Made by a program: the position numbers and the translations under genes
Shown: positions 1 through 64,000 of the stretch, one piece after another
Position numbering within the stretch: the first letter of the stretch is position 1
Layout: the number at the start of each line of letters is the position of its first letter
The notes under the pieces: model-generated
Databases searched by the model: none
Seen by the model: the letters and a program-made list of their open reading frames with translations, nothing else
What the model was told of the DNA's origin: nothing
NCBI GenBank assembly: GCA_963706285.1
Contig: CAVPLU010000010.1
Location: forward strand, 96,001 to 160,000
Source of the DNA: Candidatus Bathyarchaeota archaeon
Lineage (GTDB): Archaea > Thermoproteota > Bathyarchaeia > 40CM-2-53-6
DNA length: 64,000 nucleotides
Direction of reading: 5' to 3'

Positions 1-301
1 CGACGCTGGTCCTGGACGCTCCAACCGAATCTATGCCCAAGTAGTACAAGGTCATCGCCATGGGAAAGTGGAGCAAGCCCACTATCGTCCAAAGTGCTAC
101 GTCGGCAAGAGTGAATCGATCCCACAAAGCCGATTCGTAGAAGATAGCTACGATGAATGAAATGATGAATGTGGCTGCGATAGTTGCAAAGAGCCCATGG
201 ACTGGTCTAGTTGTCTCAAAGGCTTTCCTAAGCAGTATCTCCCGGCTACCCCACGCGAGAGCTGTAGTTAATGCAAGAAGGATGCCGACCGTCACGTCCA
301 T
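1..301 (-). CDS. EamA/DMT family transporter (runs off window edge)
   Basis: Manual translation from ATG at 301: MDVTVGILLALTTALAWGSREILLRKAF...TIVGLLHFPMAMTLYYLGIDSVGASRTSV, the typical DMT hydrophobic pattern; not in ORF track. Confidence 0.8.
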   Translation of the reverse strand, partial: MDVTVGILLALTTALAWGSREILLRKAFETTRPVHGLFATIAATFIISFIVAIFYESALWDRFTLADVALWTIVGLLHFPMAMTLYYLGIDSVGASRTSV

Positions 302-331
302 GATAATCCGCCGGATTTCGGGTAACTCGAT

Positions 332-1390
332 TTAAGAGCGTGGATTCTGAGGTTGCCTTGCAGTTTTCTTTGCGTTTATGTAATAGACATTCCAGTCAAA
401 GACGAAACTGCTTCCTTTGACAAAGCTTTGGAGGCCTTCTCTCAAATCGGAGAGGAAGAGTCTACGTTCAGTAGCAGACATTTCCGAGATCTCGTGCCTT
501 ATGGTGGCGCGGCACAGTCTCATCTGCACGTAGTCTCTGATCCCTTTCATGTGCACTCTGTATCGTCGGTTCCTGAGGTATGCTTTTCCAAACCCCGCGT
601 CGAGTACCATCTCGAGTTGTCTCTGGGAGCTGAGCGAACGGTGATAACTTTCCATTCGAGCGAGTGCAGACCTCTCGCGAGCCAATTCCGGGGAGGGGGT
701 TCCAGTCCGATGTCTGCTGAGAACTTCCCCGAATATCCGGTGAGGTTTGACATCAATTAGATGCCAATCGTTGAACACCAAAATGCCACCTGGCTTGAGG
801 ACCCTCAGGATCTCTTTCAGGCCGCTGCCGACATCGGAAATGGCAATGCCACAGTTGGAGATTGCGAGATCAAAGAATCCGTCTGGAAAATGCAGTTCTT
901 CGCCGCTCATCTTGATGAACTTAGCATTGTGAAAGCCGACTTTGATGGCTTTCCTTCGAGCAAGCGTGATCATTGCTTCTGATCTATCAATCCCCACGAC
1001 CACACCCACAGAACGGACCGCCCTACAGATTTCAATGGCTGCAACTCCGGAACCCGTTCCCAAGTCGAGAACTACGTCTCTTGATGACGGAGAAGCAATC
1101 CTGACAAGATCTTTCGCAAAGAGTCTGAAAACGGGCACCCAGTATTTCTCCCAGACAACTGCGTCCTCTTCCCAAAGAGACTCCAAGACTGAGTCAGCTT
1201 CGGTGAGGGTAATTCCCCAACGATCTTCAGGTCTCGCAGGTCCAATTGCGCCACTGGTAGCCGTTGATTCCGGTCCTGACGAGTTAGTTTGCGGCAAGTC
1301 TGATCGTGACCTTCCGGGCGATTTCAGGAAGAAGTAATGCGTTGCATATGCTTTAGTGTTCGCTTGTTTGCGGGGCAGGAGCGACGGCAT
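332..1390 (-). CDS. Class I SAM-dependent methyltransferase (UbiE-like); true start probably near 1210
   Basis: VLDLGTGSG motif I, GIDRSEAM, LHFPDGFFD, RVLKPGG. Confidence 0.85.
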   Translation of the reverse strand: MPSLLPRKQANTKAYATHYFFLKSPGRSRSDLPQTNSSGPESTATSGAIGPARPEDRWGITLTEADSVLESLWEEDAVVWEKYWVPVFRLFAKDLVRIASPSSRDVVLDLGTGSGVAAIEICRAVRSVGVVVGIDRSEAMITLARRKAIKVGFHNAKFIKMSGEELHFPDGFFDLAISNCGIAISDVGSGLKEILRVLKPGGILVFNDWHLIDVKPHRIFGEVLSRHRTGTPSPELARERSALARMESYHRSLSSQRQLEMVLDAGFGKAYLRNRRYRVHMKGIRDYVQMRLCRATIRHEISEMSATERRLFLSDLREGLQSFVKGSSFVFDWNVYYINAKKTARQPQNPRS

Positions 1391-1532
1391 CGTTGCTTTG
1401 GAGCCTAGATAGTCATTTATTCTCGGTTTGGGCTGCTCGATTTGAGAGGGACACGGTCTGTTTGATCAGCATGCTCAACTGCTGAAACCCAAGCAACTCA
1501 GGAAAATCCAGCAAGAGAGAATCAGGAAGACT

Positions 1533-2741
1533 GTGCAGTATGCTTACAGGAACGTTCCATTTTATCGGAGACGCTTCGACGAGGCTCAAGTGAAGCCTGA
1601 ATCGATCAAGACGCTTGACGATGTTGCGAAGATACCGTTCACTGTCAAGACGGATCTCAGAGACAACTACCCCCTAGGCATCCTCGCGGTTCCACCACGT
1701 CGCTTGTACTGTCTACATGCGTCATCTGGAACCACTGGAAAACCCATTGTGGTTGCGTACACGCGCAGAGATCTTGAGTGTTGGACTAGACTGATGGGCA
1801 GAACTTTTGACGTTGCCGGCGTTAGAAAGGGCGATATCGTCCAGAACATGTACGGCTACGGGCTCTTTACAGGTGGACTTGGCTTCCATTATGGCGCCAG
1901 AGCGGTCGGTGCAACCGTCGTGCCATCGAGTGTCGGTAACACTAAACGACAAATGATGCTAATGAAAGACCTCCGGAGCACTGTGGCTGCATGCACACCA
2001 TCTTACATGGTCTACCTATGCGAAGCAAGCCGCGCTGAAGGCTACAGCCCGAGAACCGATTTTGTGCTCAAGATCGGCCTCTTCGGCGCGGAACCGTGGA
2101 GCGAAGAAGCACGAAAACGAATTGAGGACACGTTCGGGCTCCGAGCCCACGATTGTTTCGGCATGTCCGAACTGTATGGCCCTGGCGTGGCGATCGAGTG
2201 CGATCAAAGGAATGGGCTACATGTTTGGGGCGACGAATTCTTGGTCGAGACGATCAATCCCGACACTGGTGAAGTTCTTGAGCCAGGCAGTGAAGGCGAA
2301 CTTGTTTTCACGATGCTTTCGCGAGAGGCGATGCCTCTACTTCGCTACCGCACACGAGATCTCTCAAGAGTCTTCGAGGAAGAATGCGCATGCGGCAGAT
2401 ATCACAGTCGCATTCAGCGTATAAAGGGACGAAGTGATGACATGCTCATTATCGGTGGCGTGAACATTTTTCCGAGCCAAGTGGAGCATGTGTTGATGAA
2501 TGTTCGCGGACTTGGAGATCAGTACCAGATAGTTGTATCCCACGAGGAGCTTGACCGATTGGCTGTGAAAGTCGAAGCTCCTAAGGGTAGATTGAACGAT
2601 CCCGAGCTCTTGAAAAAGGTTCAGACTGATCTTTTTGCCACTCTAGGAATACGCACAAGAGTCGAGCTTGTTGAGGAAGGCTCTCTTCCACGCTTGGAAG
2701 GCAAGGCAAAGCGTGTTGTCGATCTTCGACCAAAGGAGTAG
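1533..2741 (+). CDS. paaK: Phenylacetate-CoA ligase (start may extend to ~1458)
   Basis: HASSGTTGKP, YGYGLFTGGLG, GAEPWSE, GRSDDMLIIGGVNIFPSQVE, GKAKRVVD. Confidence 0.9.
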   Translation: MQYAYRNVPFYRRRFDEAQVKPESIKTLDDVAKIPFTVKTDLRDNYPLGILAVPPRRLYCLHASSGTTGKPIVVAYTRRDLECWTRLMGRTFDVAGVRKGDIVQNMYGYGLFTGGLGFHYGARAVGATVVPSSVGNTKRQMMLMKDLRSTVAACTPSYMVYLCEASRAEGYSPRTDFVLKIGLFGAEPWSEEARKRIEDTFGLRAHDCFGMSELYGPGVAIECDQRNGLHVWGDEFLVETINPDTGEVLEPGSEGELVFTMLSREAMPLLRYRTRDLSRVFEEECACGRYHSRIQRIKGRSDDMLIIGGVNIFPSQVEHVLMNVRGLGDQYQIVVSHEELDRLAVKVEAPKGRLNDPELLKKVQTDLFATLGIRTRVELVEEGSLPRLEGKAKRVVDLRPKE

Positions 2742-2760
2742 TCTCTGAGGTAATACTGGT

Positions 2761-4386
2761 TTGAGAAGACCTTCAATAGGCCTAACGCTATTTGTCGCCT
2801 TGATTTTCGTAGGCGCCTTTCTCAATCTGAAGTTCGTCCTTGCAATTCTCGCGCTGATCGTCGTGTTCGTAGGAATTGTCGAGTTCCGCCAATCAGGATC
2901 CACCATGGCAATCGTGAGTCTGGCGTTGGTTCTGGTTCTAGCAATTGGTTACTTCAACACCAACCCGCTGGTGGCGGCTGGCGCTGCGATCTATGGTATC
3001 TTCAAGTCTTTCGGCATAACGATCTCAGTACTCGCAACAATCCTGATGATCTTGCTAATGAGCGAGGTTAAGGCACTAGAGAGGATTTCCGTTGCGGTAA
3101 GAGCTGCGGCCACGACAAAGGAACAACAAGCTCTCTTCCTAAGTGTAGGGTTTGGGTCTTTCGCGACCTCGCTCGGAGTTGTGACGCCGTCGCTTCTTCC
3201 GCCTTTATTGATTGCGATGGAGTTTTCACCATTCGTTGCGATAGCGCTCTCAGTGCTTGGGTACAATGCAACCACATCTTACGCGCTCCTTTCGGTCCCA
3301 ATTAGCATGCCCGCGGACGTTTTCAAACTCGACGTGTTTATGCTCGTCTACAAGGTGAATATCTTTCTTCCAGTTGTTTCAGTTCTGGTATCAATCGCGA
3401 TGTTGTGGGTAGTCGGGCGCGGATCATCCGTCAGGAAAGGCCTAGTTCCAGCAATCCTAGCAGGCCTTTCGATTGGACTCTCATGTCTTCTCTTTGGATT
3501 TCTGCAGGTGCCGATCATGCTGATCGGAGTCTTAGCCGGGCTCGTCGGCATGCTCGTGCTCTACCTACTGCGGAACATTACAACTGCGACCGCGCGAGCT
3601 TCTGAACCGATCGATCGATCAGAGACACTGAAGGCACTCAGTCCGTGGTTCATTCTAATAGTTCTGGCATTGATGGTTAGTGTTCCCCAAGTTACAGACT
3701 GGCTTAGGCGCCTCGACGGACCCATTTTCTGGATCTTCGACAGACCCTTAGATTTGGATGCATTTGCTCAAGTCTACACTTGGATCTTCGTAGCAACCGT
3801 ACTATCGTTACCTATTCTGAAACCGACTCGACAGCAACTAAGAAAGACTGTAAATCTCTGGTTGAAGAGAATCCTGCAGCCATTCATCGCTTATGCTTTG
3901 TTCTTCGGAGTTGCGTATGTTATGGCGTGGAGCGCGATGGATCTCGCGAACGGCGCTATAGTTCCCACGAGCACGTTCGCAAGCATGAACATGAACAATG
4001 TAGTGGGGTTGACTTTGGCCGCGGTTTTCGGTTCAATGTTTGTGTTTGTCGCGCCTTGGCTGGGGCTCTTCGGAGCAGTCGTCGGAGGTTCTGAAGCAAG
4101 CTCAAACGTGATGTTCTTCCCGATCCAGCATAAAGCCGTGGAAGGCGTAGGTCTTACCGGCGCCGGACAGAATAGCTCAGCTTTCATGACTATCTACGGG
4201 TCCCACGCAAACGCAGGAGGCATCGCTTCAGCGATAACTCCGTCAAAGATCAACAATGCGGCCACAACGATCGGAGCGGACGCGAAGCTCGAAAGCGAGG
4301 TTATGAGAAGCAATCTTCCGATCGTGCTCGTGATCACATTTATTGTCGGACTTCTAACGGGCCTGTTCATCATGTTTGGGATCTAG
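2761..4386 (+). CDS. L-lactate permease (LctP)-like carboxylate transporter
   Basis: Polytopic membrane protein with APWLGLFGAVVGGSEASSNVMF and NAGGIASAITPSKI LctP-like motifs. Confidence 0.75.
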   Translation: MRRPSIGLTLFVALIFVGAFLNLKFVLAILALIVVFVGIVEFRQSGSTMAIVSLALVLVLAIGYFNTNPLVAAGAAIYGIFKSFGITISVLATILMILLMSEVKALERISVAVRAAATTKEQQALFLSVGFGSFATSLGVVTPSLLPPLLIAMEFSPFVAIALSVLGYNATTSYALLSVPISMPADVFKLDVFMLVYKVNIFLPVVSVLVSIAMLWVVGRGSSVRKGLVPAILAGLSIGLSCLLFGFLQVPIMLIGVLAGLVGMLVLYLLRNITTATARASEPIDRSETLKALSPWFILIVLALMVSVPQVTDWLRRLDGPIFWIFDRPLDLDAFAQVYTWIFVATVLSLPILKPTRQQLRKTVNLWLKRILQPFIAYALFFGVAYVMAWSAMDLANGAIVPTSTFASMNMNNVVGLTLAAVFGSMFVFVAPWLGLFGAVVGGSEASSNVMFFPIQHKAVEGVGLTGAGQNSSAFMTIYGSHANAGGIASAITPSKINNAATTIGADAKLESEVMRSNLPIVLVITFIVGLLTGLFIMFGI

Positions 4387-4400
4387 AAGCAAAGCGAACC

Positions 4401-5054
4401 ATGGCACAGCGATGTGAAGCGCTAGTCCTTTATCATATGTCGCAGTCTCCTCAACGGATGATCAAGATGGACTATTTTGAAACAGTGAAAACCAGACAAT
4501 CAATCCGAGCATTTCAGAAGAAACCCGTAGAAGAAGAGAAAATCCTTAGGATTATCGAAGCTCTCAACTTGGCGCCGTCGGCAGGCAATTTGCAGGCATA
4601 CGAAGTCGTGGTTGTCAAGGATCCGATGCTCAGAGATCAGCTGGCGAAGGCAGCTTCGGGGGAAGGTTTTGTTTCAGAAGCGCCTGTCTGTTTTGTCTTC
4701 TTGACGTATCCTGAACGCTCATCCAAGAAATATGGACACAGAGGTTCTGAGTTATACTCTCTCCAAGACGCGACGATAGCCACCACATGCGCGATGTTTG
4801 CAGCTACGGCGCTCGGGTTGTCATCGACATGGGTTGGAGCATTTAATGAGGAAGCGGCGGCTAGAGTGGTTGGTGCACGGAGAGAAGAACGCGTTGTCGC
4901 GATTTTGCCAATTGGCTACGCGGCTGAGACTCCGGAAATGACTTCCAGGAGACCCATCAGCGATGGTGTATTCTTAGACACTTGCGGGGCGTCGTACCCG
5001 TTCTCATACACAGATGAGAGTTACAAGAGGTCGACTCGGAAAACTAAAGGCTAG
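4401..5054 (+). CDS. Nitroreductase family protein
   Basis: RQSIRAF, APSAGNLQ, LGLSSTWVGAF. Confidence 0.9.
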   Translation: MAQRCEALVLYHMSQSPQRMIKMDYFETVKTRQSIRAFQKKPVEEEKILRIIEALNLAPSAGNLQAYEVVVVKDPMLRDQLAKAASGEGFVSEAPVCFVFLTYPERSSKKYGHRGSELYSLQDATIATTCAMFAATALGLSSTWVGAFNEEAAARVVGARREERVVAILPIGYAAETPEMTSRRPISDGVFLDTCGASYPFSYTDESYKRSTRKTKG

Positions 5055-6106
5055 ACTTCTCTGAACAGGAACGGGTTGAGACATTTCATCTTCTCACGCC
5101 AAGTCTCCGGGTGGAGTAGTCGTTCCGTCGCGGCTACGCTGCTCAGCAAGCTGTTGCCATCTTGCGGAGTGAAACTGAAGCCTACAACTTCTCCATGCTC
5201 CCTGACGGATAACGTAGGAAGAACGATTGTGGTTTGGTTGAGTATACGTCCGTAGTGTCCGTGGTCACGGCCAAACGAGAACACCAGTGCAGTTTGGTCC
5301 TTGTATGTAGTAGCGACGAACGGGTTTGCGCGAATTCGCGCGACTACCTCTTCATGCGTGATGGGTTCCTCGAGCTTCAATGAGAACCAGATTGAATGCA
5401 TATACTGGGTTGGAATCTTGATGCTGCTTGAGAACAGGTTGAGATCACAGCCCATCGTCTGGAAGAGCGCATGTGCATCGCGGGCATGATGTGTTCCAAA
5501 GCGCTCGTTCTTGTGAGCGTCAACTTGTGGACTGGCTGTGAAACCTTTCTCTTCGCTGAGATCTGAGGCACGACGCATACAAACAAACCTGCCCTCCTTA
5601 AGGTGGGAACTCTCGCCTTCGAATGCGAGTGTCTTGATGATCGCTGCGACATTGTGCGTATTGCATGAGGCGACTTGCACATACCTGTGAGTGTCGGATA
5701 GAATGTTATCATTTATGCCATGAGCATAGATGGGTCCGAATCCGAACTCTGAACCCTGGGCAATAAAACCACGCGGGCCATCGATCTTCTCATAATATTT
5801 TCTCTTGTTGTCTAGACCTGTTCCCGATGGAGTGCAATCGATGACCGCGGTCGCTCGACGCATTCCGTCTTCGTACTCGTAGGTGGGTTCCATTTCGAGT
5901 TCTTGAAAGGTCCTCCACTTCTCCTTCTCTGCGCACAGCTTAGCATCTCTCTTGAGAAGATCCCAGACCTTCGTTCGATCAGTCAGGAGCGGGGTTCGCT
6001 TCGAGAACGTTACCTCATCGATCCCTAGTTCTTTTCTGAAGTCTGCAAGAAGGCCGATCAGTGGTTCGCCTATCGTTCCGGTTCCTACGACATGAACGAT
6101 ATTCAA
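5051..6106 (-). CDS. Divergent type II GAPDH-like NAD(P)-dependent dehydrogenase
   Basis: VVGTGTIG Rossmann motif, VIDCTP, VASCNTH catalytic Cys motif, THHARD. Confidence 0.65.
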   Translation of the reverse strand: MNIVHVVGTGTIGEPLIGLLADFRKELGIDEVTFSKRTPLLTDRTKVWDLLKRDAKLCAEKEKWRTFQELEMEPTYEYEDGMRRATAVIDCTPSGTGLDNKRKYYEKIDGPRGFIAQGSEFGFGPIYAHGINDNILSDTHRYVQVASCNTHNVAAIIKTLAFEGESSHLKEGRFVCMRRASDLSEEKGFTASPQVDAHKNERFGTHHARDAHALFQTMGCDLNLFSSSIKIPTQYMHSIWFSLKLEEPITHEEVVARIRANPFVATTYKDQTALVFSFGRDHGHYGRILNQTTIVLPTLSVREHGEVVGFSFTPQDGNSLLSSVAATERLLHPETWREKMKCLNPFLFREV

Positions 6107-6220
6107 GAGCTAGATTCCGAGGTCATGTTCGACTCATGCGAGATAAAACTGCTTCTATGTTCCTGAGCGCAGACCGGAGAAAACCGTTATCACATGGGAT
6201 GAACATGCTTAACGCGCTCG

Positions 6221-6317
6221 GGGCCGGTAGTTCAGCTGGTTAGAAAGCCCAAAGCTTGGCTTGAACGTCGGCTTTACACGCCGAAGGTCGCCGGTTCGAT
6301 CCCGGTCCGGCCCACCA
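6221..6317 (+). tRNA. trnV: tRNA-Val(TAC) with 20-nt non-canonical intron (6244-6263, position 22/23) and encoded CCA
   Basis: Acceptor GGGCCGG/CCGGCCC, anticodon arm TCGGC-TTTACAC-GCCGA, T-arm GCCGG-TTCGATC-CCGGT; removing the insert restores D-stem GTTC/GAAC. Confidence 0.92.
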
Positions 6318-6457
6318 TGTCCCACGCACTTTAGATCATGATCGTTCGCTAACAATGCTGCCCACCACTGAGATTGGCTAACTTCAAATGCTCTAGACAT
6401 CGATCAATTCCATCGTGTACGCGCCGCTGTAGCGCGTGACGTAAGGAGACTAGCGCC

Positions 6458-7459
6458 GTGGCAGACTGGCGAGATCAGCTGAAGTTTGACCCATTGCCTC
6501 CGCTACTTTCTTCGGAGAATAGGTCGCTCATCCATTTTGCACAGCGCGACCTGCTCGATGAACAACCAGATTCCTCGGAGTCATTATGGCAACTGCCCGA
6601 GGTTAAGAGAATCCTCAACACACAGCTGAACGATGGCGCGTGGAAGTATCCTGCAGGCAAGAAACACATACGGTCTCAAGACAATTACAACCAAATAGAA
6701 ACCTTCAGGATCCTAGGTCAACTTGTTGAGATGCACGGCCTCAACAAACGACACTCAGCAATCAGAGCAGCCGCCGAATACCTATTCTCTCATCAAACAG
6801 AAGAGGGAGATTTCGCCCGGGGAATCTTAGGCAATCAATATGCGCCCTACTACTCCGCAGCCATCATGGAACTACTGATCAAGACTGGATACGACACTGA
6901 CCCTAGGATAGACAGAGGTTTTCGATGGCTTCTAGCCGTTCGCCAGAACGATGGCGGTTGGGCCATCCCCTTCAGAACCGTCGGGGGCAAGTTTGGCGGA
7001 CGCACGAACTGGGCTAGGATTCTGCATGCTGACACGATTAGTCCTGATTTGTCAAAACCGTTCTCCCACATGGTGACCGGCATGGTGCTGCGTGCCTTTG
7101 CAGCCCATCGCAAATACAGAACATCCGCAGAGGCATCGACCGCTGGTAAGCTCCTAGTTTCAAGATTCTTCAGAAAGGACACGTACTCGGACAGACAGAG
7201 CGTTGCTTTCTGGACGAAGTTCTCATACCCCTTCTGGTTCACGGATCTGCTCTCAGCGCTTGATTCACTCTCGCTAATGGGATTCACCAGAGACGATTCG
7301 CAAATCAATAGAGCACTCAACTGGTTCGTTGCCAAGCAAAAGAAAAACGGAGTTTGGAAATTGCCCATATTGAGAGGTAAGGATAAAGATCTTCCACTGT
7401 GGATCAGTTTGGCGATTTGCCGAGTGTTCAGACGGCTACTTTCTGAAACGAAAACCTAG
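6458..7459 (+). CDS. Prenyltransferase/squalene-cyclase repeat (alpha-alpha barrel) protein
   Basis: Repeated QW-like motifs: QLNDGAW, QTEEGDF, WLLAVRQNDGGW, KQKKNGVW. Confidence 0.7.
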   Translation: MADWRDQLKFDPLPPLLSSENRSLIHFAQRDLLDEQPDSSESLWQLPEVKRILNTQLNDGAWKYPAGKKHIRSQDNYNQIETFRILGQLVEMHGLNKRHSAIRAAAEYLFSHQTEEGDFARGILGNQYAPYYSAAIMELLIKTGYDTDPRIDRGFRWLLAVRQNDGGWAIPFRTVGGKFGGRTNWARILHADTISPDLSKPFSHMVTGMVLRAFAAHRKYRTSAEASTAGKLLVSRFFRKDTYSDRQSVAFWTKFSYPFWFTDLLSALDSLSLMGFTRDDSQINRALNWFVAKQKKNGVWKLPILRGKDKDLPLWISLAICRVFRRLLSETKT

Positions 7460-7496
7460 CCACAGCATAACAGTCACAGGGTATACAGGGCCCTCC

Positions 7497-8525
7497 ATGC
7501 CAGATCTTATCAAACAGACTTTGAATCTATTCATTGAGATTCTCTTGTCAGATTTCCGCATAGTCTTCTTCGACGAGATTGATGATCCTTACAAAGTCAC
7601 ATTACTCTTTCAACTGAGCCTCCCTTGGCCCGCAATGCCTAGACTACTTCAGGAACTCAGGTCGAACGACGACAGATACACTCGTGAGTTCGGGATATTT
7701 GCTGTCACCAAAGAAGGAACCGTTGCTAGCGGGCATCTGCTAATGCGAATCTCCACCCAAACCACTAAAGGAAGATTGGAGGTGGGCGGAATCAGCGCCG
7801 TCAGTACTAGACCAGACTTTGCCAGAAGCGGGCTCATGACAAGTGTGACGAACAAAGCACACGAATACTTCCGAGAACTTGACCTTGAGTACAGCGTCCT
7901 GACAACATCTAGACGTCTGGGCGCGATGACGCTGTATCAGCAGTTGGATTATCGCGAGATATCTCACTCTATGGTTGCGGTGAAGTATCCAAATCAACCA
8001 CGCACACCCCCGCCAGAAGATGTACGTGTCCGAGCGTTCTCAGAAACAGATGTTGCCGACATTGATGGAGTTTACAAGCGAGCGGTCGAGGGAAGTACCG
8101 GATTCATCTACAGACCAAGGAACTTCCTCAAGGCACGGAACTACACCAAGGGTCTTCAGATCAAACCTAGGGAAAACATGCGGTTGGTGGAACGTGGAGA
8201 TTCAGTCACAGGATATGCGTACTGGGAGTCGAGCCCAACGACCTCAGACGCTCTAGAAATCATGGCCAATGATGAAATATCATTCCATGGCCTCTTGGCC
8301 GATGCAGAACGCCGAAACCCTGACGCGGCAGTGACGGTCTGGTGCGATGGTCTAATAGACCCTGAGATCAAATGGTTGAAAAGAGCTGGCTACGAGGGCC
8401 CTCTTGAAGCGTACGGAAGTTTTCTTGCAAAGTCCCTGAAACAAGAGACCAATTCGCATAGCATTAAGGAAATGTATGGCGTGGAGTTGGGCAAGTTCCG
8501 GATCGGCCTATTGGATGGCACCTAG
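7497..8525 (+). CDS. GNAT family acetyltransferase (Eis-like); start probably ~7545
   Basis: GGISAVSTRPDFARSGLM motif A, tandem GNAT-like folds. Confidence 0.75.
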   Translation: MPDLIKQTLNLFIEILLSDFRIVFFDEIDDPYKVTLLFQLSLPWPAMPRLLQELRSNDDRYTREFGIFAVTKEGTVASGHLLMRISTQTTKGRLEVGGISAVSTRPDFARSGLMTSVTNKAHEYFRELDLEYSVLTTSRRLGAMTLYQQLDYREISHSMVAVKYPNQPRTPPPEDVRVRAFSETDVADIDGVYKRAVEGSTGFIYRPRNFLKARNYTKGLQIKPRENMRLVERGDSVTGYAYWESSPTTSDALEIMANDEISFHGLLADAERRNPDAAVTVWCDGLIDPEIKWLKRAGYEGPLEAYGSFLAKSLKQETNSHSIKEMYGVELGKFRIGLLDGT

Positions 8526-8615
8526 CATGTTAGTGAAGTCTCAACCTCCATCGCCCACACTGAAGAAGGCATCCACGAAATGACGGTATGAACAGCGAAT
8601 GAACGCATTAGGGGA

Positions 8616-8987
8616 GTGAGACGACTGGCAGGCAAGGAATTGGAGAAAGTCGCGTCTCAGAAACTCATTCACCTTACAACCACAGGCAGAAAGACTCGAA
8701 ATCCCCACACTGTGGAGCTCTGGTTTGCCTTCTGCAACGACAAAGTGTACCTGAGCCATGAAGGCTCAAAGACCGACTGGATCAAGAATATCCAAAACAA
8801 TGATGAAGTCTCGTTTGAGATAGATGGAAAGCATTTCGGAGGGAGAGCACGCATGCTCGAAAAGGGCACTCAGGAAGCATGGCAGGCCAAGGTGGCCCTC
8901 TATGAAAAGTACTATGGCAAAGCAGCTGATGAGATCATTGAGGATTGGTTCTCATTGTCGCGACTCATTGCGGTCGAACCTTCGTAA
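8616..8987 (+). CDS. Deazaflavin (F420)-dependent nitroreductase / split-barrel flavin protein
   Basis: LTTTGRKT...ELWF...DWIKNI pattern. Confidence 0.75.
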   Translation: MRRLAGKELEKVASQKLIHLTTTGRKTRNPHTVELWFAFCNDKVYLSHEGSKTDWIKNIQNNDEVSFEIDGKHFGGRARMLEKGTQEAWQAKVALYEKYYGKAADEIIEDWFSLSRLIAVEPS

Positions 8988-9529
8988 AGAGCTTGTGTCC
9001 ACAGAAGATCACTCATCCAGATGGTTCAAACTTAGATGCACGCACCTAGGAACCTCCACGAAAGACCTAACACTAACCATAGCGCCATTACTTGTGGCGA
9101 TTTGTTTCCCTCGGCCACAGGTCTAGCACTTGGAGTGTCAGGGTCAGAAACTCAAGAGTCATCTGATGGGACTGGGAGTTCCATCCGAGATCATTAGATG
9201 ACCGCTTCCTAAGTTGCACTAAAGATGCGGGTACTAACTTCTGGATTCACACACATTGTGTTAGAGAGGCAAGCTGTCGTTGTGCAGGTTTCTACCTGTG
9301 TCCCAATTGTGAAAGAGACGCCAAACCATGGAAAGCCACGGCAAGTGATTCGACTCGGCAGCTTCAACTACCGAAAAGTATGACACGCGATTAACACGGA
9401 AGTGTAGACTCTCCCTGAGAATCAGGGTCATCTGAGCACGTAGCTAAGAATCCCACTTCGTTTGACGCGCTTGGTTTCAGAATCGTTATCCATCAGCTCA
9501 GCATAATGAATCTTGTAGGCGATTTCAGG

Positions 9530-9890
9530 ATGGTCAAAATAGAGTATCGTCCATGGGAGGAAATCATCATTCACGAAGTAGTGGAGTATCCCTTGGCGGC
9601 ATTCCTTGAGATGCAGAGCTTCGGTGTTCCTCCAGGAGCGATGGGGCGAAGTCTGATGTGGGCAGGCGGGGTTGCGTTTGCGTATGTTGCGATGCCTGCA
9701 AGCGATGATGTTGTGGCTGAGCAGTTGAAGGGCAGGATGCATTGGGCGAGCGTTGTCTTCGCAGCAATGCCCACCTATGAGAGCACGATACTTCTCCAGG
9801 AGACTGAGTATCCGCATCCCCGTAGTGGATGTGAGTGGCAATCCAACGTTGTACGCGGTTGCTCGGTGGCTGCGTGAACACGCAGCCTGA
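9530..9890 (+). CDS. Archaeal hypothetical protein (one apparent frameshift near 9800)
   Basis: MVKIEYRPWEEIIIHE...LMWAGGVAF continues in another frame as RIPVVDVSGNPTLYAVARWLREHAA*. Confidence 0.6.
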
Positions 9891-10138
9891 GCTCCACATC
9901 TAGCCCTTAGAGGATCATCGAGAGTAGTTGTCGGAGGGTCAGCGTTCGAGCGTTCTTTCTGTACGCACCTATGTTCAGGATTTCTTCGATTTCCATGCTT
10001 CTTCACGCCACCTATCACTATGGTACATCAATGCTCCGATATAAGTACACTGTCGTGTTTCGACACATATCAAGAGATAGGATATGGAAAATCCATGAAC
10101 TCGAGCAGGAAATGAATCATCAGTTCGCGTCCAGAATC

Positions 10139-11098
10139 CTATCTTAATCGTGCCAAGACCTCGGCTGCTTGTCGAACCATGCTTTCAATGACTTCAGCGA
10201 CAGGTTTGATCTCGCGTACGAGTCCTATACTCTGACTGCATGGAAGAATGCCTGCATCTAAATCACCGCCCTCGTACATCCGTCTTGTCGCAGTCCCAGC
10301 AACCACTGAGAGGATCTCACCCAGTTCAGCCTGCTTGGATTCAAGTTCTGCCACTTTGAGGGCAGCCGGGTTCTTCCAAGCGCGAACAGTGTTCCTTAGA
10401 GTGCTCAGGATCGGTTGCGTGTCAAGTTCCGTGGCCGAAGCCAATGCCTTCTTCAAGTTGTCATGGATCGGGCACTCAGTCGTCACCAGTAATCGCGTGC
10501 CGACAGTGACTCCATCGGCACCCAAAGCCAATGCTGCCAGCAGTCCCCTTCCATCAGCTATGCCTCCGGCCGCAATGACTGGAATATCTAATGCATCCAC
10601 AGCGGTCGGTACCAAAATCATCGTCGTTAGTCCGACTTCGCCGATATGCCCTCCTCCTTCCGTGCCGAAAACGGTCACCGCATCCACGCCGGCTTTCTGT
10701 GCGTTGAGTGCGTGTCGAATACTCACGCACTTGTGCATGGTCTTCACCCCGTTGGCTTTGAGTCGTGCAAGCAAGTCTTCCGGCGGGCGATGACCGCTCG
10801 TCTCCACTATTGGAACGTGTTCATCGAGTATGACATCGGCGTAGAGGTTGTTGTCTATGGGTCTCATCGCCGGGAAGAGGCTAAGGTTCACACCAAACGG
10901 CTTGTCGGTTAGCTCCTTCGTCTTCCGAACGGCTTGACGGAACTCATCTTGAGTCTCATACATCGCCGAAGCCATAATGCCTAATGCGCCAGCGTTTGAG
11001 ATGGCTGCTACGAACTCAGGCTTGGAGACATGCATCATGCACCCGCCGATAATCGGGTACTTGGTCCCGAATAGTCTGGTCATACGAGTTTCGAACAT
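10139..11098 (-). CDS. Nitronate monooxygenase / FabK-like FMN enoyl reductase
   Basis: ISNAGALG, KPFGVN, GTEGGGHIG, IPVIAAGGIADGRG. Confidence 0.88.
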   Translation of the reverse strand: MFETRMTRLFGTKYPIIGGCMMHVSKPEFVAAISNAGALGIMASAMYETQDEFRQAVRKTKELTDKPFGVNLSLFPAMRPIDNNLYADVILDEHVPIVETSGHRPPEDLLARLKANGVKTMHKCVSIRHALNAQKAGVDAVTVFGTEGGGHIGEVGLTTMILVPTAVDALDIPVIAAGGIADGRGLLAALALGADGVTVGTRLLVTTECPIHDNLKKALASATELDTQPILSTLRNTVRAWKNPAALKVAELESKQAELGEILSVVAGTATRRMYEGGDLDAGILPCSQSIGLVREIKPVAEVIESMVRQAAEVLARLR

Positions 11099-11131
11099 CT
11101 TCCGCTTCCAGCTGCAAACACGTCTTGATCT

Positions 11132-11147
11132 GCATCAGAACTGATGC
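11132..11147. promoter_or_regulatory. Inverted repeat GCATCAG-AA-CTGATGC, candidate operator upstream of the NMO-like gene
   Basis: Perfect 7-2-7 palindrome 34 bp upstream of the start codon at 11098. Confidence 0.4.
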
Positions 11148-11302
11148 CAAATTCAGGATTTCACACTTCCTATGGTACTCACTGCATGACCTGCCAAATC
11201 TGGTCCGATGGGAAGTTCGGATGTGACTGTGTCAAGTTAGCAAGTCTTTAGAATGGGTATGGCTTCACGTTACTCTAGATCCGAACAACTGAGGAATGGT
11301 CA

Positions 11303-11488
11303 ATGTCGGCAGAAGTACAGGACAATAGTAAGCCGAAATTGTGTTCTTTTCCCGTTTGTGGAGCGAAGGCCGATTGGTCTACAGGTTTCTTCGGGGAAAC
11401 CGAATACTACTGTAACACGCACAAACCGATGATTCCGGAAGGTTTCCTAAAGAAACTGGGAGTTAGGGCAGCTGCCGCCACGCCATAG
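11303..11488 (+). CDS. Small putative zinc-binding protein
   Basis: CSFPVC...YYCNTH (Cx4C...CxxH); GAGGA RBS-like sequence upstream. Confidence 0.55.
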   Translation: MSAEVQDNSKPKLCSFPVCGAKADWSTGFFGETEYYCNTHKPMIPEGFLKKLGVRAAAATP

Positions 11489-11594
11489 GTAGAGTAACCG
11501 CACTCCACGTCTGGAGCGACAGCCGTATCGTGACTTACAGGTCAGATTTGTCTAGACTCGTTGAGGGGTTTGGTTCTTCGGTTCTCACTGATGC

Positions 11595-12905
11595 TTAGGT
11601 TTTCTTTGTTTGTGTTGCAGATGTTGTGTGTGGAGTGGGCTGAGCTGCCGGAGTCGATTTTGTTCCGCGCATTCTACTAACTCCAAGGATAGCCAGTCCT
11701 ATGCCCAGCACAAATGCTCCGGCGATGCCCACCGCTATCGTAGTGTAAAGGACCGTGCTGTCCATTCTCCAAATGGCTCTGACAGTGTGAGGCGAATCCA
11801 TCGTGATTGCGGCGGCTGCGGAAGTTGACTGTGTATCTCCTGTCCATCTATCGAAGACTTGCTTTACGCCGTAGCTCACATCGACCTGTGTTGTAACTGA
11901 GAATGGTGCCGAGGTTCCCGCATCATACCATCCTGTTCCTTGAGCAATTCCATAGTCGGACAATACTGTGAGCATATACTGCGTCTTGTAGTGGGCAACC
12001 ACTGCATGAGGGCTACTCATAGTGACTTGCACTGGATTTCCTGAGACGGGAGCGTTATCAACCGTCCATTGCTGGAAGACGTATCGAGTTCCATCCCCGC
12101 CTGGAATGGATGAGGGCACCGAACCAACACTGGCTGAGTCAGTCGAAACGTACCAGCCCTCACCTGTTGCAGTCGTGATTCCCTGAGGATCTACAGAGAC
12201 CTTGAGATAGTTCTGAAGCTGGTAGTTTGCCACCACACTCTTGGCCGAGTTCATTGTTACTGTCCCGCTAGGTGAACTTCCTGAGAAGTCCCCACTCCAG
12301 CTCGTGAAGACATATCGCTGATTATCATTCTTCTGTACGATGAGCGAGGGAACGCTGAACGAAGCCGCGGTTCCTTGGGTGTAGGTTCCGTTTCCAGTCA
12401 CGCTAGCGATTCCCGAGGGGTTGCTTGAGACTTGAAGTCCGTAGGTTGGTGTAGGTGCTGGTGTAGCAGTTGTCTGGTAGCAGGATGAGTAGTCATACGG
12501 GTAACCATAGTACCCGTAGTATGGGTAGTATCCATAGTAACCGTAGTCATAGTACATGTTGCAGTATGATGAGTTGTATGGGTAGGAGGCGTAGTAGGTG
12601 TAGTAGTAGGGGTAGGAGTAGTAGTAAGGGTAGTAATACTGGTAGTAATTGAGATTCCACGCATCATCCTTGTCATTCATGTTGGGCGACATGCTCGGGA
12701 CATTTGGTGGAGTCACTGAGTTCTGTTCGTCTGACTCGTCCGCTGAGTTCTGGTCGTCTGAAACGGTCGGCGGATTCTGATCTTTCGACTCGGTTACGGA
12801 GAGCGCAGCTGCAGCACTCACGGCCGGGTACAAAGCTAGCAGTATTGTAAGCACCGCGATCAGTCCAACAGATCTGACCACAAGAGTTCTACTCAATTTT
12901 TTCAA
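11595..12905 (-). CDS. Secreted, C-terminally anchored surface protein with Tyr-rich tract and InlB-B-like beta repeats
   Basis: N-terminal signal peptide, three repeats (G.GWY..G...RYVF..W.GD...TM.SP..V.A.Y), C-terminal TM helix. Confidence 0.8.
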   Translation of the reverse strand: MKKLSRTLVVRSVGLIAVLTILLALYPAVSAAAALSVTESKDQNPPTVSDDQNSADESDEQNSVTPPNVPSMSPNMNDKDDAWNLNYYQYYYPYYYSYPYYYTYYASYPYNSSYCNMYYDYGYYGYYPYYGYYGYPYDYSSCYQTTATPAPTPTYGLQVSSNPSGIASVTGNGTYTQGTAASFSVPSLIVQKNDNQRYVFTSWSGDFSGSSPSGTVTMNSAKSVVANYQLQNYLKVSVDPQGITTATGEGWYVSTDSASVGSVPSSIPGGDGTRYVFQQWTVDNAPVSGNPVQVTMSSPHAVVAHYKTQYMLTVLSDYGIAQGTGWYDAGTSAPFSVTTQVDVSYGVKQVFDRWTGDTQSTSAAAAITMDSPHTVRAIWRMDSTVLYTTIAVGIAGAFVLGIGLAILGVSRMRGTKSTPAAQPTPHTTSATQTKKT

Positions 12906-13028
12906 CCGTCTAAGTGTGACCAGTGGACAATATTACAACGTTATGCGAGTCGAATGTAACGAGAAGCATGCGTGTAGGTTTCGCATTGTTCGATATCCTG
13001 CGCAATCCTTTGCGGTTAGATGATTAGT

Positions 13029-13790
13029 TTACATCTTGAGGTTCCATTCGTCTGTACCATACTTCTCTCTCACTAGGGCAGAGACCATGCCCGACTCCTC
13101 TTCCGTTACAGTGCCCTGAACCAAATGTGCTCTGAAGGTTCTTGTGAATGCGTCCTTCAGAGCTTCTTGGACCTCCTCGACTGAGGTCTCTTTGCCCAAT
13201 TCCGCTTTCACGGAGGTTACTGGAAGACGCGTGCTTTGAACGAATCTACGCGGTGTCGGAGGCTGTGCCCATCGCAGGATCCTCCACATCGTCTCAAGGT
13301 GCGTACTAACCAAAATGGAGCCATGATAAAATGTCGAGCCCCAACGAATTGCGCCTGCCCCTCCTGAGATCTTCTTTCCTTGAACAACTATTGTGTTGAT
13401 GGGAATTCGGTTCGATTCTATGCCTAAGATCTCAAGGCATGCGATCGTGCAGTCGAGGCTCAATTTGAATATGCTCTGGTGGAGGTCTGTGCTTGATAGT
13501 GGGAGCTTTCGAGTACAGATCGAGTAGTTGAGATTTCCAAGGTCATGATAGACCGCTCCGCCTCCGGTGAAACGTCTCACAACTTCGACGCCTAATTCCT
13601 TGCAAGCTTCGAGTTGCAGCTCCGCCGCAGCCGATTGGTTCTCACCGATGACCGCAGCATTACGATTTCTCCACAAACGAAGGGTTGGAGGTGACTTCCC
13701 TTCCCCAACACTTCTGGCTATGGATTCTTCAAGGGCAAGGTTCGAAGGGGCATCGGGATATTCTAGGTCGAGAAGTCGCCAGTCGCCCAT
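13029..13790 (-). CDS. lplA: Lipoate-protein ligase A family
   Basis: VVRRFTGGGAVYHDLGNLNYS, KKISG, HGSIL. Confidence 0.9.
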   Translation of the reverse strand: MGDWRLLDLEYPDAPSNLALEESIARSVGEGKSPPTLRLWRNRNAAVIGENQSAAAELQLEACKELGVEVVRRFTGGGAVYHDLGNLNYSICTRKLPLSSTDLHQSIFKLSLDCTIACLEILGIESNRIPINTIVVQGKKISGGAGAIRWGSTFYHGSILVSTHLETMWRILRWAQPPTPRRFVQSTRLPVTSVKAELGKETSVEEVQEALKDAFTRTFRAHLVQGTVTEEESGMVSALVREKYGTDEWNLKM

Positions 13791-13841
13791 TTCGGATTCA
13801 CTTCCCGCAAGCCGAATGCGCGAGGAAGTCTTAGTAAACGT

Positions 13842-14627
13842 CTACGACTTGCCTGCAAATTCGGTCCGCAACTTGTCTATCCTCTCAGGTAGGAAAGCAT
13901 GGAGTTTGAAGTTGCTGATGTGACGACCGATCAGTGCGATTATCCCAGGGGCCTCCGTTCCAAGCTTGCAAACGAGAGAGCTGGCTGTGAAGGACAGCTC
14001 TTCGATCTCTATGATGTCTCTCTCGATTCTTGAGAGTCGAATGGCCTCACGAAGTTCTTCTTGAGATCCGCCGACTGCTATGATTCTGTGAAATCTCTCA
14101 CGCCTCCATTGTTCGAATCGAGTGATCTGGTCGTCAGAGATCCATGCCTCGATGTGTCTGCGCCCAGGATTGAGTGACGTAATCCTGACCAGTATTGGAA
14201 CACCTTCATCGAGACAATAGGACTGCGCCGCTCTCTCCACAGGAGTGTCTATGCCGTCGCAAAGTTGAGCTATCAAAGCGTCCCGTGCAACTTCGCATTT
14301 GACACCTGTCGGGATTGGACCGATCTCCACTTCGACGCTCTGTCGCTGCTTGTTGATCCCACTCACGAAAGCCTTGAGGTTGTCGTTGACTTCGATCTCT
14401 GATAGGTCTCGCGGGGCCAGCCGCATCTTTCTCTTAATCAGCTCGATAAGGAACTCAGAGTCCGCGCCTTGGACCTCTGCGCTAACAAAGTTGTCTTTGG
14501 TCACCCCAAGTTGGACTGAAACGTCGAGACTCGAGGAGAGCCTGTCGATTCTCGTCTTGAAGAGAGGCATTAGCTTCTTCTGGGCATCGTATGGAATCCT
14601 TTCAGCTATCACCAGTTTGGCGTTCAT
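13842..14627 (-). CDS. DUF2110-like archaeal protein
   Basis: RDIIEIEELSF...LVCKLGTEAPGIIALIG; conserved position next to tfe. Confidence 0.7.
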   Translation of the reverse strand: MNAKLVIAERIPYDAQKKLMPLFKTRIDRLSSSLDVSVQLGVTKDNFVSAEVQGADSEFLIELIKRKMRLAPRDLSEIEVNDNLKAFVSGINKQRQSVEVEIGPIPTGVKCEVARDALIAQLCDGIDTPVERAAQSYCLDEGVPILVRITSLNPGRRHIEAWISDDQITRFEQWRRERFHRIIAVGGSQEELREAIRLSRIERDIIEIEELSFTASSLVCKLGTEAPGIIALIGRHISNFKLHAFLPERIDKLRTEFAGKS

Positions 14628-14676
14628 GATAATCGTGCCTTCGAATGTGGCACGGAGGCAGCTCGTGCCTGCTGCG

Positions 14677-15231
14677 TCACTGTCTCAGCTCGTCTTCAAT
14701 CTGCTTGATACGTTTCTCTAGGAACTCGACAACGGAGGCATTATCGGCGCTCTGTAGTTGGCCACCACATTTCGAACATCTAAAGGAGGATTCCATTGCT
14801 TCCTCGAATGTCACGCGGACATCCCCGCAGGTGTTGCAGATGAAGAAACTGTGGTTTCTCTCGTAGTCGAGCTTCTGCTTCAGTTTCTCAAATGCGCGTC
14901 TCTTTCTGCTCCGGATGAACGCGTCCAGTTGGTCCGTTTGCAGTTTCCAGTAGAAGATGAACCAGCCGGTTTTCTCATCTCGGACTCTGGTGCAGGAAAC
15001 CAAGCCGTGATCGTAGAATTTGTAGAGGATCTTCCTTACTGTGTTCAGCCTCACGGTGGACTCGTTTGCGAGCATCTCGTCTGTGGCTTCGCTCTTCTTT
15101 TTGAGTAGATTTATGACCGTTACTGCTTCGTCGCCGCCGAAAAGGCGAGCGACCTTCATCAGCTCTTCATCCAAGACTGCCATGTCAGAGCCCCAAACAT
15201 CGCGAATACCTACTCTTTGGTGCCGTTCCAT
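14677..15231 (-). CDS. tfe: Transcription factor E alpha (start probably 15183)
   Basis: wHTH TDEMLA...VRKILYK...RDEKTGWFIFYW and Zn ribbon CNTC...FEEAMESSFRCSKCG. Confidence 0.93.
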   Translation of the reverse strand: MERHQRVGIRDVWGSDMAVLDEELMKVARLFGGDEAVTVINLLKKKSEATDEMLANESTVRLNTVRKILYKFYDHGLVSCTRVRDEKTGWFIFYWKLQTDQLDAFIRSRKRRAFEKLKQKLDYERNHSFFICNTCGDVRVTFEEAMESSFRCSKCGGQLQSADNASVVEFLEKRIKQIEDELRQ

Positions 15232-15870
15232 TTAATCTTCTTCCAAAAGCTGAGGTATCTAGCAACTGTGGGAACCTTTTCAGCCTCGACGCCTCACCGT
15301 ACCCTAGGTAGGCATCATCCTTTGGCCGAGCAGATTGTGGTTCTTCGCATGGGGCACAGGATCCCACGCGATCTTAGGGTTACCACACATGTGTGTCTCA
15401 CAGCTAGAGCCCTGGGAGCAAACGGGCTCATCCTAGCCGACGTGGTTGACACGACTCTTGAGAAGACGATTCTGGATGTCTGTCAGCGATTTGGCGGCGT
15501 TTTCCGAATTCGAATGGGCGAACCCTGGAGACACGCTGTGAAGGAATGGAAATCAACAGGCGGAGAGGTTGTCCACCTTACCGCATATGGAATGCCATTG
15601 ACAGAAACCATCGAAGTCATCAGAGCCTCGCCTTGTCCCAAGCTTGTGGTCGTCGGTGCATCAAAGGTTCCAGGGGAGGTGTTTGGAGAGGCGACTTGGA
15701 ACGTGGCGGTAACTAATCAACCCATAAGCGAAGTAAGCGCTCTCGCCATATTCCTTGACAGGTACTTCGAAGGCAAAGAGTTCTCCATGGAATTCAAGAA
15801 TGCAGAGTTGAAGATCGTTCCCTCAGCGCGGGGAAAGAACGTGTTGAACCTCGCCAAACCTGATAACTAG
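15217..15870 (+). CDS. trm56: tRNA (cytidine56-2'-O)-methyltransferase aTrm56 (start probably ~15321)
   Basis: VLRMGHRIPRDLRVTTHVCLTARALGA, VHLTAYG, NVAVTNQP.SEV. Confidence 0.92.
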   Translation: MVPFHLIFFQKLRYLATVGTFSASTPHRTLGRHHPLAEQIVVLRMGHRIPRDLRVTTHVCLTARALGANGLILADVVDTTLEKTILDVCQRFGGVFRIRMGEPWRHAVKEWKSTGGEVVHLTAYGMPLTETIEVIRASPCPKLVVVGASKVPGEVFGEATWNVAVTNQPISEVSALAIFLDRYFEGKEFSMEFKNAELKIVPSARGKNVLNLAKPDN

Positions 15871-15877
15871 CTCAGTC

Positions 15878-16424
15878 TCATGCTTGCAGTTTCGGCGTGC
15901 CTTTTCCTTCTTTCTTCCTAATCTTGGCGACATCGGCAAGTGTGACTTCCTTAATCGTTCCAGGCGCAGGCTTCGGGACAGGCGGTTCACTCGTCAGTAC
16001 CAGCAACCTTACTCGCAGAACGTGCTCGAGCGATCTTATGAGTCGCACGTTGGGCTCAATCTTGCCGAGTTCTATCTTCTGAATGATAGATAGGTGCTCC
16101 TTCACCTTCATAGCCAAATCTTCTTGGCTCAATTCCAGCTTTCTCCTGGCTTTCTGTATGATCTGCGGATAGTTCTCAGCGAGATCGAGTTCCTGAACTT
16201 CTCTTGGAGCTCGCCTGCCAGCAAATTTCGAAGGAACCGAGCTAAGCCTTGTACTGGACACGTGTGCTCGCAACGGGAATGGGAGTCCCCAAGGGGATGG
16301 GCTTCGCTTCCTGGTACGGTGTTCCTAGACTCGCACAGTCTCCGCAAGTGGTCATTTCTGCGCCTTCGACGACCACACGATTTGGTCTTCCATGAATTTG
16401 GCGCCCGCATATGTCACAGTTCAA
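15878..16424 (-). CDS. mbf1: Multiprotein bridging factor MBF1 (split by one frameshift near 16260)
   Basis: Zn ribbon CDICG...VEGAEMTTCGDC in one frame; HTH ARRKLELSQEDLA...KIELGK in the other. Confidence 0.88.
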
Positions 16425-16501
16425 AATGCGCCCCGGCCGCGCAGAATGAGTCATGTCCACGCTTAAATGGTTTGACCGTTCTAGTCGAACCGTGTCATTT
16501 G

Positions 16502-16986
16502 ATGCTGAAAGCGACTTGGCGGGATCTCAGGAAACTCAGAGGTATCGCAAACTATCAATTTGGAAGCCATCTAGGCAATGTGCTCTTCAAGGGACCCATA
16601 GAGATTACTAGATCACGCAAGACCAACAAGATACGCCTGATATTTCGCGACGGTAGACTCATCTCAACTTTGCGAGCGAAGGACGGGTTTCTAGCGCTCA
16701 CACCCGACGGGGCGGAAGTAGTCCTAGCCTCAATGAAAAAGCCGCCAAGAGTTGTCATCGTTCGCAGCGATGTGGCCGAATTCATCAAGGCAGGCAGGAA
16801 CGTATTCGCGAAACACGTGATGGCCGCAGATTCATCCATTAGGCCCCAAGACGAGGCTATAGTTGTAGATGAGAAACGGCATCTCCTGGCCGTGGGACGT
16901 GCCGCACTTGGCTGGGTGGGAGATGACTCAGTTCAAGAGAGGAACCGCCGTTAGAACTAGGCGAGGCACCGGAACAGGTGCAATAG
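16502..16986 (+). CDS. PUA-domain RNA-binding protein (TGT C-terminal-like); frameshift near 3' end
   Basis: LRGIANYQFG, SRKTNKIR, LRAKDGFLALT, GRNVFAKHV...IRPQDE...LLAVGRA. Confidence 0.82.
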
Positions 16987-17033
16987 ATTTATCCCATCAA
17001 CACTCCTGACCAATTTCATCGGTTGATTCAGCA

Positions 17034-17417
17034 ATGGCATACAAAGCGTACAAGGCTGTGAAGGGGGCGCCTCAGGGTAGAGACGCGAAACGAATGATGC
17101 AGAAGATGGGCATGAAGGTAGATGAGATTCAGGGTGTCACTGAGGTGTTGATACGTACCGCTACTCGTGAGATCGTGATAGAAGAGCCCGCTGTCACATC
17201 AGTTGTTGTTCAAGGGCAAAAGATGTATCAGATTACCGGTGGAACCACACATGAGAGGACCCCATCCACTGAAGTCGCCCCTGCGGAGGTTCCCGAAGAG
17301 GATGTGAAACTCGTAGCGGAACAAACCGGAAAGACATTGGATGAGGCTCGAGCAGCACTGAAAGAGGCTGGCGGCGACTTGGCGGTGGCAATCCTTAAGC
17401 TCAAAAATCAAACTTAG
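17034..17417 (+). CDS. nac: Nascent polypeptide-associated complex protein
   Basis: RMMQKMGMKV NAC domain plus UBA EEDVKLVAEQTG...GDLAVAI. Confidence 0.93.
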   Translation: MAYKAYKAVKGAPQGRDAKRMMQKMGMKVDEIQGVTEVLIRTATREIVIEEPAVTSVVVQGQKMYQITGGTTHERTPSTEVAPAEVPEEDVKLVAEQTGKTLDEARAALKEAGGDLAVAILKLKNQT

Positions 17418-17425
17418 AATCGTTG

Positions 17426-17581
17426 TTGGCTGGGTGACGAACTAAGAGGATTCGGTAGCAGGCTTCTCACACGAGGCGGGGAAGAGAGGGTCCCCCCTAC
17501 AGGATAATGACCCCTCGTTACCAATGCAGACAGGCACTTTCGCATTCTGAAGAAACCTAGTGACATAAGGTTGTCAGCCGA
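17426..17581 (+). ncRNA. Candidate structured non-coding RNA, family not recognised
   Basis: Nested helices TTGGCTGG/TCAGCCGA, GGTAGC/GTTACC, CTTCTC/GGGAAG, GAGGGTC/GACCCCTC, AATGC/GCATT, AACCT/AGGTT; G-U pairs favour the + strand; box C-like GTGACGA and D-like CTGA. Confidence 0.5.
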
Positions 17582-17583
17582 AG

Positions 17584-18996
17584 CTACCGCGACGATCCCT
17601 CACTGAAGTGTGTCACGGTGTCGGCGAGGCTCGATAGGAAGCTGCCTACTTCCTCAACGGTATTGAAGTGCGTAGGGCTGGCACGAACCGCGATGGATCT
17701 GCCGTATGTCTTGAGGGTCCTCGAATAGAAGCCTCCGCCGTCTTCCGCCAGAACAGCAACCGCATGCTTGTTCCAAAGGTATTCAGCCACCGCGAAAGGA
17801 TCCGCATCATTGATGTTGAAGGTAAACGTGGGAACTCGCAAGTCCACTTCAGTTGGATCACTCACTCCATAGAGCTCCATTCCCTTAATCGATCGTACGC
17901 CCTCAACCTGCCCTCGCCCAGTCAGCATGCATTTCGAAAGCGTTCGTTCATAGTTCTCAATCCAAGACATGGCGGCCTTGAGAAGCCGTGCTCTTCCATC
18001 GTATCCGGAAAGCTCATCGCTGACTTCCGTCTCTACCTGGTTGCCCAACCAGCTGAGATAATCCATTACAGCCGTAATGGAAGCGAAGAGCGCCTGGTCG
18101 CGCGTACCAAGTTCCCACTTCTCAGGCCCATGGTCGGGCGCGGGAACCACCTTGTAGGGTTTCAGAGTTTCCAGTAATTCTTCCCGACCAAACATGAAAC
18201 TTCCGCGTCGAGCGAACAACTTGTAAGCTGAAAATACAGCGAAATCGAAATCCAACTGCTGCACATCGATCGGAACATGAGCTACCGTGTGCACTGCATC
18301 GAGAATAGTGTAGGCACCCGCCCTCTTCCCAATCTCAAGTACTTGCTTCAGCGGGGTTTTCGAGCCTAGTACATTCGAGACTCCTGTAACAGTGACGATC
18401 CGTGTCTTCTCATCGACCAGGCGCTCGAAATGGGATAGATCCAGTAGCCCGTTTTCGGGATTGAATTTTGCGAATCTGACCTCTTTGACAACACCTCTAC
18501 GTTGAAGCTCCAACCAGGGGCTGACGTTGGCATAGTGCTCATACTCAGTAGTCACAATGTTCTCGTCTCCAGACATCTCCCTTCCAAGGGCATAACTGAG
18601 ATGAAACAGCAAGCTTGTAGCGGACTCACCGGACACGATGCAATTCTCTGAAGGCGCGTTTAGGAAATCCCTAACAGATTTCCTACCTTCGCGAATAACC
18701 TCTTCGTTCCTCTTTGACTCCCATGATGGACCACCTGTATTCGCTGAGCAGTCCAAACGAGCTCTCGCCTCGGCGTCTGCCACTCGTTGCAGAACCAGTG
18801 ATCCCGCTGCATTTTCGAAGAAGATCCTCCGCCTTCCACTCGCGTCGGCTCCAGCGCGAGGGAACTCTTTCCTGATTGCGGAAAGAAGTTCACTGACGGC
18901 ACTATCTTGCAGGGGTGAGTTGTTGCTTTTCACGGTCGATTGCCTACCCACAGATCCATCGTAACCTCTAGAAATCTTTGACGATGACGTAGTCAT
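17584..18996 (-). CDS. Class V PLP aminotransferase / cysteine desulfurase-like protein
   Basis: FFENAAGS, EHYANVSPW, LDAVH, FSAYKLF (PLP Lys), ELGT. Confidence 0.85.
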   Translation of the reverse strand: MTTSSSKISRGYDGSVGRQSTVKSNNSPLQDSAVSELLSAIRKEFPRAGADASGRRRIFFENAAGSLVLQRVADAEARARLDCSANTGGPSWESKRNEEVIREGRKSVRDFLNAPSENCIVSGESATSLLFHLSYALGREMSGDENIVTTEYEHYANVSPWLELQRRGVVKEVRFAKFNPENGLLDLSHFERLVDEKTRIVTVTGVSNVLGSKTPLKQVLEIGKRAGAYTILDAVHTVAHVPIDVQQLDFDFAVFSAYKLFARRGSFMFGREELLETLKPYKVVPAPDHGPEKWELGTRDQALFASITAVMDYLSWLGNQVETEVSDELSGYDGRARLLKAAMSWIENYERTLSKCMLTGRGQVEGVRSIKGMELYGVSDPTEVDLRVPTFTFNINDADPFAVAEYLWNKHAVAVLAEDGGGFYSRTLKTYGRSIAVRASPTHFNTVEEVGSFLSSLADTVTHFSEGSSR

Positions 18997-19147
18997 CGTA
19001 ATGGCACACTCTCACGAGATGCCGGACTTCCGTCTCTCAGAATCGGCGTCCTGACTTTGAAGAATCGGCATGAATGAAGCGAACATGGCTATGAGTAGAC
19101 CAACCGGAATGGTCTCGGTAGTCTTGGAACTACGCCGAGAGAGACTG

Positions 19148-20755
19148 TTAGCTCAGAATGTTCTCAATTGCGTCCATTTCGCAATCTTCTGGCAGGGGTA
19201 TTCCAGTTGCCTTAGCGGCTCTTTCGGTCAATGAGATCAGGTCGTTCCTATGCAGGAATTTGAGATTCCATTTTCTGGATCCTGCCATAAGCTGCTGGAG
19301 TCCGACTCCAATGCGGCCTTTCATGTAACCGTAGAGTCCAATGGCCTCTAAAGGTAGCTTGTCAAAGCGATTTCCTAGCAAAGACTGTAGCTCGCTTGTG
19401 GAAGCAAGAAAGGTCTTTGGAGACATTCCGTAGCGTTCAACGAATGCCTTGGGTAGCTGGCCGTTCTCTGCGAGTCGGGCGAAGTGCGCTGTCTTGGTCA
19501 CGGCGGTAATGGGAGACCTTCCTAGTAGGGCTGCCTTCACGTAGGGCCCCTTGCCGAAATTACTCATTGCGATTGACTTGTAGATTTGCGTCTCTTCGAT
19601 GAAGCCGCCAGCAATTACAATGTCGGGCACGTACTTGCTCTTCTTTCTTAGGATCTCGGCGCATTTCAAGACTTGAGCTTCGAGGTATACTGTGGGGGTC
19701 CCCATTTCGTCCATCATTGGAACAGGGCTCATGCCGGTTCCTCCGCCAGCTCCGTCGAATGTTACATAGTTGAGTTTTGCCTCTGAAGCCAGTTTCATTG
19801 TGAGAGCAACAGCGCTCGGTCTGTAAGCGCCAGTCTTCAGACTCACGCGCTTGACGCCTTGGCTTCTGAGACTATCTATGTCTTCAAGGAAACCCTTCTC
19901 ACTAAGCATGCCAACTCTGCTATGTCTCTCAAAAGACTGAATCATGCCATCTTTGAAAGCTTCCTTGACCCCGGGCTGTTCAGGGTCCGGGATGACTAAA
20001 TATCCCGCTTCCTTCAGTCGGAGTGCTCTCTGATGATCTGTAATTCGGACTTCTCCACCAATCGCCTTGGCTCCCTGTCCCCATTTTCTCTCGATTGTGT
20101 CTACCTCTAGCTTCGAAGCTGCGTAGGTATCCACTCCAAGTCTCTGGTCTTCGACGTTTGTTTGAACTGCAATGTCCCCGTGCTTTCCATCCCAGAACTC
20201 TCTGAATAAGTCGACCCTGCGTTTGAGCTCTTGGGAGTAAGTTATCTTGCCATGCTCCATCTTTGACTGCGGGTCCATCGCGCAGACGTTCTCGCCTACT
20301 GTTATGGTGATTCCCGAAATGGCTGCGCCAATGGCAAGACCTTCCCAGTAGGTTCTTGCTATGTCGGTTGAACCGTATGCCCCGATCAAGAGCGGCATCT
20401 TCAGAGGGACGCCGCCAACGTTGCTCTCGATGTTGACGTTCGGGAATAGTGCCAGATCCGAGTCGCTTTCTATACCCTCAGCTCCAAGAAGCTCCGAATG
20501 GATGTTGAAGTGCGACCAGTCCAGCCGGAAATCTTTGAGCGCTCCAGCCGTGCTATGCCCAAATTTCATGGGATCCGGATATAGCGCTTCTCTTCCTCTG
20601 AGTGCAGCCAAACCAATTTCGCACAAGATTGGACAATCATCAGTGCAGATTGGACACATGCCGCTTGTACAGCTTCTATCCTGGACTCTCGTCAAGGTTC
20701 CAGTCGTAGATTTTCCGTTCAGATAGGAAGAGTTCCTTGCAACTTCACCGTTCAT
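19148..20755 (-). CDS. Archaeal FMN-binding glutamate synthase family protein (GltB2-like)
   Basis: CPICTDDCPILCEIG Fe-S motif, KWGQGAKAIGGE, LKTGAY, DGAGGGTGMSP. Confidence 0.88.
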   Translation of the reverse strand: MNGEVARNSSYLNGKSTTGTLTRVQDRSCTSGMCPICTDDCPILCEIGLAALRGREALYPDPMKFGHSTAGALKDFRLDWSHFNIHSELLGAEGIESDSDLALFPNVNIESNVGGVPLKMPLLIGAYGSTDIARTYWEGLAIGAAISGITITVGENVCAMDPQSKMEHGKITYSQELKRRVDLFREFWDGKHGDIAVQTNVEDQRLGVDTYAASKLEVDTIERKWGQGAKAIGGEVRITDHQRALRLKEAGYLVIPDPEQPGVKEAFKDGMIQSFERHSRVGMLSEKGFLEDIDSLRSQGVKRVSLKTGAYRPSAVALTMKLASEAKLNYVTFDGAGGGTGMSPVPMMDEMGTPTVYLEAQVLKCAEILRKKSKYVPDIVIAGGFIEETQIYKSIAMSNFGKGPYVKAALLGRSPITAVTKTAHFARLAENGQLPKAFVERYGMSPKTFLASTSELQSLLGNRFDKLPLEAIGLYGYMKGRIGVGLQQLMAGSRKWNLKFLHRNDLISLTERAAKATGIPLPEDCEMDAIENILS

Positions 20756-20800
20756 GGAGTATCCTCTCTACTTATCAAATGCCAAGAAACGCGGAAGCCC

Positions 20801-20917
20801 TCAGGTTTCCAGCTTCAGAATGTCGTAGAATTCGCAGCATCTCTCGCTGATGTGGAGATGGTGCCGCAAGTCGTCCGGTTTGCCGAAGATGGCTCTGCAG
20901 ACTCTGCATTGTGGCAT
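20801..20917 (-). CDS. 38-aa C2H2/C2HC-type zinc-finger microprotein (not in ORF track)
   Basis: MPQCRVCRAIFGKPDDLRHHLHISERCCEFYDILKLET matches C-x2-C-x3-F-x5-L-x2-H; lies between the TATA box and the glutamate synthase gene. Confidence 0.7.
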   Translation of the reverse strand: MPQCRVCRAIFGKPDDLRHHLHISERCCEFYDILKLET

Positions 20918-20952
20918 TTCTTTTCAGGGCTCGCAGTACGCCTTTCAGCCAG

Positions 20953-20974
20953 TATTAAGACGGGTGTGCACTTT
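20953..20974 (-). promoter_or_regulatory. Nitrogen-cluster promoter/operator copy 1 (AAAGTGCACACCCGTCTTAATA on minus strand)
   Basis: 21/22 identical to 24255-24276; ends in TATA-like CTTAATA. Confidence 0.75.
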
Positions 20975-21106
20975 CGTCCTTGCTCTTATGTCAATTATGC
21001 CGCATTGGACCGGAAAACTTGTAAATCTGGCTAGATGTGGAGTCGTCGAATGTCCGATTTGCTGGAAGGCTCTGTAGGATGTGAGGTTAATTGCTGATCG
21101 GTGCGG

Positions 21107-22468
21107 CTACAATTTCTTGATGTATCTCTGCACTTCCCAAGGGGTAACCTGTGTCCTGTACAAGTCCCATTCGCGATGTTTCTCTTCAAGGAAGTTCTCA
21201 TACAGGGTCTCACCAAGCGCCTCCCTAACGAGTTGACTTTTCTCGATCTCCTCCAACGCTTCGGAAAGAGATTCGGGTAGTGAAACTATGCCGCGTTCTT
21301 TGCGTTCCTCATACGTCAACTTGTAGACGTTCAATTCAGTAGGTTTAGGCGGTTCGATTTTCTTCTGTATGCCGTCGAGGCCGCTCAGGCAAAGCACTGC
21401 GAACTGGAGGTACGGGTTGCCCGCAGGATCAGGACATCTGATCTCACAGCGTGCGGCACTCTTTCTCTTGCCGAAGTTGGGCACGCGGATGAGTGGAGAT
21501 CTGTTTCTAAGCGCCCACGCAACGTAGACAGGCGCCTCAAAGCCTGGGACTAGTCGTTTGTATGAGTTTGGCCAAGAGGCGAGGATTCCGCACATTTCTC
21601 GCCCGTGAGCTAGTTGGCCGCCGATGAAGTTCAACGCTGTTTTGGACAGGTATCCCGTGCTTTCATTATCCTCAAAGAATACGTTCTTTGATCCGTCAGC
21701 GCTCCACAGGCTCTGGTGAACATGCATGCCTGATCCGTTCACACCAGGGAAAGGCTTGGGCATGTACGTGGCGAGGTAGCCGTTTCTCGCTGCAACAGCC
21801 TTGGTAACCATCTTCATAGTGGCGGTGCGGTCAGCAGTCACGAGGGCCTCACCATACTTGAAGTCTATCTCATTCTGACCAAGCGCAACCTCGTGGTGAG
21901 CAACTTCAATCTCGATTCCAAATGCTTCTGCAGTGTCCGCGATCTCTCTTCGGAGATCTTCCGTGAGGTCTCCCGGGTGCAGGTCAAAGTAGCCGCCCAT
22001 ATCGATCGGTGTAGGTGCGAGGCTGTCCTGTTCCTTCACGAGGAAGAACTCCAGTTCTGGTGCACAGTTGAATGTGAACCCTGCTTGGCTGCATTTCTGT
22101 AAGGCTCTTTCAAGCGCGAAACGAGGATCCGCCTCGAACCGTTCGTTATTGGGCGTGTAGATGTCGCAGATTAGCCGGCATGACGCCTTTTCTTCGGGAC
22201 GCCACGGAATAATCGAAAAAGTGCTTGGGTCCGGATAGGCTACAAGGTCGGATTCCTCAATTGGTCTGTATCCAGTGACGGATGAGCCGTCGAATGACTG
22301 GCCGTTCTCGAAGATCGATTCTATTTCTTTCGTTCGCACAGAGTAGCTCTTCAATATGCCATCTATGTCTATGAACTGGAGTCGAGCGAACCTAATTTCC
22401 CTGTCACGTATTATCTTGGAGACTTTGGCTACGTCTTCACGCCACTTCGAATCCTTGAAGTTCTTCAT
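21107..22468 (-). CDS. glnA: Glutamine synthetase type I
   Basis: FDGSS, APELEFF, HHEVALGQNEI, MPKPFPGVNGSGMHVHQS, NSYKRLVPGFEAP. Confidence 0.96.
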   Translation of the reverse strand: MKNFKDSKWREDVAKVSKIIRDREIRFARLQFIDIDGILKSYSVRTKEIESIFENGQSFDGSSVTGYRPIEESDLVAYPDPSTFSIIPWRPEEKASCRLICDIYTPNNERFEADPRFALERALQKCSQAGFTFNCAPELEFFLVKEQDSLAPTPIDMGGYFDLHPGDLTEDLRREIADTAEAFGIEIEVAHHEVALGQNEIDFKYGEALVTADRTATMKMVTKAVAARNGYLATYMPKPFPGVNGSGMHVHQSLWSADGSKNVFFEDNESTGYLSKTALNFIGGQLAHGREMCGILASWPNSYKRLVPGFEAPVYVAWALRNRSPLIRVPNFGKRKSAARCEIRCPDPAGNPYLQFAVLCLSGLDGIQKKIEPPKPTELNVYKLTYEERKERGIVSLPESLSEALEEIEKSQLVREALGETLYENFLEEKHREWDLYRTQVTPWEVQRYIKKL

Positions 22469-22519
22469 TGAAAGCCGTCCTCAGTTGAATCCTGATATGC
22501 AGAGACTCTGTCCCAGCGC

Positions 22520-22543
22520 TACTTAACACATATCTACACATAT
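22520..22543 (-). promoter_or_regulatory. Nitrogen-cluster promoter/operator copy 2 (ATATGTGTAGATATGTGTTAAGTA on minus strand)
   Basis: Fits consensus GTGYASAYMYGTSTTAA with the same spacing to TTAA as copies 1 and 3. Confidence 0.55.
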
Positions 22544-22973
22544 GCGACCCATCCCATGTCAGCATTGCTGCTAGAGATCAACCGGACGCACATTGCGGCC
22601 ACGACGGGACTGAACAACGCACCGATGTGCTGGACGCGCGACAATGGTTTCTGTGATGGGACTTGTAGAACATGGAATGCAGAAATCTTTGGGGACTGTT
22701 TATCGAATCGTTCCGAAAATGCCTACACAGTTCCGAGGCATAGACGAAGTTCAATCGTTTTGAGGGTCCTCGGAATTTTGAATAATCTCTAGGGGAACGT
22801 TGAATCTACTTGTGTTCAAGAAATTGATGGAAATCTCTTCTGTGCAGTCTTCATACATCGCTGGTTATTCAACGGAACCTGACAAAGCTGCAAGTTCTGG
22901 CACCTAGATCTGATTGCATGAGAATCAAATCTGAATTGTCTGCCTGAGTTCATTATCGTTCACATGGTACACG

Positions 22974-24203
22974 TCATGCATAGGCTTCTTCGCCGTGTTG
23001 ACTGATATCGAGACCATCGTGTTCTTCTTGTGGACTGACTCTCACAGGAGTGAAGATGTCGATCGCTCTGAGAATTACGTATGACCCGACAAAGCCGAAT
23101 ACTGCGACGACGGCTACGCCAAGCGCCTGAATAAGCACCAGGTTAGGATTTCCAAATAGTAACCCATTGGGTCCAGTTGGGTTGACGAGGGTGGATGCAA
23201 ACAGACCTGTGGCTATTGTTCCCCATATGCCACCCATGCCGTGGCACGCAAAGACGTCTAGTGCGTCGTCCAATGTGGTTCTAGCTCTCCAACTCGCCAC
23301 ATAGTTGCACAGCAATCCGGCTACCAGTCCGATGATTATTGCAGGCATTGTGCCTACGTAGCCTGAAGCAGGCGTTATCGCTACGAGGCCACACACGGCG
23401 CCGATCGATATGCCTACTGCTGATGGCTTGCCTTTCCTAATCCAATCTACTATCATCCAACTTACAGCTGCCGCAGCTGCAGCAAGATTCGTGACAACCA
23501 AAGCGTTCACTGCCAAAACATTGGCTGCAAGTGCGCTTCCGGCGTTGAATCCAAACCAGCCAAACCATAGGATAGATGCTCCAAGAATCACGAAGGGGAT
23601 GTTGTTAGGGCTGATGCCATTCTCTTTCCAAGCTAGGCCTTTTCTTCTGCCGATTACGAGTGCGCCTGCGAGCGCAGAGACGGCGGCAGCGGTGTGGACC
23701 ACTAATCCTCCTGCGAAGTCAATTACGCCAATGGTCCTTAGCCATCCGCCAATGGCCCAGTTCCAGTGTGCTATTGGGGCGTAGATGAAGGTCGTCCAGA
23801 GAACTATGTAGATGAGCAGTGCTTTGAAGCGAATTCTCTCAGCAAAAGCTCCGATAATTAGCGCTGGTGTTATAGCTGCAAATTTTAGCTGAAATGCAAA
23901 ATAGAGAAGTTCTGGAATAGTATCTGAATAGTTGGGGTTCGGTGTCAATCCAACATTGTTCAGTCCAAGATCCGAAAGATCTCCAATAATGCCATTCATT
24001 GTCGGTCCGAGTGCGAGACTGTACCCCCACAAGGCCCAAATCAAACTAATGACAGCGAAGATCGCGAGACATTGAACTATGGTCGATATGAGGTTCTTGC
24101 GTCTGACCAAACCACCATAGAAGAATCCGAGTGCCGGAGTCATTATCATGACAAGACTAGTTGCTGCGATAACCCATGCCATGTCCCCAGAGTCCAACAA
24201 CAC
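22974..24203 (-). CDS. amt: Ammonium transporter
   Basis: MTPALGFFYGG, FQLKFAAIT, DFAGGLVVH, LWFGWFGFNAGS, DDALDVFACHG. Confidence 0.96.
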   Translation of the reverse strand: MLLDSGDMAWVIAATSLVMIMTPALGFFYGGLVRRKNLISTIVQCLAIFAVISLIWALWGYSLALGPTMNGIIGDLSDLGLNNVGLTPNPNYSDTIPELLYFAFQLKFAAITPALIIGAFAERIRFKALLIYIVLWTTFIYAPIAHWNWAIGGWLRTIGVIDFAGGLVVHTAAAVSALAGALVIGRRKGLAWKENGISPNNIPFVILGASILWFGWFGFNAGSALAANVLAVNALVVTNLAAAAAAVSWMIVDWIRKGKPSAVGISIGAVCGLVAITPASGYVGTMPAIIIGLVAGLLCNYVASWRARTTLDDALDVFACHGMGGIWGTIATGLFASTLVNPTGPNGLLFGNPNLVLIQALGVAVVAVFGFVGSYVILRAIDIFTPVRVSPQEEHDGLDISQHGEEAYA

Positions 24204-24254
24204 ACTTCCCTCTCCTGAACTTGACCTAGAATTTTCAGGGGGCTCTTCTCTCGA

Positions 24255-24276
24255 TATTAAGACAGGTGTGCACTTT
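24255..24276 (-). promoter_or_regulatory. Nitrogen-cluster promoter/operator copy 3 (AAAGTGCACACCTGTCTTAATA on minus strand)
   Basis: Near-identical to 20953-20974; in the amt/regulator divergent intergenic region. Confidence 0.75.
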
Positions 24277-24352
24277 TCCGAGTGGTTCTGTATCGGCTTT
24301 GTCAGGTTGAGACTGGAAATACCTAAATGTCTCGCAGTCAGAAGGAGTTTCT

Positions 24353-25474
24353 ATGGCCGATTTGCTAGATGATCGGACCAATCTCTTGCTACTTCAGGAA
24401 ATCTGTGCCGGGAATGGCCTAGAAGTGAACCTGACGCAGTTGTCGAAACGCCTGAAGAGGCACAGAAACACGATCAGAGAGAGAGTCAGGAGCTTACTTT
24501 CTCACAAGGTAATTGACCGGCCAGTTGTTCCGTTTCTGGGGTTATTCAGAGAACGTCCCTTGCTGGTTGTGGTCTACGCTGACCTTCCTGAAGACGCCAG
24601 AGTTTCCAAGTGGATCAAGGAAGACATGAACATTTTCGGCGCCTATAGAGTCAGAGAAGGCGACTACAACATGATGCTCTTCGAATTTCACAGTGATGTC
24701 TGGAGTTATCATGTTTGGAGAGATTCTCTTGTCCCTGATGGTAAGATACCTGCAAGACGAGGAAGAACCGCATCTAACACTCTGTACCTTTCAAACAGAC
24801 TCGTAACGAAATATCAGCCCAACACTGCGATTCAGCTCATTGAAGAACAGTTTGCGAAACCACGCCGTGTAACCATCAATGATTACGTACTGGACGAACT
24901 TGCGCTGGACGTGATGAGGTGTCTTCTAGAGGGGAAGGGAATCAAGGTGAACGAGAATTTTCTCTCCAAGAAGATCGGTGTTCACAGATCCACTATCAGG
25001 AGGAGGATCTTGAAAATGGAGGAAGAGGGGATCATCCATCCTCCTCTTTGCCGATTCCCCCTTTTCTTCACGCCATCAAACTTCCTCCTGGTCTTCTCGA
25101 TGCTTGAAGTAAAGGAGCCTCGAAAGTTCATGAATGACGTGACAAACGATCCACATGTTAGCCTGGCCTACAACATAAGCGAAGGCAGATACAATATGCT
25201 CCTCTTCGAATCGCACGTGGACATGGAGAGCTATCTGCGGTGGGAAAGCAGCTACGAGACCAAGTACCCGGAATGTTTCGGCTCGATTAAGAACAACTAT
25301 CTTTCGCCGAGGATGACTATTTCGATCGACCAACAGAAAGTGTCGCTTGGCATAATTGCTGAGAAATTGAAAGCGCTAGGAGCTAAGTCGACTCACGCTC
25401 GCAAGAGAGATGATACGTCTCGAGTCTCAAGAGGCTCCTCAAGACCGCCTTTGCCATCGTCTGCCTTCCGATAA
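24353..25474 (+). CDS. Internally duplicated Lrp/AsnC-like regulator (2x wHTH+RAM-like)
   Basis: Repeat halves VNLTQLSKRLKRHRNTIRERV...AYRVREGDYNMMLFE and VNENFLSKKIGVHRSTIRRRI...AYNISEGRYNMLLFE. Confidence 0.7.
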   Translation: MADLLDDRTNLLLLQEICAGNGLEVNLTQLSKRLKRHRNTIRERVRSLLSHKVIDRPVVPFLGLFRERPLLVVVYADLPEDARVSKWIKEDMNIFGAYRVREGDYNMMLFEFHSDVWSYHVWRDSLVPDGKIPARRGRTASNTLYLSNRLVTKYQPNTAIQLIEEQFAKPRRVTINDYVLDELALDVMRCLLEGKGIKVNENFLSKKIGVHRSTIRRRILKMEEEGIIHPPLCRFPLFFTPSNFLLVFSMLEVKEPRKFMNDVTNDPHVSLAYNISEGRYNMLLFESHVDMESYLRWESSYETKYPECFGSIKNNYLSPRMTISIDQQKVSLGIIAEKLKALGAKSTHARKRDDTSRVSRGSSRPPLPSSAFR

Positions 25475-25563
25475 CCGCCTCCATGTCTGATGCCATCTGA
25501 TTCAGGCTCGTTCCTGACAGGTGACGGGATTTCCTCAACTAGCCAGAAGGATGGAGATGGCGC

Positions 25564-26208
25564 TTATGTGGCGATTGCTTGTTTCTCCATTCGACCCTTT
25601 ATTCTCTTCAATCTGAAGAAATCTTCGCGCTCGCGTTCCTCCAAATGCATCTGGATGTATCTAATGGAGTGGAGAACCCGAGGGATAATTACGTAATCAA
25701 GTGAGTTGACGCGCCTCTTTGTTGAAGCTATGGCTTGCGCGAGTTTTCGCGTGGATGCTTCTGCGCTAGATAGTTCCGTGATCGCCTTCAACGCGTCTAT
25801 CATCTTCGTGGTAGCCTCATCGAGTTTTGCTGATGTCGCAAGCATATTGTAAGGTGCGGTCTTGATTGGTAGCACTTTGACTTCGACTTGCGGTAAGGTG
25901 ACTCCGATCACGTTACGAGTCTTGGTGTCAACTTCGAATCGGTCCTCGACGCCTATTGCGAACTGTTCAAGCCTCGCTAGTCCGTGCACCATCTGTGCTT
26001 CTATGAACAGAATGTAGGCTTCTTGAAGAAGCGCATACGAGCGTTCTCTAAGTGCGGATATCTGGCGCACGTTCTCAAAGAATTCGATCATCAGGGCATC
26101 AAGTTTCTCTCTAAGCAGATCTCTTCCTCGTTCTGCTATTGCTCGCCTCTTTCTCAGAGCGAGCAATTCCATTCTCGTCGGGTGAATGCCCGAGATGACT
26201 TCTGACAT
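25564..26208 (-). CDS. atpD: A/V-type ATP synthase subunit D
   Basis: PTRMELL, GRDLLREKLDAL, TKRRVNSL, EREREDFFRLK. Confidence 0.95.
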   Translation of the reverse strand: MSEVISGIHPTRMELLALRKRRAIAERGRDLLREKLDALMIEFFENVRQISALRERSYALLQEAYILFIEAQMVHGLARLEQFAIGVEDRFEVDTKTRNVIGVTLPQVEVKVLPIKTAPYNMLATSAKLDEATTKMIDALKAITELSSAEASTRKLAQAIASTKRRVNSLDYVIIPRVLHSIRYIQMHLEEREREDFFRLKRIKGRMEKQAIAT

Positions 26209-27608
26209 TACACGGTGCCCTTGTTTCTGTGAGTTGGATGATATTTCGTGATGGTCGATGGATCGATGCGTTTTAGTTCGGTTTCAGGCAGCACGGACAG
26301 CAAGTCCCAGCCGAGGTCTAGGGTTTGTTCGATGTCTCTGTTCTCGTACTCGCCTTGGTTGATGAAGCGTTTCTCAAACGCGTCGGCGAAGTTCAGATAG
26401 AGCTTGTCTCTTGCTGAGAGTGCTTCTTCTCCTATGACGGCGACAAGGTCTCGGAAAGACCGTCCCTCAGCATATGAGTAGTAGAGTTGGTCCGATACTT
26501 CACGGTGGTCCTCACGTGTACGGTTCTTGCCAATTCCTTCTCTCATGAGTCGAGACAGTGATGGTGAAACGTCTATCGGAGGGTAGATGCCGCGTCTGTG
26601 AAGGCCTCTGTCAACGATCAATTGCCCCTCTGTGATGTAACCTGTCAAATCGGCAATTGGGTGAGTGATGTCATCGTGGGGCATGGTCAGAATCGGCATC
26701 TGGGTGATCGAGCCCTTGCCATTGTGTACTCTTCCGGCTCTCTCATAGATCGTGGACAGGTCAGTGTACATGTAGCCAGGATACCCACGTCTTCCCGGCA
26801 CTTCTTCGCGGGCGGCTGAAATCTCACGTAGTGCCTCCGCATAGTTCGTCATGTCAGTCAGTATGACCAGCACGTGCATGCCGAGCTTGAACGCAAAGAA
26901 TTCGGCGGCCGTAAGCGCAACCCTGGGTGTAATGGTTCTCTCTATCGCAGGGTCATCTGCCAAGTTCACGAACATCGTGACGTGTTCAAAAGCGCCTTGC
27001 TTCTCAAAGTCCTCCCGGAAGAATCTTGCCTCATCGGCTGTGATGCCAATTGCAGCGAACACGGTCGTGAAGGTTTCTCCCGTGCCTCGGACTCGAGCTT
27101 GTCTAGCTACTTGCGCGGCAACCGCGTTGTGCGGAAGTCCGGCGCCTGAGAAGAAGGGTAACTTCTGTCCTCTGACGAGCGTGTTCATTCCATCTATAGC
27201 CGATACTCCGGTCTGGATGAACTCTCTTGGGTAGGTTCTTGCGTACGGGTTGATCGGCGCTCCATGGACGTCCCAGTAATCTTCCGGAATGATATTGGGG
27301 CCGCCGTCGATTGGTGTTCCACTACCGTCGAAGACTCTTCCAAGCATGTCAGATGAGACGGGGAGTTTGATAGTCTCACCTGCAAATCTCACGGAGGTTT
27401 CTTTGACGTCTAAGCCTGAGGTGCCTTCGAAGACCTGAACCACAGCCATCTTGTCGCTTACTTCTAGGACCTGTCCTCTGCGTTCGGTACCGTCTGGAGC
27501 GACAACCCTAACGAGTTCACCGAAACCAACACCAGTCGCCGCCTCCACGAAGAGAAGTGGCCCGGAGATTCGCGTAATCGTTTTGTACTCTCTTAGAACC
27601 ATACTCAT
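26208..27608 (-). CDS. atpB: A/V-type ATP synthase subunit B
   Basis: [41 protein letters not shown]. Confidence 0.97.
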
Positions 27609-27610
27609 TC

Positions 27611-29404
27611 TTACTGCCCCTCCGCACTACGTGTCTCGGCGATCAGTTTGCTGAATTGATCGTCCAGATTTCCTTCGATTCTCTTTGCGACTTCAGCGAA
27701 CTTTTCTGATGGTTCGATCTTGCATCTTGCGATTTCTTGCCTCACAGGGAGGTCGAGGATCCGCTGGAGTGATGCTCCATCTTCGACGGCTCCCTCCATC
27801 TTCTTGTGGAACTTTAGGATCAGGTTCATCATTTCTGTCGTCTTCTGTGGTGAGCAGTAGCTGTCGACTGGATGGAGTGCGCTTTGAATGAGAAAGTCCT
27901 CCTTGATCATGCGAGCAGCTTCAAGAGTTGCCCTTTGGCCTTCCGATAGTGCATCTGGGCCGACGAGCATGACGATCTCTCTAAGCTCCTCATCCCTCTG
28001 CAGGAGCGACATCGCGTCTCGTCGAAGATGCTTCCTGGGTTGCTTGGCATCCTGTTCGTACCATTCTTCGATCGAGTTGAGGTAGAGCGAGTAGCTCGTA
28101 AGCCAATCAATGGCGGGAAAATGACGTCTCTCAGCGAGCGACTTGCTAAGTGCCCAGAAGACCTTTGTGATTCGAAGCGTATTCTGCGTCACAGGCTCGG
28201 AGAAGTCTCCGCCGCTTGGTGAGACAGCACCAACAGCTGATACTGAACCGGCTTTTGATTCACTCCCGAGCAATTCGACTCTCCCTGCGCGTTCGTAGAA
28301 TTCCGCCAGCTTCGAAGCCAGGTAAGCCGGGTACCCTTCTTCACCAGGCATCTCCTCCAATCGACCAGAGATCTCCCTGAGTGCCTCCGCCCAACGAGAG
28401 GTTGAATCAGCCATCAATGCGACATCGTATCCCATGTCTCTGAAGTATTCTGCCATCGTAATGCCCGTGTAGACACTTGCCTCTCTTGCAGCGATTGGCA
28501 TGTTTGACGTATTCGCTACCAGAATCGTCCGCGCCATAAGCGGCTGTCCGCTTCTCGGATCCTTCAATTCCGGAAATGTCTCAAGGACTTCAGTCATCTC
28601 GTTGCCGCGTTCCCCACAACCCACATAGACGATGATCTCGGCATCCGCCCATTTCGCAAGCTGCTGCTGCATCACAGTCTTGCCAGTCCCGAACCCACCG
28701 GGGATGGCGGCAGTTCCGCCTTTCGCTATTGGGAATAGAAAGTCCATTATTCGCTGGCCTGTGACGAGCGGCACGACCGAAGGGAGCTTGGACTTGATGG
28801 GCCGCGCCTTTCTAACGGGCCACGTGTGCATCAGCTGAAGCTTCACAAGCTGTTTCTCTGTCTGGACTTCAGCGACATCGTCTGTAACATGATACTCGCT
28901 CTCTTTCACAATTGACTTAACCGTGCCGGCCACGTTTGGAGGCACAAGAATTCGTTGGGTAACTAGGACGCTTTCAGGTACATCACCCAGAACGTCTCCT
29001 CCCGTGATCTTCTGACCGATCTTGACCTTTGGCACAAAGCGCCAAGTCTTCTTCCGGTCAAGCGCAGGCGAAGTGACACCACGCGCAATGAAAGTCCCCG
29101 CGATTTCTCTCAAAGTCGGAAGCGGTCGCTGGATCCCATCGTAAATTTGGTTAATCATTCCCGGGCCTAACTCGACGGAAAGAGGTTTCCCGGTCCTCTC
29201 CACATGCTCGCCAGGTTTGATGCCAACGGTCTCTTCGTATACCTGGACGGTCGCTCTCTCTCCTTCTACCCGTATGATTTCGCCGATGAGCCCCGCGTTC
29301 CCCACCTTGACGAGTTCATACATCTGAACCCCTAACATGTCACGGGCTACTACGACGGGTCCTATGATTCTCTCAATGACTCCTGGCTTGTACAAATGTA
29401 TCAA
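27611..29404 (-). CDS. atpA: A/V-type ATP synthase subunit A (no intein)
   Basis: [30 protein letters not shown]. Confidence 0.97.
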
Positions 29405-29633
29405 CCGCGTTGGGCGTCATATCCCACTGGAACGGTGCACGTACGATTTGCAGGACAATTAAGCATTTCCAGAATTGAACCTAGGCACGGCCAGACTGCC
29501 TCAGGGGCAAGACTCGCAATCAAAAAGGACGCCAGCAGAGCGGTCGCCCTGGGCAGAGGAGATGTCATTCCCTTCAACTGGAGTACTTTGATTCAGCTCT
29601 CTTGCTTATACTCGCCGTCTGGCCACTCTTCAA

Positions 29634-29692
29634 TCGGTTAGTTGGATGATATCGCTAAATGAGATGAAACACAACAGTAGGCAACTGATCGA
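29634..29692 (+). ncRNA. Candidate ~59-nt small RNA (C/D- or K-loop-like)
   Basis: 11-bp terminal stem TCGGTTAGTTG/CAACTGATCGA with two G-U pairs; internal TGGATGA, ATGA, GATGA, CTGA; TATA-like CTTATA about 25 bp upstream. Confidence 0.35.
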
Positions 29693-29753
29693 GTGCACAA
29701 CAAGAATCGAGCAGATGCTAGTTCAGATAGCCGCTGCTGGATCCTGACTTTTC

Positions 29754-30749
29754 TTAGAGCAGGAAACGTCCGTTTTCCATCAGTTTCCTGTCGTCCACCC
29801 ATAGAGTTGCATCCTTCAGGATCGCGTCCACGTGAGTTCGCGACTCCCAATCTGCTCCCGTCTCATCAGTGTACGGATCACCGAAGGCGACATGCACACA
29901 TGGAAACTTCTCGTCCTGAAGTAAGTTACCGATAAGTTTCGTTAATGATGTGTTTGTCCCAATAGCAAACTCGCCAAGTCTGTTGCTGTTCTTGTCTGTC
30001 TGCAAGTATCTTGCGAACTCTTCCTGCAATTCACCGTTCGAGCATCTGACTGTGGAAATGTCGGCTCGGGAATCTCGCACATCTATCGTTACAGGCGATC
30101 GTTCTAGGACGCCGTACTTGTCGCTGAACCAGTCGCCTAGTTCGTTAGCAACAACCGTTCCTTGAGCCTTCCAGGCAGCTGTGAAGATTTCACCGTCAGG
30201 GAGGTTTCCCCACTGTCCCTTTTTCCGGAATATTCCATCTGAAATCTTCCATCTCCATTGAGGATGAAATTCCACTGTTAAGTCGGATCCTGCTGGAGTA
30301 GTGACGCGTGCTCTCTTGGCTTTCGCCACCGCATAGTGAACTTGCTTGGTGAGTTCAGAAATCTGCTCATAGTCAGCGCACATTCCTTCTTCCATTAGTT
30401 GCTCGTTTACAGATGGCATGTGGCCGTGTCGTGCATGCTCCTTGGCGAGTTTGATGAATGGCATTCTTAGGCCCAATTCGCCACGGATGCTTCGCGCAGC
30501 GTAGAATGTCACGTTCGCCCATCGAATAGATTCCTCTAGCGGCTTTGGAAGTGAAGTCAAAGGTCGCTTGCCAAAGTCCTCAAGAAATGTGATCTTCACG
30601 TTGTGTGGGGTAATTTTCTCAGCTGCACCCTTGAGCGCCTCCCCGATCTTTCGTGTAAAAGAATCCGTTACTATGAACACGTGCTCGTCTGGTCTAACGC
30701 CCATGCAGACCTCAACTGCCACACGGGCGCCTTCCTCAACCGTACCCAA
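29754..30749 (-). CDS. M29-family aminopeptidase (AmpS/PepS-like)
   Basis: GNLPDGEIF, LGEFAIGTN, LQDEK..CVHVAFG, HVD. Confidence 0.88.
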   Translation of the reverse strand: MGTVEEGARVAVEVCMGVRPDEHVFIVTDSFTRKIGEALKGAAEKITPHNVKITFLEDFGKRPLTSLPKPLEESIRWANVTFYAARSIRGELGLRMPFIKLAKEHARHGHMPSVNEQLMEEGMCADYEQISELTKQVHYAVAKAKRARVTTPAGSDLTVEFHPQWRWKISDGIFRKKGQWGNLPDGEIFTAAWKAQGTVVANELGDWFSDKYGVLERSPVTIDVRDSRADISTVRCSNGELQEEFARYLQTDKNSNRLGEFAIGTNTSLTKLIGNLLQDEKFPCVHVAFGDPYTDETGADWESRTHVDAILKDATLWVDDRKLMENGRFLL

Positions 30750-30887
30750 GAGAGGATCACGAACTTTTGATGAAGAGAAAGAGCGTATTAACGCTTCGCG
30801 AGTGCACGAGTATTGTTCGATCCGATTTGATCGTATAGTTATATCTCATGGCGACTGAAACTCGTTTGAAACGGAGACTTCCCCATC

Positions 30888-31526
30888 TTGATTCCGCTTA
30901 AGCTCCTTGATGATGTGATGGCCCTGAAACGCGTTCCGAGAAGCGGATGGATAACATACAGAATCAGCAAGTACGATGTTGAGCCCGTTTCTTCGCATAC
31001 CTATTCAGTCGCCGTGATCGCGTTTGTAATGTCAGAGACTGTCCGACTGACGAATCGAGAAATCGATATGGAGAAAGTGCTGAAGATGGCACTACTTCAC
31101 GATCTATCCGAGTCCATGACCTTCGATATCAGCAAAGCCTACCTCCGATACCTCGGTAGAAACGGCGAGAAAATCAAGAGACATCTTGAGCGGAAGGCGA
31201 TCTCTCGCATTTTAGCAGACATCAACAATAGGCGACTAGCTAAGACTCTTAGAGTCACTGTTGAGGAATACGATTCCGCGAGGTCGCTAGAGGCGAAGAT
31301 AGTTCACTGCGCCGACGCCATTGATCTTCTGCTTCAAGTGATCGAATATGAGAAAATGGGATACCCTAAGACCACTCTCAATCCGATCTGGAAAGAAACT
31401 CGATCAAAACTGACAAAATACAAATTCCCACTCGCTGATCAGTGGTCGCGTCAACTTGAGAAAGTCAGAACAGGACTCCACAGCAAGCGTGCATACAAGA
31501 AGTCTAGAGTCGCTACAGTCAGATGA
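30888..31526 (+). CDS. HD-domain hydrolase (YfbR/HDDC2-like 5'-deoxynucleotidase)
   Basis: LKRVPRSGW, EPVSSH, MALLHDLSE, EAKIVHCAD. Confidence 0.88.
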   Translation: MIPLKLLDDVMALKRVPRSGWITYRISKYDVEPVSSHTYSVAVIAFVMSETVRLTNREIDMEKVLKMALLHDLSESMTFDISKAYLRYLGRNGEKIKRHLERKAISRILADINNRRLAKTLRVTVEEYDSARSLEAKIVHCADAIDLLLQVIEYEKMGYPKTTLNPIWKETRSKLTKYKFPLADQWSRQLEKVRTGLHSKRAYKKSRVATVR

Positions 31527-31962
31527 CGCGGATGTAGTCGTTTGAGACCTGGACTACTCCGACTTCAGGTTCAAGCGCCCATATCCCGAACTCGTTTATC
31601 TCCGGGTCCACAACCAGGGCAACGACAAACGGCGAGAACTGCAACAGCTTTCCATGCGTGGTCAAGTCCGTTTCTGACATGAATATGCCGTATCCTGGGT
31701 GAGAGTGATACCAACCCACAATTCTACCATCAAGCCTACCTCTCACTATATCATCCGCAACTTTAGCCAGCTTACCTGCGGAAAGCACGCATGACGTTTC
31801 CGAATCACCATCTCCACCCACGACGATCTCGTTGACCCATAGTCCGTCTTCGAGGAATGATCCGATGAGCAGTCCAATGCGCTCGTAGGGACGCCTCACA
31901 TCGGCCGAGATTCGATCTAGGACAATGCTTGCGATGTTGATGTTGAACAAGTCGATCGCCAT
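31519..31962 (-). CDS. JAB/MPN+ metalloprotease (Rpn11-like)
   Basis: ERIGLLIG...IVGWYHSHPGYGIFMSETD...ALVVDP. Confidence 0.88.
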   Translation of the reverse strand: MAIDLFNINIASIVLDRISADVRRPYERIGLLIGSFLEDGLWVNEIVVGGDGDSETSCVLSAGKLAKVADDIVRGRLDGRIVGWYHSHPGYGIFMSETDLTTHGKLLQFSPFVVALVVDPEINEFGIWALEPEVGVVQVSNDYIRVI

Positions 31963-32165
31963 CCCGGAGTGCCTGGCAATACGCTTCTATGGAAATAAGC
32001 CTTGACGCTCGGTACACGCATTTTCATGAAAAAGGGAGCGCGTCGGGTTTAAGATTCAGCTAAGAAGTGTCTAGGCATTAGAACAGGATGTTCCAACGCT
32101 TGGATTCATATCAAAGGCAGTGCAGTATTCTTGCGATCACACAACCCATGATGGAGGTGAATTGA

Positions 32166-32921
32166 ATGAGCGAAACTCAAGAGAAGCGGCTATTTGCACT
32201 TGTCTTGATCCTTGTCGTAGTCGTAGCTGTGCTTGCAGGCTTCGCAGTATATGCTTCATACACGAAGCCGGCGTTTGTATCTTCTCCAGTTGCGTCTGAG
32301 CAGAGGACGATCTCGGTGAGCGGCACTGGAGTCGTTTCTATGACTCCCGATATCGGCTGGTTCACGGCCTCCGTGGTAACACAAGCCGCAACTGCAGCTC
32401 AGGCTGAACAGCAAAACAACGATGCGATGTCGAAAGTCATTTCCGCACTCAGGCAAGCTGGAATCGTTGACAAAGACATACAGACGGTTGCCTTCTCGCT
32501 GACTCCGACATACCAAGATTCAAAGGATCCTACAAAGCCGCCAATACTCGTCGGCTACTCCGCGAGGCAGTCGATCAGTGTGACCGTCAGAGATGTAGCG
32601 GCGATCGGCAAGATGCTTGACATCGCGATCTCGAGCGGAGCAAACGAGATGGGCGGAATCTACTTCGGACTCTCCGACGCCAAGGCACAACAGGCACAAT
32701 CACAAGCACTCGACCTAGCCGTAAAGGATGCCAATAGCAAGGCCCAGGCAATTGCGAAGTCGGCCGGCGTCACGCTGGTTGGTCCAATCTCAATCAACCT
32801 AGGGTCCTCGTATCAACCTGTCAGAGTGGGCCTCGCAGAGGCCGCAGCACAACCGGCGCCTATCATGCCAGGACAGCTGCAATACACCATTAATGTTCAG
32901 ATCAACTACGCCTTCAGCTAG
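32166..32921 (+). CDS. SIMPL (DUF541) domain membrane-anchored protein
   Basis: RTISVSGTG, DIQT, SGAN, AVKDANSKA. Confidence 0.88.
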   Translation: MSETQEKRLFALVLILVVVVAVLAGFAVYASYTKPAFVSSPVASEQRTISVSGTGVVSMTPDIGWFTASVVTQAATAAQAEQQNNDAMSKVISALRQAGIVDKDIQTVAFSLTPTYQDSKDPTKPPILVGYSARQSISVTVRDVAAIGKMLDIAISSGANEMGGIYFGLSDAKAQQAQSQALDLAVKDANSKAQAIAKSAGVTLVGPISINLGSSYQPVRVGLAEAAAQPAPIMPGQLQYTINVQINYAFS

Positions 32922-33043
32922 ACGAGAATCAACCCTGATTTCTTCTCTGCGCAAGTTCTCGTAGCCGTTTCACTGGTCATCTGCACGAAGAGGGCAACCT
33001 TCATAATGCATGAGGACGATAAATCAAGCCTGAGGCATGTTCA

Positions 33044-33280
33044 ATGCCAATGGCCTTTGTTTTCATGAATATTGATGGAGGCGGCGAACAAGAAGTTCTG
33101 CAGCAACTTCGAAGCATTCCTAACGTCAAGGAATCATACATGGTCTACGGAGTATACGACCTCGTAGCGAAGGTTGAAGCTGACACCATGGACAAACTGA
33201 AAGAGATCGTTACATGGAAAGTACGTAGACTCGACAAGGTAAGATCAACCCTAACAACAATCGTGATGGAATCCGCATAA
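33044..33280 (+). CDS. Stand-alone Lrp/AsnC ligand-binding (RAM) domain protein
   Basis: AFVFMN...VKESYMVYGVYDLVAKV...VRSTLT. Confidence 0.88.
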   Translation: MPMAFVFMNIDGGGEQEVLQQLRSIPNVKESYMVYGVYDLVAKVEADTMDKLKEIVTWKVRRLDKVRSTLTTIVMESA

Positions 33281-33473
33281 CTCAGCCATCACTCGAACAA
33301 TCAGCGAACGAATAAGCAAGGACGCCTAGCAGACGATCGGCATCGTTTGAATACACTCCCCGAACCGTGGATTCTTGCAAGATCTGGAACTAGTCTCGCA
33401 AGCCATTGATACTATGATCAGATTGAAAAGTACCGTCGTTGAAGAACTTCTTCTTCAACCTTGAGGGAAGACT

Positions 33474-34013
33474 TTGACTGCAGGAACAAGTTCGAGACTG
33501 AGCGAATCTCCTAGCGTGTGGATGGCCACAATTCTCGTTATCATCTACGTGACTACTGGCATCTTAGCAGGGAACTTTCTAGAACCTGACCTCGGCGTTG
33601 TGTATCCATTTCTGCAAGTCAACGCCGAAGTTTGGCACGGGGCGATATGGATGCTCTTCACATCAATGTTCCTTCATGCAAACTTGCTGCATCTTGGAGG
33701 AAACGTGTTCTTTCTCCTTCTTTTTGGGACAGCATTGGAGGAGCAGGTTTCAGTGAATCGATGGATAATCACGTACTTCACAAGCGGCCTGGTGGGGAAC
33801 ATAGCATTTCTGTTTCTTGGCGGCGACGCTATCGGTGTCGGCGCATCAGGTGCCATCTGGGGACTCTTGGCAGCCGCGGGAGGAATCCGAGGACTCGTCG
33901 GGATGGTTTTCTACGGGGGACTTGACATTTTCGCGGGAGGAGGATTTCTAGCGCATGCAGGAGGTCTTGTCGCGGGGCTTGTTCTCAGGTTCTCTTGGCT
34001 GCGAAGGAAATGA
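33474..34013 (+). CDS. Rhomboid intramembrane protease
   Basis: TSMFLHANLLHLGGN, GASGAI, AHAGG. Confidence 0.9.
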   Translation: MTAGTSSRLSESPSVWMATILVIIYVTTGILAGNFLEPDLGVVYPFLQVNAEVWHGAIWMLFTSMFLHANLLHLGGNVFFLLLFGTALEEQVSVNRWIITYFTSGLVGNIAFLFLGGDAIGVGASGAIWGLLAAAGGIRGLVGMVFYGGLDIFAGGGFLAHAGGLVAGLVLRFSWLRRK

Positions 34014-34324
34014 GTGACCAGCCCGCGGTCCCGCTTTCTATATAGATCAAGACATCCGTGATTGCTGGACACGCTTTGTTTCTATCGCTCTTCAGCGTCG
34101 AAAGCAGTCAGGGGCGTCCGGCATTGGCCGATAGCTGGCGAAAACGTACAGAGAATATGTATCTACGGTGGGACGTAAGTTCGGTTTGTAAATAAAAGGG
34201 GTAGAGTAGTAAGGGGCGGTATATGTATGACAGTACGAAACATACTTCGATAGGCAGAATTCGAATTGATATCCAACGACCTCCAGAAGGATCGGCCACG
34301 GACGAGTTGAGCCCCACAGCTCAA

Positions 34325-34621
34325 ATGCTTGTGCCACCGAGTTCACCGGCTAGACCTGCACGGCGACCGATATCGGCTTCTCACGGATTGAAGCTTAGGG
34401 ACGTGGAGATCGTTATCCTTGAAGATAGATGCAAAGGCTGCTCATTCTGCATAGAGTTCTGCCCGAAAGCATGTTCTAGAGCAAGAGTACGAAGCTGAAC
34501 TTTAGAGGGGCTCATCCACCTCGAGTGAAGGACTCCGCCTCATGTGTTGGATGCGGAGTGTGTGAGGAAGTCTGCCCCGACTTCGCGATATTTCTCGGCT
34601 GAGAAGGGAGAGAGACGCTGA
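34325..34621 (+). CDS. korD: 2-oxoacid:ferredoxin oxidoreductase delta subunit (2x4Fe-4S), frameshifted
   Basis: CKGCSFCIEFCP and CVGCGVCEEVCPDFAI in different frames. Confidence 0.75.
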
Positions 34622-35760
34622 GAAGAGACGTTCCTGCTGGCACTTACTTCACACTTGGAGACGTAGCTTGCGCCGAAGGCGCTCTGGCAGCTGGTTGCAG
34701 GTTCTTCGCCGGTTACCCAATCACGCCAGCCACAGAGATCGCTGAACACATGTCAAGGAGACTTCCTGAAGTTGGCGGCGTCTTCCTGCAAATGGAAGAT
34801 GAGATCGCCTCAATGGCTGCGGTGATCGGCGCATCATATGCCGGCGTCAAATCGATGACAGCCACATCAGGCCCAGGCTTCAGCTTGATGCAAGAGAACA
34901 TTGGGCTCGCAGCCATGACAGAGACGCCATGCGTTGTGGTGGACGTGATGCGTGCCGGACCGAGCACAGGTCAACCCACCAAGACAGGTCAACAGGATGT
35001 CATGCAGGCAAAGTGGGGATCTCACGGAGACTACGAAATAATCGCGCTTGCTCCATCATCCGTCCAAGAGATGTTCGATCTCACCATTGAAGCATTCAAC
35101 CTCTCAGAGACGTACAGGTGCCCAACCTTCCTGATGACTGACGAGATCGTCGGGCACCTGATGGAGAGACTCGCAATACCAGAACCAGAGAAGATCCGAT
35201 TGATTGATCGCAAGAAGCCCAGCGCACAACCGTCCGAATACTTACCTTTCCGAGCAGGAAAAGATCTTGTTCCAGAAATGGCGACCTTTGGCGAAGGATA
35301 CAGATTCTATGCCACGGGGCTGACTCATGATGAGAGTGGTCACCCACAAACCGACGCCGCAGGAGTACCACGCCGCATTGGTGCAGAGAATCTGCGACAA
35401 GATCCGCAACAACACCAAACGACATCAACAAAGTCGAGCGAGTCTTTCTAGATGATGCTGACGTGTGCATTGTTGCCTACGGAAGCGTGGCGAGATCTGC
35501 ACTTGCCGCTGTGGTCGAAGGACGAGAGAGAGGACTGAAGATCGGCCTCCTGCGGCTGGTCACAATTTGGCCATTCCCAGACGAAGGCAGTTGAGCAAGT
35601 GGCTTCTCAAGTGGACAAGATCCTGGTGCCTGAGATGAACTACGGCCAGCTGGTTCGTGAAGTCGAGAGAAGCGCAGGCCGCGAGAAAGTAACGTCGCTT
35701 CCGAAACTGGGAGACGCACTTCACACCCCCGAGGAGATTCTGGCTCAAGCAGTCAACTAG
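34618..35760 (+). CDS. korA: 2-oxoacid:ferredoxin oxidoreductase alpha subunit, frameshifted
   Basis: FFAGYPITPATEI, QMEDEIAS, TATSGPGFSLMQE, later VAYGSVAR and PEMNYGQL. Confidence 0.88.
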
Positions 35761-35780
35761 ACGATGGGGGAACACGTGAA

Positions 35781-36630
35781 ATGTCAGCAGTTGAACACCC
35801 ACTTGACGACTACACAAGAAACGGGATGATCCCCCACATATGGTGTACCGGTTGTGGCAACGGCATCATACTCGGAGAATTCGCCAGAGCTTTGGACGAA
35901 CTCAAGTACGACAGGAACAAGATCGTTGTAGTGTCAGGAATTGGTTGCATAGGAAGAATCTCAGGATACACCAACACTGACTCATTTCACACGACACACG
36001 GTCGAGCATTAGCTTTCGCTGTAGGAGTGAAAGCCGCGAGACCGGACCTGAAGCCCGTTGTCATCAGTGGAGACGGCGACCTTTTCGCGATAGGAGGAAA
36101 TCATTTCATTCACGCCGCTAGACGGAACGTCGATATCACGGTAATCTGTTCCAACAACTTCAACTATGGCATGACTGGCGGCCAATCTGGCCCCACGACG
36201 CCGATCGGCGCATTCACAACAACAACTCGATACGGCAACATTGAACACCCATTCAATCTGGTTCACTTGGCCGCAGCCTCAGGAGCAGTCTATGTGGCAC
36301 GATGGACAGCAATTCATGTGAAACGTATCAGAGAATCCATGAAGAAAGCCATCAGCAAGAAAGGCTTCAGCTTCATAGAAATCATAACACCATGCCCAGA
36401 AGAATACGGGCGGAGAAACAAGATCGCAGACCCCGTTCTTGACATGAAGAGGCTGATAGAAATCAGCGAAGTCCGATCCTTCATCGATCCGATCAAGGCG
36501 AAGTCGGGCCTGACAAGATCATTGTCGGAGAATTCGTTGACATTGAGAAACCGGAGTTCAGCGATCTTCTGTGGGAGATAGAATCGATCAGTTCAGGCAG
36601 ACCTTGAGAAAGCAGGGAGGCGCACCAATG
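35781..36630 (+). CDS. korB: 2-oxoacid:ferredoxin oxidoreductase beta subunit, frameshifted at 3' end
   Basis: WCTGCG, SGIGC, HTTHGRA, GDGD...IGGNH, YGMTGGQ. Confidence 0.9.
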
Positions 36631-37194
36631 TCGCGCTTTGAGGTAAGAATAGCCGGTCAAGGCGGACAGGGAATCGTGACCGCCGGCGTGATGATTGGAA
36701 GAGCCGCCTCAGTATTCGGCGGAAAGAACGTTACCCTGACGCAATCCTACGGTCCCGAGTCAAGAGGAGGAGCCTCCAAAGTCGAAGTCATCGTCTCCGA
36801 CGAAAAGATACACTATCCAAAGATCCGCAAACCAAACGTGATTGCGATCATGTCACAGGAAGCCTATCAGGAAGAACCTCGAAGATTTGAACGGAAACGC
36901 AATCGTCATCCTCGACCCTGACATGGTACAAGAGGACCAACCAATCACGCCAAGAAAATCTACCGCGTGCCTGCTACACGCATCGCCGAGAGTCTTGGCA
37001 AGCGTATAGTCGCGAATATGGTGATGGTCGGCGCCATAATCGGCCTGACCAGACATGGTGGATACAGTCATCTGTCGAAAAGGCAATTGCCAGAGTATAC
37101 TCCGAGAGGCACGGAAGAACTGAACCTTAACGCCTTCAAGAACGGTCGCGAATACGCCCAAAAACTACTTCAAGAACAAGCGGTCACCGCGTAG
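36628..37194 (+). CDS. korC: 2-oxoacid:ferredoxin oxidoreductase gamma subunit, frameshifted
   Basis: [26 protein letters not shown]. Confidence 0.85.
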
Positions 37195-37231
37195 CAAGCA
37201 TGATAAGAGAGCAAGCCTCTCGCGCTCCGAC

Positions 37232-39741
37232 TTGGACTTGGACCAAGACGCAGGTTCCGGCAAGATTGGTGTCTACATCTGCCACTGCGGCCTAAACATA
37301 GCCGGGACGCTTGACTGCGAAAGCCTCACCAAGTATGCGTCAAGTCTTCCAAACGTGCTAGTAGCCCGCGATTACAGGTACATGTGCGCCGACCCAGGAC
37401 AGACCCTCATAAAGAAGGACATAAAGGAACTCGGCCTCAACAGAGTGGTCGTTGCCGCATGTTCACCACGAATGCATGAGCCAACCTTCCGGAAGTGCGT
37501 TTCTGAAGCCGGATTGAACCCGTACCTCTTTGAGATGGCTAACATTCGCGAACACTGTTCTTGGTGTCACCCTCACGCCGATGAAGTTGCCAATGAGAAA
37601 GCGAGAGACCTGATCGCGTCAGCAGTTGCGAAAGCCCGCCACCTCATGCCCCTTGAGGAGATAGAAGTTGGAGTAGAGCAGCGTGCACTGGTCATAGGAG
37701 GCGGCGTTTCGGGAATTCAAGCAGCGCTCGATCTTTCAGACATGGGATACGAAGTATATCTCGTTGAGAGAGAGCCGAGCATCGGCGGAAGAATGGCTCA
37801 GCTTGACAAGACCTTTCCAACATTGGATTGCTCGATCTGCATCCTAGGCCCGTTAATGGTGGATGTATCACGTAGGCCAAACGTGAAACTTCTCGCATGC
37901 TCGGAGGTCGAACGTGTCGACGGATACGTCGGAAATTTCCGAGTCACAGTGAACTCGCAGACCACAATATGTGGATTCAAGCAAATGCAATGCATGCGGC
38001 GAATGCGCCAAAGTCTGTCCGGTTGAGATTCCTAACGACTTTGAAGCTAGCCTCGGTTGGCGAAAGGCAATATACACGCCTTTCCCTCAAGCCGTCCCAT
38101 CCACATACGTACTGGACGACAAGAGCTGCCTCGGCCTCCTTCCACTCGCTTGCTCAAAATGCAAAGAGGCATGCGACAAATCCGGAGCTCAAGCCATCAA
38201 CTATGACGCACGTCCCGACACTCGTTGAATTCAAGGTTGGCACAATCATCGTAGCAACAGGCTACGACCTTCTAGACGCGTCAGCGATCAGAGAGTACGG
38301 ATACGGGATCTACCCGAACGTGATGACATGTCTTGAACTCGAGAGAATGATCAACGCGGCTGGACCGACCGGTGGAAAAGTCATTCGCCCATCAGATGAA
38401 AAGCCGCCGAAACGCGTAGCCTTCATCCAATGTGTCGGATCCAGAGATGAGAAACGAAGCGCGTACTGCTCGGGTTTCTGCTGCATGTACACGATAAAGA
38501 ACGCCGTCCTTCTCAAAGAACACTACCCGGACTTGGAGATTCACATCTTCTACGTGGACATGCGAACGAGCTTCAAAGGATACGAGGAATTCTACCGCAG
38601 AGCAAGAGAGATGGGAATCACATTCATACGCGGCAAACCAGCCGAACTCTCAGAAGACCCAACCACAAGCAACCTGGTCGTATACTCCGAGAACCAAATG
38701 ACTGGAAAAGCGATGACTCTCGAAGCCGACCTGGTTGTGCTTGCGCAGGCGGCAGTGCCTCGCGCTGGAACAGACAAGCTCACCAGAACACTGAACATTA
38801 TGAGAGACAGCTCAGGCTTTCTCCTAGAAGCTCACCCGAAACTGAAACCAATAGACACCGCAACAAGTGGAATATTCATCTGCGGCTCGGCTCAAGGGCC
38901 GAAAGATATACCGTTCAGCGTCGCCCAAGGAAGCGCCGCAGCAGCAAGAGCTGCACGAATCCTCTCCAAAGACAAATGGATGATCGAACCGATCGTAGCG
39001 TCAGTCTCAAGAGACCTCTGCATACGCGTTAGAGATCCAAAAGCCGAATGCGGAATCTGCGTCACCAGATGCGCATTCCAAGCAATCAGCGCGGAAAAAG
39101 GCCAAGCCGCCATCATCAATCCGGCGAAATGTCAGGGTTGCGGAACATGCGTTGCAGAATGCCCACACAACGCGATAACACAGATGCATTTCACAGACGA
39201 GCAGATACTCTCACAAATCCGCGAACTTCTACGAAACGAGCCTGAGAAGAAGATCTTAGCGTTCCTCTGCAACTGGTGCAGCTACGCTGGCGCCGATCTC
39301 GCTGGAACAAGCCGATTCGAGTACCCACCCAACGTGAGGACCGTCAGAGTCATGTGTTCAGGGAGAGTTGACAGAGACTTCATCACGTCCGCCTTCACGA
39401 TGGGTGCAGGCATGGTGCTTGTGTCTGGATGCAGACTCACCGAAATGGGAAACGACTGCCACTACATATCAGGCAACGTCTGGGCTAAGAAACGAGTTGA
39501 AACACTCAGACGAACGCTAGAAGCAACGGGAATAAGTGGAGAAAGGCTCAGGCTCGAATGGATCTCAGCAGCGGAAGGCCAGAAGTTCGCTGACCTCATA
39601 CGCGACATGAACGAGAAACTCAAAGCGCTAAGCCCCAAGCAAGGTTCGAGAAGAAAACGAAAGAGCAAGACCGAGACTCTAGAGAGGATGCTCGAACACT
39701 CAACACCATCTCAACAAACGATACCCGCGAAGATCGAGTAG
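37232..39741 (+). CDS. hdrA: Heterodisulfide reductase subunit A fused to C-terminal MvhD domain, frameshifted
   Basis: [53 protein letters not shown], then [12 protein letters not shown]...VMCSGRV...DCHY...LEWISAAEG (MvhD). Confidence 0.9.
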
Positions 39742-39753
39742 AACAAGGCGAAA

Positions 39754-40271
39754 TTGTTGAACGCCATCGAGAAACTGCAAACGCTCTCGGAAGATCGTAG
39801 ACTTACGCAAGAAACTCGCGGTCTGTTATCAATGCGGCATGTGTACAGGAGGCTGTCCGAGTAGCGCATGCGAGACCAGACTACAACCCTAGGCGCATAC
39901 TGGAGGCGATAATCCTTGGACAGTACGATGAGATTCTCTCTTCAGATCTCATCTGGCTTGTGCGCGTCCTGTCAATTCATGTTTGGAGAGGTGCCCACAA
40001 AAGATCGAGCTATCTGAACTTTTCATAGAATCTGAAGAACGCGGCTGCCGAGAACGGCAACATCCCCAGGCTGCTGCTAGAACGGGCGAAAAGAATTGCG
40101 GACACTGGGCAATCCACGCCGATTTCAAAGGCAAGTCTGGTTTGGAGAGAGAAACTAGGACTGGCGCCGCTCAGCCAAGTCAATGTTGAGGAAGTTCGCA
40201 CCCTGCTGGAGGCCACCAAGTTCCCAGGCTGGGTCGAGCGAAGGAGAGAGCAGCGTCAATGGAGCAAGTGA
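39754..40271 (+). CDS. hdrC: Heterodisulfide reductase subunit C, heavily frameshifted
   Basis: Fragments CYQCGMCTGGCP, YNPRRI, IWLC.SC..CLERCPQKI. Confidence 0.75.
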
Positions 40272-41157
40272 GCTAGATACGCGTGGTTCCCTGGCTGTTG
40301 GGTCTCCAACCGGATGCCCTACATTGAAGCTGCAGATAAGAAAGTGTCTCGAAGCATTCGGAATCGAGCTTGCTGAAATGAAAGGCGCACAATGCTGCCC
40401 CGAACCATACGCGGTCTTAGGGCTCGGCAGAGACGCATGGTTTGCATTAGCAGGCCGAAACCTCACAATAGCAGAAGAAATGAAACAAGACATCCTCACG
40501 CCATGCCCAGGATGCTACAACACTCTAAGAACAGCCCAGTCATGAGATGAGAGAGCGACGCGTCACAGCGGCAAAGAACTAACGATCTGCTCTCCAAGAT
40601 CGGTCGAGAACTACAAAGGACGAGTCGAAGGTGGAGCACACGGCCACTCTACTCCACAACAAGGTAGGGACTCGAAAGAGATCAAGCGGCGCAATCAAGC
40701 GGCCGCTAGTAGGTCTCAAAGTGGCGACTCACTACGGATGTCATCTCTCTGCGACCAAGCAGAATAACAGGCATCGAAGATTCGGAAAGACCAGTATTCC
40801 TTGATCAATCTGGTCGAGATCACGGGTGCGACGAGTGTGCCATACATGAGGAAGACATTGTGCTGCGGTGGCCCCATAAGCTCCGTAGATGAGAACACCT
40901 CATACGCAATAGCTCGAGAGAAACTCCTCAAAGTCAAACAGGCTGGCGCAGATTGCCTTGTCGTGGCATGCCCAGCTTGCATGATACAATACGACACAAA
41001 CCAACGATCAATCGAGAAAACTTTCAACGAGACCTACGAACTTCCAGTCCTGTATCACACAGAACTTCTATGCCTCGCAATGGGAATACCGACGGATCAG
41101 GACTCGGTTTTCCTCACCAAACGAAACTGGACAAGATCCTCGAGAAGCTCAAAATGA
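40259..41157 (+). CDS. hdrB: Heterodisulfide reductase subunit B, heavily frameshifted
   Basis: FPGC, AQCCP, TPCPGCYNTL, VATHYGCH, LCCGG, VVACPACMIQYD, LPVLYHTELL (CCG domains). Confidence 0.8.
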
Positions 41158-41283
41158 ATGCGCCTGAGGTTTCAGCAAGAACCTAATTTCATCATCATGC
41201 GAAGGTTCAGTCTCGTGAGGCTGAGATAGGCAATCCTTAAACCGACTGTTGTTGGATCGCCACGCCTTCGAAGGCACTGCTCG

Positions 41284-41964
41284 ATGCTTATTGGAACCCT
41301 CATCAACATTGTCGCCATCGCCATTGGAACACTCATCGGTTTCGCATTGAAGCAGAGACTTCCTGAACGAATCAGTTCAATCGCTGTGCAATGTCTTGGA
41401 CTTGTGACAGCTCTCATCGGTCTCAAGATGGTAATCACCACACAAAACCCGTTGATAATCCTCGTAAGCATGGTGACGGGAGGAATACTGGGCGAGCTCC
41501 TACGAATTGAGGAGAGGCTCGATAGACTCGGAGCGAGAGTCGAGACCAAATTCAGCAAGGAACACGGGACATTCGCGAAAGCCTTCGTAACCTCAACGCT
41601 CCTGTACTGCGTGGGCCCAATGGCTATCGTTGGCTCGCTTCAAGATGGTCTACGCGGCGATTACTCGGTCCTGCTAACAAAGTCCGTAATGGACGGAATA
41701 GCATCCGTCGCGTTCGCTTCAACGCTCGGGATCGGAGTCCTATTCTCCACACTACCTCTCGCAGCCTACCAAGGAAGCATCACTTTGGGCGCCTCACTGC
41801 TCGAGCCTTATCTCACTACATCAATGATCACTGAGATGACGGCAACAGGTGGATTGCTCATCATAGGTATCGCAATGAATATGCTTCAAATCGCGAAAAT
41901 CAGAGTCGGAAACCTGCTACCCGCCATTCTCATCGCAGCCATCCTTGCCGCATTCATGCTGTGA
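41284..41964 (+). CDS. DUF554 family membrane protein
   Basis: GTLINIVAI, LLYCVGPMAIVGS, KSVMDG, IRVGNLLP. Confidence 0.88.
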   Translation: MLIGTLINIVAIAIGTLIGFALKQRLPERISSIAVQCLGLVTALIGLKMVITTQNPLIILVSMVTGGILGELLRIEERLDRLGARVETKFSKEHGTFAKAFVTSTLLYCVGPMAIVGSLQDGLRGDYSVLLTKSVMDGIASVAFASTLGIGVLFSTLPLAAYQGSITLGASLLEPYLTTSMITEMTATGGLLIIGIAMNMLQIAKIRVGNLLPAILIAAILAAFML

Positions 41965-42044
41965 GACTACCGAAGAGTCGCAAATCTCATTCTGGTCCGT
42001 GGTAGTGCTCAGACTTATTCTCGCTCGGTTTCAGTACTCTCGTT

Positions 42045-42638
42045 CTATTTTCTGAGAGAAACGATGAGAAATCCGATTCCGCCTGCAACAACGCCGATCC
42101 CGGTGACCAAGAGCATTGCTCCAACTATAGGCACGAATTGGGCGAGGATTTGTTCTGCCACCTTTTCTATGGTCCATCCTAGTCCACCTTGGCTGGGTGG
42201 GCCGAGTGCAATATCGCCCCAAAAGCCGGCGTATATCATTGGCCATGTAGCTCCGGCGATTCCGACGTTCATCAACACCAGATGAATCCATGCAAACAGA
42301 TTGGCTACACCTCGGTACGTTTTTCCCATCACGATCTCAACGTGATGGTAGAGCAACGCTGTCAATGCGACACCAACTACACCCACCACGACGTACATGG
42401 CAAAGAATCCGAAAAGCGCTGCCAGCTCAACAAAGCCTGCAGCAGGAACCGCCAGGATCGTCGCGACCAAGCCAGCTGCAACGGATGGGAGCCCGATGAG
42501 GACCACAGCCAGAAGAATCATGATGACGGTTGCTATCAATCCCTGAATCATTGCAGCCCGCATGAATCTCCTTGACCAGATACTTACTGGTTTTAGACTG
42601 TCGAGGAGATCTTTTTTCGAGTACAAGCTTCCTCCCAA
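42045..42638 (-). CDS. Hypothetical membrane protein (about 4 TM)
   Basis: Hydrophobic ORF with AWIHLVLMNVG. Confidence 0.65.
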   Translation of the reverse strand: MGGSLYSKKDLLDSLKPVSIWSRRFMRAAMIQGLIATVIMILLAVVLIGLPSVAAGLVATILAVPAAGFVELAALFGFFAMYVVVGVVGVALTALLYHHVEIVMGKTYRGVANLFAWIHLVLMNVGIAGATWPMIYAGFWGDIALGPPSQGGLGWTIEKVAEQILAQFVPIVGAMLLVTGIGVVAGGIGFLIVSLRK

Positions 42639-42691
42639 GGACTAACATGCCCACGCCGCAGAGATATAGCTGATTACTTTTCCAAGCTCGC

Positions 42692-43096
42692 TTATGTGGA
42701 CTGCAACTCCTGCAATAGTTCCACTACGCGCTCGTGAATGGTATCTCGTATTGATCGGATCTCACCCAGCGTCTTTCCTTTTGGATCTTCAATTCCCCAA
42801 TCCTTGATCTTGGGCAGGAATTTCGCGGGGCAAAAATCTGATCCCTCACATCCCATCGTTATGATCTTCTCAGCCTTCGTGATCATTTCTGTTGAAACGA
42901 GTTTCGGTTTGCTGTTGCTTGCGTCAATTCCGATCTCTCTGAGAGCTTGCACGACGAGCGGATTGACCTCGCTGGCTGGTTTTGTTCCTGCGCTGATTGC
43001 TTGAAAACCATCGGGTTTGAGCTTGTTGAAGATGGCTTCGGCCATCTGGCTTCTGCCCGCATTTCCGACGCAAACGAAGAGAACGGTTCGAGTCAA
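42692..43096 (-). CDS. arsC: Arsenate reductase / LMW-PTP family
   Basis: FVCVGNAGRSQMAE, SAGTKP, ITMGC...CP, DWGIEDP. Confidence 0.9.
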   Translation of the reverse strand: MTRTVLFVCVGNAGRSQMAEAIFNKLKPDGFQAISAGTKPASEVNPLVVQALREIGIDASNSKPKLVSTEMITKAEKIITMGCEGSDFCPAKFLPKIKDWGIEDPKGKTLGEIRSIRDTIHERVVELLQELQST

Positions 43097-43099
43097 GAT

Positions 43100-43682
43100 C
43101 CCTCACGCCTATGGGGTATACTTGAAGCTAGGTTACGCGATCGCAGACATAAAACGATCAATCGAGCTTGGATTCAGAGGCTTCTTAGTCGTTGACGAAG
43201 GCCTCCTTTGGGCACTCAACGAACTCCGCAAAATCGGCGAGATCCCCAAGGATGTGAAGTTCAAAGTCTCGATCTTGGCGGGCCACGCGAACCCGGCCGG
43301 AGCAAAAGTGGTGGAGAGTCTCGGCGCAGACACACTAAACCCAGTAGCGGATCTCAGCCTGCCACAACTTGCAGCCATCCGAGCCGCCGTCAACATACCC
43401 GTTGACATTCATGTCTACATGCTCGATTCATTCGGCGGGTTCAATCGATTCTACGAATGCCCCGAACTCAGTCGAATAACCGCACCATGCTACTTCAAGA
43501 TCGAGCCGGGGACAGGCTTCGGAGCGATGTACAAGCCTTGGGTTTCACCTGAAAGCCATGCATTCTCCGCCAGAGAGAAAGTCAAACACGCAGAAATCAT
43601 CAAAGAACTAGTCCAGAAACACTACCCCGAAGCCAAACTCTCAGAAAGAGGAACGAAAGACCTCGCAATACCACAACCCTAG
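43100..43682 (+). pseudogene. 5'-truncated U32-peptidase-like (TIM barrel) protein
   Basis: ELGFRGFLVVDEGLL...KVSILAGHANP...LGADTLNP..DLSLPQLAAIR...PVDIH; no room for the N-terminal part before the arsC start. Confidence 0.6.
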
Positions 43683-43939
43683 ATTCACTATTGTTCAGAC
43701 CATGTTACGCTAACTCAAAGACACAGAGAAGTCAGTTCAAATTCAGGCGCTCGCACCACGATACACACACAAATCAACTCCAATGACGGTTCAATTTACG
43801 ACGCCCGCACCAAGCGTACCGCGACGACGAAAAACGCCCCTGCTCTCCTATGAGGGTTCAAACTTGAATGCCCCACCAAGAAGCACAACGACGTTTCTTC
43901 CATGGCAAACGACAAATCAAGGGTCAGCGCTTCAGAAAT

Positions 43940-44390
43940 ATGGGACTTGCATTGCACAGTCTGCGGAAGATTGGGGGCATCCCTTTTGTTATTATAATAA
44001 ATGCGATCTACGTTCTCGGGAAGTATTGTCATCTCTGCTCTGGGCTCTTTCTCGCCACGACTTTTCTTGTTGCATCAGTTCTTGGCCTAGCAATGGGATT
44101 TGCCTATTTTGCGACTAGCTATTCCAGCAGGAGAGGGGCGGAGCCCAAACCACTGGCCGATTCCAAGAATACAGTGCTGAATCCGGGGAGATTGTCAGAG
44201 AATCATCATTAGGGCGGCGCTTACAAGCACGGAGTCTTTAGGCAGCGTCCTAGTACTGACGATTCCATTCAGATCGGCTTTGGGCTTCAAACGAAGTATC
44301 TCTTCTATTGGAACAGTCTCGGTGGAATGTCGTTTTTGCCAGGCGTATTCGCGTTTGTCGAAGGCAATTTAAGGGCGAGGTAAACGCGTG
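43940..44390 (+). CDS. Small hypothetical membrane protein, frameshifted
   Basis: MGLALHSLRKIGGIPFVIIINAIYV...LVASVLGLAMGFAYF hydrophobic ORF. Confidence 0.35.
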
Positions 44391-44415
44391 TCGGGATGGA
44401 CTGGGACGTGGAAAC

Positions 44416-44647
44416 ATGAATTCGTGCTAATGCTTGAGTTCCTTAGGACTTTCATGTGGGGAATACTCGCTTTGGTCGTTGGAGGCTTGCCCGTCAAGTA
44501 TGGAATGGTCTATCCCTATTGGCAGGAGAGTTGTTCTTCGTGGGATATCTGGTTCTGGGATACGGAGCGCTCGTGCTTCTTCCTGTTACGGCCGCGCTAT
44601 TCGAGTTGATTCCGAAAATTCGGGAGTCGGAAACAGGTTTCGGGTGA
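44416..44647 (+). CDS. Small hypothetical membrane protein, frameshifted
   Basis: MLEFLRTFMWGILALVVGG / GELFFVGYLVLGYGALVLLPVTAALFELIPK in two frames. Confidence 0.35.
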
Positions 44648-44959
44648 ACTAGGTTGATTCCGATTGACGACCAACCTGCAAGATCCACGAATTCACGATT
44701 GAGTTGATACGAAATTTCTGATTGATACTCTTCTCACAGATGTCCCTTACCCAAATTTGGGCTCCATGGAAAGGCGTTCGTCGTCGTCGCGCACCAAGTG
44801 TACCACACACAAGGCCAAGAACGACAGACGCGCAACAGTTCAAATTGTGACGATCGCACGAAGGGACGCACGCGATCGGGGTTCTGGCGATTATACGTTG
44901 TTCCCCATGCGGAACACAAGAGGCTTCCTCATCGCGTAGCAAAATGGAAAAGATACGCA

Positions 44960-45641
44960 ATGGACCACGGGACAAAGAGAACGCTGTCCGAGTCTGTGAA
45001 GGTTCTTATTAGCTGAATTCTAGCCTTCTCAACGGAACGCCTTGTCGCGCCGTAATTGGTTTCTGGGGGCCATTGCTGTTCTGCTCGTCGGTTGGAAGAG
45101 ATGCAGATTTCCGAAAATCGATTAGAGTTGAAACGACTGTCTTTGGTTATGGTAGTTTTACTATTTGGCGTCTCTTGGTGCTTTCATTTCCCGACATTAC
45201 GAGTTCGGTGGGCTCCGGCGGGTTTGGGTTTGAGCGAGAGGTAGATGAGCTGACTCGGAAACTCGGTACTGCTACATCGTTGCTCAAAGACTCCTGGGTC
45301 CTAGTGAAAGAGCAGAGACAGCTGAAGGCACGACAGAACTTGTACATGAACCAGACCCCCGTGGTGTATTGTTTACGATACTAGTAGAAATTGAACGTGC
45401 AATGGCAAAGATTGGCTGGGATGCGCAGAAGCCTGTACAACGGCGCATGGGTTTCGGCAATTTGATTCGATTACTATCATCGAAGGGGATATTGGTACGA
45501 GATCTCCAAGAAGCCCTAGAATTTCTGAGGAACATTAGGAATTCTGCGTTCCACGGGGAGTACGCTGACCGAAAGTCAGACAGGAGCCGCGCTGGATCTC
45601 GCGACTGTTGTTATTGGGAGATTAGAAGCAAAAGAGGCTGA
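44960..45641 (+). pseudogene. Membrane-anchored HEPN-like (Rx4H) protein, frameshifted
   Basis: TM segment and SVGSGGFGFEREV linker, then FGNLIRLLSSKGIL...LEFLRNIRNSAFHG. Confidence 0.55.
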
Positions 45642-47429
45642 AGGGGCAAGACCATAGTTACACGTGGACTATAACATTTTTAGTTCTTCAAGTACCTTCT
45701 GTAATTTTAGCCTTACGTCATACCGGACAGGGATACTTGTATTTTCCCTTCCTCAGGGGAGACTTGCGTTTGGTTTTTCCATGTGACGAGAGGACATCGG
45801 CGATCCAACTCGGACTTGACATGTTTTCCATATTTCTTCTTGTAAAGATCAGGTGCTTCTGATATGTCATGGCGTCAAACGGTCAAGTGTGCGGATTAGA
45901 ATTAGCTTGCCGAAGTCGTCCGGCAAATGGGTTTTCTAACGTGCTGAGTCTGTAATAGCATAGCCGCAACCCGAATAATATTGGGGCTGGGGGAATCGGT
46001 TCTATTTCGGGGGCTAACCGATTTTAGCCTGAAGGCGCAGCATATGGTTCGAGATTCCTAATGTTTGACAAGGTCGTACGTTAGAGATCTTCTCTTCCTC
46101 TGTGATCGAGTAAGACCTGGCTATTCTCAACAGATAGGAGTTTGTCGGATAGCTTCTTTGAATGCCCAGTCGTCAATCTTGTTGGATTCGTGCGCGCTAG
46201 CCACGCGTGATTCCGGATGCAACCGGGAATTTGTGGCTTCGATCACATAATTCCGGTGGTCCAAGAGAGGCTTCAGATACTTCAAATCGTTTGCGTCCGT
46301 TAGTTTCGTCATGGTTCGGTGCTGTCTAACAACAGAGCACATCCAGCAGCCAAATCTCATGTCATTGAAATTGCGATAGATTTCTACAGGTTCAGCGTTG
46401 GATAACCTTTCGCAGGCAGAACAAATCTCAAAAAGTCACAGAAATCACGTCTGCAACAATCCTACAATCGGCAGCGGCAAAAGATGATGCCATAGCGCTT
46501 TGCTCTGCCAAAACCAGACGCCCTGACGAGTTGGCTCGCATCAACGCAGTGCATGACAAACTCGAAGCTGTCTGTCTCGTTGTTTTAGACTCTCGGAGCA
46601 ATCTGACGCCAGTCAGGACACAAGTTCTTCTTGGATCTTCCTGTCCCATGAACCTTCCTTGACGGAAGTAATTTTCAAACGCCTAGTGCACGCAGCGGAA
46701 TCGCTGATGCGGAGGTGGATATCGCTTTCCCGAGCAGAAGGAACCAAAATCCTTCTCTGACATCTGGCCTAACAATGTCCTGCACTTCTTTCGGGGAAGC
46801 TGTTCGGCATGTGCGATATTGCTGAGCCGTTGAAGGATTGGAGAGCATGCGTCTTGTAGGATAGGTAATTTCCAACAAAGTATCGCAGTAGATTGTTTCC
46901 ACCGATCCGTATTCAGCTCTCCAGATCTGACTAATTTAGGGGAGAGCCACTGTCGCGGTGCGTATTGCGTGCAAGAAAGGCAATTACCGATTTGTCTATC
47001 CCTTTAGAAAGTAGGCGCTTTAGGGACGACCGTGATTCCTCGAATCTTGAATCAAGTTTAGAACATAGCCAGCGCTCGTATCAGCATTGACTGGATGAGC
47101 TCTGGACAGCAGTCTAGCAGGCAATGCGCGCGAATCGCGGTCGCCGGGGACATACAAGGACAATGGGCCAGCGAGCTCGTTAAGGATCCTCTTAGAACTC
47201 CCTCTTGGAATGAGTGATATCCGAACAGTAGAGTCGAAACGTATTCAAAAATAGCCCTCGGAGGGTGTAGGCTTGTCTTGAATTTGCTCTGACACGGTCT
47301 GTCAGTCAAAGCCGAGGATCAGTTGAGGTGACATGCAAGGATATTTCTCGGTTTTATCAAGGTCTTACAAGCTCCACTCGGCAGGCCTAATATGATTGGA
47401 TTGCAGTCTGAGCGAATTCAACTGCTGCT

Positions 47430-48060
47430 GGGCGGGATCCCATTGGTCTGCAAGTGTGGAGTGATTGTCACCAACCTCCCACGTCTGGAGTTATCGATGC
47501 CATTGCAAGTCTCGCGCTGTGCCATAGTTAGCTTGAATGGAATGCAGTTCGAGTGATGCCGACAGAGGGCGTATGGTAAGAAGCGCAGAGTGTGGAGCGT
47601 GCTCTTGTCGATGCCTACCGCGCCCTTCGCTTTTTCAAGAAGGTTAAAAGATTATGGAATTCTGCGGTTAGACGCATTGGTCAAACCAGAGATTCAAAGT
47701 AATGTCCCGGAGTCCAGCGCTTGCTTAGAGGAAGGTACCATCGCTCTAAACGGCAGGGCATTTCGGGGAGCCGCTGTAATGGCCCGAGCGGCGCTCGAAG
47801 TTTGCCTAGAGTGGGGGGATTCACAAAACAAAACTTGGCGGCAGCAGAGATGATGCTGTTACGGCGAAAGCACTAACGGCTTATGACAAGATAAAAGCGA
47901 GCAATTCGCGCCTAATTGGCAATTTTGGTGCCCATGGAACGTGTGCGTCATATGCTCCTGGAGATGGTTTAGAATGAAGAGAGCGAGGCAAAGTTCTCTC
48001 TTGAACTCTCCAGTCAACTAGTGCAGATCCTCATAAAGTGGAAGACATCCAAAGTCGGTG
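47430..48060 (+). pseudogene. DUF4145 (HEPN-like) protein, frameshifted
   Basis: VPES..CLEEGTIAL...AFRGAAVMARAALEVCL then SRLIGNFGAHG. Confidence 0.6.
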
Positions 48061-48107
48061 TTCCCTCATAATGCACTCCAAGCAGGGTTCGATCAAAATC
48101 GTGGAAG

Positions 48108-49650
48108 ATGCAGATTCAGAATATGCTGGGCAATCCAGATCGAGCCGAAATATACTCCATACCCGATGAAGGTTTCAGGAAAGGTTGTAAAACAGATAAG
48201 CACCGGTTATCCTTATCGTTCACGTGGAAACGTTCTGATAGAACTCGTAAGTAATTCGTTTGTGCGGATGCATCATTTGCGGCAATCAATACGAATCCTC
48301 CGAATTTCAAGTCATTCTCAATATTCGACGATGGTCAAGGCATGTCCGCAACCGAGTTTACGATAAGGATGCAACGGATTGGTGCTAGCGAAAAACTTCC
48401 GGTAGAAGTGACACCAAAAGGACGACCCATCATTGGTAGGATAGGGATAAGGTCGACGAGCAGTTGGCCATGTTTCACAAAGATTTCGCGTCATTTCAGC
48501 ACGGGCCCAAGATGAACAAGGGTTTGAAGCCAAGGTAGATATGAGTCGTCTCTTTGGAGTCGGAGCCGAGTCACTCCCCATGGAAGAGCTTACCGCTGGC
48601 ACGGTCCAGGTTCGAATGTATAGGAAACCCAAAGACGAGCAATACACATTAGTCGAAGTTGAAAGCACATCGAACGTGTTTAGACAACTACTGGCTGAAA
48701 AACACAAAAAACGCTATAGGGGGTTTGAAAAGAAGCCCCCTGCATCAATACATGGACTTTGTCAATTTCGTTCAGCACAAAGCAAAACGAATTTCTCAGC
48801 TATCCGGCTCACGATCAAACCCTATGGGAACTTGGGCTTCTGACACCAGTTCCGTACCTTGAAGGGGAGCCTGTCCGAAATGATTCAGAAATGATCTCCT
48901 CATTAGAGAAACGGCTTCTATCCTATCAATTCAGTTTATACATTGATGATGTTGAAATCAGGAAACCAATCATGCTTCCTCCCTCAACAGGAGAAGTACA
49001 CGATTACGGTGTTTACCCAATACGGATAAATGAAGAAAGTGAGGAGGGCCCGATTGAGGCTACAGGATATCTCTACCATCAAAATGTGCGTGTGGTCCCT
49101 GCAGAGCTGAGAGGGCTCCTTCCACGAATGAAAAATGTTGGAATTGGGTTACCATATCTCAACGTATTTAGGATTCTGCACGAGAGTCCGATCATAACCT
49201 TCAAGTTTGTGGCGAACTATACATCGATAAAGGCTGGATGATGGACTAAACTCGATCGAAACAGTTTCTTTCAGGCATCACCGTCATTTCAGAAACTGAA
49301 AGAAGCGCTCGAGAGAATATTGCGAGAAGAGAAGATTACTGCAAACATGAAACGACGACAAAGAGAAAGTAGAGCCAGCAGGAACACATGTCACGAGACT
49401 AGGGCCCTTGTAGCTTACGAGAGCCGCGGTGGAATTTGAATCGCCTTTCTCGTAGCGTGAACGTCGAATTATCACTGTCTCATGACATGCCCAAGAACCA
49501 GCGGCTCAAATGCCCGAAGGCGTAGCTTGTATTTCGAGCTTTCAAGGAAGAGCGGGGACGCAAAGGCCGCGTTTTACAGACTCCTTCAAGGTTTCCTTGG
49601 CGATCACCTAAAGAAGAATGAGTAGAAAGCCTTGACAGGTTCTGAAGAAT
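48108..49650 (+). pseudogene. GHKL/MORC-like ATPase of the type found in restriction and defence loci, frameshifted
   Basis: Fragments ELVSNSF, FDDGQGMS, TPKGRPIIGRIG, IEATGYLYHQ...ELRGLLPRMKNVGIG. Confidence 0.65.
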
Positions 49651-49789
49651 TGTAGGCAGACGTTTACTTGCGGTGCACTCCCAGCGGACTAACGCTCCAA
49701 TCGCTCGATTAGTGGTTATGTCGAGTCGTAGACAGCGCGTAGAGGGGTATGACAAATCTCTAACTTGTCATCCCTCACCTGACGCGAAG

Positions 49790-50240
49790 ATGGAGTACAA
49801 CGATTGAACCGTGTGATCCAAGCCTGGTGAAAGTCTAGGTTCATGAACTTCGACAGTCGTTTGATCTCTTCGAAGTCTTCCATTCCGACCTTTGTTCGTC
49901 CGCAGTACAGCGCGTGAGCTTGAACCAAAGCCCTCAACTGCTTGTTCTGAACCCTGTACTGAACGGTCGTCTCCGCTGTGGCAAAGCTTCTATTCTTCTG
50001 GCGATCTTGCCCGGAATCTCAACTTGCGTTCGTTTCCCTGTAATGATCTCAATCATCTTAGCTGGGAAGTCCTTGCGGATGTGTTCATGTATTCTCAGCT
50101 TCGTCGCTTCTGCGACGATGATGCTTCTGCCTGCGAATCCAATGCCTTTCCAATACTTCTCGCAGCCGCATGGGGCGTCAGAGAGACTTGGTCTAACAAC
50201 TGTAGGCTCGCCGATGCTGTGTACTCAGGAGTTCACTTTC
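49790..50240 (-). pseudogene. C-terminal fragment of an MCM-like/AAA+ protein
   Basis: YWKGIGFAGR...RIHEHIR...GFR..QLRALVQAHALYCGRTKVGMEDFEEIKRL resembles an AAA+ lid helix. Confidence 0.45.
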
Positions 50241-50400
50241 TAGATGTGCCACCGTCCCTGAAATCATGTGTGTGCAAAGCTCACAATCGTGGATACGCTT
50301 GGATCGAAACTGTCAAGCTAGAAGTGTGAGTAACTTGCGTCAGAATGCTTTTTCAATTCTTTTGTAATACTGTCGTGGCTCTTCATGGAGAAGATCTGAA

Positions 50401-51231
50401 ATGGATGCGCTTGTGACTGCTGGAGGAATCCCAGATCCGAATGAGTCTCTCTACGAGTACACTCAGGGGAAGCCAAAGGCGATGTTAGACATTTGCGGTA
50501 AGCCGATGGTACAGTGGGTGTTGAACGCTCTGGAAGGGGCCAAAACCGTAGATCGGATTGTCGTAGCCGGTTTGCCGCCGGACAACGGGGTGAGTTGTTC
50601 CAAGCCAAGCGCGTTTGTTCCCAACCAGGGAGGCCTCTTACAGAATGTCCGCGCAGGATTGAGAAGGCTCTTAGAAATCAACCCAACAGCTCACCACGTG
50701 CTTCTCGTGGCATCTGACATCCCCGCAATCACGTGCGACATGGTTGATTGGGTAGTAACCACCGCCATGAAGAATGATGAAGACGTGTTCTACAGCATAA
50801 TCGCGCGTCAGGTAATGGAGGCTCGCTTTCCGGGCTCTAAACGCTCCTTTCCATTTGAGTCCACCCATTTGCTGGGCAACTGCGGAGGCCAAATGCACGT
50901 AATCCGTATCACGATACTCAATGAAAACGACGAATTGTTGGAACGAATTGTGGCCGCGCGTAAGAGCACCTTGAAGAAGGCCGCTTTGATCCGCGACTAT
51001 TTCGGTTACAGTGGCTTAGTCTCAGTATTGCTTTCAACAGTTGATCTAGACGGAGCGGTCGAGAAAGTAACCAAACGTTTGCAGATGACCGGGAGGGCGG
51101 TTCTCTGTCCGTATGCAGAAGTTGGAATGGATGTGGATAAACCGCACCAACTTGAAATTGTACGAGCGGAGTTGGCACGGCGAGTATCTTCACGAGAGGG
51201 TGTATTGCAGACTTCAGCGCCAACCGTGTAG
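50401..51231 (+). CDS. MobA-like NTP transferase domain protein
   Basis: MDALVTAGG...PKAMLDICGKPMVQWV, ASDIP, GMDVDKP. Confidence 0.8.
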   Translation: MDALVTAGGIPDPNESLYEYTQGKPKAMLDICGKPMVQWVLNALEGAKTVDRIVVAGLPPDNGVSCSKPSAFVPNQGGLLQNVRAGLRRLLEINPTAHHVLLVASDIPAITCDMVDWVVTTAMKNDEDVFYSIIARQVMEARFPGSKRSFPFESTHLLGNCGGQMHVIRITILNENDELLERIVAARKSTLKKAALIRDYFGYSGLVSVLLSTVDLDGAVEKVTKRLQMTGRAVLCPYAEVGMDVDKPHQLEIVRAELARRVSSREGVLQTSAPTV

Positions 51232-51264
51232 CCCGATTTAATAGCGCACTAGTTCTTCACTTCT

Positions 51265-51621
51265 ATGATCGCAATGAGCCACTACAATTGGAGCAAGATC
51301 CCCGCAGAGAAGATAACCGATAAACTATCACGCAAGTTCATCTCCGGCAAGAGTATAACGCTCGCCCAATTCTCCTTCAAGAAGGATTGCACCGTTGTCG
51401 CGCATAGTCACAAGAGTGAGCAGATGACCTGCGTACTCAAAGGCGTTCTAAGGCTGCGTCTCCCCGACAGAGAAGTGACGCTAGGTGAGGGTGAGGTTCT
51501 TCACATCCCACCCGGAATCGAGCACAGTGCAGTAGCTCTAGAAGACACTTTAGTTCTGGATGTCTTCAGCCCGGTAAGAGAGGATTGGCTCAGCGGAGAA
51601 GATGCCTATCTCCGCAAATAG
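51265..51621 (+). CDS. Cupin-2 domain protein
   Basis: HSHKSEQ...IPPGIEH...LDVFSPVRED. Confidence 0.88.
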   Translation: MIAMSHYNWSKIPAEKITDKLSRKFISGKSITLAQFSFKKDCTVVAHSHKSEQMTCVLKGVLRLRLPDREVTLGEGEVLHIPPGIEHSAVALEDTLVLDVFSPVREDWLSGEDAYLRK

Positions 51622-51847
51622 GCCACAATTGCTCTAAGCAGGCTGCGGGTCTCACTCCGATTGTTGGCGGACACGGTGAAGATACCGGTGCGAGGCACGA
51701 CCGAGTCGACTGAGCGCCCGATTTGCTCGAGCAGATTTCGGCAGGGCAGCAGCCACCCGCGTAATAGCTCACCGTGTGCGTCACGCTTAGTGTGCAGCAC
51801 GGAATACCTGCCCAAATCGCGGCCTATTCATGCGAGCCCGTGAACCG

Positions 51848-52657
51848 CTACTTATTCTCTTGATCCGTCTTTGCCTGCTTCTGTGTCTGAGCGAAGCCAA
51901 CTGTTCCTAGTACGCCGCTGAATCCCATTTGGCTGACGATCTCGCTTGGGACGATGATGAATGTGCCCTTCTCCTTTACGGCTTCGTAGAGCATGTTCAT
52001 GGCTCGGAGTCGCATGGCTTCAGGATTTTTCTCGTAGACTCTGCTTGCTTCCTCGAACTTCTTAGAGATCTGTATCTCACTGTCACCCAGTGAGATTCTG
52101 GCTAGTCGTTCGCGTTCAGCTTGGGCTTGCCTGCTCATAGCGTCCTCTAGTGCGGTCGGTATCTTCACATCCTTGATTTCCACGGACTGCACTTCGATGC
52201 CCCAAGGTTCTGCCTTGCTCTCTATCGTTTTCTGTAGGATGGTGTCCAGCTGCAGCCTATCTGAGAGCATCGTCGCAAGTTCAGTTCTACCGATCGTGTC
52301 ACGAAGAGTGGTCATGGATGCTTTCAGTATGCTTCCTTGATAGTCCTGAACCGCCATTATGGTGTCCGAAGGGGTCTTGACACGCCAGAAGAGCACGGCG
52401 TCAACGAAGACGGGCACGTTATCTCTTGTCAACGACTGTTCAGCTGTGAATGTGGTTGTTCTGACACGTCCGTCAACGATTATGCGGTTCTCTATGAGAG
52501 GGATCAAATAGTATAGGCCGGCACCGTTCATTCTACTGTATTTACCTAATCGGAATATTACTGCGGTATCCCATTGACTATTGATCTTGATACCCGACAG
52601 AATCAAGAGTGCTACTATCAGCAGAACAAAGGGCGTAATGAAATCGGTCCAAACCAT
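51848..52657 (-). CDS. SPFH/stomatin (band 7) protein
   Basis: AVIFRLGK, LTRDNVPVFVDAV, WGIEVQSVEIKDV, AMSRQAQAERER. Confidence 0.9.
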   Translation of the reverse strand: MVWTDFITPFVLLIVALLILSGIKINSQWDTAVIFRLGKYSRMNGAGLYYLIPLIENRIIVDGRVRTTTFTAEQSLTRDNVPVFVDAVLFWRVKTPSDTIMAVQDYQGSILKASMTTLRDTIGRTELATMLSDRLQLDTILQKTIESKAEPWGIEVQSVEIKDVKIPTALEDAMSRQAQAERERLARISLGDSEIQISKKFEEASRVYEKNPEAMRLRAMNMLYEAVKEKGTFIIVPSEIVSQMGFSGVLGTVGFAQTQKQAKTDQENK

Positions 52658-52809
52658 ATCTTGTCGCCGCTCTTCTGACCATTACCGCGAGATATAGGTC
52701 ATTTCTAAGGTCTCTAGGGTTTCTTGGATCATCCAATCCATCCCAGGGATTGTCCTGTCAATTCTTGATTGCTCTATTCAAGGGATGAAGCGCATGCGTC
52801 TTTTCGACA

Positions 52810-53766
52810 CTAGTCTACATCCTGTCGTATACGTCGCACGAATGAATCAACAGACTCGGCAAAGGTTTCGCTTTGAATCTGTTTTCGTTTGACAATCAGG
52901 GATTCAACAACATTACAGCTCATCTTGGTGAGCTTACGCGTGAGGCTAGCTAGGAATCTTTGTTCGTCGAATCCTCCGCAACTCATGAACAGATAGAATC
53001 TGGGCTTATCGATGTTCCTCATCTTGTGAATGAATCTGTTGAGAGGTGGACAGCTTAAAGTCCACTTGGGAAACCCCAACAGAACCGCGTCATACTTGGA
53101 CAGGTCCATTTCCGCACCTGCTATGTCGACCTCAGAATTTGGGACGAATGAATATGCAAGCCAGTGAAGATACGATCTCTTGCGTGTCGGCACAATTTCC
53201 ACCGTCTCGACATCGTATCCTTGCAGCCTTTCCAACAAAGCTTCAGCGATGCGCTTGGTATCGCCTGTGTACGAGAAATACGCGACTAACAGTCTCGTCT
53301 GTCGTTTGAGGCTCACCTGCTTAGTCAACAAGAGTCTGTCGTCCCCGTTTGGAAACCAGTTCTTGTCAATCCGAGTGTCCGAGAATCCCATGGCGTGATA
53401 GAAACTTCGAGTTCTAGCATACGGCTCGTATTCTTCCGTGGGCGCAAGGGTCGACACTTGGAGCGATTGAATCCTCTGCTTTGCTAGCTCTTCCTCAATC
53501 GCTTCTACGAGTGCTCGACCTACGCCTTTTCGATGGATCTCCGGACGGACCGCAATCCAAGTCAGCTCCGCCGTCCTATCTTTGTCAGTCTGAAGATAGG
53601 TTGCAAAACCGACAACTTTCTTTTCTATTGCGACAAATCCATCTTGAGTTCGAACAGCTCGCGCAATCTCTTCTAATGCAGATTCGGTGAACCATTTCGG
53701 GTGGAGTGACCGTGCTATCTCCGCGATTGGCTCGTAATCCTCTGGGAGGATTCGCCTGGTCCGCAA
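52810..53766 (-). CDS. GNAT acetyltransferase-flavodoxin fusion
   Basis: WIAVRPEIHRKGVGRAL...FYHAMGF followed in frame by VAYFSYTGDTKRIAE...YDAVLLGFPKW. Confidence 0.7.
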   Translation of the reverse strand: MRTRRILPEDYEPIAEIARSLHPKWFTESALEEIARAVRTQDGFVAIEKKVVGFATYLQTDKDRTAELTWIAVRPEIHRKGVGRALVEAIEEELAKQRIQSLQVSTLAPTEEYEPYARTRSFYHAMGFSDTRIDKNWFPNGDDRLLLTKQVSLKRQTRLLVAYFSYTGDTKRIAEALLERLQGYDVETVEIVPTRKRSYLHWLAYSFVPNSEVDIAGAEMDLSKYDAVLLGFPKWTLSCPPLNRFIHKMRNIDKPRFYLFMSCGGFDEQRFLASLTRKLTKMSCNVVESLIVKRKQIQSETFAESVDSFVRRIRQDVD

Positions 53767-53776
53767 AATCGGTGTC

Positions 53777-54708
53777 TCAGGTTAGGAGTGATGCGAGGAT
53801 TCCTTTGGCGCCGTGGAACTTGTACTCGGCCTGTTTCCACGCTATGCTCTTCGGGCCATCAAGCACGTCAGCCGTGATCTCCTGGCCTCTGTGTGCAGGT
53901 AAGCAATGCATGACCACTGCGTCAGTTTTGGCTTTCGCGAGGAGCTCGTCGTCGATCTGGAACCCTTCGAAATCCATTAGCTTCTGTGCCTTGTCAGCGT
54001 CTTGTCCCATGCTCACCCAGACGTCTGTGTAGAGAATGTCAGCTTCCTCCACAGCCTCTGAGGGGTCATCGGTGTACCAGATCTTCGAGTTGTACTTCTG
54101 CGCCAGCGCGTTTGCTTCTGAGCAATTTCGGCGCTCGGCTGATATCCCGTAGGCGTTGCGATGGAGATGTTCATTCCCGTGGTTGCGCATGCGAGCATTA
54201 GCGAATTGCACACGTTGTTGCCGTCGCCGATCCAAGCGAGCTTGAGCCCTTCAAGTGAGCCCTTCGCATCTTCGATCGCTGCCAGGTCTGACAATGCTTG
54301 GGTTGGATGTTCAATGTCACTCAATGCGTTGATGACCGGGATACTTGCGTGCTCCGCGAGTTCAGCGAGAGTGTCATGATCCGATGTTCGGTAGACAAGC
54401 GCATCCAAATAACCTGACAGTACGCGTGCGGTGTCTTTGATGGGTTCTCCGCGCTTCAGTTGAAGTTCGTCCGGCCTCATGTAGAGTACGTTCGCTCCAA
54501 GTCTCATTGCGGCCGACTCGAAGCTAACTCTGGTTCGGGTGGACGGATGTTCGAACAACAGTCCCACAACACTTCCAGCTAGGATTCGAGCTGGCGTACT
54601 TCCTGGGGCTACAGGTTTCAGTTTCTTTATCGACTTGAGGACCGTCTGAATCTCAGATTTGTCGAAATCAGCAACAGAGAGGAGGTCTCTCCCTTTCAAC
54701 GCTGCCAT
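53777..54708 (-). CDS. argF: Ornithine carbamoyltransferase (one frameshift near 54100)
   Basis: PSTRTRVSFE, HPTQAL, IGDGNNV, YTDVWVSMG, MHCLPAHRG. Confidence 0.92.
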
Positions 54709-54794
54709 TATGCAATCACTCTGATTACAGGTTATGATTCAATGAGCATGGTGCGTGCTCTTTAAAGTACCACATGCGGAGGAAACGATCTAGC

Positions 54795-55112
54795 TTACTT
54801 CTTCACTTTGAGTTCAATGCCTACGGTTCTTTTGACGAGTTGCGCCAACGTGTCCGTGCTCGTCTTTGGGCCTTTCTTTGTAGGTATGGATACTACGAGC
54901 GGGTACTCCTTACGATGTTTCGCCAGCGCCGGCTGAACCCACTCCATCACAGGCTCGGTTACTAGCACAATAGAGACTGAATTATCCGAAAAGAACTGTG
55001 CTAATGCTTTTTCAGCTTCGGCGCGGTCCTTCACAAATCTGCTTTTCCTGATGCCTGAGACTTTGAAGTAGGCGGCGGTTTCTCGGTCTCCCAGCAATGC
55101 GATCTTAGTCAT
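54795..55112 (-). CDS. atpF: A/V-type ATP synthase subunit F
   Basis: KIALLGDRETAAYFKVSGI...PLVVSIP...VKRTVGIEL. Confidence 0.85.
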   Translation of the reverse strand: MTKIALLGDRETAAYFKVSGIRKSRFVKDRAEAEKALAQFFSDNSVSIVLVTEPVMEWVQPALAKHRKEYPLVVSIPTKKGPKTSTDTLAQLVKRTVGIELKVKK

Positions 55113-55136
55113 GTCTTGGAGTCAACTCCTCTTACA

Positions 55137-55604
55137 TTAGAACTGTTTCAGCACATCATCTTTTCCCATTATTCGTCCGCAATAGTGACAGCGTATCCTT
55201 AGAGGTTCAGCGACCTCGACTTTAAACTCGGAGGTCACCGGCTCACGCGCGTTTACCACACATGAGGGGTTGTTACACTTTATGATCCCCTTGATGATCC
55301 GTGGGAATTCCACGTGCTTCTTCGAGATAACCTCGTAGTCTCTAACGATGTTAATGGTTGCTTTCGGAGCGATAAGCGCGATCTTGTCAACCTCTTGAGG
55401 ATTCAGTTCTCTATCTTCTATCTTGACGATGTCTTTTCGTCCTAGGTCTTTGCTCTCAACGTTCAGGACGGCGCTGACGACTTCGCCTCGTTTCCCGTTG
55501 ATATCCAGCATGTGAAGAACATCAAGCGCATGTCCGGGGTCGATGTGATCGATTACTGTTCCATTCCGGATCTTCTTGACGTACAACTGGTCCTTGGATG
55601 ACAA
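55137..55604 (-). CDS. pyrI: Aspartate carbamoyltransferase regulatory subunit
   Basis: KIRNGTVIDHI, GRKDIVKIE, CNNPSC, CHYC. Confidence 0.95.
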   Translation of the reverse strand: MSSKDQLYVKKIRNGTVIDHIDPGHALDVLHMLDINGKRGEVVSAVLNVESKDLGRKDIVKIEDRELNPQEVDKIALIAPKATINIVRDYEVISKKHVEFPRIIKGIIKCNNPSCVVNAREPVTSEFKVEVAEPLRIRCHYCGRIMGKDDVLKQF

Positions 55605-55731
55605 ACGTTGCTCAGACTCGCTTGTGCAGAGGCCGCTATATATGAATTGGAACCCGCACTCAGATCGCCACCGTCAAAGTCTGCGCGGCTGGCGCTAGAT
55701 TATTTACCAAACCCTTGGCTTAGAGCTGTAG

Positions 55732-56661
55732 GTGGCTCCGGTGGAGTTCGCTGGAAGAGACATTGTATCAATCAGAGATTTCACACGTGAAGAGATCGAC
55801 TATGTTCTGAAGACGACCGATGGTCTCGAGCCTCTAGCTAGAAAAAGTTCAGACATGCTCCACGGCAAGATCCTCGCCACGGCTTTCTTCGAGCCAAGCA
55901 CGCGAACAAGGCTTAGTTTCGAATCGGCCATGTTTAGGCTCGGCGGAACGTGTATCGGGTTCGCGGATCCAAAAGCCGCCTCTGTCGAAAAGGGAGAGAA
56001 TCTGGCAGATACTGTGAGAGTCATCGAGAACTACGCTGATGCGCTGGTGATACGTCACCCACTTGAGGGCGCTGCGAGGCTAGCAGCTGAGTTCGCTTCG
56101 GTGCCTGTGATCAACGCGGGCAGCGGCGCGGAGGAGCACCCAACCCAGGCTTTGCTGGACCTCTACACTATGAAGCGTGAGAAGGGTAGAATCGATGGTC
56201 TAACAGTCGGGCTTGTCGGAGATCTGAGATATGGAAGGACTGTTCATTCGCTCGCCTACGCGCTTGCACAATACAATGTGAAACTACACTTGATCTCTCC
56301 AGACCAACTACGCATGAGAAGAGACGTGCTTGTAGAAGTTGAGAAGAAGATACGCGTCGAAGAGAGTACGAGTCTCAAGAAGCTTCTGCCGGAGCTTGAT
56401 GTCATCTATATGACGCGGATCCAGAAGGAGCGCTTTCCAGACCTTGCCGAATATGAGAAGGTGAGAGGAGTCTACAGGCTAGATGCGACAGAGCTGGAGT
56501 CGGCGAAGAAGGATGCGATTGTTATGCATCCTCTTCCGAGGGTTGACGAGATCAGCTCGGATGTTGACGGGACTTCTCACTCGAAATACTTCAAACAGGT
56601 GTGGTATGGACTTCTCACTCGCATGACTCTGATATCGCTAGTCCTTGGCGGAGTAAAGTAA
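55732..56661 (+). CDS. pyrB: Aspartate carbamoyltransferase catalytic subunit
   Basis: FFEPSTRTRLSFE, HPTQALLD, GDLRYGRTVHSL, MHPLPRVDEI. Confidence 0.96.
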   Translation: MAPVEFAGRDIVSIRDFTREEIDYVLKTTDGLEPLARKSSDMLHGKILATAFFEPSTRTRLSFESAMFRLGGTCIGFADPKAASVEKGENLADTVRVIENYADALVIRHPLEGAARLAAEFASVPVINAGSGAEEHPTQALLDLYTMKREKGRIDGLTVGLVGDLRYGRTVHSLAYALAQYNVKLHLISPDQLRMRRDVLVEVEKKIRVEESTSLKKLLPELDVIYMTRIQKERFPDLAEYEKVRGVYRLDATELESAKKDAIVMHPLPRVDEISSDVDGTSHSKYFKQVWYGLLTRMTLISLVLGGVK

Positions 56662-56677
56662 GGCTGCGACAGGCTTT

Positions 56678-56728
56678 CTGTTACCTCATGTAACAGTTTA
56701 TATTCCTGCAATGTTACCTACGGTAAAC
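56678..56728 (+). promoter_or_regulatory. Two TGTTAC-N5-GTAA(C/A) operator-like sites flanking a TATA box
   Basis: CTGTTAC-CTCAT-GTAACAG (56678-56696), TTTATATT (56697-56704), TGTTAC-CTACG-GTAAAC (56712-56728). Confidence 0.65.
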
Positions 56729-56736
56729 GAGGAACG

Positions 56737-57483
56737 TTGCAACTCGCAGTACTCAACACTCCAAGAATTGCCCGAGTCCGTCCAGTCCACGTTCTAGACT
56801 ACATGGCCTTCAGAGACACCTTCAGCTCCGAAACGAATGAAACCGAACTCCACATGCTGGAGAAATTCCAAGCGGCAAGGTCGATGATCCAGCAAGGCAT
56901 CCAGGACACATTCGTCTCACCTACCCTGAGAACAATCCCAGAGAGCGGTCGTGTCATAGAGGTTGACGTTTGCGGAATAGACCGCGACGATCTGCACCTC
57001 GTCTTCTGTGAAACAGGCCCTGTTAACGCGAATCTGCTTCAGAGCTTGGAGCTCGTGGAGGCCGCGGAAAACGCAGACGCGACTCTACTGTTTCCTTCAA
57101 GAACTGACACGAGCGAGATTGCTGAACAATTTCCCGAGGCGATAGAGTCTGGCAAATTCGAGGTTCAGCGTCTTCCGTGGCGCGAGCATGCTATCGACAG
57201 AACGTTCCGTGAGGCTTTGGAGATAATCGACCTGCTAGGAAATGAGACTAGAGTCCGCATGCTTGTGCCTCTGCTTGAGAGGTCGCACAGTAAGAGGCAG
57301 TATCGAGCAGAGATCAATCCTAAGCTCGTCTATGAGAACGTCACATCTTTGCTTACCCATCGACTCATCGATGAGCTCGACGACGACACCTATGGATTGT
57401 CACAAGCAGGCAGACAGATTTTCTGCGAATACATGGCGTTCTTGGAAAGAGTACGTCGAGTATTGGAGGAGAATAGAGAATGA
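56737..57483 (+). CDS. Hypothetical protein with C-terminal winged-HTH, putative regulator
   Basis: IDLLGNETRVRML...INPKLVYENVTSLLTHRLID...YGLSQAGRQI ArsR-like wHTH; N-terminal EVDVCG...VFCETG PD-(D/E)xK-like strands. Confidence 0.55.
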   Translation: MQLAVLNTPRIARVRPVHVLDYMAFRDTFSSETNETELHMLEKFQAARSMIQQGIQDTFVSPTLRTIPESGRVIEVDVCGIDRDDLHLVFCETGPVNANLLQSLELVEAAENADATLLFPSRTDTSEIAEQFPEAIESGKFEVQRLPWREHAIDRTFREALEIIDLLGNETRVRMLVPLLERSHSKRQYRAEINPKLVYENVTSLLTHRLIDELDDDTYGLSQAGRQIFCEYMAFLERVRRVLEENRE

Positions 57484-57965
57484 TAGAAGAAAATGAGATG
57501 AATGGTGCATTTGAGTTCCCGGAACGACTTTGGAAGCGACCAATGGAATTCCATGAAGGCAAGGCTCGCCCGCGTATCGCAGCTGCGAGCTACAATCAGG
57601 GAGTTTCCCACCCAGTGTTCGAAGATGAGACCGCTCCAACTGATCAAGAGCATGAAGATACAGCAGATCAGCCTGGCAAGGCTCTAGCAGAGCCTCAAGT
57701 GAGGGTTTCTACTGAGGCAGGGAATGCGAGAGTCACCGTCGAGTTGCCTTCAGCAGACAAGAATGATTTGAGTCTCCATTGCGCCGAGAACTCTCTTACT
57801 TTGTCGATTAAGACAGAGGCAGGCTCATGGGTGAAGGAGATTCCTTTGCCTTTTCGAGTCGATCCTGACACGGCGAAAGCTGTGTTCAGGAACAAGAAAC
57901 TGGAGTTGATTGTGAGAAAGCATGGAAGCTTCAATCCTCCTAGACCGAAAATAGATTGGGTGTGA
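57480..57965 (+). CDS. Hsp20/alpha-crystallin family protein
   Basis: VTVELPSADK...KEIPLPFRVDPDTAKAVFRNKKLEL. Confidence 0.8.
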   Translation: MIEENEMNGAFEFPERLWKRPMEFHEGKARPRIAAASYNQGVSHPVFEDETAPTDQEHEDTADQPGKALAEPQVRVSTEAGNARVTVELPSADKNDLSLHCAENSLTLSIKTEAGSWVKEIPLPFRVDPDTAKAVFRNKKLELIVRKHGSFNPPRPKIDWV

Positions 57966-58459
57966 GATTGACGACAGACGCTGCAGGACAATTGGACAAA
58001 TGCAAGAACTTTGGCGATGTCTTCGAGATTGTAAAGAAGACTGTAGAACACTCGCTGGGTCAGAGACGGTCAGGCTTGATGCTCTACCTGGCTGAGCTCC
58101 CTGATCAAATAGGGGCATTCCATGGAGTCGGCTCGAATGGAATTGTCATGAACAAGAGAGGGCTCGACGCAGTCACACATTCGGCTCGAACTCTTCGCGA
58201 GATCAACGCGTACGTCTACTCGATACTGCTTCACGAGTATCTGCATTCGCTAGGCTACATTGATGAGGGGCAGGTTAGGAAATTGGTTTTCGAGATTTCG
58301 AAGGATAATCTAGGCTCGGATCATCCGGCCACCGAGATCGCGCACAAAGGCCCTGCGATGATATTCCCAGGCGTCGGCGAACCTACTTCAGGAGAACATT
58401 CAGACAAAATGGAACTCATCACTGACTTCGATAGATCCACCAACAGCTACATCAAATAG
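57956..58459 (+). CDS. Archaeal HExxH zinc-metalloprotease-like protein
   Basis: ILLHEYLHSLGY. Confidence 0.65.
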   Translation: MGVRLTTDAAGQLDKCKNFGDVFEIVKKTVEHSLGQRRSGLMLYLAELPDQIGAFHGVGSNGIVMNKRGLDAVTHSARTLREINAYVYSILLHEYLHSLGYIDEGQVRKLVFEISKDNLGSDHPATEIAHKGPAMIFPGVGEPTSGEHSDKMELITDFDRSTNSYIK

Positions 58460-58666
58460 AATACCTGACTTGATGCTTGCTGATTGTTCAAGGAACGTGT
58501 TCTTGGTCCCGAGATTGTTAGGCACAAGCACGTTGCCCGAAGACAACAACTTGCCCAATCTTCGAAACGGCAAAGCGATTACTCAATCTGGAGCTTTCAC
58601 GCGAGTTGGAGCTTGCGGATTGAGGGAAAGATAGAATTAGGGAGCGGTCGTCCTGTTACGTCGCTT

Positions 58667-58759
58667 GGGGCCGTTGTCTAGCATGGTATGATACCCGGCT
58701 CGGGGCATTAAATGCGAGAGCCCGGGAGGCCGTGGGTTCAAATCCCACCGGCCCCACCA
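58667..58759 (+). tRNA. trnP: tRNA-Pro(CGG) with 16-nt canonical 37/38 intron (58705-58720) and encoded CCA
   Basis: Acceptor GGGGCCG/CGGCCCC; anticodon stem CCCGG/CCGGG; BHB with helix CTCG/CGAG and bulges GG^G and AG^C. Confidence 0.95.
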
Positions 58760-58821
58760 TTCTACAAGTTCAAATCAAATAACCATTAACTAGCGACCAG
58801 CGTTTTCTTTACTTGGTCTGC

Positions 58822-59259
58822 ATGGCGATGAGAAAGAGTGGTTCCCAGAGAGTCGAATCTGCATCTCGACTGATAGACGCGAGAATCCAGGAGCTAGGCG
58901 ACTGGCGCGGAGAGATGCTTTCCCGCCTCCGCGCTTTGATCAAGCAAGCCGACCCCAACGTGGTCGAGGAGGTGAAATGGAGGAAGCCATCGAACCCCGC
59001 CGGGGTTCCGGTGTGGTACGATGACGGGATCATTTGCACCGGCGAGACCTACAAGAACCACGTAAGGCTGACCTTCGCCAAGGGAGCTTCTCTCAAGGAC
59101 CCGAAAGGCCTCTTCAATTCTAGTCTCGAGGGTAGAGCGAGGCGTGCCATCGACTTCCGCGAAGGCGACAAGGTTAACGAGAAGGCTCTGAAAACTCTTA
59201 TTCGCGCCGCCGTGGCCCTGAACACGTCCTCGACCAGAAGCAGAGAGCGTAATACCTAG
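58822..59259 (+). CDS. DUF1801 (YdhG-like) protein
   Basis: LGDWRGEMLSRLRALIKQADP.VVEEVKW...GVPVW...TGETYK..V.LTFAKGASL.DP. Confidence 0.88.
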   Translation: MAMRKSGSQRVESASRLIDARIQELGDWRGEMLSRLRALIKQADPNVVEEVKWRKPSNPAGVPVWYDDGIICTGETYKNHVRLTFAKGASLKDPKGLFNSSLEGRARRAIDFREGDKVNEKALKTLIRAAVALNTSSTRSRERNT

Positions 59260-59395
59260 AGGATACAGGCGTGGAGCGCTTTTCACTTCAGCCGGTGGCT
59301 GCCTGTACATGATGAACAGAATTATCGACTCGTCAAAAGCGGCACCTCTTTCCCGGAGGCCGGCACCTCTTTTGAGTTGGAGTGCTAGTGTCGTT

Positions 59396-59830
59396 CTAAC
59401 CGGTGCTCGATCGAGCGAATTGAAGAGCGCCGTAGGCGGCGGGCATCCTCTGTTGAAGATATGGCAGTCTCTTTCTTTCTCTAGCAATATTTTCCAGATT
59501 AAGGCTAGCAGCAGCGAGGCTCGGTGTTCCCTTCGCGCGGGTCATTACGTGGCAATCGGGAGAGACTATTTGGCTATGACCGAAGAAGACAGTCCGCCCT
59601 TCTCGCCCGATCATGTTCGACATGCAAACAAATACTCCGTTCTCACCAGCGCGGCTGCGCAAGAAAGTGTCCACATGATTCTGAAAGGGCCTCATCTCAG
59701 CAGAAGGGAAGAAAATCATCTTAGCTCCGCCTAGTGCTAGGATCCTCGAAGGCTCCGGGAATTCTAGGTCATAGCAGATCCCGATTCCGATTTCTCCGAC
59801 ATGGCAAGTGCCAAATACACGCCAAGCGCA
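59396..59830 (-). pseudogene. Carbon-nitrogen hydrolase (nitrilase family), N-terminal half missing
   Basis: IGIGICYDLEFPE...SRAGEN...FFGHSQIVSPD; upstream sequence is occupied by the opposite-strand cupin. Confidence 0.7.
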
Positions 59831-59849
59831 TTCTGTTACGGCGACATCG

Positions 59850-60194
59850 ATGTCAGTCGTTCTTGTTAGGAAATCCGGGATAGTTCCCGAGAAGTTTGAG
59901 GCTGGAAAGGCTGATCTGAAACTCGTTGATGTGATCGATAGAAAACAAGAGGCACCGTTTACTGCTGGGATTCTTGAAGTCGTAGGATCGGAGCCGTGCG
60001 AGTTCGAATACGACAACGATGGTGCAGTAGTCTACTGTACTGAAGGATCGTTTCTGCTGAAAGAGGGACAAATTAAGACGGAAGTTCAAGCCGGCGATGT
60101 GGTGTACATACCGAAGAAGAAGGGGCTAAAGGTTGAGTGGTCCTCCCGGACTAGAGGTAAAGGCTTCTACGTTACCTATCCGCACTGGCGCTAG
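59850..60194 (+). CDS. EutQ-like cupin
   Basis: PFTAGILE...FEYDND...YCTEG...AGDVVYIPK...FYVTYPHW. Confidence 0.75.
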   Translation: MSVVLVRKSGIVPEKFEAGKADLKLVDVIDRKQEAPFTAGILEVVGSEPCEFEYDNDGAVVYCTEGSFLLKEGQIKTEVQAGDVVYIPKKKGLKVEWSSRTRGKGFYVTYPHWR

Positions 60195-61006
60195 CGTGCT
60201 ACATCCTCTACTTCTCTATACCACTTTTTCTTGGCGCCGACCCTAGCTCTGAGTTTCCACCCCATCGTCTTGGGCTGGTCCTCTATTGTCTTCAGAACTG
60301 TTTGTATTTTGCCTGATATGTCTGCTCGATCTTCATCGGTGAGTTCACCAAAGGATGGCAGGCGATCTTGGATCTTCTTGAGGTTCTCCGTGAAGGTGTA
60401 GTAGAATCCCCAGTCTTCTGACAGCATTCCTGCGACATGCTGGACATCAATTGTTTCAGGTGTCTCTTCGCCGATCGAGTGTTCACGAAGAAGCATGATC
60501 GTGTCGATGACATCTTTCTCGTTTATGTGGACAATCTGCATCTTTTCAAGGAACATATCCGCCAGTGGAATTGTCAACTCATCTATTTCGAGACGCTTCG
60601 CGAACGGAATTACATGGTTCATCTCGAGTTTGTCATAGAAGATGTCTGCGTGCATACCGTTCGATTTGTTATCCCAGATCATGCGCTGATGACCGAAAAG
60701 CGCTGTAATCATCGGTTGGTCAGCGTATCCGAATTCTCTCATCATCTTGTTGATTTCGGCTCTTTGCCCGCCGTAGGCTGCAAAATCAATGTCCGACAAC
60801 ACCCTACCAAGCTTCTTGGTGAGGTAGACATGCTTCGGGCAGTGAAACTGGAAAGCCAAAGCGCCGAGAAGTCGCAGCTGTAAGTCACGTTTTTTTCCCT
60901 CGGCAACTATGTGTGCAGCTTCTTCCATCATGAGTTTCTCGTTTTGTGCGATATCTTCTGGGCTCTGCACATAGCTGCCTCCAGAGCAGTCAGGAGATCT
61001 TGTCAC
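60191..61006 (-). CDS. Putative nucleotidyltransferase-fold protein
   Basis: LRLLGALAFQFHCP...RVLSDIDF (G-x-x-A...R-x-x-x-D-x-D), ADMFLEKMQIV..NEKD. Confidence 0.6.
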   Translation of the reverse strand: MTRSPDCSGGSYVQSPEDIAQNEKLMMEEAAHIVAEGKKRDLQLRLLGALAFQFHCPKHVYLTKKLGRVLSDIDFAAYGGQRAEINKMMREFGYADQPMITALFGHQRMIWDNKSNGMHADIFYDKLEMNHVIPFAKRLEIDELTIPLADMFLEKMQIVHINEKDVIDTIMLLREHSIGEETPETIDVQHVAGMLSEDWGFYYTFTENLKKIQDRLPSFGELTDEDRADISGKIQTVLKTIEDQPKTMGWKLRARVGAKKKWYREVEDVAR

Positions 61007-61210
61007 GGTATTTGTATTATTCGTCTCTCGAATTGAGAACGTCTGCAGCCGCCGTGGGTTCTTCTGAGAAACAAGTCATACTTACCCTATATAGCGCATC
61101 AACAAGGTCAATCCCACGGGCGGCACGGTTTTCGTGACACTGACTGTCAAAGAGATGTCGCGGCCAAAGGTTTAATCTTCATCAGCTCAACCGTTTCGGG
61201 CGGATCGACA

Positions 61211-62194
61211 GTGGCACAGGAAAGGTCGAAAAGAAAGTATCGGCGAGTCTTTTTCTCGACTGACCTTCACGCTTCTGAGATTGTTTTCAGGAAGTTCATC
61301 TCTGCCGCGAATTTCTATTCGGTAGACGCGCTAGTAATGGGTGGCGACGTTACAGGAAAAACAATCGTTCCTTTGGTCAGAGCCATTGACGGGAGTTTTC
61401 ATTTCAACTTTCAAGGACAGGAGTTTCAGCATGTCGCAGAGAAGGACGTGCCGGACTTTGAGACTAGGATATCGAATGCGGGGCTCTATCCCTATCGCGT
61501 TTTGGAGAATGAATACGAGAGCCTGCGTTCAGATCCGGCTAAAATCTCCGCGATCTCGGACACGTTGATGACTGAGCGCCTAGCCAGATGGGCGACTTTG
61601 GCTGAGGAGAACCTTGCTCCTCTAGATGTCAGATGCTACTGGACTGGTGGAAATGATGACTATCAGAAGGTTCTGGACGGCGTCAAGTCTAGTGAACATT
61701 TTGTGAATGCTGAGGATAGAGTAGTCCGCCTTGATAATGATCATGAGATGGTAAGTCTCGGATGGAGCAATGCTACTCCATGGAAAACCCCACGAGAATG
61801 TGACGAAGAAGTACTTGCCGAGAAACTCTGGAAAGTCATGAAGGAAGTCGGCGAACCATCAGGTTGTGTTCTGAACGTTCATCCGCCGCCTTATGATTCC
61901 GGGCTGGACATCGCACCCAAACTTGACACTAACTTTGATCCTCCCAGGGCAATAGTATCTGGGGGTCAGCAGGTGCTGATACCCGTTGGAAGCACAGCCG
62001 TTCGCGAAGTGATTGAGAAGACGCAGCCGCTTCTGACCTTATGTGGACATATTCATGAAACGAAGAACTCTTCTAAGATCGGCCGCACCATGTGCATTAA
62101 TCCAGGCTCCGAGTATGCGTCTGGGATTTTGCGCGGGGTGATTGTGAATCTGGTCAAAGACAAGGTACTGAGCTTTCAGCTGACTTCGGGGTAG
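61211..62194 (+). CDS. Icc-related metallophosphoesterase
   Basis: TDLHAS, GGDVTGK, GNDD, HPPP, CGHIHE, NPGSEY. Confidence 0.88.
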   Translation: MAQERSKRKYRRVFFSTDLHASEIVFRKFISAANFYSVDALVMGGDVTGKTIVPLVRAIDGSFHFNFQGQEFQHVAEKDVPDFETRISNAGLYPYRVLENEYESLRSDPAKISAISDTLMTERLARWATLAEENLAPLDVRCYWTGGNDDYQKVLDGVKSSEHFVNAEDRVVRLDNDHEMVSLGWSNATPWKTPRECDEEVLAEKLWKVMKEVGEPSGCVLNVHPPPYDSGLDIAPKLDTNFDPPRAIVSGGQQVLIPVGSTAVREVIEKTQPLLTLCGHIHETKNSSKIGRTMCINPGSEYASGILRGVIVNLVKDKVLSFQLTSG

Positions 62195-62345
62195 TTGGAA
62201 TCGATTGCGAGAGCATCCCAAGTTTCTGAGGGGAACAGATGAGGGTATGTTCTAAGACGTTTTAGAATTCACTTCCACGGAAAGTCCGGTATATACTGAC
62301 ATGGACTTAGTCTAATATAGTCAGCCTTACGCGATAACTGCGTTT

Positions 62346-63962
62346 ATGAAAACTACAGGGGTCTTCGCAAGAAAGTCTTCTGGCCTCATCAGAGTGATGT
62401 CACCGTACTCAGCTTTTGCATATAACGTGATGAACATAGGCGTCATCTTCCCATGGGTATACCTGATCTGCGTGGGAGTCTGGCCTGACGCAGACGTTCC
62501 AACAGGAATTCTGATCTGCGGAATTTTCACTGCATTCTTGGCGGTTGTCTACTCAGGTCTCGCTGCCGCAATGCCTAGGACTGGTGGCGACTATGTCTTC
62601 CAAAGCCGCACACTGAAGCCATGGATTGGCTTCGCAATAGTAGCGACAATGATCATTACGATGTTCTGCCATTGGCAGTCCCTTGCAGGATGGCTAACGT
62701 CTGTCCTGGGATTTGCGCCGCTATTTACTGGCCTCGGGTTAACGACTAACAGCATGCAGTTGCTGGATCTGGGACTCTGGTTCACCACGCCGGTAGGAAT
62801 ATGGATTACCACCGCAGTATTCTCAGCGATCGCCGCCGCTGTTCTCATTAAGAGCTTCAAATGGTTCGTTCAGATACAATGGGTCATGTGGTACGGCTTC
62901 CTTCTCAGCTTCGTGGTGATGGTCGTGATGTTCTTCATGACTCCCAACGAAGTCTTCATCGCACGATTCAATCAGGAGATGAACATACTTGCACCGAACA
63001 TACCTGACTACTATCACTACGTAACCGAGCAAGCAATCACAAACGGTTTCGTGCCGGTCGCAGGCATCTCTTTGGCCTCAACGCTCTTCGTCGTACCAGT
63101 CGCGTTGACTAGCTTGGGATGGGTTGGTTATACACAAGAGCAGGCTGGCGAAATTCAGGGAGCCTCGAGCCTCAAGAACCAGTTATTCATCAACCTAGGT
63201 GGCGGTCTTTTCAGCACGGCCATGATGATGATACTGGCATATGCGTTCATCAATTCAGTGGGACAAGGCTGGCTTGCAAGTGCATCGTACGGGAGCTACC
63301 TCACTGGGACAGTAAGTATGCCGATTCCACCCTGGTTCAGCAACCTCGCAGCAGTACTGAGCGACAATCCATTTCTCGTATTCGTGATGATAATTGGAAT
63401 ACTCCTGAACGCAATCCAGATTGTCTTCAACGTCATGATCGGTTGGACAAGAGTAGCCGTAGCCATGTCTATCGATGGTGTATTTCCAAAATTCGTCAGC
63501 AGCGTAAATGAACGAACTCACACCCCGGCAAATGCTCACATCATATTCCTGATTCTGGGCGGAATGATATACCCGTACATCTACAACTTCGTTCCCGGCT
63601 ACATCATATACACGCTAGCCGTGACGGCTGTTGCAACGGTCCTCTACATTGGAGCATCCGTGGGCGGAGCGATTTTCCCATGGACCCGAAAGCAAGTCTA
63701 TGACACATCACCTATCGCAAAGTACAAGGTCGCTGGTATCCCGGTGATCACAATCTGCGGTATCATCGCCGGAGTGTTCAGTATCTGGATGCTGTACTGG
63801 TACATGACGGTTCCAGGACTGGGAGTGGCAAATCCTGTCTCTGAGGGAATCATGCTGGCGATATTCTTGTTCTGGCTTGCGTACTACTTCATCCGACGCT
63901 GGTGGCTCAAGAGAGTAGGCATTGAGCTGGAGCTTGCCTTCAAGGAAGTACCTCCTATCTAG
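62346..63962 (+). CDS. APC family amino acid permease
   Basis: FARKSSGLIR, AMPRTGGDYVF, SIDGVFPK...VNERTHTP, about 12 TM helices. Confidence 0.88.
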   Translation: MKTTGVFARKSSGLIRVMSPYSAFAYNVMNIGVIFPWVYLICVGVWPDADVPTGILICGIFTAFLAVVYSGLAAAMPRTGGDYVFQSRTLKPWIGFAIVATMIITMFCHWQSLAGWLTSVLGFAPLFTGLGLTTNSMQLLDLGLWFTTPVGIWITTAVFSAIAAAVLIKSFKWFVQIQWVMWYGFLLSFVVMVVMFFMTPNEVFIARFNQEMNILAPNIPDYYHYVTEQAITNGFVPVAGISLASTLFVVPVALTSLGWVGYTQEQAGEIQGASSLKNQLFINLGGGLFSTAMMMILAYAFINSVGQGWLASASYGSYLTGTVSMPIPPWFSNLAAVLSDNPFLVFVMIIGILLNAIQIVFNVMIGWTRVAVAMSIDGVFPKFVSSVNERTHTPANAHIIFLILGGMIYPYIYNFVPGYIIYTLAVTAVATVLYIGASVGGAIFPWTRKQVYDTSPIAKYKVAGIPVITICGIIAGVFSIWMLYWYMTVPGLGVANPVSEGIMLAIFLFWLAYYFIRRWWLKRVGIELELAFKEVPPI

Positions 63963-64000
63963 AACTGATTGAGGCCCCCTCTTTCTTTCTCTGTAGTAAA

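Follow-up and report, generated by a model that had tools for sequence, protein, structure and literature searches.

A box shared by ammonium-assimilation promoters and a divergent tandem Lrp-like protein suggest a nitrogen regulon in an uncultured Bathyarchaeia archaeon

A box of about 17-22 bp was found to be common to four promoters of an uncultured Bathyarchaeia archaeon (genome of 2.13 Mb, 89% complete): those of amt, of glnA, of an operon formed by a microprotein gene and a GltS-like gene, and of gltB-gltD. The first three are located in the window, the stretch of 64,000 nucleotides that was analysed, next to a divergent gene for a 373-aa protein composed of two Lrp-like units; the fourth lies on contig C12. 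We consider it probable that these promoters constitute a nitrogen regulon in which the box is the predicted operator of the tandem protein; repression by its ligand-bound form is only slightly preferred over activation. The locus would represent a compact, complete and testable circuit, with a 22-bp predicted operator, four target promoters (those of amt for uptake, of the glutamine synthetase gene and of two operons for glutamate synthase), and a candidate regulator amenable to expression and assay with no need for a culture of the organism.

Gene content of the locus and the shared box

The genes given in the initial annotation (amt, glnA, a GltS-family gene, the microprotein gene and the divergent 373-aa gene) were all found again (Table 1). 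The amt gene had no adjoining glnK and was divergent from the regulator gene, whose neighbours in the window were amt and A-type ATPase genes. Gene calls and Pfam profiles revealed no second regulator gene in the cluster. An ORF in the gap between glnA and amt (22556-22792, plus strand), with no Pfam matches and 37% agreement, with gaps, in the related genome G001, was treated as non-coding.

Table 1. Features of the nitrogen-assimilation locus, in window coordinates
Feature	Coordinates	Strand	Remarks
Tandem Lrp-like protein of 373 aa, candidate regulator of the box	24353..25474	+	2 x wHTH + RAM-like
Box 3, AAAGTGCACACCTGTCTTAATA	24255..24276	-	abuts the amt TATA; start codon of the regulator 77 nt downstream
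amt, ammonium transporter	22974..24203	-	PF00909 408 bits; TIGR00836 453 bits
Box 2, weaker variant, core GTGTAGATATGTGTTAA	22521..22542	-	glnA start codon 55 nt downstream
glnA, type I glutamine synthetase	21107..22468	-	TIGR00653 513 bits
Box 1, AAAGTGCACACCCGTCTTAATA	20953..20974	-	microprotein start codon 36 nt downstream
Cys/His zinc-finger-like microprotein of 38 aa, C-x2-C-x12-H-x6-C	20801..20917	-	ORF; first gene of operon with the GltS-like gene
FMN-binding GltS-family protein of 535 aa	19148..20755	-	PF01645 31.4 bits

Boxes 1 and 3 were identical at 21 of 22 positions on the minus strand, as first observed, and the glnA copy did fit the degenerate pattern GTGYASAYMYGTSTTAA, which matched at 22523-22539 and only twice more in the window (20955-20971 and 24257-24273), always on the minus strand. 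In 100 shuffles the mean number of matches was 0.02, and none of the shuffles reached three. Box 2 shared 16 of 17 positions with a site from the related genome G005, and the similarity between the surroundings of the amt and microprotein boxes stopped at the edges of the 22-mer. The TATA-like TTAA that had been seen to abut the motif was also borne out, the 3' end of the box resembling a TATA box; TTAATA was enriched upstream of genes, being present in 19 of the 1389 upstream regions of the genome against 1.9 expected.

A matrix built from the three sites of the initial annotation retrieved the gltBD promoter as its best non-training match in the genome (25.0 bits, the next match having 15.9), thereby locating a fourth box, outside the window, upstream of a full-length glutamate synthase operon. 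A relatives-only matrix, based on six sites that all came from other genomes, was then scanned over about 4.3 million positions. Its four best matches were amt (31.1 bits), gltBD (30.8), microprotein/GltS-like (29.1) and glnA (16.7), the last with a marginal margin over the best background match (15.1). Since its four promoters occupied the top four ranks genome-wide with a matrix derived from relatives alone, the box is not a generic BRE/TATA element, a reading that the initial annotation had put forward as damaging to the proposal; the genome contains four sites, all of them before ammonium-assimilation operons. No box was detected by the matrix scan upstream of the gdh of this genome (contig C3).

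Distribution of the box and of the regulator gene

The exact pattern GTGYASAYNYGYSTTAA was detected in three of 41 related genomes, G000 (four sites), G001 (four) and G005 (one), which are exactly the three regulator-bearing genomes of the genus. The other 38 genomes had no site, and the reversed control pattern gave none. The pattern was composed post hoc, with three of the G001 and G005 sites already in view, so that what it newly shows is confined to another two sites in G001 and to the 38 genomes with no match. In G003, G007 and G009, none of which has the regulator, the glnA orthologues (84% identity) all lacked the box (0/3), and none of the ten amt loci of other genomes reached 13 bits.

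A variant of the box preceded the regulator gene by at most 110 nt in all seven loci of the genome collection with a regulator at least 72% identical, as well as in the window, irrespective of whether the divergent gene encoded Amt, the microprotein, a stand-alone RAM protein or a Zn-ribbon protein. Box variants were retained even in genomes whose regulators were just 72-76% identical. Because the genomes compared are close kin in one genus and the genes form a variable island, present in only some genomes of that genus, this co-occurrence represents few independent events. The more distant regulator-bearing genomes had no exact match to GTGYASAYNYGYSTTAA, and the amt loci of regulator-bearing G025 and G036 had no box of at least 13 bits, indicating that the regulon differs between lineages.

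Homologues of the regulator were recovered at 79 loci in Bathyarchaeia, Nitrososphaeria, Asgard archaea and Thermoplasmata. A gdh gene was near the homologue at 20 of these loci (at 19 of them within 1 kb, upstream and divergent), and GOGAT-type genes were found at 15, so that 32/79 had one or the other; on the family tree, adjacency to gdh required at least five separate origins. The anticipated synteny with nitrogen genes therefore held for gdh and glutamate synthase, but not for amt (1/79) or glnA (0/79). Upstream of 76 homologues, an unbiased k-mer search found only AT-rich promoter words enriched when a coding background was used; against an intergenic background, ATGGTA/ATGGCA-type words occurred in 26/76 homologue upstream regions compared with 19/322, a statistic inflated by kinship. 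No single family-wide operator could be defined from the upstream words of these 76 homologues, the boxes varying by clade.

These distributions bear on a different reading, in which the box is a true nitrogen operator that serves another transcription factor encoded elsewhere, and the tandem protein controls only itself or has some other role. The linkage of the homologues to gdh and GOGAT instead of amt and glnA is compatible with it, as are the boxless amt loci of G025 and G036, binding by the tandem protein being a prediction. We nevertheless judge it unlikely, given that no genome of the genus has the box without the regulator gene, that it accompanies this gene in all the close loci whatever lies on the other side, and that the cluster offers no other regulator.

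Architecture and fold of the tandem protein

The presence of two tandem wHTH+RAM-like units in a single chain, proposed from the sequence, was corroborated. The two halves aligned with 31% identity over 167 residues (E 3e-20), Pfam HTH matches were obtained in both (residues 24-55 and 180-229), and in the AlphaFold2 model (pLDDT 91.4, pTM 0.84), analysed with VIA-align, a wHTH plus a RAM domain (beta-alpha-beta-beta-alpha-beta) occurred twice per chain. Aligned with the single-unit regulators FL11, NMB0573 and a halophilic Lrp, the units gave Z values of 9.3-9.7 and rmsd of 2.1-2.4 A over 142-148 residues at about 18% identity, with Z 9.5 for Lrp/FL11 and rmsd 2.1 A for the DNA-bound form of FL11 (2e1c); FL11 was also matched at E 0.006 when the family profile was compared with the PDB. 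Among the curated sequence profiles, PF01037 (AsnC_trans_reg, RAM) gave nothing on the protein at E <= 0.01, PF13404 reached 18.7 bits, below its cut-off of 27, and all the NCBIfam Lrp-type models stayed far under their cut-offs.

Residues at the starts of the recognition helices (H37, R38 and T40 in the first, R212 and R218 in the second) were invariant or nearly so, and conserved across phyla. All 73 aligned members of the family (that of the window and 72 drawn from the 79 loci) were 330-400 aa long. As for split, half-size forms of the regulator, 33 shorter matches were considered and rejected, most of them being on short contigs and looking cut off. A literature search yielded no account of an Lrp transcription factor built as a tandem or as a single chain, the architecture of two Lrp units in one chain having been known previously only from an enzyme.

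That enzyme is NirDL. Among solved structures, a module of two Lrp-like units is known only from NirDL and AhbAB (4ch7, 4czc and 4czd for the two together), and only in NirDL are the units fused into one chain. NirDL was the top match of the tandem protein in both Foldseek (E 9e-10, TM 0.48) and VIA-align (4czc/4ch7, Z 13.7/13.6 over 239-240 residues), so the concern that the protein might model as a siroheme decarboxylase was formally touched, although what is shared is the architecture only: identity was 8-10% and rmsd 4.6-4.8 A, and single Lrp regulators fitted each unit better. The decarboxylase-type profile PF17805 (AsnC_trans_reg2) was detected neither in the protein (E <= 0.01) nor in the whole genome, whereas 3/14 control genomes were positive. 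Among the annotated neighbour clusters of the homologues (gdh, GOGAT, hydrogenase/complex-I-like and others), the single pointer towards tetrapyrroles was a URO-D-family gene at five Asgard loci; the genomic context is nitrogen assimilation, whereas NirDL and AhbAB are enzymes of heme and heme d1 synthesis. With such neighbours, and with recognition helices conserved across phyla, it is very improbable that the 373-aa protein belongs with enzymes or scaffolds such as NirDL/AhbAB, proteins of Lrp-like kind in which DNA binding has been lost.

Glutamate synthase genes and the microprotein

The gene first called glutamate synthase does encode an FMN-binding protein of the GltS family, but a distant relative, the canonical and complete gltB/gltD being the genes on contig C12 that carry the same box upstream. 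The PF01645 match of the 535-aa protein exceeded the cut-off (20.4 bits) and covered profile positions 187-296 only. It was 24% identical over 254 aa to the FMN subunit of a split GOGAT, with the GQGAK and DG..GGTG motifs aligned, was assigned to the Atlas cluster 'FMN-binding glutamate synthase family' (score 0.98), and had no match among PDB sequences at E <= 0.01. Its sequence relates it, at some distance, to the FMN subunit of archaeal GltB. The GATase and GXGXG parts were missing from the protein, and no close partner genes were found in the genome; in G001, GATase/GXGXG partner genes adjoin amt.

The microprotein had no Pfam or NCBIfam match, and its residues C4, C7, F11, L17, H20 and C27 were invariant in 4/4 orthologues. 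The leader of gltBD aligned with the microprotein gene at the DNA level, which implies that promoter and gene were copied together, and part of the similarity between the two promoters corresponds to this duplicated promoter-plus-gene cassette. The possibility that gltB is preceded by another intact microprotein gene was rejected, as the leader had DNA similarity only and no intact Cys/His frame. Such a copied cassette, in an island confined to some genomes of the genus, could suggest that the box is just the trace of a recent promoter duplication, with no common regulator, yet this is the least probable of the readings weighed here, because the amt and microprotein promoters cease to resemble each other at the 22-mer, the gltBD box still scored 30.8 bits while the microprotein frame beside it had decayed, and box variants persist beside the most diverged of the close regulators.

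Absence of PII and NrpR

Neither PII (PF00543) nor the NrpR domain (PF01995) was detected in the whole genome, at 89% completeness, so the absence initially seen in the cluster extends genome-wide. It is an order-wide trait, however, and not tied to the regulator: PII was found in 4/41 related genomes and NrpR over cut-off in 0/41. As 13 of the 18 Amt-bearing relatives had neither PII nor the tandem regulator, the latter is not a general stand-in for PII. The initial proposal was supported in part, through the specificity of the box, its co-occurrence with the regulator in the genus, the two-unit single chain and the linkage to nitrogen genes, but not in the parts that concerned linkage to amt and glnA and the replacement of PII.

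Proposed mechanism

In the regulon that we favour, the box would end, on its 3' side, in the TATA box itself (TTAATA / TTAAGA). Its 5' part, AAAGTGYASAYMYGY, is the specific one, in which two TG steps spaced 8 bp apart are invariant; this part would span the BRE and the DNA that adjoins it upstream. The divergent 373-aa protein most likely has the box as its operator, and its two non-identical winged helices may read two unequal half-sites. We infer that the two RAM-like domains sense a nitrogen signal of the amino-acid type, glutamine or glutamate being the likeliest, and that the ligand-bound protein, placed on the BRE-proximal box, would block TFB/TBP, leaving the operons repressed when nitrogen is plentiful. 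The opposite sign, activation through recruitment of TBP/TFB, is nearly as likely. All 20 public sequencing runs listed as a possible source of expression evidence were DNA metagenomes, with no RNA run among them. The protein might also regulate its own promoter, probably leaderless and about 45 bp away, from the same site.

Comparison with known systems and wider meaning

To our knowledge, the transcriptional control of nitrogen assimilation in archaea has been worked out only in methanogens (NrpR, PII) and, partly, in haloarchaea and Sulfolobus. For Bathyarchaeia, Asgard archaea and most Thermoplasmata, which abound in wetlands and sediments and have for the most part not been cultured, a literature search found nothing comparable, nor any work on nitrogen regulation in Bathyarchaeia. 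The fusion of two Lrp units would show how the feast/famine fold can read asymmetric DNA sites, and such a result would hold for several archaeal phyla, given that the link to gdh and GOGAT extends across the family.

A broader possibility, which we consider less likely than not, is that the tandem Lrp family is the main regulator of the nitrogen/glutamate node in Bathyarchaeia, Nitrososphaeria, Asgard archaea and Thermoplasmata. If so, it would fill the place of NrpR, GlnR or NtcA in lineages that mostly have no PII for Amt. The fusion of two diverged units would allow a single molecule to recognise an operator that is asymmetric and adjoins the core promoter, an asymmetric RAM-RAM pocket would sense glutamine, glutamate or 2-oxoglutarate, and the co-transcribed zinc-finger microprotein would add a further, post-translational layer on glutamate synthase.

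In methanogens, NrpR acts together with GlnK/PII-AmtB, and one operator is common to amt, glnA and other nitrogen-assimilation promoters. The same logic of a single box shared by such promoters is seen here, although the protein family is unrelated to NrpR and the position of the box is at the TATA/BRE and upstream of it.

Sa-Lrp of Sulfolobus acidocaldarius is described as glutamine-responsive and as binding the promoters of ammonia-assimilation genes (PMC3584215). Sa-Lrp and the glutamine-binding ST1022/Grp of S. tokodaii (2efq) have the wHTH+RAM fold of the tandem protein. Their glutamine effector, and binding to ammonia-assimilation promoters in a non-euryarchaeal host, also correspond to what is predicted for the tandem protein. 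They differ in having one unit per chain, in forming dimers and octamers, and in acting globally on loose AT-rich sites, whereas the tandem protein has two diverged, fused units and an asymmetric, GC-containing box that is restricted to four promoters. In Haloferax mediterranei an Lrp-family gene lies beside glnA; its product is a canonical single-unit tetramer, and its expression reportedly showed no response to the nitrogen sources that were tried (PMC8229911).

The best structural match for each unit was FL11 (PH1519), a feast/famine regulator of Pyrococcus that binds as a symmetric homodimer to a palindrome, in contrast with the two differing reading heads of the tandem protein and its non-palindromic box. 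The FL11 site has 13 bp with two 5-bp halves. Its geometry is similar to that of the two TG steps of the box. The Pyrococcus regulators have stand-alone RAM partners, such as DM1, and at the related locus L019 the box precedes a stand-alone RAM protein (PF01037, 50.8 bits).

A shared element at four nitrogen promoters

The initial annotation had placed a recurrent motif upstream of the nitrogen genes of this cluster, and this was borne out: its degenerate pattern matched three times in the window against 0.02 matches expected from shuffles, and two minus-strand 22-mers (20953-20974 and 24255-24276) differed at a single position. This element of about 17-22 bp (the box) lies at the amt, glnA and microprotein/GltS-like promoters. 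Its setting against a TATA-like TTAA also held up, since TTAATA was about ten-fold enriched in upstream regions of the genome (19/1389 observed, 1.9 expected), which makes the 3' end of the box a plausible TATA box. Inspection of the upstream regions of other nitrogen genes in this genome (2.13 Mb, 21 contigs, 89% complete, 7.5% contamination; the window lies on contig C10) revealed a fourth copy, AAAGTGTAGACATGCCTTAAGA, on contig C12 before gltB-gltD, coding for a full-length GltB (1513 aa; GATase_2, central, FMN and GXGXG domains) and a 479-aa GltD; none was found upstream of gdh on contig C3.

Genes of the nitrogen cluster
Feature	Position	Strand or orientation
FMN-type GltS-family gene, 535 aa	19148-20755	minus
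Cys/His microprotein gene, 38 aa	20801-20917	minus
glnA	21107-22468	minus
amt	22974-24203	minus
Candidate regulator gene (REG), 373 aa	24353-25474	divergent from amt

Two non-circular matrix scans were performed over the genome, one trained on the three window sites and the other on six sites from other genomes only. With the former, the C12 site ranked first among non-training positions (25.0 bits; next 15.9), and with the latter the top four positions were those of amt (31.1 bits), gltBD (30.8), microprotein/GltS-like (29.1) and glnA (16.7), against a top background score of 15.1. The glnA site, the weakest of the four, was identical at 16/17 positions to the microprotein-promoter site of a congeneric genome (G005). 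On these tests the box is not a generic BRE/TATA element of the kind found at many promoters.

Co-occurrence of the box and REG

The REG gene was found in 13/41 related genomes and, within the genus, only in that of the window, G001 and G005. The exact pattern GTGYASAYNYGYSTTAA was restricted to the same three genomes (four, four and one sites), leaving 38/41 without it, and its reversed-pattern control yielded no matches over the 41; as three of the G001/G005 sites were known when the pattern was written, the new evidence consists of the two additional G001 sites and the 38 genomes without a match. REG-bearing genomes outside the genus had no exact match, indicating that the box has diverged there. 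In all three REG-free genomes compared (G003, G007 and G009) the glnA orthologue was 84% identical and its upstream region unrelated, and no site of at least 13 bits was found at ten amt loci of other genomes or at the remaining glnA loci. All seven genome-collection loci with a REG at least 72% identical carried a box variant at most 110 nt upstream of the REG gene, whichever gene was divergent. Besides amt and the microprotein gene, this position was occupied by a gene for a RAM-domain protein standing alone (L019 7551-7850, minus; PF01037, 50.8 bits) or for a protein of 121-125 aa that carries two CxxC pairs but matches nothing in Pfam (L021 7461-7838 and L040 7470-7835, both minus). REG was 72-74% identical at the last three loci, whose divergent products are possible partners or targets of REG.

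On a G001 contig (C340; L116 1498-3016) the box 3' of amt precedes split glutamate synthase (GOGAT) genes, encoding an amidotransferase of class II (312 aa) and a GXGXG protein, where the window holds glnA; no close homologues of these two proteins were found in the window's genome. The amt-REG junction of G001 was assembled twice (C317 and C340) with slightly different boxes, one contig having only the first 28 REG codons; the bin (6% contamination) probably combines two strains.

Structure and proposed role of REG

By sequence, REG is internally duplicated: the two halves share 31% identity across 167 residues (E = 3e-20). Pfam returned only generic HTH families (residues 24-55 and 180-229), with neither a RAM nor a siroheme-decarboxylase profile found, and the Lrp-type NCBIfam matches were all sub-threshold. 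The two tandem wHTH+RAM-like units initially proposed were both recovered with confidence by AlphaFold2 from 73 family members (pLDDT 91.4, pTM 0.84); the model shows two repeats of a wHTH joined to a beta-alpha-beta-beta-alpha-beta domain, with additional strands and a helix in each.

The possibility that REG models as a siroheme decarboxylase was upheld only in that its best whole-chain structural match was the fused enzyme NirDL (Foldseek E = 9e-10; VIA-align Z 13.7, 240 residues, rmsd 4.8 A), which ranks first because it is the only solved chain with two units; yet identity was 8%, and PF17805, the siroheme-decarboxylase type profile, had no match in the whole genome while being detected in three control genomes. 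Single units aligned with true Lrp/FFRP regulators, including DNA-bound FL11, at Z 9.3-9.7 (142-148 residues, rmsd 2.1-2.4 A, ~18% identity). The recognition-helix starts (H37/R38/T40 and R212/R218) were invariant or nearly so among the 73 members, down to 37% identity, which is consistent with a conserved DNA-reading role.

REG is read as most likely an Lrp-type, amino-acid-responsive regulator of the four box-bearing nitrogen operons. Its two different heads would read the asymmetric operator against the BRE/TATA of these operons, and the same box stands ~45 bp upstream of REG's own TATA-like element. Repression when nitrogen is plentiful is favoured, with activation almost as likely. Precedents are Sa-Lrp, a glutamine-responsive protein that binds promoters of ammonia-assimilation genes (PMC3584215), and the Haloferax Lrp gene adjoining glnA (PMC8229911). 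No description of a tandem Lrp transcription factor was found in the literature searched.

Distribution and neighbours of the REG family

At least 227 proteins of the collection belong to the family, and those with a name are called 'Lrp/AsnC family regulator' or 'hypothetical'. One-per-species genomes gave 94 matching stretches, of which 79 loci were kept. Close homologues carry the source label Bathyarchaeia; overall, the loci were labelled Bathyarchaeia, Nitrososphaeria, Brockarchaeota, Thor-/Hod-/Prometh-/Atabeyarchaeia, Thermoplasmata, Methanomassiliicoccales or DPANN, some of these labels probably being binning errors. The same probably applies to L088 and L093 (archaeal REG plus Mbh-like genes), filed under the bacterial MAGs Krumholzibacteriaceae and Desulfaltia, since both nest among Bathyarchaeia on the tree.

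Neighbours were surveyed by crude ORF calls, clustering and annotation of representatives from part of the neighbour clusters. Counts are lower bounds because many flanks are short: gdh at 20/79 loci (in 19 of them as a divergent upstream neighbour <1 kb away), genes of GOGAT type (coding for the FMN subunit, an amidotransferase, a GXGXG protein or the 535-aa type) at 15/79, either at 32/79, and 46/79 when GltD-like genes are included. The expected synteny with nitrogen genes was found for gdh and GOGAT, but amt adjoined REG at 1/79 loci and glnA at 0/79; the link to these two is a peculiarity of this genus. In a 73-member tree (7/79 loci were left out, their ORF being cut or outside 330-400 aa), gdh adjacency required at least five changes forced by well-supported branches; the association with the glutamate node is thus old and recurrent.

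Within the L069-L094 group (e.g. L073 and L084), one clade lies beside Mbh/complex-I-like membrane hydrogenase genes, one of which codes for a GltD-like subunit with a fused 30-kDa complex-I domain, and another adjoins a NiFe-hydrogenase with a NuoF-GltD fusion; these neighbours may tie the family to redox supply for glutamate synthesis.

No single family-wide operator could be defined across the upstream regions of REG homologues, and other clades had conserved TATA-adjacent elements of their own. ATATCATRATTA abutted the TATA box in 9/76 REG upstream regions, at most 200 nt 5' of the gene (L022, L023, L025, L027, L028, L030, L031, L049 and L077), with the palindrome CATAATTATG or close variants inside it in several loci; this is a sister clade (REG 55-60% identical), often beside a split GOGAT operon. 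Between gdh and REG in L065 and L082, upstream of gdh, a perfect 7+3+7 inverted repeat (ATGTGCA-TTG-TGCACAT, containing GTGCAC) looks like a classical Lrp-type palindrome on a distant branch of the family.

Absence of PII and NrpR

Neither PII nor NrpR was found in the genome (89% complete); among the 41 relatives PII occurred in four, NrpR above cut-off in none and Amt in 18. The absence first noted for the cluster therefore extends genome-wide and is a lineage trait. The 18 Amt-bearing genomes had PII in two, REG in four and neither in 13, and G025 carried amt-glnK together with REG; 'Amt without GlnK' is thus a real condition, but one that REG does not explain.

GltS-like protein, microprotein and flanking features

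The 535-aa protein matched the GltS FMN domain (31 bits), was 24% identical to a split-GOGAT FMN subunit and fell in the Atlas cluster 'FMN-binding glutamate synthase family'; it is a distant GltS FMN-domain relative, and no close partner subunits were found in the genome. The microprotein gene lies 5' of the 535-aa gene in the window, G001 and L020, whereas four homologues of the latter that are more distant have no copy upstream; the microprotein kept the pattern C-x2-C-x12-H-x6-C in 4/4 orthologues. On C12 (~13400-13610; L096 9396-9612, minus), the 170 nt of leader that separate the fourth box from the gltB start aligned at the DNA level with the window microprotein gene, but the start codon and Cys/His frame were lost. 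A promoter-plus-microprotein cassette was thus duplicated to the position upstream of gltB, where the small gene degenerated but the box remained intact.

Genes D, B and A of the A-type ATPase follow 3' of REG, and a GltD-like gene (C10 160069-161301; 40% identical to a GltD-type subunit along 414 aa) is located ~70 nt beyond the window end. A non-coding stretch just 3' of amt (22820-23000) was 70% identical over 181 nt to G001 C340 (L116 1081-1259), best conserved around GATCTGATTGYATGAGAATCAAATC, and could be a terminator or 3' UTR element.

Follow-up and report, generated by a model that had tools for sequence, protein, structure and literature searches.

A tRNA-tail-like repeat array in a Candidatus Bathyarchaeota genome, read as a probable stack of casposon insertion junctions

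Casposons, from which the adaptation machinery of CRISPR is proposed to descend, have to our knowledge been described in few natural populations. Variable islands that grow by repeated site-specific insertion are also known from integrons and from the tRNA islands of tyrosine recombinases, such as the tycheposons of Prochlorococcus, in which partial tRNA repeats are left behind; these systems rely on a tyrosine recombinase and on att/attC recombination, and show neither inverted ends nor a fixed 14-bp duplication. According to Hickman et al. 2020 (PMC6977970) and Krupovic et al. 2016 (PMC4779613), the M. mazei casposon duplicates 14 bp that begin with 5'-CGCA and lie where tRNA-Leu ends; integration requires as much as 30 bp of the tRNA sequence preceding them, and mutation of the CGCA, of the preceding 4 bp or of bp 12-17 abolishes or severely reduces it; the structure of the M. 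mazei casposase-DNA complex is available as PDB 6OPM (PMC6977970). As described in PMC10359463, artificial mini-casposons are mobilised in trans in vivo, tandem structures arise at original casposon target sites, and an element can bring its own copy of the target to a new site.

The window considered here, a stretch of 64,000 nucleotides from a Candidatus Bathyarchaeota archaeon, contains an array of repeats resembling tRNA 3' ends (Table 1), which the initial annotation had taken for a local, tRNA-anchored array of gene cassettes. The reading proposed in the present work, to which we would give a probability of roughly 0.8, is that insertion junctions of casposons, elements moved by a Cas1-type casposase, are stacked in this array. 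Each unit is laid out as a mimic of a tRNA T-loop and acceptor (GG-TTCAAAT-N5-YGCY), followed by a CGCA-led 14-bp segment and then by a transposon terminus; the leader displays the geometry of a tRNA T-loop, T-stem, acceptor and CCA. The conserved positions are TTCAAAT, YGCY and CGCA, with 5 variable nt in between, and they are mirrored by the mutation-sensitive positions of the M. mazei target.

Units were searched with the pattern TTCAAWT-N5-YGCYCGCACCA, also at up to 3 mismatches against shuffled sequences, alongside an nhmmer profile. The window holds two exact matches (43736-43758 and 43790-43812), a copy with 2 mismatches (44839-44861) and two further copies retrieved by nhmmer, one weak and one base shorter, as had been noticed at the outset (43841-43881, E 0.035), the other partial (44790-44817, E 0.078). 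Five of the up to seven copies initially listed thus stand; none is found in 44,900-46,697 with nhmmer (E up to 1) or with the pattern (3 mismatches allowed), and the sequence around 46,670 is part of a broken minus-strand DndC-like gene. The exact tRNA geometry claimed for three of them (T-loop of 7, then 5, 7, A and CCA) applies at 43736 and 43790, while the copy at 44839 ends in CGCACGA; the common tails AGYGTACC and ACACACAA can be read in the sequence as described. The expected enrichment over shuffled controls is also confirmed, as 5 matches at up to 3 mismatches occur in the window against 0.39 expected, a number reached by 0/100 shuffles; among these five, the match at 58737 is a real tRNA and that at 9025 a degenerate copy. 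The three tandem copies are spaced by 54 and 67 nt from start to start.

The idea of a local array does not survive, since the units belong to an intergenic family dispersed over at least 8 contigs of this genome and over many genomes. The exact pattern is present in 16 copies genome-wide, against 0 for the reversed pattern, and ranges from 0 to 43 copies per genome within one genus; nhmmer gives 46 hits in this genome at E<0.01, where two adjacent hits may fall on a single unit, which is then counted twice. Short copies arranged in tandem are frequent. Three types of terminus are found at one and the same target, namely CGACGACG (TIR1), CGCCCCCGCC (TIR2) and CACACACA (TIR3), the latter lying after the 14-bp segment in 27 of the 46 nhmmer hits of this genome (some units being counted twice). 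Sites of the form CGCACCA-N6-8-CACACA number 29, with 0 for the reversed control; the preceding sequence is the leader in 20 of them, a reversed CACACA-type terminus (including a GGTGGTG variant) in 6 and a reversed CGACGACG terminus in 1. The junction seen at 44804 (reverse CGTCGTCG terminus, 14-bp segment, CACAC) recurs in the genomes G002 and G006.

Table 1. Features of the array and of the surrounding island (positions in the window).
Feature	Positions	Strand	Remarks
Strain-specific island, 9.1 kb	43706..52836	.	Flanked by two convergent conserved genes; left edge formed by the unit array
Unit 1	43734..43765	+	AG-TTCAAAT-TCAGG-CGCT, CGCA-led CGCACCACGATA, into CACACACA; exact pattern; nhmmer E 2.5e-9
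Short CACACACA-type (TIR3) terminus stub, unit 1 to unit 2	43764..43787	+	Compare CACACACAC of L053
Unit 2 leader, GG-TTCAATT-TACGA-CGCC	43788..43805	+	Exact pattern; nhmmer E 9.6e-11
Target-site duplication, copy 1, CGCACCAAGCGTAC	43806..43819	+	Pairs with 44790-44803
Putative non-autonomous mini-casposon, 970 bp	43820..44789	+	Inverted ends and target duplication; small ORFs
Degenerate target-like unit inside the mini-element	43855..43885	+	Third copy of the initial annotation; 37 nt from the left terminus
Target-site duplication, copy 2, CGCACCAAGTGTAC	44790..44803	+	Core of the partial fourth copy of the initial annotation
CACACACAAGG... stub of a presumed older CACACACA-type terminus	44804..44836	+	From sequence reading
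Unit 5, degenerate, AG-TTCAAAT-TGTGA-CGAT + CGCACGAAGGGACG	44837..44868	+	2 mismatches; nhmmer E 0.0038
Broken ATPase-like gene remnant	49827..50179	-	Counterpart near cas1 in the G070 locus

Unit 2 is interrupted by a mini-element which displays both a target duplication and inverted ends, and one of the supposed integron cassettes is therefore a transposon. The two copies of the duplication are identical at 13/14 bases and are the sole duplicated CGCA-led 14-mer within 43.6-53 kb; the inverted ends (43820-43838, CGCGACGACGAAAAACGCC, and 44773-44791) extend over 19 nt with 89% complementarity, the last two bases of the right arm overlapping the second duplication copy. A CGCA-led 14-bp duplication combined with terminal inverted repeats bears the signature of a Cas1 casposase. 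The genome has three further occurrences of the first 60-75 nt of the mini-element, at 77-79% identity, and no family match was obtained for the small ORFs inside it. Lacking a transposase, it must have moved in trans: an enzyme acting in trans, as already envisaged, is indeed required, but the tyrosine recombinase then invoked was not found. In contigs from four metagenomes, coverage is limited to the conserved gene and the units, positions 43891-44700 being present in 0/4, and at most 15% of the sampled words are contained in any public sequencing run; a contig of X1 joining 43841 to 44780 was considered as an empty or collapsed allele and set aside as too weak (20 letters on one side, 85% likeness).

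In relatives, complete Cas1-bearing elements are located at the same kind of unit. The L049 element (8,980 bp, 9.0 kb) contains cas1 between 12-nt perfect inverted ends, and its duplication (14/14) starts with CTCA, not CGCA; the L053 element (10,965 bp, 11.0 kb) carries cas1 and an HNH gene, with 16-nt perfect ends and a 14/14 duplication, and stands in tandem with a second element (5,604 bp, 5.6 kb) having CACACACAC as 9-nt perfect inverted terminus, with which the 14-mer occurs a third time, again without mismatch. This triple exact duplication identifies CACACACA as an element terminus and rules it out as the flank of an empty target. CGCA-led duplications of about 14 bp are thus found in the window, in L053 (14/14, three copies) and at C3:30962/32597 (14/14), and inverted repeats lie directly inside the duplications in the window, L049 and L053. 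A point that we count against the casposon reading is that the CACACACA terminus consists of only 9 nt of simple sequence.

The L049 Cas1 matches PDB 6OPM over residues 4-397 of 402 with E 5.7e-72, its best match to a CRISPR Cas1 being 4e-25, and Cas1 proteins of 402-414 aa with a C-terminal extension are contained in bounded elements of relatives; the M. mazei casposase is the nearest counterpart of the Cas1 in both the L049 and the L053 element. No element enclosing such a casposase was found in the window or its genome, and no intact casposase either: the genome holds 5 cas1 relics, 3 of them within 4 kb of units, and the window none. It follows that the window element is non-autonomous, and a casposase encoded in the 11% of the genome left unassembled, or one present in the past, would be needed for it to have moved recently, a point that counts against our reading. 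In 7/8 loci with a full cas1, a unit facing this gene lies 0.25-6.8 kb past its 3' end; at genome level, Cas1 matches (E<=1e-10) occur in 8/12 genomes with the unit and in 6/29 without it, these being related genomes and not independent. No PolB Pfam family is present in either complete Cas1 element (9 and 12 ORFs, the longest of 487 aa); because this defining casposon gene is missing, which also counts against the casposon reading, the elements are filed here as casposase-driven and self-synthesis is not claimed. The cargo of polymerase-less Cas1 elements is of SIR2-, TIR- and ATPase-type.

A scan for further duplication pairs (87 queries, for which we estimate about 0.56 chance pairs) must be read knowing that the 14-bp segments have a common consensus, so that near-matches between unrelated units occur; indeed, 2 of its 7 pairs join two separate leader-bearing units. 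A pair beside a real tRNA (C3:155201/147064) is probably due to chance and has no inverted ends, and no second duplication copy was found for the CGCCCCCGCC-like stretch after the real tRNA at C4:369792. The distal ends of the L047, L048 and L052 Cas1 elements were not found within the 20-kb loci.

It may be argued that the units are a small MITE- or REP-like repeat moved by another transposase, the link to Cas1 being coincidental; such an account would agree with the existence of some 46 copies in a genome that has no intact cas1, with the short and tandem nature of many copies, and with the occurrence of units in G002 and G005, where Cas1 is not matched at E<=1e-10. We consider it improbable, because the CGCA-led 14-bp duplication and the need for an upstream tRNA-like sequence are specific published traits of casposases, and because full cas1 genes reside inside unit-bounded elements with the unit pointing to their 3' end in nearly all loci. 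A hairpin of the REP kind was also looked for, and the pairing of the 5 variable nt with GCYCG proved irregular by eye.

Returning to the casposon reading, the array coincides with the left edge of an island that varies among strains. Homology with six sister genomes ends at 43681-43705 and restarts at 52837-52940; the island is absent in G005, G003 and G009, where the gap measures 133-201 nt, the gap of G004 and G008 is occupied by other islands, with units, and the contig of G002 ends within an island of its own. The strain comparison initially suggested therefore places the array at an island boundary, but neither terminus nor duplication was seen at the right edge, which we count against the casposon reading. 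The same applies to the three empty sister sites, in which no unit was found (nhmmer, E up to 0.1), so that the arrival of the first unit is left unexplained. A reverse TGTGTGTG at 50267-50274, considered as the distal terminus of an element of CACACACA type that would begin at 44804, was discarded, as it has no duplication and the 8-mer is not rare. Another island of this genome begins 53 nt after a tRNA-Gly gene. As to gene content, PADLOC and Pfam gave no match for most island ORFs, and the small membrane and HEPN genes proposed as cassettes find no family support beyond one weak DUF4145 match; a 265-aa protein (L048:6264-7061) aligns by tblastn with the ATPase-like remnant in two frames (52-56% identity, E 3e-22 and 7e-13). 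The rest of the island may represent decayed casposon cargo.

Serial site-specific insertion at a target resembling a tRNA 3' end, as first proposed, is thus upheld at a strain-variable island, although another enzyme is implicated and the repeats are of another nature. In an integron- or tycheposon-like att-site array, a tyrosine (or serine) recombinase would duplicate the 3' end of a tRNA at each integration; the exact tRNA 3'-end geometry of the units, the direct repeats bordering a variable island and the island next to tRNA-Gly would all suit this model, which is nevertheless already largely refuted and which we regard as very improbable. The tyrosine recombinase family PF00589 is not matched in the 89%-complete genome (E up to 0.01), and where elements could be delimited, they are bounded by inverted ends and by 14-bp duplications past the tRNA-like part instead of direct repeats of att length; the repeats are target-plus-terminus junctions and not att duplications of one tRNA. 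Nor was a parent tRNA found, whether beginning with GCGGGCG as predicted or, more generally, with a GCGRGCR stem, in an 89%-complete genome whose intron-rich tRNAs are poorly detected, a result that counts against the casposon reading as well; units at different places differ in 5+7 variable positions, which excludes descent from one tRNA. Within the window, ARAGORN and Rfam place tRNAs at 6221 and 58667 only, hence none at the locus. The units have no 5' acceptor strand within 400 nt and no ARAGORN or Rfam tRNA, and a tRNA gene, pseudogene or split tRNA was rejected because no cloverleaf was found at any unit (ARAGORN with introns, Rfam, acceptor-complement scan). The nearest real tRNA 3' ends are ...CGGCCGCACCA and ...CCCCCGCACCA / ...CTCCCGCACCA, with no recognisable terminus after them. 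Besides the missing recombinase, an integron is contradicted by the units being direct repeats without attC-like paired arms; a CRISPR array is contradicted by the repetition of the whole period of about 55 nt, leader-like part included, by the presence of only 3 units and by the lack of intact cas genes in the window. Least credible of all is a regulatory or RNA element (a promoter with a CA-rich leader, or a small tRNA-like RNA, before accessory genes), which would fit an intergenic motif with an ATG within 10-40 nt after some copies (for example C9:19272) but is at odds with the lack of a convincing downstream ORF for most copies, the inconsistency of the ORFs, the lack of Rfam or tRNA matches and a copy number that varies within one genus like that of a mobile element and not of a regulon, and leaves duplications and inverted ends unaccounted for.

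On the casposon reading, the tRNA mimic (the last ~25 nt; TTCAAAT, 5 variable nt, YGCY) would be the leader read by a Cas1-type casposase, which presumably recognises the TTCAAAT and CGCA parts and would cut the CGCA-led 14-bp segment with a stagger, thereby duplicating it; the third part of a unit would be the terminus of whichever element landed. Units 1, 2 and 5 would then make up an array of three at the island's left edge, units 1 and 2 carrying CACACACA-type stubs. Unit 2 would later have been hit again by the TIR1-type miniature element, mobilised in trans, the older CACACACA-type terminus after unit 2 predating this insertion; an allele without the 970-bp element would be expected to show a single CGCACCAAGYGTAC copy.

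The ends of elements may also bear their own inward-pointing copy of the target, in which case insertions would nest and units would spread with the elements. The CGACGACG terminus followed after 8-38 nt by GGTTCAAWT occurs 35 times, in 8/10 genomes of the genus (0 for the reversed control); C14:93363-93399 and C3:32611-32705 are examples of nesting. A stronger form of this proposal, that many elements carry a working target for their own casposase dozens of bases inside each end, each insertion planting the next landing pad, is put forward tentatively; the complete L049 and L053 elements have no internal units, so that a portable target can hold only for some element types. If true, it would explain how a tRNA-tail mimic has spread to dozens of intergenic places, the nesting of insertions into direct arrays with a period of about 55 nt, and the assembly of variable gene islands by polymerase-less Cas1 transposons; a target carried in the element ends would offer a simple and testable escape from dependence on one tRNA gene, with arrays as the result.

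Taken in a wider context, one archaeal genus and its neighbours appear to harbour dozens of casposon target-site mimics per genome together with natural miniature elements, and variable islands there seem to expand as elements land again and again at one kind of site. In Bathyarchaeia genomes, whose cargo genes mostly lack annotation, mobile islands can readily be recognised by these units. In a literature search the terms casposon and Bathyarchaeia were not found together, whereas casposon and Bathyarchaeota do co-occur.

Among described systems, the family-2 casposons of M. mazei have in common with the present elements the CGCA-led 14-bp duplication, the tRNA-Leu-type 3' end and the upstream dependence (PMC4779613, PMC6977970), as well as the reuse of a site to give tandem elements with one duplication copy in common, gene-less leftover (solo-TIR) termini and trans-mobilised mini-elements (PMC4779613, PMC6977970, PMC10359463). 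They differ in that the target here is a free-standing mimic in dozens of copies and not a tRNA gene, that the mimic lies inside many element ends, that at least 3 unrelated terminus types share one target, and that the two complete elements have no PolB. AciBoo-C1 of Aciduliprofundum boonei, as presented in PMC6977970, likewise integrates site-specifically and duplicates 14-15 bp: it inserts at the extreme 3' end of a genuine tRNA-Pro gene and needs leader-like sequence upstream. This element is present as a single copy, and portable copies of its target are not described in that account. Integrons and tycheposons resemble the present system in building islands of accessory genes by repeated site-specific insertion, and are set apart by a recombinase of which no counterpart was found here. 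Unlike CRISPR arrays, the units have a duplicated segment of 14 bp and a leader-like part in each of them, the inserts are transposon ends and not spacers, and Cas2 and effector genes play no part. As in CRISPR arrays, a Cas1-family integrase would duplicate a short leader-adjacent target to give direct arrays, here with a period of about 55 nt; if targets are indeed portable, such Cas1-built arrays of leader plus duplication would represent a living analogue of the proposed step from casposon to CRISPR array.

The repeated units of the window are neither tRNA genes nor a local repeat, and belong to a system of the casposase type, casposons being transposons driven by Cas1; each unit would consist of a leader resembling a tRNA 3' end (GG-TTCAAAT-N5-YGCY), a 14-bp segment (CGCACCA followed by N7) and the terminus of an element. 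When the window was scanned with the pattern TTCAAWT-N5-YGCYCGCACCA, up to three mismatches being allowed, five matches were obtained against 0.39 expected, and 0 of 100 shuffles gave five. Three of the five (43736, 43790 and 44839, here units 1, 2 and 5) are copies described in the initial annotation, the other two being a real tRNA at 58.7 kb and a degenerate copy at 9025. An nhmmer profile made from 16 exact copies of the same genome adds a shorter copy (43841-43881, E 0.035) and a partial one (44790-44817, E 0.078); thus, out of the "up to seven" copies initially listed, five stand by pattern and profile taken together, while none is found by either between 44.9 and 46.7 kb, again at up to three mismatches for the pattern. 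The lone degenerate copy, TTCAAACTTAGATGCACGCACCT (9025-9047), is intergenic, with three mismatches and an nhmmer E of 0.065, and has no recognisable terminus downstream.

Features of the window, of its genome and of two loci (L049, L053) of other genomes of the order that carry complete Cas1-bearing elements
Feature	Position	Strand	Details
L049 element (genome G100, contig 3)	2434-11428		leader and segment CTCACCAGCTAAAG, then CGACGACGACGA; 8,980 bp including cas1
L053 element (genome G066, contig 3)	6079-17058		10,965 bp; 16-nt CGCCCCCGCCGCCGCC ends; cas1 and HNH gene
L053 tandem element			5,604 bp; 9-nt CACACACAC ends; bounded by CGCACCAGCATACC
Unit 2 leader	43788-43805
Unit 2 14-bp segment CGCACCAAGCGTAC	43806-43819		terminus CGCGACGACGAAAAACGCC directly after
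Inverted partner GGCGTTCGTCGTCGTCGCG	44773-44791		89% complementary over 19 nt to left terminus
Second duplication copy CGCACCAAGTGTAC	44790-44803		13/14 identical to CGCACCAAGCGTAC; then CACACACAAGG
DndC-like fragment	46127-46360	minus	E 4.7e-10; DndC model positions 250-299 of 481
Broken ATPase-like gene	49827-50179		in the island; near cas1 in genome G070
Unit-bearing region, same genome	contig 3: 23.8-65 kb		begins 53 nt past tRNA-Gly gene

The two complete Cas1 elements confirm the division into leader, segment and terminus. The L049 element closes with a reverse terminus followed by an exact second copy of the 14-mer CTCACCAGCTAAAG, while at L053 the 14-mer CGCACCAGCATACC occurs in three exact copies, bounding the Cas1 element and its tandem neighbour. 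From these ends and duplications it follows that CACACACA, the commonest unit tail in the genome of the window (27 of 46 nhmmer matches, with some double counting where adjacent matches resolve to one unit), is itself the terminus of an element. A junction search anchored solely on CGCACCA-N6-8-CACACA gave 29 sites and none in the reversed control; in 20 of them the sequence upstream is a leader, in six a reversed terminus of the CACACA type (its GGTGGTG variant included), in one a reversed CGACGACG terminus and in two something else, and these are the classes expected of insertion and re-insertion at one target. Serial site-specific capture, as initially proposed, is borne out. Neither complete element contains a PolB recognised by Pfam, nor any ORF longer than 487 aa; as for cargo of defence type, one carries a SIR2-like protein and an AAA/HTH ATPase, the other a TIR-domain protein, an HNH nuclease and a TPR protein.

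The tyrosine recombinase of the initial reading, that of an integron-like cassette array anchored at a tRNA, has to be abandoned: no PF00589 member was found in the genome (89% complete), and the L049 Cas1 matches PDB 6OPM, the casposase-DNA complex of M. mazei (PMC6977970), over nearly its full length with E 5.7e-72, against 4e-25 for the best CRISPR Cas1. Cas1 is present in the genome of the window as fragments only; with a full-length Cas1 of the sister genome G009 as query, relatives were found in 42 of the order's 105 genomes, often multicopy and in many cases truncated (13 matches in G070), a pattern which fits a transposase.

The anchoring tRNA fares no better, since ARAGORN and Rfam place tRNAs in the window at 6221 and 58667 only. 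A genome-wide scan for the geometry from T-loop to CCA separates real tRNAs, for which a complementary 5' acceptor strand lies no further than 400 nt away, from about 30 orphans, among them the units, which share the consensus of the initial annotation and its tail. What had been taken for a local array belongs to a family of probable casposon target and terminus junctions dispersed over the genome, where 46 nhmmer matches at E<0.01 are grouped in a few regions; the one on contig 3 mixes accessory and partly truncated genes (catalase-peroxidase, MFS transporter, aquaporin and flavodoxins, with KARI and CorA as fragments). Exact matches to the pattern number 16 in this genome (backwards-read control, 0). 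Within the genus, 7 of the 9 further genomes have them, with a maximum of 43 copies; a second genus has them in 3 of its 5 genomes, and another family in a single genome. In total, 12 of the 41 genomes searched, this one counted, contain the pattern, the reversed control being 0 in all. In G034, from another family of the order, there are 12 near-identical units, mostly TTCAAATTTGGGTGCTCGCACCA, and Cas1 as weak fragments only, which suggests that the units came in by recent horizontal transfer and that one type of element underwent a burst. The tRNA genes of the genome are interrupted by long introns, also by several at a time; just 17-26 of these genes are recovered by ARAGORN and the Rfam model, and some ARAGORN anticodon calls look unreliable (e.g., 'Pyl' and a 1.4-kb 'Ile'). 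Arguments from tRNAs need a dedicated search in this genome. On contig 8, about 60 nt of a Leu-like tRNA 3' end and its downstream flank are copied at 2404, 48 kb upstream of the intact gene (50259), a unit (2290) lying some 100 nt away; an integration or rearrangement of a different kind may have left this trace.

Inverted ends and a 14-bp duplication at its borders identify 43820-44789 as a 970-bp element without a transposase, which bears out an enzyme acting in trans. The partial fourth copy of the initial annotation represents the second duplication copy with an older terminus behind it; the third lies within the mini-element, 37 nt from its left end. Once the insertion is subtracted, what remains is an array of three units (1, 2 and 5), each with a short stub behind it. 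Three further places in the genome repeat the first 60-75 nt of the mini-element (77-79% identity), and 35 cases of a CGACGACG terminus followed 8-38 nt on by GGTTCAAWT were counted in the genus, spread over 8 of the 10 genomes (control, 0); in at least two places (contig 14, 93363-93399; contig 3, 32611-32705) the internal unit is occupied by another such end, an arrangement which supports putative nested insertion into a target copy brought along by the element. Such a copy would account for both the dispersal of units and the direct arrays; portability is not universal, neither L049 nor L053 having an internal unit in its complete Cas1 element.

The gene ending at 43682 is present in six sister genomes. 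In G005, G003 and G009 homology restarts after 133-201 nt at the gene ending at 52810, so that about 9.1 kb are absent there, and no unit occurs at the corresponding site; G004 and G008 carry different islands (6.4 and 14.9 kb) at this place, with units pointing inward from the opposite side, and the contig of G002 ends within its island. The unit array consequently marks the left border of an insertion hotspot. At the right edge of the island, no terminus was found. CGCTAACTCAAAGA lies at 43708-43721, exactly where G008 homology stops, and one may speculate that it was once a pseudo-target for the first unit at the site. The SPFH, nucleotidyltransferase and cupin genes of the island are intact; the latter two (50401-51621) have paralogues at 82151-85573 of contig 16 (68% and 76% DNA identity). 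The minus strand of 45700-47310 holds a series of short ORFs, including the DndC-like fragment, and is probably a frameshifted gene of the DndC/PAPS-reductase type, which would explain the missing long ORFs. A second indel (42700-43130) is indicated by the phosphatase gene (42692-43096) and that of a 221-aa protein (43017-43682), which overlap in the window and whose homologues lie about 2 kb apart in G008 (contig 7) and G004 (contig 21).

No public sequencing run contained more than 15% of the sampled window words. In four metagenomes, from groundwater, sediment and wetland, contigs extend over the units and the conserved gene, and leave the interior of the mini-element uncovered; a single weak metagenome joint across it was discounted as evidence.

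In the library searched, one paper combines 'casposon' with 'Bathyarchaeota' and none combines it with 'Bathyarchaeia'; natural mini-casposons ('casposon' with 'non-autonomous' or 'miniature') do not appear among the matches listed, the best 15 of 728. According to PMC4779613 and PMC6977970, M. mazei casposon duplications are 14 bp long and start with the 5'-CGCA that closes a tRNA-Leu gene as its final 4 bp; for integration the duplicated segment is required together with up to 30 bp of tRNA sequence upstream, activity being abolished by mutation of CGCA or of bp 12-17 upstream and severely reduced by mutation of the 4 bp preceding CGCA, while casposons in tandem share one duplication copy and their decay leaves solo termini. 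In vivo, as PMC10359463 reports, excision yields a single empty site, artificial mini-casposons are mobilised in trans and a casposon is able to take along a target copy of its own when it moves to a new locus. The units resemble the M. mazei system in that the T-loop and CGCACCA, conserved on either side of a variable middle, are the positions which its enzyme needs; compared with known casposons, what is unusual is the lack of PolB in the two complete elements, the natural mini-elements, the several terminus types per target and the free-standing, portable character of the tRNA-mimic targets.
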